A stretch of 27,007 nucleotides of DNA from a virus (Duplodnaviria > Caudoviricetes). The notes under the pieces were generated by a model. That model had not been told where the DNA came from, ran no database searches, and saw only the letters and a list, made by a program, of their open reading frames with translations. A program made the position numbers and the translations under genes. The stretch's first letter is position 1; each line of letters starts with the position of its first letter. The stretch covers positions 1 to 27,007 of the IMG/VR virus record IMGVR_UViG_3300044971_003805; one strand, given 5' to 3'. Positions 1 to 27,007 of the stretch are shown piece after piece.

Positions 1-186
1 GGCGTCGGGCATCGCGACGTCGCGCAGCATCTTCGCGACGACGTCGACGTTCGCGCGCTTCGCGGCGACCTCGACGACGAACGGAGCGACGGCGAGCGGA
101 GTCATGGCAACGCCCGCGTCGAGGCGGGCGTCGTTCTTCTTCTCGACGAAGGCGGACTTCCACGCCTTCAGGTTCAGCAGCTTCAT
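1..186 (-). CDS. Start of a gene running off the window (MKLLNLKAWKSAFVEKK...); by position probably prohead protease/scaffold
   Basis: AAGGAG RBS upstream of ATG at 186, open to base 1; follows the portal-MuF gene. Not in the ORF track; product inferred from synteny only. Confidence 0.7.
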   Translation of the reverse strand, partial: MKLLNLKAWKSAFVEKKNDARLDAGVAMTPLAVAPFVVEVAAKRANVDVVAKMLRDVAMPDA

Positions 187-214
187 CGTTTCTCCTTGCG
201 TCGTCGTCGACGCG

Positions 215-2635
215 TCAGACCTTGGCGAGCGCGTCGAGGACCGCGCGCTCCTGTTCACGGAACCCGGACGAGAGCGCCTTCGAGTAGCGCGCGTCCCACG
301 TCTGCGCCTTGCGATCGAGTGCGCGCCAGACGCGCTCGCGCTCGTCGGCGGACATCGTCGAGATGACGACCTCGCCGTTCTTTGCGATCGACTCGCGCAG
401 CGACGCAGGCACGACGTTGTCTTCGCTCTCGACGATGACTGGAGCGATCGCGCAGCGGCAGTTGATGTCGAGCGCGCCGATGCCGAAGCCGCCGGGGTAC
501 ATGGCGCGCGCGCCGGTGTACCGGCCGACCGTGACCTCGAAGGGCTTCGTGAGGTCGCGCCGCTGCTCGTCCATCGCACGGTGCTCGTCGCGCGCGCGTC
601 CGTCCATCGTCGACAGCCACTCGTTCTGCATCACGATCCCGCTCTGCGTGAGCGCCTCCTTCGTCGCGAACTGCGACGAGCGCCGCACCTCGGTCTCCGC
701 GATGACGTCGCTGCGCTCGATCTCCGCGCGCGTGAAGACGGAGCGCACCGCCTCGGCGGGGTCGGCGTCGGTCTCTGCCGCCGCTTCGAGCGCGGTCTTC
801 AGTTCGGCCTTCGTCGTCGTGTTGATCAACCGGCCGAGTCGATCGGTGACGTACTCGCGGAGGTGAGCCTTCACGTTCGGGTCGTTCACGTCGAAGGGCT
901 TGCGGTCGAACCCGGTCGTCGCGCTCTCGACTGACTTCAGCGTGTCGTTGCCCCACGCCTCGACAAGCGAGCGCACGAGAGGTTCGATGCGAGAGCCGAG
1001 CGCCTTGACGTCGACGCTGTCGACGAGCGCATCGATCTGAGCCTTCGAGAGCGAGCGACGAACAAGCGCGCGGCGCGCCTCGCGAGCGCGAACGATCGCC
1101 GCCGTGTTCGACGCCTGCACCTCTGGCGAGAGCGTCGACGGTTCGGTCGGCGCGGCGAGCATCATGTTCGGGTCGAGGTACATGCCGACTGCGCGGTCGC
1201 CGCCCCACGAGTCGGAGGCCGGAGGCAGGCCGAGGCTCGTGCGGACCTCGTCGTTCGTGAGCACGCCGGCGGAGAGATGGTAGCCGTAGATCGGGATCGT
1301 CGCCGGCTTCGACAGGTCGGTCGAGTACAGCTTCCCGCTCGTCACCATGAACGCGTTTCCCTTGCCATCGGGCAGAGGGTCCATCTCGGCGAGCGCGCGA
1401 ATCTCGTCGATCGTGAACATCTCCGAGAACGCCTGCATGACGTTCTTCTTGAACTCGCGATCGCCGGGGACGGGGCTCTCGTAGTCAAGGACGAGGCGCG
1501 CGTCGAAGCGATCGACCAGTTTGTTCTGAAGTTCGCTGCGCCAGAGCTCCGCGCGAGGCACGAGGACGTCGTTCGCGAAGATGAACTGCGCCGACTCCGA
1601 CGTCGAGCGATTCGAGTTCTCGATGATGCCGAGCTTCTCCGGCGGGACGCCGAAGACCTGCACGATCGTGTTCCGCTCGAACGAGCGAATCTCGATCAGC
1701 GCCATGTCCTTGAACGCGGTGTCGAGGCGCTTCACGTCAAGCTTCGCGCCGGTCCAGTGCGTGCGGTACGCCTTCGCGAATCCGCGCGTGGCGTTGTCCC
1801 ATCGACGCTTCGCTTCTTCGAGTAGCGGACGCGACGCGCCTTCGAGAGAGATGAGCATGTCGGGCATGCCCTTGTTGTGGAACCACGTCGCGACGTGCTT
1901 CGCGGCGAACTCGTCGATGTCGAGTTCGTCGGCGAGAGCGAGGCCGGTACCGACGCCGCGACCGTAGGGATCGGCGGGGTTCTGGTCTCGGATGACGAGC
2001 ATGTTCTCGACGGGCACGTCGAACGAGACGCCGTCGACCTCGACGCGGAACGCTGGCTGCGTCTCGGTGGGAATCTGTTTGATCCACGTCGGCGGAATCG
2101 GCCACATCCGCACCGGCATCCCGGCGGGGTTCGTGTCGAGGACGATGTACGTCTCGCCGAGCAGGTCGAGGTGGACCTGACAGACCTGACGGAAAGCGCG
2201 GCCGGACATCAGCGGGTTCGGCTTGTCGAGCAGGACCTGCAACGGGTGCTCGTCGAGCAGCACAAGGTCGCCAGACGCGCGCGCCTTGCGGATCATCGCC
2301 GGGCGCAGCGACGGCGGCGAGGAGCGCAGCACCTTGTCGTCGACGAACTTCGTCGTGCCGTCGGCCGCTCGTGCCTGCCGCGCGTAGACCTTCCACTCGA
2401 TCGACGCGAACGACGACGCGATCTTGTGCGTCGTCGCGCGGAGCCACGGCGAGTTCTTGAATAGGTCGAGGAGTTCGTACGACCCGCGCGGCGGCGGCGC
2501 GCTCTGCTTGTACACGCCGCCCGAGACGTGACCGGGCATCAGCGTGTCGTCGATTCCCATCGTGACGATGCCGTCAGGAGTCGACGAGGCAGATGCGGCG
2601 GAGCGGCGACCGAAGAAGGCGTCGAGGATTCCCAT
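215..2635 (-). CDS. HK97-family portal protein fused to a C-terminal Mu gpF/SPP1 gp7-like head morphogenesis domain
   Basis: Portal motifs HPLQVLLDKPNPLMSG, LDLLGETY, DPYGRG, VFGVPPEKLG, TIDEIR; C-terminal IAETE, EWLSTMDGRARDEHRAMD, MYPG, INCRC typical of MuF. Confidence 0.9.
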   Translation of the reverse strand: MGILDAFFGRRSAASASSTPDGIVTMGIDDTLMPGHVSGGVYKQSAPPPRGSYELLDLFKNSPWLRATTHKIASSFASIEWKVYARQARAADGTTKFVDDKVLRSSPPSLRPAMIRKARASGDLVLLDEHPLQVLLDKPNPLMSGRAFRQVCQVHLDLLGETYIVLDTNPAGMPVRMWPIPPTWIKQIPTETQPAFRVEVDGVSFDVPVENMLVIRDQNPADPYGRGVGTGLALADELDIDEFAAKHVATWFHNKGMPDMLISLEGASRPLLEEAKRRWDNATRGFAKAYRTHWTGAKLDVKRLDTAFKDMALIEIRSFERNTIVQVFGVPPEKLGIIENSNRSTSESAQFIFANDVLVPRAELWRSELQNKLVDRFDARLVLDYESPVPGDREFKKNVMQAFSEMFTIDEIRALAEMDPLPDGKGNAFMVTSGKLYSTDLSKPATIPIYGYHLSAGVLTNDEVRTSLGLPPASDSWGGDRAVGMYLDPNMMLAAPTEPSTLSPEVQASNTAAIVRAREARRALVRRSLSKAQIDALVDSVDVKALGSRIEPLVRSLVEAWGNDTLKSVESATTGFDRKPFDVNDPNVKAHLREYVTDRLGRLINTTTKAELKTALEAAAETDADPAEAVRSVFTRAEIERSDVIAETEVRRSSQFATKEALTQSGIVMQNEWLSTMDGRARDEHRAMDEQRRDLTKPFEVTVGRYTGARAMYPGGFGIGALDINCRCAIAPVIVESEDNVVPASLRESIAKNGEVVISTMSADERERVWRALDRKAQTWDARYSKALSSGFREQERAVLDALAKV

Positions 2636-2641
2636 GCGGCG

Positions 2642-2670
2642 AGGCTACGCCGCAGGCAATCAACCGGGAA
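2642..2670 (-). promoter_or_regulatory. Putative leaderless promoter of the portal gene
   Basis: TTCCCG-17 nt-TAGCCT-6 nt-ATG(2635), no Shine-Dalgarno. Confidence 0.6.
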
Positions 2671-2998
2671 GCCCGCCGTCGAGCACGCGGACGTGGAACG
2701 CGCCGGCGGTCGGCACCGTCTGCGTCTTCGACGACGGCCACGCGATGACGAACTCGGCGAGGTAGTCGCCGGCCTCGTTCGTGTCGATCGCCGTCCAGTC
2801 GTAGCGCACGACGCCCGACGCTGGAGTCACGACCGTCGCGGTCGTGTTGACTTTGTAGGTGCCGCCGGAGGTGCGCTGCTTCCACATCCGAAACGTGACT
2901 CCGAGGGCGGTCGTGAGGTCGACCGCAGTCCCATCGCTCTCGTTCTTGATCGTTGCCTGAAGCGACGGCAGACGGTCTCCTTGCTTGATCACGAACAC
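2660..2998 (-). CDS. Small virion protein, BppU N-terminal-like Ig/beta-sandwich domain
   Basis: IKQGDRLPSLQATI...VDLT...GVVRYDW...DT..AGDYLAEF...TVP pattern; GTG start with GGAGG RBS. Confidence 0.7.
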   Translation of the reverse strand: MFVIKQGDRLPSLQATIKNESDGTAVDLTTALGVTFRMWKQRTSGGTYKVNTTATVVTPASGVVRYDWTAIDTNEAGDYLAEFVIAWPSSKTQTVPTAGAFHVRVLDGGLPG

Positions 2999-3007
2999 GC
3001 GGGCCTC

Positions 3008-3949
3008 CTACTGAACGACGACGACGAGAGACGATGACGCGACGTTAACGTCGACGCCAGAGGCGAGCACGTCGACTGCGAGCGACGAGGCCGCGAGATC
3101 GACAACGGCGGACGACGCGGTGGGGTCGACGACGAGGCCGACGCGCGCGACGTCGAGCGCGAGCGCGTCGGGGTCGACCGCGTCGCCGACGTGCACGACG
3201 GACGCGGCGACGACGCCGCCCGCGATAACGCCGCCCGCCGCCGGCTGCCAGAAGTAGCCGTCGACCGGTGCCTGCTCCGCGAAGCCGACGCCAACGACGG
3301 CGACAGTTGCGAGCGACACCGCGCCCGCGCCAACGACAACGGGCGAGGCCGTCGACGTCGACGTGACCGACGCGAGAGCGAGCGCGCCGGTCGACGCGAC
3401 GACGGGCGAGGCCGCGCCTGCGACGGACGCCGACGCCAGCGACGGCGAACCTGACGCGGTGAGGACGGGCGACCCGGTGCCCGACACCGCCGCCGATCCG
3501 AGGACGATCGACGCGGTCGCCGAGACGCCACCGACGATCGCCGTTCCGGACACCGCGACCGACGCCAGCGTGACGGCACCGCTCGCGGCGACGACGGGCG
3601 AGGCCGACGACGACGTCGACACGGACGCGAGCGCGATCGCTCCCGACGCGAGGTGCGTCTGTCGTCCCGCGCCCGACACCGTCGCGGAGGCGAGCGCGAC
3701 AGCGCCCGAGGCGACGTGCGTCTGTCGGCCAGCGCCGGAGACCGCCACGGCGCTCAGAGAGATGGCGCCCGTGGCGACGTGCGTTTGCTGTCCACTGCCG
3801 GCGACCGCCACCGTGTCGAGGGTGATGGCCGCCGTCGCGACGTGGGTCTGTTTCGCGTCGCCCGCCGCGGTGACGGACCCGAGCGCAATGGCGCCCGAGG
3901 CGAGGACGCCCGACACTGCCCCCTGAGGGGATAGCAGTGTCAGGAGCAT
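3008..3949 (-). CDS. Ala/Val/Ser-rich repeat virion protein (fibre-like)
   Basis: 313 aa with ~21-aa tandem repeats; lies in a structural cluster. Confidence 0.75.
   Translation of the reverse strand: MLLTLLSPQGAVSGVLASGAIALGSVTAAGDAKQTHVATAAITLDTVAVAGSGQQTHVATGAISLSAVAVSGAGRQTHVASGAVALASATVSGAGRQTHLASGAIALASVSTSSSASPVVAASGAVTLASVAVSGTAIVGGVSATASIVLGSAAVSGTGSPVLTASGSPSLASASVAGAASPVVASTGALALASVTSTSTASPVVVGAGAVSLATVAVVGVGFAEQAPVDGYFWQPAAGGVIAGGVVAASVVHVGDAVDPDALALDVARVGLVVDPTASSAVVDLAASSLAVDVLASGVDVNVASSSLVVVVQ
3280..3905 (-). repeat. About 10 degenerate 63-bp (21-aa) coding tandem repeats
   Basis: SGAIALGSVTAAGDAKQTHVA / TAAITLDTVAVAGSGQQTHVA / TGAISLSAVAVSGAGRQTHVA / SGAVALASATVSGAGRQTHLA / SGAIALASVSTSSSASPVVAA... 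Confidence 0.8.
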
Positions 3950-3952
3950 GGT

Positions 3953-4111
3953 TCAGTCCCCCGCCGCTTGCAGGGCCGCCTGCGCCGCCTCGATCTGCGC
4001 GTTGAGCGCGGCAATGCGTTCGATGTCGCCGAGCCTCTCCGCGGCGGTGCGGAGCGACTGCAACGTCGCGATGCGCATCAACAGGATGTCTCTTTCGACG
4101 TCGATAGGCAT
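3953..4111 (-). CDS. 52-aa coiled-coil hypothetical protein (MPIDVERDILLMRIATLQSLRTAAERLGDIERIAALNAQIEAAQAALQAAGD)
   Basis: TGATG coupling to the upstream stop; fills the gap exactly; below the ORF-track cutoff. Confidence 0.8.
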   Translation of the reverse strand: MPIDVERDILLMRIATLQSLRTAAERLGDIERIAALNAQIEAAQAALQAAGD

Positions 4112-5547
4112 CAAATCACCATCTGTCGCAATGCGATCGTCGAGGTGTTCAGCAAAAGATAGATATAATCGATCTCCGTCGCGCCGTCCCTGTAGGTCAC
4201 GTTAAAGCACGTGTCCCCGAGGATCGCGGCGCCCTGCGGATAGAGCATCGTCCCCCACGGCTGCATTGCGTTTTCGGCGAGGTCGAAAGCAAACCAGCGG
4301 CCAGTAGCTTCCTTCGTGAGATAGATGCGGTCTTTGCTATAGGCGTACTTCGTGCCCGTGGTGAACGTATCGACGGCAGGAGCATAGGTCTGCGAAATCC
4401 ACGTGTTCGCCGCGATGTCGTAGACGTCGAGGTTGACCGCAGCGCCGCCGCGGAAGCTGTAGATGTAGCGCCCGTTCTTGATGGCGTTCTCGTTGTTCCA
4501 GTCCGAAGCGGACACACTGTGCACCCACGAGCCACCGCCACCGATGGCAAGCGCGCCGCCGCGCGCCGCCGTGGGGGACAACGTCGTCCACGTGTTGCCG
4601 CTCAGGCTGAAGCGGTACATCGTGACGGCGTTGTTCCCCATCAGGTAAACGAAGTCGTCGTTGCCTTCGAGCGAGTATTGCGACGTCGCATCCGGCGTCG
4701 TCGTCCACGCGGCGCTGACGGTCAGGACCGTTGCGGTGTTGCTCGCGACGGTGCGGATCTGCCCCGCTCCGGTGCCGGCGGTGATGCGCAGTTGCGAGTT
4801 CGCCCACTGGTTCGTGGTCCAGCTCTTGCCGGTGTTCGTCAGCGTCGTCGATGCGCCAGCGGTCGCTGTGCCCGTTGCGAAGCTCTTGAACCCCGAGTCG
4901 ATCCATGCCGGGGTTGAAACCATCCGGCCCTCGGTACCCCACGACGCGGGCAGTCCGGTTGTGCCGAGTATGACCCACGTATTCGTCGCGAAGTCGTACC
5001 GCTTGAACGATCCCGAGGCGAATGCGCCGGCGCCGATGACGTAGAAAACAGGGGTTATCAGTCGGTACTGAGACGTGTTGTCGAACGCCACCGCCTCGGC
5101 GCCGGTGAACGTGATCACTGCGTTCGTGCCGATGGTGTTCGATGCGATGGTCTTGAGCTTCCCAGCGTTCGTGCCGCCGACGAAATACACACTGTAGCCG
5201 CGCAGGTCACGGGCGAGAGTCTGGTTCGTCGTGATTGACGTCGTGGTTCCAGCGGTCGCCGTGAGCGAGGACGCGGCGGTGGTCGCACCCGTCGAGAACG
5301 AGCCACCCACGCCACAAGCGCCAGCGCCGAAGGTCCCCGAGAGGTTCTGGTTGGGCAGCAGCACCCAGCCGTCCTCGGATGGGTTGTAGATGTGTGACAC
5401 CGTGTTGCCCGACACGAGGACTTGCTGCTGGCGGAAGTGCCTCGACGAGACGACGAAGTGCGCCGCAGCCGTCGCCTGAGGCGTCGGAGCGATCATCTCC
5501 CACCGCTTGAGGTCGAGAATCTTTCGGTTGCCGTTCGTCGTTGGCAT
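4111..5547 (-). CDS. Kelch-like beta-propeller protein with Thr/Gly-rich inserts; probable receptor-binding or virion accessory protein
   Basis: Blade-end motifs IYNPSEDGW, RYDFATNTW, RFSLSGNTW, VYDIAANTW, AFDLAENAM; two related inserts (GTNAGKLKTIASNT / GTGAGQIRTVASNT). Confidence 0.7.
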   Translation of the reverse strand: MPTTNGNRKILDLKRWEMIAPTPQATAAAHFVVSSRHFRQQQVLVSGNTVSHIYNPSEDGWVLLPNQNLSGTFGAGACGVGGSFSTGATTAASSLTATAGTTTSITTNQTLARDLRGYSVYFVGGTNAGKLKTIASNTIGTNAVITFTGAEAVAFDNTSQYRLITPVFYVIGAGAFASGSFKRYDFATNTWVILGTTGLPASWGTEGRMVSTPAWIDSGFKSFATGTATAGASTTLTNTGKSWTTNQWANSQLRITAGTGAGQIRTVASNTATVLTVSAAWTTTPDATSQYSLEGNDDFVYLMGNNAVTMYRFSLSGNTWTTLSPTAARGGALAIGGGGSWVHSVSASDWNNENAIKNGRYIYSFRGGAAVNLDVYDIAANTWISQTYAPAVDTFTTGTKYAYSKDRIYLTKEATGRWFAFDLAENAMQPWGTMLYPQGAAILGDTCFNVTYRDGATEIDYIYLLLNTSTIALRQMVI

Positions 5548-5981
5548 CAGGTCACCGTGATGTTTCGTCGGAGGTTGTCTGCGGTCATGCGCAGGAGCGC
5601 GGGAATCTGGTCATTGGCCGCGATGCCGCCCATCTGTGACTGGTTCGTCACCGTCGAAACGGTCGTCACGGTTGTAATCGTGGCGAGCGTCAATGACGCG
5701 GTGATGGCATCAAGGAGCACACGTTGACGGCCGCCGGCATCTGGGTAGGTCTGGCCGATCGTGCGCGTCAACGACTGCACGGCCATGCGCGTTGCTTCAA
5801 GCACCTCGATGAGTTCGCCACCCAGCGCGGCGATCGGCAGCGGGTTCGCCGCCGAGACGTCGCCGTCGACGACGCCATCGGCGCCGGTGGCGAGCTTGAC
5901 TCGCTGGTAGAGCGCGCCGCCGACGTCGTCGGCAGCGATCGTGGCGCCCGTGCCCGGTGTGTAGCCTACGTTGTCAGGCAC
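5547..5981 (-). CDS. Hypothetical virion-associated protein
   Basis: GTG start with GGAGG RBS; TGATG-coupled to the next gene; N-terminus DNVGYTPGTGATIAADD...YQRVKL resembles phage fibre-associated proteins. Confidence 0.75.
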   Translation of the reverse strand: MPDNVGYTPGTGATIAADDVGGALYQRVKLATGADGVVDGDVSAANPLPIAALGGELIEVLEATRMAVQSLTRTIGQTYPDAGGRQRVLLDAITASLTLATITTVTTVSTVTNQSQMGGIAANDQIPALLRMTADNLRRNITVT

Positions 5982-5996
5982 GGTACCTCCTCAGCG

Positions 5997-6401
5997 TCAG
6001 ACGTTGCTGTCGGTGATGGTGAGCGACGTGACCTGCACGGGCTGCCCCGACACGATCGAGAGCGTCGTGAGGTTCAAGTCGCTGCCGCTCGTTCCGCAGT
6101 CGCCGTCGGCGACGAACGCGCCGGTGCTGTCGGTCAAGTAGAAGAACGCCGCCGTGCCGGTGTTGTTCGCGCTCGTGTCGCTGAACGGCGTCGTGAACGT
6201 GAGCACGCCCGACGACGACGAGCCGCAGGGATCGGCGCAGGTCAGTTCGGCGAGCAGCGTGCCGGCCGGAGTGCCGCCCTTCGTGCCGGGCTTCGAGCCG
6301 CTGTAGATGCGGAGCAGGCCCGCGCCCGCGCCAGCGTCGATGGCCGCCCGGATTGCGTCGATGCGAGTGTTGCGGACGGTGTCTGCAATGCGGACGGCCA
6401 T
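5997..6401 (-). CDS. Small phage structural (tail/fibre-associated) protein
   Basis: AAGGAG RBS; LRIYSGSKP...LLAEL...GTAAFF...DGDCGTSGSDLNL pattern of a widespread ~130-aa virion family. Confidence 0.8.
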   Translation of the reverse strand: MAVRIADTVRNTRIDAIRAAIDAGAGAGLLRIYSGSKPGTKGGTPAGTLLAELTCADPCGSSSSGVLTFTTPFSDTSANNTGTAAFFYLTDSTGAFVADGDCGTSGSDLNLTTLSIVSGQPVQVTSLTITDSNV

Positions 6402-6424
6402 CTTGATTCTCCTTGGTGCGGTTC

Positions 6425-6453
6425 ACTCTACGTTGCGCCGATCGGTCTGTCAG
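6425..6453 (-). promoter_or_regulatory. Putative sigma70-type promoter for 6401 and downstream genes
   Basis: CTGACA-17 nt-TAGAGT, followed by the AAGGAG RBS. Confidence 0.5.
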
Positions 6454-7778
6454 CCGTACGGCTCCCATCGGCGCGGGCGGAAGTCGACGTAGGTGGAGCC
6501 GAGGTCGGTCGAGCGGAAACGCGCGCGCGGCGTGTTCGCGTACGCGCTCGACGCCTGCACGATGACCGACCCGAGGGCGACGAGTTCGGGGAAGGGCAGG
6601 CCGGTGAGCGTGTTGATCTCCGTCGTCGCGCCGTCTCGCGCGGTGCCTTGCGTGTCGTACTGCGCGATCCCCTGCACCGCGAGGATCGGCGCGTTCACGT
6701 CGTTGCAGGCGAAGAGGTGGACGAGAAAGAACTTGTTCTCGGCGACCTCGACGAGCGACCAGTTCCCGCCGGTGCCGTCGTTGTACGCCGGGCGACCGCT
6801 CGCGCCGACGAACCCGGCGGTGCCGCTGTAGATGAACGGGAACGCGTCGGCGGTCTTGCGTCGCCACGACGTCGCGCCCGATCGGTAGAAGACCGGGACC
6901 TGCGCGATCGGCGCGAGGTCTTGCGGCGTCCCGTCGACGATGTCGACGCGGATGTCTTCGTCGCGGATCGCGCCGGCGTCGACCGCAAGCTGCGCGTGCG
7001 CGGCGAGCGAGCCGCTGCCGTCGACGGTGAGGCCGGAGAGCGCGAGGCCGAACTCGTACGCCGCGCCGCGCGTGGTGTGCAGGTAGGCGTGCGTCGACGC
7101 ATCCATGACGAGGCCGTGCCGCTCGTCGGCGAAGAAGATCGCGACGTCGTTCGTCGCGTCGAAGTACAGCGCGGCGACGAGAGCGTGCGTCGTGATGAGC
7201 GAGATCGAGAACGTCTGCGTCGCGGTGAGCGTCGCCGTCGTCGCGTCGACGTAGACGTACCAGAGACCGTCGGTGTCGGTGAGCGTGACGGTGAGCGACG
7301 ACGTGAAGGTGCGCTTCATGCCGGCGAGCCAGACGTCGAACGACGACGACACCGGCGCGAGCGTGAAGACGCGCGTCGATCCGTTGAACGCGAGCGTGGT
7401 CGAGGTGCGGTTCGGGAAGCCGGTCGGCTCCGACGTCACGACGATCGCGTCACTCGGAGGCTGAAGCATCGAGGCCGGCGCGTCGCAGAGGACGTCGCGC
7501 GTGCCGGCGACGAACGGCACCGGCGAGGTTGACCCGCTCGCGTTCGGCCCGAACGCCGTCTCGATCGCGACGACGACGAGACGCGGCGGCGAGTTCCTGA
7601 ACGTGTACGTTCCGACCTCGCTATCGCCGGTGAGTCGGTCGACGATCGTCGCGTTGACGATGTCGCCGTCGACGAAGGCAGAGGCGAACGAGCGGCAGTT
7701 GCGGATCGCGCCGCCGTCGAGGGCGCGGTCTCCGGTGCCCGTCGTGCTCGACGTCTGGCCGACAAGGTTCTTGAGCAT
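6450..7778 (-). CDS. Tail-fibre-like virion protein (442 aa; start revised to MLKNLVGQTSSTTGTG)
   Basis: N-terminal TSSTTGTG...G....RSF...F.DGD...EVGTYT motif seen in phage fibre N-termini; the track's extension to 8072 is Arg/Pro-rich and overlaps a structured non-coding region. Confidence 0.75.
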   Translation of the reverse strand: MLKNLVGQTSSTTGTGDRALDGGAIRNCRSFASAFVDGDIVNATIVDRLTGDSEVGTYTFRNSPPRLVVVAIETAFGPNASGSTSPVPFVAGTRDVLCDAPASMLQPPSDAIVVTSEPTGFPNRTSTTLAFNGSTRVFTLAPVSSSFDVWLAGMKRTFTSSLTVTLTDTDGLWYVYVDATTATLTATQTFSISLITTHALVAALYFDATNDVAIFFADERHGLVMDASTHAYLHTTRGAAYEFGLALSGLTVDGSGSLAAHAQLAVDAGAIRDEDIRVDIVDGTPQDLAPIAQVPVFYRSGATSWRRKTADAFPFIYSGTAGFVGASGRPAYNDGTGGNWSLVEVAENKFFLVHLFACNDVNAPILAVQGIAQYDTQGTARDGATTEINTLTGLPFPELVALGSVIVQASSAYANTPRARFRSTDLGSTYVDFRPRRWEPYG

Positions 7779-7784
7779 GGCGGC

Positions 7785-7813
7785 AGGGTAGCGGCGCGGA
7801 CGTGGCGCGTGAA
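7785..7813 (-). promoter_or_regulatory. Putative leaderless promoter of the 7778 gene
   Basis: TTCACG-17 nt-TACCCT-6 nt-ATG(7778), no SD; same geometry as the portal promoter. Confidence 0.6.
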
Positions 7814-7815
7814 GA

Positions 7816-7831
7816 CGCGCGCCGCTACGGT
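7816..7831 (+). promoter_or_regulatory. Putative rightward promoter motif (-10 TACGGT) driving the candidate ncRNA
   Basis: CGCGCGCCGCTACGGT, identical 16-mer at 21404-21419 upstream of ssb; TACGGT is also the -10 of the 12943 promoter. Confidence 0.55.
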
Positions 7832-7835
7832 GCGA

Positions 7836-8445
7836 GTCCCCGGATGAAGGCGGCTGGCAAGCCCGCTGGTGGGCCGGGGGGCGCGGGCGGCATGGTGCCG
7901 CTCGCGTCGTTTCTCGATCGGGCGTTGACGCGGCGAGCGCGCGGCGGGCAGGATCGAGATCGACCGAGACGAACAACGAGACCGGCCTGCGTCGAGGCAC
8001 TCGACGACGACGTGAGCGGATGACGGGCATAGGCTTGCGGGACGACAACGCGAGCAGAGGACGACGACACAAGGGTCAACGAAGACACCCGAGGTCGTCG
8101 CCGGGAACCACGGCAAGGCAGCCGACGGCGAGATGGTTCCTGTACTCCGCAACGGACTCACGTCGATCACGCCGGGATGGAAGCCGAACGATGCTCGACG
8201 AGCGTCGTTGTCGGCGCATCACGGCAGGCGCAGCCCGACTCGCGCGAAGCGCGCTCCGGCGAAGCACCTTGACCTGAACCAGCACCGGCGAACTTCGCGC
8301 TCGCGAACGCCGCGCACCTTGACGTCGACGAGGCGAAGTTGCGCCGGCTTCACCGACAGCGCAGGCGCGCGTAGCGGTTCGCCTTCGACGGCGACCAGCC
8401 GAGGAGCACGAGGACGCGCGCGAGGATCGCGCGGCACAAGCGTCG
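7836..8445 (+). ncRNA. Candidate large structured non-coding RNA (~600 nt), family not recognised
   Basis: No credible ORF; nested stems (8008-8016/8157-8165 enclosing 8062-8068/8094-8100 and 8104-8110/8134-8140; 7883-7892/7896-7905; 8187-8196/8200-8209; 8285-8298/8333-8347); G-U pairs and A-rich loops favour the + strand. Ends approximate. Confidence 0.55.
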
Positions 8446-8450
8446 ACGAC

Positions 8451-9779
8451 TCACACGAACGCCACGTCGGACGCGAGCAGGAGTTCGTGGACGGCCCAGA
8501 CGAGCGCGTCGAGGCGGTCGGGCGATCGCTCGCCGGCGAGGCCGGTGAACGAGGTGAGTTGCTTCTCCAGCGAGCGGAACGTGCCGACGTGGAACACGCG
8601 CGGGTCACGGTGCGGCGTTCGCTCGTAGAGCGCGGACACCGGCTCCGCTCGCGCGCGCTTGCCTTGCGCGGCGCGCACGGTGCGGACGTGGGCGAGCGGC
8701 GACACCGATGCGATCGTCTCGCTCACCATCTCGCCGCCGTTGTTGACCTCGGCGACGATGCAATCGGCGCGATGCTCCTCGTACGCGTCGACCGCGCGCT
8801 GCGCCCATCCTCGCGGCGGCAGCTTGCAGGACAGGTCGTCGAGGACGTACGCGCACCCGTCGACGCCGAGGCCGACGACGACGATGCCGGTCTCGTCGGA
8901 GTGCGTCGACGACGTCGCCGCCGGGTCGACGCTGACGACGACGCGCGAGAGTTCGGGCGCGGCCTTCACGCGCACGGCGTCGATCGTCGTGCTCGTCCAG
9001 AGCGCACCCTCGACGTCGTCGAGGAGTTCGGCTTCGATCTCCTGTCGACCGAGTCGCGTGCCTTCGTAGGTCTCGACGAGCTTCGCGAAGAACGACGGAT
9101 CGAGATTGTCGCGGTTCGCGTAGCTGCTGCCGGTCGTCGTTGACGTCGACGGTGCGGCGCGGAGAGCGCGCAGCGTGTCGATCGGTCGCGGCGTCGTCGT
9201 GACGATCGCGCGCGGCGGTGAGCCGTCGGGCGCGGTGAGACGCAGGCCGAGGTCGAGGTTCGCGAGCAGTTCGTCGCGCGTCGTCGGCTTCCACGCGGCG
9301 AGTTCTTCCAGCCATGCGGTGTCGTGCTGCGGACCACGCGCGGCGTTCGGGTCGTCGCTGGAGAAGATCGTGGCAGTCGCTCCGCCGGGCCACGTCACGC
9401 GACGCTTCGACGGCTCGAAGTGCGGACGCCCGCGCGGATCACTCGTCGCGAGGATGCCAGCAGGACCGAGAACCATGACGTCGCGAGCGTCGCCGGCGTC
9501 GCGCGCGGCGAGGGCGATGTACCTCGCTTGCTTCGACCTCACGCGCTCGTGCAGCCACTCCGCGCCCGTCCTCGTCTTGCCGAACCCGCGCCCCGCCATG
9601 ACGAGCCAGAAGCGCCACGCGCCCGGCGGCGGTCGCTGCTCCGGTCGCGCCCAGAACGGCCACGCATGACGGAGGCGCGCGCAGGTCGCAGGACCGAGGC
9701 GACGCAGGAGCGCGCGTCGATCGGCGTCGTCGAGAGCGAGCAGGCGCTCGCGAAGCGCGGCGAGGTCGTCGGCTCTCAT
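8451..9779 (-). CDS. terL: Terminase large subunit
   Basis: Walker A AGRGFGKT, Walker B AWLEE, TTTP motif, RNase H-like VSVDPA, SDETGI, PDRLDA; start set at ATG 9779 overlapping the terS stop (ATGA). Confidence 0.95.
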   Translation of the reverse strand: MRADDLAALRERLLALDDADRRALLRRLGPATCARLRHAWPFWARPEQRPPPGAWRFWLVMAGRGFGKTRTGAEWLHERVRSKQARYIALAARDAGDARDVMVLGPAGILATSDPRGRPHFEPSKRRVTWPGGATATIFSSDDPNAARGPQHDTAWLEELAAWKPTTRDELLANLDLGLRLTAPDGSPPRAIVTTTPRPIDTLRALRAAPSTSTTTGSSYANRDNLDPSFFAKLVETYEGTRLGRQEIEAELLDDVEGALWTSTTIDAVRVKAAPELSRVVVSVDPAATSSTHSDETGIVVVGLGVDGCAYVLDDLSCKLPPRGWAQRAVDAYEEHRADCIVAEVNNGGEMVSETIASVSPLAHVRTVRAAQGKRARAEPVSALYERTPHRDPRVFHVGTFRSLEKQLTSFTGLAGERSPDRLDALVWAVHELLLASDVAFV

Positions 9780-10303
9780 CGCGTGCGTCTCGCTGCCATC
9801 GCGTCGAGCGCGGACGCAAGAGCCTCGACGGCGTTGTCGAGCGAGTCGTCCTCGCCGCCATCGAACGCGTGGCGACCTGCCTCGACGTTGTCCTTCGCCC
9901 ATCGCGAGCGGTGCCGTCTTTCGAGTCGATGCGCCGCTGCCTTCCAGTCCTTCTCCGCTGCCTTCCCGATCAGCATGACGTCGCGGGCTTCACTCTCTGC
10001 CGCTGCCTTCTCGACGTCGTCGGAGAAGGACACAAGATCGACCTCGTATCCTCGCGGAGTGTATCCCGAAGTCGCGACGAGCCGACGCAGTTCTCCGCCT
10101 CTTTTCATCCACGAGTAGAACGTATCGCGATGGATGCCGACCGCCTGCGCGGCGACGTCGGGGAAGTTCCCGGCGCGCACGAGGTCGACGATGCGGCGCA
10201 TGATCGACGGATCGATCACGAACAACGGCGGACGATGACCAAGCGGCTTCGTCGTCGCCGCTTTCTTCTTCGTCGTCGGCTTGCGTTTCGATGTGGTAGC
10301 CAT
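9776..10303 (-). CDS. terS: Terminase small subunit
   Basis: HTH-like GNFPDVAAQAVGIHRDTFYSWMKRG and DWKAAAHRLERR; directly upstream of terL. Confidence 0.85.
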   Translation of the reverse strand: MATTSKRKPTTKKKAATTKPLGHRPPLFVIDPSIMRRIVDLVRAGNFPDVAAQAVGIHRDTFYSWMKRGGELRRLVATSGYTPRGYEVDLVSFSDDVEKAAAESEARDVMLIGKAAEKDWKAAAHRLERRHRSRWAKDNVEAGRHAFDGGEDDSLDNAVEALASALDAMAARRTR

Positions 10304-10323
10304 GTTGTTGATGGAGGTCCGTT

Positions 10324-10929
10324 GTGAAGAAGAAGCCTAGCACCGACGAAGCGCCTGCGAAGGCGTCGTCGAAGATCAACCCCGCTCTCGAACCGCTCGC
10401 GCGCCCGACGGCTTCGCTGCGTCTCGACGAGCGCAACGCCCGCAAGCACGAGCGCCGGAGCATCGACACGATCAAGACGTCGCTCTCGACGTACGGGCAG
10501 CAGAAGCCGATCGTCGCCCTGACGAGCGGAACCGTCATCGCCGGCAACGGCACGCTCGAAGCGGCGCGAGAACTTGGATGGGAGAGGATCGCGGTCGTCA
10601 CGTTCGACACCGAGGACGAAGCGCGCGCGCGCGCGTTTGCCATCATGGACAACCGAACCTCCGATCTCTCGTCGTGGGATCGAGACGTGCTCGCCGAACT
10701 CCTCGAAGGGATTCCTTCGACGATGGTCGACGCGGTCGGCTTCTCGTCGCAGGAGATCGAGACGTTGCTCGCGCTCTCCGCCGGCGATCCAACGGCGGGA
10801 CTTCCGTCCGACTCGAAGCACGTCGGACAGTTCGGCGTGATCGTTCTCTGCGGAAGCGAGGAAGAACAGCGCGACGTCTACGATCGGATGATCGCAGAGG
10901 GTTTCTCTTGCAAGGTCGTCGCGACCTGA
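10324..10929 (+). CDS. ParB/Srx N-terminal-domain protein
   Basis: NARKH, SLSTYGQQKPIV, VIAGNGTLEAA, DNRTSDLSSWD; GGAGG RBS, GTG start. Confidence 0.88.
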   Translation: MKKKPSTDEAPAKASSKINPALEPLARPTASLRLDERNARKHERRSIDTIKTSLSTYGQQKPIVALTSGTVIAGNGTLEAARELGWERIAVVTFDTEDEARARAFAIMDNRTSDLSSWDRDVLAELLEGIPSTMVDAVGFSSQEIETLLALSAGDPTAGLPSDSKHVGQFGVIVLCGSEEEQRDVYDRMIAEGFSCKVVAT

Positions 10930-10941
10930 AGGGGTTGATCA

Positions 10942-12108
10942 ATGCTTGTCAGCGTGAGGAACAACTGCACCGACTTCTCGTCGTACAGGTCGGCGCGGGT
11001 CAAGAGTCTTTTCAACGTCGAGAGCGGAGCGAACTTCTCGATCGACGCGGACCTGCCGATCGAGGACGACGGCTGGTCGATCGGCGTCGTCGTCGGCCCG
11101 AGCGGTTCGGGCAAGACGTCGATCGGCCGTCGCGTGTTCGGCGACGGTGCGATCCACGCGCCGACGTGGCGAGGTGGTGTTCCGATCGTCGACGAGATAG
11201 CACCGGAGGGGAAGTTCGACGACGTCACGGCGGCGCTTGCCGCCGTCGGCCTTGGCAACGTGCCGTCGTGGCTTCGACCGTACGAAGTCCTGTCGAACGG
11301 CGAGAAGTTCCGCGCCGATCTCGCGCGCCTCGTCTGCGAGAAACCGGAGCGAGTCGTCGTCGACGAGTTCACGTCCGTCGTCGATCGGCAGATCGCGAAG
11401 TTCGGCGCGCTCGCGTTTCAGAAGTCGTGGCGTCGAACCGGCGGGAAGGCCGTTCTCCTGACGTGTCACTACGACGTGCTTGAGTGGATCGAACCGGACT
11501 GGATCTTCGACACGCAGACGAGACTCTTTCAGCGGAGGTCACTTCGGCGACCAAAGTTCGACGTTGAGGTGTTCGCGACAGACTGGAGTTACTGGCCGCT
11601 TTTTGAGCCGCATCACTATCTAAAGATTCCGAAGATGGTTGGGGCGCAGTGCTACGTCGGCGCGGTTGACGGCGAGCCGGTTTGCCACCTCGCCGTCGGG
11701 ACGATGGCACTCGGCAGGGACAGGTTCGAGGCGCGTGCGTGTCGACTCGTCGTCATGCCGGAATGGCAGGGTGCAGGCGTCGGCCTTCGCTTCCTCGATC
11801 ACGTCTGCCAGCTTCAGCTTGACGGTCTCGGCAGGACGGGTCGTCGGATCACGACGATGTTTCACACCTCGCATCCCGGCCTTGCCGCCGCGCTTCGACG
11901 GAACAGGAAGTGGGTTCAGGTTTCCGAGAGACTGTTCGCGAACAACGGCTCGACGAACAAGAAGGCCGCCGTCGCCTCGGGGATTCTGCGCGGTCGCAAG
12001 GTCGTCATGGGCGCGAAGCAGGCGGCGGCCGGCGGCTCGTGGTTCGGCGGACACCTTCGCGCGGTGCAGGGGTTTCGCTACATGGGCGATCGGGGCGGAG
12101 AGCGATGA
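10942..12108 (+). CDS. ABC-type ATPase fused to a Mom-like GNAT acyltransferase
   Basis: Walker A GPSGSGKT, signature LSNGE, Walker B VVVDE, H-loop TCH; then FEPHHYL and acyl-CoA motif RLVVMPEWQGAGVG. Confidence 0.88.
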   Translation: MLVSVRNNCTDFSSYRSARVKSLFNVESGANFSIDADLPIEDDGWSIGVVVGPSGSGKTSIGRRVFGDGAIHAPTWRGGVPIVDEIAPEGKFDDVTAALAAVGLGNVPSWLRPYEVLSNGEKFRADLARLVCEKPERVVVDEFTSVVDRQIAKFGALAFQKSWRRTGGKAVLLTCHYDVLEWIEPDWIFDTQTRLFQRRSLRRPKFDVEVFATDWSYWPLFEPHHYLKIPKMVGAQCYVGAVDGEPVCHLAVGTMALGRDRFEARACRLVVMPEWQGAGVGLRFLDHVCQLQLDGLGRTGRRITTMFHTSHPGLAAALRRNRKWVQVSERLFANNGSTNKKAAVASGILRGRKVVMGAKQAAAGGSWFGGHLRAVQGFRYMGDRGGER

Positions 12109-12770
12109 GGGTTGCGCTGTTCGGGCAACGCTCCTTCGGCGGGGGAGTTCTTCGATCCCTCGTCGAGCGTCACGAGATCGCGCTCGTGGTGTCGCCGCCG
12201 AACGACGAGGACGGACGCGAGGACCGAACGCGTGCGACGGCGTCGCTGCTCGATCTCCCTTGGCGCGCGTCGGGCACCGTCACGCCCGACGAGTTCCCAG
12301 ACGACGTCGACCTCATCGTCTGCGCGCACTCGCACGACTTCGTCGGACGGAGAACGCGCGCGCGTTCGAGGTTCGGGGCGGTCGGCTACCATCCGTCGTT
12401 GCTCCCGCTTCACCGAGGACGTGACGCCGTGAGGTGGACGATCCATATGCGGGACCGCGTCGCCGGCGGGAGCGTCTACTGGCTCTCCGACAACGTCGAC
12501 GGCGGAGACGTCGCCGCGCAGGAATGGTGCTTCGTTCGTCCCGACGACGACGCGTCGTCCCTCTGGCGTCGAGAGCTTTTCCCGATCGGCGTCCGTCTCC
12601 TGAACAGGGTCGTCGACGACGTTTCCGCGGGCGTTCTCGTTCGCGTACCGCAGGACGAGGAACTCGCGACGTGGGAACCGTCGTGGTCGCGCCCGCCGCT
12701 TCGACGACCCGAACTCCTCTGCCTACCGGAGCCGGGCAAGCGCGGGCCGGAGTTCGTCAGGACGCGCTAA
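12105..12770 (+). CDS. Formyltransferase (Fmt/PurN-like, 10-formyl-THF dependent)
   Basis: MRVALFG start (ATGA overlap), GYHPSLLPLHRG, VDGGD. Confidence 0.9.
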   Translation: MRVALFGQRSFGGGVLRSLVERHEIALVVSPPNDEDGREDRTRATASLLDLPWRASGTVTPDEFPDDVDLIVCAHSHDFVGRRTRARSRFGAVGYHPSLLPLHRGRDAVRWTIHMRDRVAGGSVYWLSDNVDGGDVAAQEWCFVRPDDDASSLWRRELFPIGVRLLNRVVDDVSAGVLVRVPQDEELATWEPSWSRPPLRRPELLCLPEPGKRGPEFVRTR

Positions 12771-12810
12771 ACGCAGGCCACAACAACCCCCGGCACGTCA
12801 AGGGGGGATT

Positions 12811-12847
12811 CGCCCGCCGCGATCCGCACGGCGGGCGTTCTTTTTTT
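12811..12847 (+). terminator. Rho-independent terminator
   Basis: 9-bp stem CGCCCGCCG/CGGCGGGCG followed by TTCTTTTTTT. Confidence 0.85.
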
Positions 12848-12942
12848 CACCGCCGCCCGGCTGATCCGGAAACGGCGGGACACCCTAAGCCAACGAAAAC
12901 ACGCGCTTTCCGGCGGTCGAACGTCGGGCGGCGAGCGGTCGC

Positions 12943-12971
12943 TTGACAGGCGAACGTCGGTCGCGTACGGT
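12943..12971 (+). promoter_or_regulatory. Strong sigma70-type early promoter
   Basis: TTGACA-17 nt-TACGGT; CGAACGTCGG direct repeat at 12918-12927 and 12951-12960. Confidence 0.8.
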
Positions 12972-12977
12972 TGCTGA

Positions 12978-13278
12978 GTCGGTTGCGGTTGACGCGGTCG
13001 ACGAAAAGCAGGCGGACGTCGGGACCGGTGAAACAGATCGGAACCCCCCGCTGAACAGAGACCCGGTCGGAGCAGGAGCGCGGAAACGCGTAGCCGGCGA
13101 GGACAGACCGGGAAGCAGAAAACAGAAAGCCGCGCCCGATGCGCGGACGACATCGAAGCGACGACGACGCGCCCACGGGGCGGGGTTCGTTCAACGCGAC
13201 GACGTCGACGAGGCATCGGGCGCAGCGACGACGACGTGAGCACCGCTCGCGTCGCGGTCGCTGCGCAACACCGCGACA
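12978..13278 (+). ncRNA. Long structured 5' leader or sRNA
   Basis: About 320 nt from predicted TSS to first ATG; stems 13023-13028/13063-13068, CGCG-GAAA-CGCG 13079-13090, perfect 11 bp 13132-13142/13213-13223; A-rich linkers. Confidence 0.5.
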
Positions 13279-13299
13279 GCACAACAGGGAGAGAAAGCT

Positions 13300-13464
13300 A
13301 TGAAGAACAACACCAACAAGATCAGCTTCGTCGTCGTCCGTAACTTCGACGGTCACGTCTACGGTCGCCGGTTCCGCACGGTGAAGGCCGCGATCGCCTA
13401 CATCGACGGGATGCGCGCCGTCGGTTCGTGCTGCGCACGCTACGTCGCGCAGATCGCCGAGTGA
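13300..13464 (+). CDS. 54-aa hypothetical protein (MKNNTNKISFVVVRNFDGHVYGRRFRTVKAAIAYIDG...)
   Basis: AGGGAG RBS, phage-typical codons; below the ORF-track cutoff. Confidence 0.8.
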   Translation: MKNNTNKISFVVVRNFDGHVYGRRFRTVKAAIAYIDGMRAVGSCCARYVAQIAE

Positions 13465-13591
13465 GAGATCGAGACGAGAACGCAACGGGGCGGCGAACGT
13501 CCCGGCATCGCCCGACGCATTCCGCGTCGACGACGTCGCGCGCTGTTCGATGCGCGCCGAGGCCCACGGACGGGCACAACAGGGAGCAACG

Positions 13592-14335
13592 ATGACGACC
13601 ACGAACAATACCGAGACCACGACGACGACCGCCTCGAAGACGAAGGTCACCGACCGCTACCACGCGCTCGTGATGCACGCCTACACGCTGCCGGAGTTCA
13701 CGTTCACGAAGTCGAAGAAGCCGACCTCGAAGGACTGCGACGAACTCAGCGAGGCGATCGCGAAGTACGAGGCCGGTCTGGCCGAGGTGATCGAGATGGC
13801 GACGGCGGCCCCGGTCGTCGAGGCCGCGCCCGTCGCCCCGCGCGCCGCGCTCGTCGAGGCGCTCGCCACGCTCGACGCGATCGACGGCGGCGCGTCGGCG
13901 GATGCGCTCACGGCTCCGACGACGGAGCGTGACGAGGCGCGCGCCAAGTTCTTCGGTGCGACGAAGGCCACGAAGGCGCACGGCTACCGGCTGCTCGCCG
14001 CAGCGACCGGAGACGGAAACCGTCGCGACTCGCTTCGTGCGGCACTTGCGGAGCTTCCGGAGGGAATCCGCGCCGGTGCCTGCAAGATCGCGATGTCGCT
14101 CGTCGTCGCCGGCGGGTCGATGCACGACGACCTGAAGGCCGTCCACGACGAGCAGCCCGCGCCGACGACGACGACCGGCGGCGGTCGGTCCCTCGGTGAC
14201 GGTGAGCGCCTCTGCACGGTGAGCAAGCCCGGCGGTCGCGCGGTCCTGCACCTCACGCTCCCGGAGCAGTTCCGCTCCGTCGACAAGGTCCGCGTCGTGA
14301 TCGCCGGAGACACGATCACGATCACGAAGGTCTGA
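13592..14335 (+). CDS. Hypothetical protein with possible C-terminal AbrB/SpoVT-like DNA-binding domain
   Basis: AGGGAG RBS before ATG 13592; C-terminus TVSKPGGRAVLHLTLPEQFRSVDKVRVVIAGDTITITKV. Confidence 0.75.
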   Translation: MTTTNNTETTTTTASKTKVTDRYHALVMHAYTLPEFTFTKSKKPTSKDCDELSEAIAKYEAGLAEVIEMATAAPVVEAAPVAPRAALVEALATLDAIDGGASADALTAPTTERDEARAKFFGATKATKAHGYRLLAAATGDGNRRDSLRAALAELPEGIRAGACKIAMSLVVAGGSMHDDLKAVHDEQPAPTTTTGGGRSLGDGERLCTVSKPGGRAVLHLTLPEQFRSVDKVRVVIAGDTITITKV

Positions 14336-14336
14336 A

Positions 14337-14410
14337 CCGAAAGCGGGCGACGCCCGCTCGACGCGCACGGCACGCCCACGTCGGGCGGCGCGTCCTGATG
14401 ATGGATGCCG
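14337..14410 (+). ncRNA. Type II hammerhead ribozyme with extra U after A9 and a pseudoknot
   Basis: GAAA 14339-14342, stem III 14343-14348/14352-14357, CUC cleavage triplet 14357-14359, stem I 14360-14366/14388-14394, CUGAUGA 14395-14401, 2-bp stem II, pseudoknot CGGCA 14368-14372/UGCCG 14406-14410. Confidence 0.88.
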
Positions 14411-14426
14411 ACACAGGGAGACCACG

Positions 14427-15464
14427 ATGAAGAACGACATCAGACAGTCAGCACCGCTCGCCTCCGATCGCGTCGGCTCCGTCGTCTGCTGGTCGGCGCA
14501 CGCCGTCAGCGTCGACGCACGCACGCTGCGCGCTGCCGTCCTTGACGCGCGCCGCTCGTTCGTCTGCCCGACGTGCGGCGCGGGCGACGGCGACGACTGC
14601 GTCGACGGTTTCGCCTCACCGCTCGATCGCGAACGTCTGCACGAGACCCGCGCCGGCGTGCTCGCTGGCATCGTTCACGACCCGGTCGAGCCGTCGGTCG
14701 CGATGACCCGCTCGATCGCTCGCCAGCGCAAGAGTGCCGACGGCCTGTCGTGGCGGCGCGGCACGCCCGACAAGGCGGCGAAGCACCTCGTCCCGGTCGT
14801 GCTCGTCGGCGACGAGCGCGTCGACGGGACGACGACGTTTGGCGACGCGGTCGCGCGGGCGCGATGGACGCTCGTCCACGACGAGCGCACCGGCGTCGTC
14901 GTCGTCCCGACCGGCCTCGACGATGTCGAGCAAGACGCGGTCGACGACCTCGTCGAGCGGTACGACCTCGAACGCTCCGCCCTGACCGCGCAGGACGTGT
15001 CGTCGATCTTGATCGGCGTCCTCGTCGGCCTCGGCGGGTTCTCGTTGAACGGCGGCGGAACTTACTTCGTGCCGCGCGACGGCGACGAGATCGTCGAGCG
15101 CCTCCGCCTGCGCGACGTGTTCGGCGCCGCCGGCTACCGGCTCAGCGTCCTCGACGTGCTCGCTGGCCGCGCCGACAACGTACGCGACGCCGCCGAAGAG
15201 TCGCTGCTTCGTGACGCGCAGGAGATCGCGACGGCGGCGACGGCGGCGAGCGAGAGGATGGCTGCCTTCATGTCGAACACCGGGAAGGGCAAGCCGCAGG
15301 CGCGAGCCGTCTTCGAGCGGCTCGAAGAGATCGAGGCGCTTCGTCGTCGCGGTCGCGCTCTCGCCCGCGTGTTGGGTGCGGCGACGGCGTCGATGGATGA
15401 CGCGCTCGCCGCTGCCGAGGCGAGCAGCCGCCGCGTTCTAGATGACCTTTCGCTCGTCGGTTGA
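14427..15464 (+). CDS. DUF3150/DUF6744-like protein with an inserted zinc finger
   Basis: GSVVCWS N-terminus, GGGTYFVP motif, helical C-terminus, position upstream of AAA+VWA; insert CPTCGA...C...H..R. Confidence 0.65.
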   Translation: MKNDIRQSAPLASDRVGSVVCWSAHAVSVDARTLRAAVLDARRSFVCPTCGAGDGDDCVDGFASPLDRERLHETRAGVLAGIVHDPVEPSVAMTRSIARQRKSADGLSWRRGTPDKAAKHLVPVVLVGDERVDGTTTFGDAVARARWTLVHDERTGVVVVPTGLDDVEQDAVDDLVERYDLERSALTAQDVSSILIGVLVGLGGFSLNGGGTYFVPRDGDEIVERLRLRDVFGAAGYRLSVLDVLAGRADNVRDAAEESLLRDAQEIATAATAASERMAAFMSNTGKGKPQARAVFERLEEIEALRRRGRALARVLGAATASMDDALAAAEASSRRVLDDLSLVG

Positions 15465-15501
15465 CGACGGCCGCGTTGCCCCGGCGATACGGGGCGAACA
15501 T

Positions 15502-15587
15502 GGGGCGCTTCGGAGGATGGGCTGTCGGCGTGGGACTCCCCTGCGCGTCGACTCCCATCGGCGGGTTCGACGCCCGCCCGCCCCACC
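15502..15587 (+). ncRNA. tRNA-like element (acceptor stem and T-arm, long central helix, no canonical anticodon loop or D arm)
   Basis: GGGGCG/CGCCCC-A-CC, GGCGGG-TTCGACG-CCCGCC, central GATGGG/CCCATC and GTCGGCG/CGTCGAC. Confidence 0.6.
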
Positions 15588-15638
15588 TTTCGTCGACGCC
15601 GCCTTGACGTCGACGTACCCGAACAAAGGAACCGCACC

Positions 15639-16811
15639 ATGAAGAAGATCGCCATCGTCCCGTCGTCTCCGTCCTCGCCGCGTCAGCGCATGATCGACCT
15701 CATCGACGCGCTCAACGCCGCCGTGCTCGAACGCTCGACTGAGTCTCGCCTGCTCGTCGCGTGCGCCATCGCCGGCCACCACGCGCTCCTGCTCGGTGAG
15801 CCCGGCACCGGCAAGTCGTACCTCGCCGAGGCGCTCGCCTCGGCCATCGAGGCGGAGTGCTTCCGCTACCTCATGGGGAAGGCGACGACGCCCGACGAGA
15901 TCATCGGCGCGCCGGACCTGAAGCGATGGAGCGACACCGGCGAACGCGTCCTGCGGACGCGGCACAAGCTGACGTCGGCAGTGATCGGCTTCCTCGACGA
16001 AGTGTTCAAGTCGAACTCGGTCGTCCTGAACTCGATCCTCCGGCTCGTCAACGAACGCACCTACATCGACGACGCCGGCGAGCACGCGTCGCCGCTGCGC
16101 TTCGTCGTCGCGGCGTCGAACGAGACACCGGAGCCGGGCGAGGTTGACGCCTTCTACGATCGATTCCTCGTCGCGCTCTGCGTCGAGCCGGTCGCCGACC
16201 CGGTCAACCGGCGCGCACTCGCTCGTCGCCAGTTGCCGCCGCGTCCGTCGAAGGTCGCGACGCTCGCCGACCTCGACGCCGCTCGCGCTGAGGCTCGCGC
16301 GCTGCCGATTAGTGACGCGGCGATCGACGCGCTCGACGCCGTCGTGTCGTCGCTGCGCTCCAAGGGCATCGTGGTCAGCGACCGGCGCTTTCAGGCGACG
16401 ATCGACCTGATGCAGGTATGCGCGTGGCTCGACGGGCACGCCGAAGTCGGCGCGGCCTCGGTCGACGTCGCGCGACACACCGCGTGGCGACGACTCGATC
16501 AGCGCGCCGCCGTCGATGCCGCCGTCGAGGCAGCGATGCCGAAGGTCGACGCGGACCTGACGAAGATCGGGAAGGTGCTCGCCGAACAGGACGCCGCGAT
16601 CCGCGCGTCGTCGACCCTCTCGACGAAGGCCCGCCGGCAGGAGGCACTGGGCGCTGTCGCCGACGTGCTCGACGACCTGACCGCAGACCTCGACCGACTC
16701 GAACGAGAGAACCCGAACGCGAAGCCGGCGATCGACATCGTCCGCGCCCGCGTGAAGACCACGAACGAAGCCTGCAACGCGGCGACGATCGCCGCCTTCC
16801 GCACGAAGTGA
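15639..16811 (+). CDS. MoxR/RavA-family AAA+ ATPase
   Basis: GEPGTGKS, FLDEVFKSNS, ASNE, AFYDRF, VSDRR. Confidence 0.92.
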   Translation: MKKIAIVPSSPSSPRQRMIDLIDALNAAVLERSTESRLLVACAIAGHHALLLGEPGTGKSYLAEALASAIEAECFRYLMGKATTPDEIIGAPDLKRWSDTGERVLRTRHKLTSAVIGFLDEVFKSNSVVLNSILRLVNERTYIDDAGEHASPLRFVVAASNETPEPGEVDAFYDRFLVALCVEPVADPVNRRALARRQLPPRPSKVATLADLDAARAEARALPISDAAIDALDAVVSSLRSKGIVVSDRRFQATIDLMQVCAWLDGHAEVGAASVDVARHTAWRRLDQRAAVDAAVEAAMPKVDADLTKIGKVLAEQDAAIRASSTLSTKARRQEALGAVADVLDDLTADLDRLERENPNAKPAIDIVRARVKTTNEACNAATIAAFRTK

Positions 16812-16820
16812 GGGACGACC

Positions 16821-18266
16821 ATGCGAGACCTGACCTACCGGGTGAGCGCCACGACGGCGCGCGCCTTCGACAGGAGCAACGACGAACTCGGAGACGCGGC
16901 GACGAAGCACGCGTCGAAGATCGCGGAGTGGCAGTCGTTCGGGCGCGAAGCGTTCGGCCGCCTGTACCGCCCGCAGGACGCGACGCGCACCGTGACCGCG
17001 CCCGACTCGTGGGCGCTGCGCGCGACCGATGCGCTGACGACGTCGCCCGACTGGAACGAGGCCGTCGAGGCTTCGCGCTCTCACCGGGTCGTCGCGGCGG
17101 CGACGACGGCGACGCTGCTCGACGCCGTCGCGAAGGCGCTCGGTGTTGACGGGATGCCCGACGGCGGTTCGTCGGCCGATCCGCGCTCGCTCGACCGGGC
17201 GGCGCGGCGCGCGCAAGAAGCGGCGCAGGCCGCATGGGAGCGCATGACGCAAGCGAACGACGAGCGCGACGACGCGGCGGCGAAGGACGCGCGCGACGAG
17301 TTCGACGCGGCGAGTGCGGCGGCGAAGGCCGCCGACGTCGCGGCGGCGCAGGCTCGTGGGCGTCGGGCGATGCTCGAAGGCGCAGCGAAGGCGCAGGCGG
17401 CGAAGGTCGCGGTCGCCGTTGCGAAGGCGGCGAAGGAGGCGAAGGCGATGGCGGAGGCCGTCGCGTTGCTCGCCGGCGTCGGTGTCGGCGGCGACGGCGT
17501 CGAGGGCGACATCGACGAGGAACTGTTGCGCCTCGTTCGTGACAGCGCCGACGTTCGCGAAGTGCTCCGTCAGGTCGGCCGCTCGAAGGACGCGGCGGCG
17601 AAGCGCACCGGGCTTCGTGACGGCGGGCGGCTCGACGTCCTCGGCGTCGACGCCGGGCGCGACGTGTTCTCGCTGGCGTCGTCGGAGATGTTGCTCCTGT
17701 CGATGGGCGGCGTCGCTCGCCTCGACGTGCTGTCGCGTGCGGAGCAAGGCGCGGCGCTCGTCGTCTCGCGCGCCGGCGACAAGCCCGCCGAGGCCGGCGA
17801 CTTCGTCCTGCTCGTCGACCGTTCGGGGTCGATGGCTGGCGCGCGGCAGCGGTCGGCGCGGGCGTTCGCGATGGGCGCGATCCTGCGCGCCCTCGGCGAG
17901 CGTCGCCGCGTCGTGGTCGTCGCGTTCGACGACGGCCCGGCGGCGCGCGCCGTGGTCGAGCGTGACGGGAGCGGCTTGCCCGACGCCGTGCGCGCGTTGC
18001 TCTTGCCGGCGTACGGCGGGACCGACGCGGTCGGCGCGATGCGCGCGGCTGTCGGTGCGTTGACGGCGAACGAGCGCGCGCGCGTCGACACGTTGATCGT
18101 GACCGATGGGCAGTGGGCGGACCCGACGCCGGAGACGCTGCGCCTGCTTCGTCGCGGCGGCGGCTCGTTCAAGGCCGTGCTCGTCGACGGCGTGGGCGAG
18201 TCGAAGGACTGGCTCGACGGGGTCTGGACGATGTCGTCGACCGGCGACGTGAAGCAGGTCCGGTGA
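16821..18266 (+). CDS. VWA-domain protein (ViaA-like MoxR partner)
   Basis: MIDAS DRSGSM, GGT, VTDG after an Ala-rich coiled coil. Confidence 0.9.
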   Translation: MRDLTYRVSATTARAFDRSNDELGDAATKHASKIAEWQSFGREAFGRLYRPQDATRTVTAPDSWALRATDALTTSPDWNEAVEASRSHRVVAAATTATLLDAVAKALGVDGMPDGGSSADPRSLDRAARRAQEAAQAAWERMTQANDERDDAAAKDARDEFDAASAAAKAADVAAAQARGRRAMLEGAAKAQAAKVAVAVAKAAKEAKAMAEAVALLAGVGVGGDGVEGDIDEELLRLVRDSADVREVLRQVGRSKDAAAKRTGLRDGGRLDVLGVDAGRDVFSLASSEMLLLSMGGVARLDVLSRAEQGAALVVSRAGDKPAEAGDFVLLVDRSGSMAGARQRSARAFAMGAILRALGERRRVVVVAFDDGPAARAVVERDGSGLPDAVRALLLPAYGGTDAVGAMRAAVGALTANERARVDTLIVTDGQWADPTPETLRLLRRGGGSFKAVLVDGVGESKDWLDGVWTMSSTGDVKQVR

Positions 18267-18348
18267 CGGCAAGGGGCTCGCGCCCCGCTTCGACCGCGTG
18301 AGTTCGCCTCGCGCTGTCGAAGCCGCGCGTGAGCGGCGGGAGGACGAG

Positions 18349-18636
18349 ATGAGAGAACTGACCGACGAACAGAAAGCGAAGATCGAGGCCGACGCGCTGC
18401 GCGTGTTATCTCAGTTTTCCGACATCGTAAGCAGCGACAGGACAAGCCCCGAGGCGCTCGTCGTTGCGACGGCGGCGCAGGCGGTGCTTGCGCTGCTCTA
18501 CTTCGCGAACGAGTGCGATCGCGGCGACCGTACCGCGCTCGCGGTCGTGCTCTCCGACGTCGGAGTGCAGATCGGAAAGATGATCCACACCGAGGCGCTG
18601 CGGGTGCAGCGCGAAGCAAGCCACGAGGTGAACTGA
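18349..18636 (+). CDS. Hypothetical protein
   Basis: GGAGG RBS before ATG 18349; TGATG-coupled to the next ORF. Confidence 0.75.
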   Translation: MRELTDEQKAKIEADALRVLSQFSDIVSSDRTSPEALVVATAAQAVLALLYFANECDRGDRTALAVVLSDVGVQIGKMIHTEALRVQREASHEVN

Positions 18637-18956
18637 TGCAGGCGACAGCAGTGATCGCGACGTTGTCGTCGCGCGGATGGAAACGAATCGCGGTGAGCGG
18701 AGCGAGCGTGATCGCCGTCGTCGACGGCGTTCGCGTCACGATCAGCTTCGACAGCGAGATGATGTTCGACCCCGTCGAGGAGACGCACGTCCTGTCGACG
18801 TCGATCGTTCTGCTCGTCGACGGCGTCGAGCGCGGACGCATCGAACGCTGGCCGCTCTTGCCCGATGAAGAACTCTCGACGCTCGACGAGGCGGCCCGCC
18901 TCGCCGAGGCCGTCGTGCGAACAGGCGACGACGTCGCCGTGGAGATGGACCGATGA
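18636..18956 (+). CDS. Hypothetical protein
   Basis: Coupled at both ends (TGATG, ATGA); GAGGTG RBS. Confidence 0.75.
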   Translation: MQATAVIATLSSRGWKRIAVSGASVIAVVDGVRVTISFDSEMMFDPVEETHVLSTSIVLLVDGVERGRIERWPLLPDEELSTLDEAARLAEAVVRTGDDVAVEMDR

Positions 18957-19183
18957 ACGAAGTGATGGACCTTGACGACGCTGCGGCGTTCGTCCGGCTC
19001 TCGAAGAAGCTGCTCGCACGAGCGGCACGGCGCGGCGGTCTCCGCTGCGCGTTGATCCCATCGTCGACCGGCGGCGGCGGCTACCGGTTCACGCGCGCGG
19101 CGTTGATCGAGTGGGTCGACGCCGGGTGCCCCGGCAGCAGCGGCGCCGCAGACAACGTCGACGAGAAGGACGGTGAGGAATGA
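18953..19183 (+). CDS. Excisionase-like / MerR-type helix-turn-helix protein
   Basis: VMDLDDAAAFVRLS...GYRFTRAALIEW. Confidence 0.8.
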   Translation: MNEVMDLDDAAAFVRLSKKLLARAARRGGLRCALIPSSTGGGGYRFTRAALIEWVDAGCPGSSGAADNVDEKDGEE

Positions 19184-20259
19184 AGATCGAAGACGTCGAG
19201 ATCGGAGCAAGCGAGGCGGCGGCGGCGATCGGGTTGTCGCCGTACAAGTCGCCGGCGGGACTCTGGGCGGAGAAGATGCGACTCGTCGAGCGTGGCGGCG
19301 GCAACGAGGCGACGTTCCTCGGGACGTTCGTCGAGCACGCGATCGCCGACGCGTTCGCCGCGAGGAACGACGTACGCCCGCGCCGATGGGAGACCGTGCG
19401 CGGTGTCCTTCGTCCGTGGCTGCGCGTGTCTCCCGATCGCGTGTTGCTTGGCGAGGACCTGTCGCCGGGCTTCCGTCGGGAGCACGCGCTCGATCCCGGC
19501 GAGGCCGTCGTCGTCGAGATCAAGACGACGGGCCTCGCGTCGTACCGGCCACCGTCGAAGCTGTCGGCAGAGTGGGGCGAGGAAGGCACGTCGGCGATCC
19601 CGCCGCAGTACCTCGTGCAGGTGCAGCTTCAGTTGGCGGCGATGCATAAGGTTCTCGTCGACAGCGGTCGCGGCTACGTTACGCGAGCGATCGTCGCGGC
19701 ACTGATTCCCGGTCGCGGTCTCGTCGAGTTCGTCGTGCGTTCCGACGAGGAAGTGCAGCAACGCATCCTCGCCGGCCTTGACAAGTTCGTGAACGATCAC
19801 CTCGTCGCCGAGGTCTCGCCGGAGCCGGCGAGCGCCGACGACTGGCGCGCGTTCGCGGAGCAGGTCAAGCGCCCGCAAGCGTCGAAGGAGGTCGTGCGCG
19901 TAGAGCCGGGCGACCCGCTCGAAGTGCTGCTCGCGGACTACGTCGCCGCCGACGTGTTCTTCAAGGACGCGGAGGCAGCGAAGGAGCGGATGCGCGCGAA
20001 GATCATCGAGGCCGTCGGAGACCGCTACGGCATCGAGAGCGAACGAGTGCGCGCGACCTACAGCGCAGGCAAGACGACGCCGAAGCTGTCGCAGGGAGCG
20101 TTCGTCGACGAGGTGCTCGCGCTCGCGCGTGCGGAGTCGACGTCAGACAAACCGGAGCGCGCGAAGATGGCGCGCTCGATCCTCGACGCTGCGGAGCGCA
20201 ACACCCGCAGCGTCGTCACCGGACGCGCGCTGCGCGTCACCACGAAGGGAGACGAGTGA
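19180..20259 (+). CDS. YqaJ/lambda-exonuclease-family recombinase nuclease
   Basis: IGASEAAAAIGLSPYKSP, SPDR, EIKT, YLVQVQLQL. Confidence 0.92.
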   Translation: MKIEDVEIGASEAAAAIGLSPYKSPAGLWAEKMRLVERGGGNEATFLGTFVEHAIADAFAARNDVRPRRWETVRGVLRPWLRVSPDRVLLGEDLSPGFRREHALDPGEAVVVEIKTTGLASYRPPSKLSAEWGEEGTSAIPPQYLVQVQLQLAAMHKVLVDSGRGYVTRAIVAALIPGRGLVEFVVRSDEEVQQRILAGLDKFVNDHLVAEVSPEPASADDWRAFAEQVKRPQASKEVVRVEPGDPLEVLLADYVAADVFFKDAEAAKERMRAKIIEAVGDRYGIESERVRATYSAGKTTPKLSQGAFVDEVLALARAESTSDKPERAKMARSILDAAERNTRSVVTGRALRVTTKGDE

Positions 20260-21332
20260 TGAGTGAGAACGAAGCGATGACGACGAAGGTGCCGAACTAC
20301 ATCGTCGAGGCAGCGAAGGAGATCGGCGAAGAGAAGATGCGTCTGCTCCGCGACACCGTCGCGCGCGGTCTGACGATGCCGGAGTTCGGCCTGTTCGTTG
20401 AGGTCTGCCGACGCACCGGCCTCGATCCCTTCGCCAAGCAGGTCTACGCGGTGAAGCGGTACGACAAGCGTGAGGGTCGTGAGGTGATGACGATCCAGCT
20501 CGGCATCGACGGGTTCCGCTCGATTGCCGAGAGGACAACGCGCTACGCCGGGCAGCGTGGTCCGTTCTGGTGTGGCGACGACGGCAAGTGGGTCGACGTG
20601 TGGCTCTCGTCGTCACCGCCGCGCGCGGCGAAGATCGAGGTGCTGCGGAAGGACTTCGTCGAACCGCTCGTCGGGATCGCGCTCTGGACGGAGTATTGCC
20701 AGACGACCCGCGACGGATCGCCGATGGGTCTGTGGGGCAAGCTGCCGTCGGTCATGCTCGCGAAGTGCGCGGAGTCCGTCGCGCTTCGTCGTGCGTTCCC
20801 GCAGGAACTGTCGGGCCTCTACACGAGCGACGAGATGGCGCAGGCGTCGTCGGAGGATCGGGCGCAACGCGTGACCGAGTCCGCCGTCGTCGCGCGCGTC
20901 GAGAAGGCGCTCCCGCCGAGAGCCGAGGCACCCGTCGAGGCGGACCCATACATGCCGCACGTCGAGGGAGACCCCGAACCGCCGACCGGCCCGCGCACGG
21001 CAACGGTCGTCTCGTCCACACCGACGGCGATGCCGACGCTGCGAGAGGCAGCACGCGACGAGCCGTCGATGCAGACACCGGCAGAGTCGACCGAGAACCT
21101 CGTCGAGGCGTTGCGCGAGATGCGCGGCGCGAACGACATCGCGTCGATGTCGGCGGTCGTGGCGAGGTGGAAGCCGCGCCTCGCCGACGACCTGCCGCTG
21201 CGGATGTTCGGCCGCTCCCGGTACAACGAGCAGCGGAAGATGAAGCACGAGGCCGGGATGAACGACGTCGAGAAGCGCGCGCTCTCGCTCGCGTTGTCGT
21301 TGCTCGTCGACGGCAGAGGCGACGCCGCCTGA
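20259..21332 (+). CDS. bet: Phage single-strand annealing protein Bet/RecT
   Basis: TGLDPFAKQVY, IDGFRSIAERT, MLAKCAESVALRRAFP..LSGLYTSDEM. Confidence 0.93.
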   Translation: MSENEAMTTKVPNYIVEAAKEIGEEKMRLLRDTVARGLTMPEFGLFVEVCRRTGLDPFAKQVYAVKRYDKREGREVMTIQLGIDGFRSIAERTTRYAGQRGPFWCGDDGKWVDVWLSSSPPRAAKIEVLRKDFVEPLVGIALWTEYCQTTRDGSPMGLWGKLPSVMLAKCAESVALRRAFPQELSGLYTSDEMAQASSEDRAQRVTESAVVARVEKALPPRAEAPVEADPYMPHVEGDPEPPTGPRTATVVSSTPTAMPTLREAARDEPSMQTPAESTENLVEALREMRGANDIASMSAVVARWKPRLADDLPLRMFGRSRYNEQRKMKHEAGMNDVEKRALSLALSLLVDGRGDAA

Positions 21333-21338
21333 AAGATT

Positions 21339-21373
21339 GACCCCGCCCGGCGAGGGCAACACCGGGCGGGGTC
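21339..21373. other. Perfect 12-bp intergenic hairpin (possible terminator or processing site)
   Basis: GACCCCGCCCGG 21339-21350 / CCGGGCGGGGTC 21362-21373; no U-tract on the + strand. Confidence 0.55.
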
Positions 21374-21403
21374 CGTGACCACGAAACGCGATGGGACGAA
21401 CAC

Positions 21404-21419
21404 CGCGCGCCGCTACGGT
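21404..21419 (+). promoter_or_regulatory. Putative promoter motif upstream of ssb
   Basis: CGCGCGCCGCTACGGT, identical to 7816-7831; 36 nt upstream of the ssb ATG. Confidence 0.55.
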
Positions 21420-21455
21420 AGCGACGTCGCGGACTGCACACAAGGAGAGAGAGAC

Positions 21456-21869
21456 ATGGCTGGACTGAACAACGTGAAGCTGATCGGCAACCTCGGGAAA
21501 GACCCCGAACTGAAGAACAACGGGAAGAACTCGTGGTGCGATCTGAACATCGCCGTGAACCAGCGCCGCAAGGTCGGCGACAACTGGGAGGACAAGGTCG
21601 AATGGGTCGCCGTGCGCGTGCTCGGGAAGGGCGCTGAGAACTGCGCCAAGTACCTGACGAAGGGGCGCTCGGTCTTCGTCGACGGTCGTCTGGAGACGTC
21701 GTCGTGGGTCGACGAGAAGACGAAGGAGAAGAAGTACATGACGCGCGTCGTGTCCTTCGATGTGCAGTTCCTCGGCGGCGGCGGTGAGGGCAAGCCCGGC
21801 GGCGGATCGAAGCCGTCGAGCGGTGCGCCTGAGAGCGCGCCGGCGGACGACGACGACCTGCCCTTCTGA
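21456..21869 (+). CDS. ssb: Single-stranded DNA-binding protein
   Basis: NNVKLIGNLGKDPEL, YLTKGRSVFVDGRL, C-terminal DDDDLPF; AAGGAG RBS before ATG 21456. Confidence 0.96.
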   Translation: MAGLNNVKLIGNLGKDPELKNNGKNSWCDLNIAVNQRRKVGDNWEDKVEWVAVRVLGKGAENCAKYLTKGRSVFVDGRLETSSWVDEKTKEKKYMTRVVSFDVQFLGGGGEGKPGGGSKPSSGAPESAPADDDDLPF

Positions 21870-21889
21870 TCCAACACGACGAGGACGCG

Positions 21890-22561
21890 ATGCCCTGCAC
21901 TCTTTTCTTCGGCGAGGAGCGCCGGGCGCGCGTCCTCGTCACTCTCGAAGACGGAACGACTCTGAAGCTGGAAGGCGTCGTCGCCGTCGACGTGCTCGAC
22001 GAAGGCGACCGCCGGCGCACGACGCAAGCGCCGGTGAAGCAGAACAAGAAGGCCGCGCGCACCTACGGTGCCGAGGCGGCGGTGACAGACGACGAGGCCC
22101 GCGAACTCTTGCGCGGTTCGTTCGACGGACGCGTGCTGGGACGCGACGAGCGCGAGCGGTTGATGCACCTCCTGACCCATCTCCGTCGTCGATGTTTCAA
22201 GGCGTCGGCGGCTGTCTGGGTCGTCGGTGACATCTCCGTCATCGGCTCCGCTCTCACGGCTGGCGTGCGGCCGAGTGACCTCGCGAAGGCGATCGTCGCG
22301 GCCGCGCGTGATGCGTGGTGGAAGTCGCGCGGCGACCTGTCCTTCCAGACGCTTGTGAAGCACGTCGGCTCGCTGGCCGCTCGGTACGAGCAGACGAAGG
22401 ACGGGAAGCACGCGCTCGTCGCGATGCTCGTCGAGATCGGCGGCATCGACCCGATCGCGCGCGCGCAGATCGAGGAGCGACTGCCGACGATGACGGACGC
22501 AGACGCGACGGACCTAGTCGCACAATGGCGACGGAAGATCGAACTCACCAAGGGGACATGA
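21890..22561 (+). CDS. Hypothetical protein, possibly replication initiator or helicase loader (position only)
   Basis: GAGG RBS; between ssb and dnaB, ATGA-coupled to dnaB. Confidence 0.7.
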   Translation: MPCTLFFGEERRARVLVTLEDGTTLKLEGVVAVDVLDEGDRRRTTQAPVKQNKKAARTYGAEAAVTDDEARELLRGSFDGRVLGRDERERLMHLLTHLRRRCFKASAAVWVVGDISVIGSALTAGVRPSDLAKAIVAAARDAWWKSRGDLSFQTLVKHVGSLAARYEQTKDGKHALVAMLVEIGGIDPIARAQIEERLPTMTDADATDLVAQWRRKIELTKGT

Positions 22562-23934
22562 CGATGGACGAGATCAACGAAGGACGACTGGAACAAGCGC
22601 TGCTCGCAGAGCGCGTGATCGGCTGCGCGATGCGTGACGTCGCGATGCTCGAACGACTCGTGCGCGCCGGCGTGTCGGCGTCGGAGTTCGAGAGCGAGCA
22701 GCACCGCTCGATCTGGTCGGCGGCGCTTGCTTGCTTCGAGAAGTACGGGGCGGCCGACTCGGCGATCGTCGCCGATCACCTACAGCGCGCGAACGGATGG
22801 AAGGCCGAGGACGCGAAGCTCTGGATCAGCGAGGCGATGCGCTCGTCGTGGGCGAGCGTCGACGACGAGACGCTCGGCGCGTACGCCGAACGCTTGCGCC
22901 ACGGTGCGGCGATGCGTCGGATGAGGAAGCTCGCCGAGAAGATCGATCGCATGGCGGCAGACGGCGCGGAGGCGTCGTCGATCGCCGCCGAGGCCGAGGG
23001 CGAGTTGCAGTCGATCGTCGCCGGGTCGACACCGCGCCGGGCTCGTGACGCGGAGTCGCTCGCCGCCGAGTACACGACCGACCTCACGCGTGACGAGGAG
23101 GTCGTCGAGCGGATCGCGACCGGCCTCGGTGTCATCGATCAAGCAATGCGCGGCGGCGCTCGTCGCGGGTCGGTGTTGTTGATCGGCGCCGACACCGGCG
23201 TCGGCAAGACGACGTTCGGCACGCACGTTGCGCTGACGATGGCGCGCGCCGGCGTGCCTCTCGTCTTCTTCACCTTCGAGACGAAAGCACCGCGCATCTT
23301 CTCTGGGCTCGTCGAGATGCACGCACGCAAGCGAACAGACCGGAGCAACCGCGCCGTCGTCTCGTCGCTGCTACACTCGGCGAACGAGGTCTCCGGTCTG
23401 CCCGTCTGGGTCGACGACACGGAGTCGATGACCGTCGAGGAACTCGCGTCGAAGGTGCACGGTCACGTCAAGCGGAACGCGGTGCGCGTCGTCTTCATCG
23501 ACTACGTTCAAGACCTCGAACGCTCGACGCGGCACTCGCGCGATGACCTGAACTTCGCGCACATCTCGAAGGTGCTCCGCCGCATGGCCGCTCGGTACAA
23601 CGTCCTCGTCGTCGGTTTCGCGCAGCTTGCCGACACGCGCGAGGCGCAGTTGAAGGCGAAGAACTACCAAGGTCCGACCGAGGCAGACATCGCGTACACG
23701 CGACAGTTCGCGAAGGACGCCTCGTACATCGTGCTGCTCGACCGCATGAAGCTGGCCGACGACCCCGGCCTGCGGAACCTGACTCGCGTGCGGCTCGTGA
23801 AGAACCGTGCAGAGTCGACGTTGACGACGGGATGGATGCGATACGACCCGTCGACGACGACGCTGTCAGCGGCGGACGAGCGCGGGCGCGACAACGTCGC
23901 CGTCTCCGTCGACGACGACCCGTTCGGGGTGTGA
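22558..23934 (+). CDS. dnaB: DnaB-like replicative helicase
   Basis: FESEQHRSIW N-domain, IATGL..ID, Walker A GADTGVGKT, FIDYVQ, AQL, VKNR. Confidence 0.92.
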   Translation: MTMDEINEGRLEQALLAERVIGCAMRDVAMLERLVRAGVSASEFESEQHRSIWSAALACFEKYGAADSAIVADHLQRANGWKAEDAKLWISEAMRSSWASVDDETLGAYAERLRHGAAMRRMRKLAEKIDRMAADGAEASSIAAEAEGELQSIVAGSTPRRARDAESLAAEYTTDLTRDEEVVERIATGLGVIDQAMRGGARRGSVLLIGADTGVGKTTFGTHVALTMARAGVPLVFFTFETKAPRIFSGLVEMHARKRTDRSNRAVVSSLLHSANEVSGLPVWVDDTESMTVEELASKVHGHVKRNAVRVVFIDYVQDLERSTRHSRDDLNFAHISKVLRRMAARYNVLVVGFAQLADTREAQLKAKNYQGPTEADIAYTRQFAKDASYIVLLDRMKLADDPGLRNLTRVRLVKNRAESTLTTGWMRYDPSTTTLSAADERGRDNVAVSVDDDPFGV

Positions 23935-23935
23935 C

Positions 23936-24301
23936 GTGGACGCCGACGAGAGAGCGAAGCTGACGGCGGAGTGCCGCGCGTTGATCGAGACGCGCGTGCG
24001 AGAGCCCGGCGAGGACGACGACCTCGACGACGAAGACCTCGTTCCGCTCGGGAAGCTACTCGCCGCGATCCGGCTCGGCTTCCTGCGCGTGCCGAAGTTC
24101 GAGCCGGCACCGCGCCGCGCGCCGGCGTGGTTGCTCGACACGATCGAGAGCACTCGGGCGCTGCTCGATCGCGCACGACAGAGACACCGTGACGCGCCGT
24201 GGGCGTCGACGGAGGACGACATCGCGTGGGGTCACGACCTACGCAAACACATCGACGAGTTGCTTTCGCTTCTCGACGAGTACGAAGGGGCAGACCGATG
24301 A
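23936..24301 (+). CDS. Hypothetical protein
   Basis: Fills the gap, ATGA-coupled downstream, typical codon usage. Confidence 0.75.
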   Translation: MDADERAKLTAECRALIETRVREPGEDDDLDDEDLVPLGKLLAAIRLGFLRVPKFEPAPRRAPAWLLDTIESTRALLDRARQRHRDAPWASTEDDIAWGHDLRKHIDELLSLLDEYEGADR

Positions 24302-24771
24302 AACAGGACGATCTCTTTTCCCGTATCCCGACGGTGCTCGAACGCGTGAAGGCGCGCGTGAACGCAGCACGCGACACCGCAACGCAGGAACAGCGCGAAG
24401 TCCTCGACGTGCTGACGACGACGCCGGGCAAGGTCACGCAGCGCGACCTTGCGAAGCGGTGCCCGATGCTCGGTCGTCACTGGCGCGAGCAAGCGACGGC
24501 GGCCGACGACGAGACGACGCTTCGCAAGGTGCGGCAGGTCGTTCGCGATCTCCGCGTCGAACTCCGCGTGCCCATCCTCTCCGACCCGAAGGGGTACTGG
24601 CTCCCGCGCACCGACGACGAGGTCTCCGAGTACGTCGACCGCGTCGAGAAGCAAGCGCGGGCAACGGCGCGCGCGTGGTTCGAGACGCTGAAGTCGCTCG
24701 ACGGTTTCGTCGACGACGGACGACAGCGCGCGTTGTTCGACATCGTCGAAGCGATCGGCGGTGCGCCGTGA
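24298..24771 (+). CDS. Winged-helix DNA-binding-like protein
   Basis: VTQRDLA...RKVRQVVRDLR...PILSDPKGYWL; ATGA-coupled start. Confidence 0.7.
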   Translation: MKQDDLFSRIPTVLERVKARVNAARDTATQEQREVLDVLTTTPGKVTQRDLAKRCPMLGRHWREQATAADDETTLRKVRQVVRDLRVELRVPILSDPKGYWLPRTDDEVSEYVDRVEKQARATARAWFETLKSLDGFVDDGRQRALFDIVEAIGGAP

Positions 24772-25406
24772 CGTTCCTCGCAGTGATCGACCCGCCGTGG
24801 AACCGTGAGCGCGGAGGCGGCGGACGCGGAGCGGAGAACCACTACCCGCTCTCTGGTCCCGACGAGATCGCGCGCGCCGTCGTCGAGAGCGGCGCGTGGC
24901 AGGCGAATGGCAACGCGCTCGTCTGGGTGTGGGCGACGTCGGCGACGATGATGCGCGGCGACTTCTTCGAGTTCGCCCGCGCGCTCGACGTGCGACCCTG
25001 CGCGCAGTTCGTGTGGGCGAAGGTCGACGTCGTCGAAGCGTACCGAGACAAGACGCCGTGGTGCCCGTCGTCGCCGATGTACGTCGCGCCGGCGAAGCCC
25101 GGCCTCGGGCAGTGGACGCGATGCGAGCACGAGCACCTCGTCGTCTGCCGACGCGGCGACGTGTCCGTTCCGCCTCCGGGTCGACGTAGCCGATCGATGA
25201 TCTACGCCGCGCGGTCGAAGCACTCGGAGAAACCCGGCGAGGCGTGGACGGTGATCGAGTCGACGTCGTCGCATCTCGCGACCGTTGGCGTCGAGTTCTT
25301 CGCGCGACGTCGACGACGCGGCGGCGGCGTCGTTCGGTGGGGCGCGTGGGGTCGCGTCGACGGCGAGGACCAGCCCATCAGGTACGAACCGCCGGAGGCA
25401 CCGTGA
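24768..25406 (+). CDS. MT-A70-family adenine methyltransferase
   Basis: DPPW, HYP, WVWAT, FVWAK, GLGQWTRCEHEH, HSEKP, EFFAR, WG; GTGA-coupled start. Confidence 0.9.
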   Translation: MTFLAVIDPPWNRERGGGGRGAENHYPLSGPDEIARAVVESGAWQANGNALVWVWATSATMMRGDFFEFARALDVRPCAQFVWAKVDVVEAYRDKTPWCPSSPMYVAPAKPGLGQWTRCEHEHLVVCRRGDVSVPPPGRRSRSMIYAARSKHSEKPGEAWTVIESTSSHLATVGVEFFARRRRRGGGVVRWGAWGRVDGEDQPIRYEPPEAP

Positions 25407-25603
25407 CGAACGAGCAAGTCCTCGACGAAGCGAGCGCGCTGCGAGCGTTGCTTCGTCAGGCCACGAAGAAAATCGAAGCGATGGAACAAGAGAACGCGAG
25501 CCTGCGAGCGGTGTGCGCGGCGGTCGTGTTCGACGTCGACAAGGCGGGGCGCGTGTCCTCGTCGACGATGGAACGTCTGCGCGCGGCAGGAGAGAAACGA
25601 TGA
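25403..25603 (+). CDS. Hypothetical coiled-coil protein
   Basis: GGAGG RBS, GTGA/ATGA coupling. Confidence 0.7.
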   Translation: MTNEQVLDEASALRALLRQATKKIEAMEQENASLRAVCAAVVFDVDKAGRVSSSTMERLRAAGEKR

Positions 25604-25812
25604 GCCACTGGACGAAGAGGATCGAGAAGAAGCTGGACGAGATCGACGCGGCGCTCGCGTCCGCGAGAGCGTCGATCGCGTCGACGATCGAAGCGGCCGA
25701 GGGCGAGGCGGAGCACTACAGGCGCGAGGCCGACCGGCTCCGCGCGGAGGTCGCGCGCCTGCGCGAGAAGCAGGAGCCGACGATCGAGTCGACGACCGAG
25801 GTCGGGCCATGA
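25600..25812 (+). CDS. Hypothetical coiled-coil protein
   Basis: AGGAG RBS, ATGA coupling at both ends. Confidence 0.72.
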   Translation: MSHWTKRIEKKLDEIDAALASARASIASTIEAAEGEAEHYRREADRLRAEVARLREKQEPTIESTTEVGP

Positions 25813-26411
25813 GGACGTCGATCGATCTGCCCGCGTCGTTCGTCACGGCGGCGCGGGCGCGCAACGAGAAGAGTCCGATCATTCTCGCCGTCGACCCCGG
25901 CAAGCGTACCGGGATCGCGCTACTCGACGTCGGCACCCGTCGCTGCGCGTCGACGACGTCGACGAGCCTTGACGGCGTGCGCGACGCGGTCGCTCGACTG
26001 ATGGACGCGTGGAGCGTGTCGCGTCCGCGCGTCTCGATCTACGCGCGCGAGGCACCGTACTCGGTGAGCAACGCGGCGCTCGCCGCCGGGCGCGCGAACG
26101 CTGGCGCGCTCTGGTCTCTCGGCTACGCCGCCGGCGTCGTCGACGCGCACGCCGATCGGTGGTTCGACCGAGAGCGCGGCGACGTCGCACGATGGGAGCC
26201 GCAGCCGGTGACGTGGCGTTCGATCCTCGGATTGAACTCCGGCGATCGAACGCGCGAGGCGGTGAACGAGCGCGTGCTTGCGTGGGCGGAGGCGACGACG
26301 CAGCGGAGCCTTCGCACTCCGCGCGGCGCGAAGTTGTTCGACGAAGCGAACGCGATCGCTCTCGCGTTCGCGACGGTGTCAGTGTTCATCGCAGCAAGGA
26401 GGACAGAGTGA
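25809..26411 (+). CDS. RuvC-like Holliday junction resolvase
   Basis: ILAVDPGKRTGIA, central E (AREAP), PQPVTWR, DEANAIALA. Confidence 0.75.
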   Translation: MRTSIDLPASFVTAARARNEKSPIILAVDPGKRTGIALLDVGTRRCASTTSTSLDGVRDAVARLMDAWSVSRPRVSIYAREAPYSVSNAALAAGRANAGALWSLGYAAGVVDAHADRWFDRERGDVARWEPQPVTWRSILGLNSGDRTREAVNERVLAWAEATTQRSLRTPRGAKLFDEANAIALAFATVSVFIAARRTE

Positions 26412-26752
26412 ATCTCGACGACTACCAAGTGAAGGCGGCACGCACCGCGAACGACAACGCCGACACGAAGACGGCGCTCGCCGTCGTCGGTCTCGGTCTC
26501 GCAGGCGAGGCGGGAGAGGCCGTCGACCTGATCAAGAAGCACGTCGGGCACGGGCACCCGCTCGACGTCGTGAAGTTGGAGAAGGAACTCGGCGACGTGC
26601 TTTGGTACGTCGCCGTCGCCGCGTGGCACCTCGGCATCCCGCTGTCACGCGTCGCGGCGAAGAACATCGAGAAGCTCTGGCAGCGATACCCCGACGGGTT
26701 CTCGACAGCGGCGTCGATGAACCGCGCGCCGCACGACACGGAGGGAGCATGA
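26408..26752 (+). CDS. MazG-like nucleotide pyrophosphohydrolase
   Basis: LGLAGEAGE, ELGDVLWY, NIEKL..RYPDGF; GTGA-coupled start. Confidence 0.93.
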   Translation: MNLDDYQVKAARTANDNADTKTALAVVGLGLAGEAGEAVDLIKKHVGHGHPLDVVKLEKELGDVLWYVAVAAWHLGIPLSRVAAKNIEKLWQRYPDGFSTAASMNRAPHDTEGA

Positions 26753-26958
26753 CGACGAAGGCAAACGACGTCCTCGAACTCGGGCGCGCTCGCGCGCTGC
26801 TCGGGTGCTCGTCGACGATGACGCTCGTCGACGGCGTGCGTGCGGCGACGTCGTCGATCACCGAACTGCGCGCCGAGGTCGATCGCCTTCGCGCGATCGT
26901 TCACGGACTGACGGCGGAACTCGCCGCCGAGAGAGTCGAGAAGGAGCGTGCTCGATGA
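26749..26958 (+). CDS. Hypothetical coiled-coil protein
   Basis: GGAGGG RBS, ATGA coupling; MTTKANDVLEL... Confidence 0.7.
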   Translation: MTTKANDVLELGRARALLGCSSTMTLVDGVRAATSSITELRAEVDRLRAIVHGLTAELAAERVEKERAR

Positions 26959-27007
26959 GTCACCGACGAATGGCGCGCGAGGCGGTCGAGGATCGACGAC
27001 GTCGAGC

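Follow-up and report, generated by a model that had tools for sequence, protein, structure and literature searches.

Downstream of the gene for the terminase large subunit (terL) of a tailed phage, a gap of 672 nt (7779-8450) separates terL from a gene of 442 amino acids, and the question raised by this locus is what the gap contains, the initial annotation having proposed a single structured RNA of about 600 nt. The window analysed is the whole 27,007-nt record IMGVR_UViG_3300044971_003805. It is very probable that a structured RNA exists in the gap; the element is real, restricted to one clade and uncatalogued, and is most likely an RNA of about 320 nt on the + strand with a small companion, for which a function can only be proposed.

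The Phage and the Locus

The ends of the window are identical to part of a 45.5-kb record (G001), of which a second 45.5-kb record (G002) is a circular permutation; both are probably near-complete genomes. The tailed-phage late module lies on the - strand (TerS, 9776-10303; TerL; portal-head morphogenesis fusion, 215-2635) and the head module is of the HK97 type, while recombination and replication genes occupy the + strand of the window; the scanned proteins include no integrase, and ARAGORN found no tRNA gene in the window. The product of the 442-aa gene has no Pfam match, and full-length relatives exist at 78-97% identity. Lake, freshwater or aquatic labels are carried by 23 of the 24 rows of runs containing the stretch (20 studies), 10 of these 24 rows containing at least half of the words; as to the host, neither the RNA pattern nor a relative of the portal was found in the GTDB genomes searched.

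Several features of the surroundings may be recorded here. A variable block of accessory genes (2660-7778, -) is interposed between terL and the portal, its genes at 3008-6401 being absent or swapped in some relatives; unlike this arrangement, many distant terminases are directly followed by a portal-sized ORF. In record L085 (about 3100-3260) some 160 extra nt, with a short direct repeat at their borders, directly follow the terL stop and may represent a tiny - strand gene. Two late-strand genes look leaderless (the 442-aa gene, site 7785-7813, and the portal, upstream of 2635), with a -10 hexamer 6 nt before the ATG which is kept in relatives. Opposite terS, a three-gene island (10324-12770, +) encodes a ParB-like protein, a fusion of ABC-ATPase and GNAT acetyltransferase, and a formyltransferase, and is possibly a base-modification module; a pair formed by a MoxR AAA ATPase and a vWA protein is found among the early genes (15639-18266, +).

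Table 1: Features of the gap and of the two genes that border it.
Feature	Position	Strand	Remarks
terL, terminase large subunit	8451-9779	-	PHROGs and Pfam Terminase_6N/6C; start from gene calls
442-aa gene, leaderless, downstream neighbour of the gap	6450-7778	-	gene calls
Divergent promoter-like sites	7785-7831	-/+	inverted repeat 7783-7833
Predicted leaderless promoter of the 442-aa gene	7785-7813	-	-35 7808-7813, -10 7785-7790, 6 nt before ATG; -10 kept in relatives
Candidate promoter P1 (of the initial annotation)	7816-7831	+	-10-like TACGGT 7826-7831
Unit S, about 75 nt	7838-7912	+	covarying stem-loop, 13-bp terminator-like hairpin 7880-7908, short T run
Predicted promoter P2	7925-7954	+	TTGACG-18-CASGAT; start near 7961
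Variable 5' part of the large RNA	7961-8006	+	covarying hairpin 7990-8006 at its end
Domain A	8008-8165	+	long closing helix and four-way junction, three arms; z -5.0
Domain B	8171-8260	+	interrupted stem, then short GAA-loop hairpin; z -2.6 as RNA, -0.7 as DNA
Hairpin C	8284-8348	-	z -3.9 (-) vs -2.3 (+); four one-sided changes keep pairing on -, none on +
Dispensable unstructured spacer	8354-8446		z 0.0; skipped in contigs of X12, X22, X20, X21

Anatomy of the Gap

By gene calls this is the largest intergenic gap of the window, the second largest measuring 529 nt; it had also been described as free of ORFs, which it is not, as ORFs of 69-336 aa cross it. Seven ORFs crossing the gap have no PHROG match, and a conserved ORF is excluded because the indels of the relatives (+2, -1, +1) break the frame.

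The gap is a composite of several units and not one RNA (Table 1). Of the original proposal, an uncatalogued structured non-coding element stands, supported by covariation above genome-wide controls; the single 600-nt RNA is unsupported, since the stretch includes a terminator-like stem as well as two promoter-like sites, contains a hairpin that probably belongs to the - strand, and ends in a tail that can be dispensed with. In unit S, which shows three double changes and folds at -49.9 kcal/mol on the + strand against -36.7 on the - strand, the 35 nt at 7878-7912 are identical in all five rows compared, and the 13-bp hairpin carries two G-U pairs. Within domain A, the 9-bp helix reported at 8008-8016/8157-8165 pairs perfectly in the window, one of its inner pairs (8010/8163) being broken in relatives; the helix 8285-8298/8333-8347 of hairpin C reaches its reported 14 bp only if one base is bulged out. 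The tip of domain B differs in sequence in each type and retains its pairing, and whole hairpins have been added in relatives before the promoter and after hairpin C. The loops are A-rich, as had been noticed: the 123 unpaired bases comprise 50 A and 11 U. A repeat, GCACCTTGAC, is indeed present in two copies, but the first is changed in four of four relatives, and as a motif it was discarded as chance.

Hairpin C adjoins the terL stop in the relatives that lack the tail (contigs of runs X12, X22, X20 and X21). Since it favours the - strand and abuts the terL stop where 8354-8446 is missing, it is probably the stem of the terL 3' end or a two-way terminator.

Homologues and Distribution

Homologues next to related terL genes were collected. 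Four IMG/VR records, L082-L085, which represent two sequence types, have the region in the same place at 76-79% identity. Identity to relatives is 84-92% over 8050-8349 and 61-78% over 7750-8049, while terL reaches 84-95% and the 442-aa gene 72-89%; the core (85-92%) thus attains the conservation of a good protein-coding gene and does not surpass it, its identity not exceeding that of terL (84-95%).

Beyond this clade the searches were negative. Of the loci returned by IMG/VR pattern scans, five recurring clade records account for 5 of 6, 5 of 42 and 4 of 33, the remainder being chance; in a metagenome scan both of the matching loci, out of 15, were of the L082 type. The element was found at none of 79 distant terminase loci and at none of the 35 non-clade loci of a second terL set (38 in total; the terL scan covered 40 of 64 collection parts). 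The best outside match of the covariance model (L013, 20.5 bits) sits within a portal gene and was rejected, and blastn against phages, plasmids and E. coli genomes gave nothing or short chance matches. TerL relatives at 58-65% exist. Within the collections searched, all occurrences of the element belong to a single clade of freshwater phages. Literature searches, which took in PMC12286853, PMC10690425, PMC10383478 and PMC7157519, yielded no description of the gap RNA; in four supplementary files of PMC10690425 neither 20-mers nor record ids matched, and a fragment could be listed in its remaining files.

Folding and Covariation

Shuffling gives the whole 610 nt a z-score of -2.40 on the + strand and -1.64 on the - strand (20 shuffles each), a signal that is strongest in 8003-8169 and lacking in 8354-8446: z on + and -, respectively, is -3.0 and -2.9 for 7836-7913, -5.0 and -3.9 for 8003-8169, -2.6 and -2.8 for 8169-8270, -2.3 and -3.9 for 8280-8352, and 0.0 and -0.3 for 8354-8446. 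The 165-nt segment at 8001 (+) ranks second of 136 strand-windows of that size, the first being the early leader described below; z of domain A is weaker in relatives (-2.1 and -1.4).

With the fold predicted from the window sequence alone, comparison of 8003-8352 on the + strand with each of G002 and G003 gives 7 double compensatory pairs and 12 that are broken, while controls of at least 82% identity show at most 3 double pairs (64 strand-windows) and 4 (44 strand-windows). The ratio of double to double plus broken pairs is 0.37, against control maxima of 0.26 (194 windows) and 0.17 (62 windows). In the curated structure, 99.3% of cells pair, a value matched by 3 of 500 shuffles and to be compared with 24-45% in slid controls (three sequences only). 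The double changes of domain A fall at 8021/8151, 8106/8138, 8108/8136 and 8035/8053, the last being seen in contigs of runs X11, X12, X20, X21 and X23. The compensatory changes exceed the controls on a base of three full sequence types (two of them close to each other) plus contig variants, which places them below R-scape-grade significance; the predicted fold is conserved with compensatory changes.

Promoters, Strand, and Expression

A dedicated promoter just upstream had been claimed. A strict sigma-70 scan finds none; a looser pattern combined with conservation yields two candidates on the + strand. The -10 of P1 is identical to that of the main early promoter and the site has a 16-nt match with the ssb leader, its conservation in relatives being only loose. 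P2 scores 8/12, under the threshold of the strict scan; the looser pattern has 6, 4 and 4 sites in G001, G002 and G004, and in all three the P2 hexamers lie at the same place, with a diverged spacer, and a site of the P2 class precedes another + strand gene. No U-tract terminator closing the large RNA on the + strand was found.

Folding by itself leaves the strand undecided between + and -; indeed, the pairs broken over 8003-8352 number 8 on the - strand and 12 on the + strand, the - strand also keeps more one-sided changes (7-8 vs 0-1), and in domain A four one-sided changes are kept on - and one on +. The claim that the internal G-U pairs fit the + strand only holds for 7880-7908 and for most of 8003-8260, and fails for hairpin C, which fits the - strand. 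For domains A and B the + strand is nonetheless highly probable, on account of P2, the A-rich loops, the mid-helix G-U pairs and the AT skew, which over 8001-8500 is +0.35 against about -0.1 in the adjoining - strand genes.

In the metatranscriptome X23, one of nine records fits over its full length: a 187-nt contig at 7979-8165 (depth 6.8, strand unspecified), differing from the window only at the compensatory pair 8035/8053; no other fully matching contig was found within 6400-9900. As X23 was picked because it contains the stretch, and its contigs carry neither strand nor level, the contig gives modest support for expression. Run X24, probably DNA, was left out of the expression evidence, and missing contig cover was not used for ranking genes.

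A Second Structured Element

The leader of the early operon (13120-13290, +), downstream of a TTGACA-17-TACGGT site at 12943, is a conserved element made of two long hairpins, with z -5.6, that G002 and G003 retain through paired changes; it matches no Rfam family, and its position is reminiscent of put-type antiterminators.

Proposed Function and Alternatives

The reading preferred here, which we hold tentatively, is that the predicted + strand RNA of about 320 nt, provided with its own promoter, acts in trans as a protein-binding decoy or scaffold. Transcription from P2 would yield an RNA extending from about 7961 to about 8280 (strand and start as predicted), presumably expressed together with the early or middle genes of the + strand and ending at or inside hairpin C; it would act through its shape rather than by pairing with terL, and its partner might be a protein recognising the A-rich loops, possibly the repeated GGCA or the helix common with the early-operon leader. 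A separate RNA of about 75 nt (7838-7912) would probably start at the upstream promoter and end at its own hairpin; pairing of unit S with the beginning of the large RNA was limited to interrupted duplexes that have no register in common. Two weak leads suggest recognition of a protein or of an RNA. GGCA is the top 4-mer on the + strand in three genomes (8, 11 and 12 copies against about 2 expected, and 1 on the - strand), at a count at least equal to the maximum of equal windows elsewhere, an excess found post hoc among 256 words and with several copies in stems or promoter spacers; moreover, the closing helix shares 16, 12 and 8 nt, in the three genomes, with the last hairpin of the early leader. 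An elaboration, speculative and unlikely as a whole, is that the 75-nt RNA and the four-way-junction RNA of 320 nt titrate in tandem an RNA-binding protein, by GGCA loops or the shared helix, and thereby time the early-to-late switch, which would make them a new class of RNA system.

The initial annotation had alternatively considered an antisense regulator of terL, which is possible but leaves the conserved branched fold unexplained. In its fuller form this alternative, which we consider unlikely, holds that transcription from P2 towards the terL 3' end damps the late operon early on, by convergence or antisense, the fold merely stabilising the RNA. P2 does point at terL, an intrinsic terminator on the + strand was not found, and hairpin C abuts the terL stop in contigs of four runs; however, the conserved part overlaps no coding sequence, antisense action does not need a conserved four-way junction, the 442-aa gene has a promoter-like site of its own, and hairpin C could terminate in both directions. 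That the fold belongs instead to the - strand, as an extended structured 3' portion of the terS-terL mRNA serving processing, stability or termination, is decidedly improbable: hairpin C fits that strand better, its alifold energies and SCI over 8003-8352 at least match those of the + strand, and more one-sided changes are retained, but the loops of domain A would become 42% U and 7% A, the conserved mid-helix G-U pairs would turn into A-C, and P2 would be without explanation. The DNA-level alternative, a single-strand origin, cruciform or packaging signal, or else a packaging RNA, is the least probable of all. It could draw on the GNA triloop hairpins, the proximity to terL and the score of domain A as DNA (z -3.5); domain B, however, reaches just -0.7 as DNA, no skew inflection is seen at 8 kb, the replication genes are 14 kb off, a contig from an RNA library exists, and TerS is present.

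Two further alternatives accept an RNA and give it another task. An RNA-RNA switch is as improbable as the - strand fold; in it, the 5' strand of the closing helix (8006-8017) would bind in trans to the 3' arm of either the final early-leader hairpin or S, thereby governing early translation or termination. In its favour, 8002-8017 matches the early leader over 16 nt, the greatest length seen in G001 (1 of 528 windows), an 11-mer pattern is common to the two elements in G001, G002 and G003, and there is a 12-bp complement to the invariant arm of S; yet in relatives only 12 and 8 nt of exact match remain, 2-4% of windows attain the duplex energies, both strands are already held in stable helices, and CGACG words are very frequent here. 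Rather unlikely, too, is an RNA-only machine, namely a ribozyme or a self-assembling oligomer like GOLLD and ROOL. The phage origin, the branching, the A-rich loops and near-invariant junction bases with a self-complementary GUAC would suit it; against it stand a size about half that of ROOL, the lack of a nearby tRNA, the failure of either model to match, the narrow distribution, and unpaired bases that give no loop-loop match above 4 bp.

Comparison with Known RNAs

The catalogue of large structured phage RNAs is short, and its best-known members, GOLLD and ROOL, still await a function; the gap RNA has a different build, a predicted start, core and companion RNA are defined, and it is small enough for transcription, probing and imaging without the host. 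According to a 2023 IMG/VR survey of viral structured RNAs, motifs measured at most 151 nt (PMC10690425), so that an RNA as large as this one can go unnoticed in a small phage clade. The reach of the finding is limited for now by the narrow range.

That the element belongs to no catalogued family, as initially suspected, is borne out: Rfam searches at gathering and E-value thresholds returned no family, the best E-values (2.8 for the window, 0.056 for a relative) lying far below gathering scores. Neither Rfam nor ARAGORN gave a match to tRNA or tmRNA, RNase P, SRP, 6S, introns or riboswitches; the GOLLD model RF02032 (conserved 3' region) had no match at E <= 10, nor did the ROOL model RF03087 match, one further ROOL search being blank along with its controls.

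Among phage RNAs, GOLLD and ROOL form homo-oligomeric nanocages, in ROOL with multiple pseudoknots. On one assumed structure of the gap RNA, no loop-loop match above 4 bp was found. In PMC12286853 both GOLLD and ROOL are described as phage-encoded, branched, non-coding, tRNA-linked and of unknown function, many GOLLD RNAs exceeding 800 nt and often lying near tRNA islands, and ROOL measuring about 660 nt. The gap RNA is likewise phage-encoded, branched and non-coding; unlike them, it is about 320 nt long, lacks a tRNA island and occurs in one phage clade. The pRNA of phi29 is a structured RNA near packaging genes, with a complementary loop pair, and serves a motor without TerS. The gap RNA is structured and near packaging genes as well, but has no complementary loop pair and no Rfam match, and its phage has TerS, TerL and an HK97-type head; the presence of TerS and TerL makes a pRNA unlikely.

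The c4 antisense RNA of P1 and P7 is a phage RNA with its own promoter, in which an unpaired segment is complementary to a motif repeated in leaders; phage origin and an own (predicted) promoter are shared by the gap RNA. Pairing of the c4 kind with leaders or start codons was tried and rejected as background, matches of at least 8 bp occurring in 7-15% of starts against 9-12% of all ATG. Sponge RNAs such as CsrB and RsmZ carry repeated GGA in hairpin loops, and the gap RNA resembles them in a short motif repeated on one strand with some copies in loops; unlike theirs, its motif is GGCA, only 3-4 of the 5-8 copies that the large RNA contains are mostly unpaired, and Rfam gives no match. The gap RNA may work like a sponge RNA or like one of the ornate phage RNAs, being a member of neither group.

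Follow-up and report, generated by a model that had tools for sequence, protein, structure and literature searches.

A type II hammerhead bearing an extra hairpin in loop I, between two genes of a phage operon

The locus and the anatomy of the element

The window, i.e., the whole stretch of 27,007 nt analyzed here, is a 27-kb virus record with an estimated completeness of 47%. Its minus strand carries genes for terminase and portal, its plus strand a block of MoxR ATPase, VWA, excisionase-like, RecE-like, RecT-like, and DnaB-like genes. The element lies on the plus strand between two ORFs (Table 1), the proteins of which have no match in Pfam or PHROGs. Judging by the MoxR/VWA-to-DnaB genes downstream of them, both would be early genes. 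A search of named phages with the window gave three short DNA matches at chance level and no protein match, and neither a cultured relative nor a host was found.

A promoter scan of positions 12600-19300 returned no site at threshold, and the −10 element that would go with a TTGACA at about 12944 is poor. A terminator-like hairpin followed by a T run (12811-12848, plus strand) stands after a formyltransferase-like gene, and it is likely to mark the upstream limit of the operon. Before it, a ParB-like N-terminal domain protein, an ABC-ATPase/GNAT fusion, and the formyltransferase-like gene follow each other in a row (10324-12770, plus strand). The first two have homologs in L309, one of the orthologous loci described below, and the trio is possibly a DNA-modification module.

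The preliminary description of this DNA, made from its letters, had proposed a complete type II hammerhead, and every component that it listed is present, including the 2-bp stem II, the bulged extra U, and the perfect 5-bp pseudoknot. By the core definition of PMC3088659, the element has C3 U4 G5 A6 N7 G8 A9, G12 A13 A14 A15.1, U16.1, and H17. All closing pairs are intact: 1.1-2.1 (G14360-C14394), 10.1-11.1 (G14403-C14338, with U14402 bulged), and 15.1-16.1 (A14342-U14358). Stems I and III each have a closing loop and stem II is open, in the order GAAA, site, CUGANGA that defines type II, and the pseudoknot between the periphery of stem I and the 3′ tail, for which the definition asks at least four pairs, has five. 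The earlier placement of the ribozyme, starting just past a stop codon and ending just ahead of the next Shine-Dalgarno (SD) sequence, is borne out as well (Table 1). Its core position G14397 corresponds to G5, and the cut that it predicted after 14359 agrees with the consensus position of C17.

Table 1. Positions in the window of the element, its parts, and its neighbors
Feature	Position	Strand	Remarks
Upstream ORF, 247 aa	13592..14335	+	No known family
Stop codon TGA of upstream ORF	14333..14335	+	Followed by a single A (14336) before the ribozyme
Stem II strand CC (C11.2, C11.1)	14337..14338	+	Invariant in 7/7
Core GAAA (G12-A15.1)	14339..14342	+	Invariant in 7/7
Stem III: A15.1-U16.1 and 6 G-C pairs, 3-nt loop	14342..14358	+	14343-14348 with 14352-14357 (6 bp); A14342-U14358 = A15.1-U16.1; double-sided changes in 4/6 pairs counted
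Predicted cleavage site, 3′ of C17 (C14359)	14359..14360	+	Consensus position; triplet CUC
Stem I, whole	14360..14394	+	7-bp proximal helix, 6-nt bulge, 5-bp distal hairpin
Stem I, proximal helix	14360..14366 with 14388..14394	+	7 bp; double-sided changes in 1/7 pairs
Stem I, bulge	14367..14372	+	6 nt
Stem I, distal hairpin	14373..14387	+	Helix 14373-14377 with 14383-14387; double-sided changes in 2/5 pairs
Core CUGAUGA (C3-A9)	14395..14401	+	Invariant in 7/7
Extra U between A9 and G10.1, bulged	14402	+	Invariant in 7/7; register test on 121 insertion copies
Stem II strand GG (G10.1, G10.2)	14403..14404	+	Pairs with CC 14337-14338
3′ tail, pseudoknot partner of 14368-14372	14406..14410	+	5 Watson-Crick pairs; double-sided changes in 2/5
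Shine-Dalgarno-like AGGGAG	14415..14420	+	Also precedes the ORFs at 13300 and 13592
Downstream ORF, 345 aa	14427..15464	+	No known family; ATG at 14427
tRNA-top-half-like conserved RNA	15501..15587	+	In the gap before the MoxR gene

The element thus belongs to a kind known since 2011. Perreault et al. 2011 described type II hammerheads, frequently located between genes of prophages, in which stem II has 2 bp and the tail forms a pseudoknot (PMC3088659). The window copy is like these pseudoknotted hammerheads (PMC3088659; Rfam RF02276) in its permutation, its complete core, its two-pair stem II, the pseudoknot of at least four pairs right after stem II, and its site between phage genes. It differs from the RF02276 type in its structure. 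In loop I the pseudoknot strand is followed on its 3′ side by an extra 5-bp hairpin, which makes the strand a bulge and not a terminal loop, and the pair G15.2-C16.2 with a CUC triplet replaces C15.2-G16.2 with GUC. The window holds one well-formed type II copy and not a cluster as in tandem prophage hammerheads; types I and III were screened in the window by Rfam. A tandem array in this phage was also rejected: in G001 and in G002, each 86% complete, a single one of the pattern matches is recognized by eye as a copy.

Conservation, covariation, and competing folds

Orthologs were sought by pattern scans of viral and metagenome contigs followed by a structure filter. Most rows of the pattern scans, those for the extra U (below) included, were chance ones, with 29 of 119 past a loose filter, 8 distinct among 66 loci, and 42 distinct among 127 loci; two of the scans forced GUC, and triplet counts of the pooled set are therefore biased. 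Three distinct orthologous loci were found, L098 (the same as L309), L278 (L291), and L279 (L293). In all three the ribozyme is kept at the same gene junction and both flanking genes are homologous, with 39-78% amino-acid identity for the upstream ORF (L278, L279, and L309) and 61-94% for the downstream ORF in the longer loci. A protein-led search with the downstream ORF gave one identical copy, L002, and nothing else.

The ribozyme is much more conserved than its neighbors. The stop codon and ribozyme together (78 nt) are identical at 74/78 positions to L309 and at 73/78 to L293, against 219/433 and 216/433 for the upstream coding stretch and 309/474 and 313/474 for the downstream one, i.e., about 95% versus 50-66% in the two loci measured. 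In a contig of sequencing run X7 spanning the region there are at least three substitutions within 14336-14410, and those listed (14350, 14378, and 14381) all fall in loops; runs X5 and X6 cover the element in part. No RNA data set is listed among the sequencing runs, which is uninformative on expression.

The loop I hairpin is also present, in other gene contexts, in L026, L037, and L096. Together with the window and its three orthologs these form a set of seven sequences, in which 97.7% of 174 cells are paired (28-50% in slid controls), as are 33 of the 35 cells of the pseudoknot. Double-sided changes occur in 9 of 25 pairs, in stem III, both parts of stem I, and the pseudoknot (Table 1), a count that overstates the independent events because the seven sequences are related (L037 and L096 are nearly identical). 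Stem II is invariant in the seven; it varies in the wider type II set (GGC/GCC, GGG/CCC, GAC/GTC, and GCC/GGC). Four of the seven have GUC at the cleavage site, and the change from GUC to CUC is accompanied by a matching swap of C15.2 to G15.2 in stem III. Throughout the family, pseudoknots of at least 5 bp are found in 88 of 170 copies, against a mean of 17 (maximum 30) when the tails are permuted.

A window of 68% G+C could produce a ribozyme-like pattern by chance, and the folding energy of the element is unremarkable (z = −0.83; 41 of 200 shuffles fold equally well). Yet a strict descriptor (7 for stem III, 7 for stem I, and 2 for stem II, with an insertion permitted and the pseudoknot optional) has one match in the window and none in 2000 dinucleotide shuffles, with matches in 1, 11, 30, and 166 of the 2000 under four looser settings. 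These shuffles, the covariation, and a conservation far above that of the flanking genes refute a chance match, the probability of which we regard as negligible.

In the lowest-energy nested fold of 14336-14411, a competing 6-bp hairpin (14390-14395 with 14403-14408) buries CUGAUGA, at −35.2 kcal/mol versus −33.1 for the active fold without its pseudoknot, which the folding program is unable to score. The predicted probability of the proximal stem I ranges from 0.03 to 0.59 depending on the fragment. A rival reading is that this hairpin is the main state and that the element, slow or without activity, is retained for a structural or protein-binding role; the CUC triplet, the 2-bp stem II, and the lack of an Rfam match are consistent with this. 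The catalytic positions are however invariant in 7/7 sequences while stem III changes in a compensatory manner, the shift from GUC to CUC is paired with the swap at 15.2, and the folding program is blind to the very pseudoknot at issue, which makes such a role very improbable. On its sequence, the hammerhead is very probably active. Against this stand the 4 of 18 consensus-matching hammerheads that were inactive in vitro in Perreault et al. 2011 (PMC3088659). Against a fast cut stand the competing hairpin and the CUC triplet, the best ones being GUC and AUC (PMC9217987).

The extra U and the miss by Rfam

The preliminary description took the nucleotide inserted after A9 as the mark of a special variant. 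This is not supported. Viral contigs (1/64 parts of the collection) were scanned blind to the position, with a pattern ending at CUGAYGA and nothing fixed beyond it. Among the 131 loci there are 84 distinct well-formed phage type II hammerheads, in a sample that holds related phages unthinned; 45 have no insertion, 37 have U (five of them from one array), one has G, and the last one, mis-parsed, also has U by eye. The extra U was thus rejected as a rare feature, and at roughly four of ten phage type II copies sampled it is far more frequent than the word variant implies. It is a common form among phage type II hammerheads, as judged from these sequences. Counting all loci, U is the inserted base in 116 of 121 insertion copies, some of the scans having forced U. 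Pairing the U against C as a mismatch was considered in place of a bulge and is disfavored: in 121/121 insertion copies the bulge register gives the longer Watson-Crick run, in a test that leans to the bulge since copies were classed by at least two pairs in that register.

Plain and U-insertion forms coexist within single phages (L336, L428, L246, and G005). Bacterial genomes with U-insertion copies include Ruminococcus, Planctomycetota, and Streptomyces mangrovi records. In the latter, at L467 and L468, adjoining type II hammerheads have U, A, or C inserted, a natural series for this base. G005:C1 878-13922 (L308, L070), in a 112-kb viral contig, has 23 consecutive type II hammerheads, of which 22 carry the extra U and one lacks it; in 21 of the 22 intervals between them there is an ORF of 55-309 aa that starts with ATG.

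An extra nucleotide at this place has precedents in print, as the preliminary description had noted for viroids (PMC3705267). The CChMVd (+) hammerhead has one extra nucleotide between A9 and G10.1 (PMC3705267, PMC1636495), and the minimal hammerheads of Penelope elements have a conserved one in the same place (PMC4209133). These belong to a viroid, in which it is A (A10) and not U, and to a retroelement; both have other permutations than the window copy, and the descriptions compared mention no tail pseudoknot. An extra U at the equivalent position of the CChMVd hammerhead raised the rate of trans-cleavage 3-4-fold (PMC3705267). In the alignments known so far, up to one or two nucleotides are inserted beside CUGAnGA (Eckert et al. 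2023, PMC10085705).

A tested ribozyme that apparently has the same U is HH3, the third hammerhead of a triple arrangement in a prophage of Agrobacterium tumefaciens C58. As read from primers JP090, JP096, JP130, and JP139 (Table S1), JP130 having a conflicting organism label, it is type II with CC before GAAA and, like the window copy, has CUGAUGA followed by an extra U, a stem II that opens with GG, and, one base on, a pseudoknot of 5 bp; unlike the window copy, it has no hairpin on loop I and is one of three in a row. Perreault et al. 2011 report cleavage products, both in vitro and in E. coli, as expected from three active ribozymes, and the labels of their Fig. S2 give 486- and 418-nt products bounded by HH3 (PMC3088659). 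In the genomes HH3 was not recovered, as 4 of 401 matched the pattern and none of these is a ribozyme by eye.

The preliminary description also expected that standard models may miss the element, and this part stands. No RF02276 match was found in the window (E up to 5) or in the 251 nt of 14250-14500 (E up to 10), and the window copy does not reach the 37 bits of the scored model; being below that score, it is assigned by its defining anatomy and not as an Rfam match. The insertion does not explain the miss, and it was rejected as its cause, because among copies picked from the well-formed set RF02276 gives at least 37 bits to 10/10 with the extra U, as it does to 10/10 plain ones. Two members of the hairpin clade score 25.3 (L083) and 22.7 bits (L096) against this cut-off, L098 being unlisted, and in an earlier set with longer loops many copies are below it. 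The miss is probably due to the hairpin added in loop I and/or the swap to G15.2-C16.2. As one more phage type II hammerhead, the element matters little. What is particular to the window copy is this added hairpin, common to a small clade that Rfam misses, and phage ribozyme counts are thus too low.

A literature search, mostly of open-access papers, gave no description of the loop I hairpin clade and no report of the frequency of the extra U in phage type II copies. The text of Perreault et al. 2011, its type II alignment (Dataset S1) aside, does not single out the extra U as a variant in the parts available (PMC3088659). The extra U or the hairpin of loop I may already appear in that alignment, in the descriptor file, or in Weinberg et al. 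2015.

Predicted cleavage and the upstream gene

Tandem prophage hammerheads cleave in vitro and in E. coli, and Perreault et al. 2011 propose that long phage transcripts are processed by hammerheads (PMC3088659). A 2019 review considers the role of bacterial ribozymes largely elusive, with polycistron processing only suggested (PMC6765202). A parallel in genome position is HHphage of haloviruses HF1/HF2, a single hammerhead shortly before a start codon in an early region, with a mapped 5′ end within 3 nt of the cut site; unlike the window copy, it has its insertion near C3 and not after A9, and it belongs to an archaeal virus (PMC3088659).

We regard it as probable that the window element, a common phage hammerhead of the pseudoknot type predicted to cut after C14359, splits the operon mRNA between the two genes, with a role in processing and protection. 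Stems III and I would be complete before the tail is made, which would favor the active fold, and the pseudoknot would dock stem I against the weak 2-bp stem II. Such a role for the pseudoknot has been shown by mutation and rescue in another type II ribozyme (PMC3088659). By the standard reaction, the cut would leave a 2′,3′-cyclic phosphate on the upstream piece and a 5′-OH on the downstream piece. The upstream message would then terminate in the stem III hairpin and the downstream one begin at the 12-bp stem I hairpin, 55 nt ahead of the SD. In the cleaved products the predicted pairing is 0.98 and 0.95 for stem I and 0.98 for stem III. A 5′-OH and a 5′ hairpin hinder 5′-end-dependent decay. 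Hence, once the RNA is cut, how long the downstream genes' message lasts and how it is translated would no longer be tied to the upstream genes, and a hairpin-protected 5′-OH end on the downstream mRNA, as the preliminary description had proposed, is a reasonable expectation. Sequestration of the SD as a switch was considered and rejected: four of its six bases are unpaired with probability of at least 0.96 in the 3′ product and two with 0.02-0.04, which is weak evidence either way.

Cleavage could also lower expression, by opening an entry point for decay that steps down one of the flanking gene blocks. This is what happens in glmS, where cleavage is followed by degradation by cellular RNases (PMC6765202). 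However, a 12-bp hairpin starts at the very first base of the 3′ piece and another stands at the end of the 5′ piece, and in G005, where nearly every gene has its own ribozyme and SD, processing fits better than destruction. A decay entry point is thus improbable here.

In the window, L278, and L279, and by alignment in L098, 3 nt separate the upstream TGA from GAAA. Of 127 relatives (one ribozyme per locus, the G005 array left out, loci unthinned by homology), 77 have their GAAA 2-6 nt after the end of an ORF of at least 40 aa. When the upstream sequence is shuffled (200 runs) the mean is 7.1 and the maximum 17, and of the 1012 further GAAA tetramers that these loci contain, 40 have such a stop spacing. 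The adjacency is alike in plain (23/39) and insertion copies (54/88). It was not found reported in the literature search, with the scope given above. The footprint of a terminating ribosome reaches about 10-15 nt past the stop codon. Translation gating of cleavage is possible because such a ribosome would cover the first strand of the ribozyme, i.e., CC-GAAA and the first strand of stem III, and the cut would then occur only when the upstream gene is unread, so that the ribozyme would act as a sensor of translation upstream. The stop spacing of the window and its three orthologs, and its frequency in relatives above the controls, are in favor of gating. The close packing of genes in phages, though, accounts for the spacing just as well. 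Moreover, L026, L037, and L096 share the stem I hairpin and have no ORF of at least 30 aa ending within 40 nt of the ribozyme, and a fast ribozyme could cut between ribosomes, so that occlusion may do nothing. On balance gating is unlikely, and processing with protection remains the reading that we prefer. The strong tie to stop codons nevertheless offers a simple test of what phage ribozymes do, and a ribozyme that occurs once, flanked by two conserved genes, makes a clean substrate for a reporter.

A second conserved RNA lies after the 345-aa gene (Table 1) and recurs in L309 (about 9885-9975) and in L293. It resembles the top half of a tRNA, with a 7-bp acceptor-like stem, a long hairpin, and a T-arm-like stem with GGUUCGAC, then CC. 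Double-sided changes are seen in 5 of 46 predicted pairs (three sequences). No Rfam family is above cut-off for this RNA, the best being a 17-nt match to the tmRNA T-arm (7.2 bits), and ARAGORN finds no tRNA in four loci. On the predicted structure it may be a second processing site, possibly an RNase P site. A more speculative proposal is that phage type II hammerheads sit in the footprint of the terminating ribosome and that their cleavage reports upstream translation, and that the hammerhead and this RNA here excise the 345-aa gene as its own message; we find this doubtful.

Two further stretches of the operon are conserved outside genes. A leader (13125-13290, plus strand), the long hairpin of which lies immediately ahead of the SD, precedes the first small ORF and is found in L309 (7587-7761; 88% identical over 180 nt) and L293; it has double-sided changes in 6 of 48 pairs (three sequences) and no Rfam family above cut-off. 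A third intergenic stretch (13480-13590, plus strand) is partly conserved and similar in L309 and L293. Elsewhere, in L314, a type II hammerhead with the U insertion has a twister-sister ribozyme (216-299, minus strand; 74 bits) at a distance of about 190 nt.
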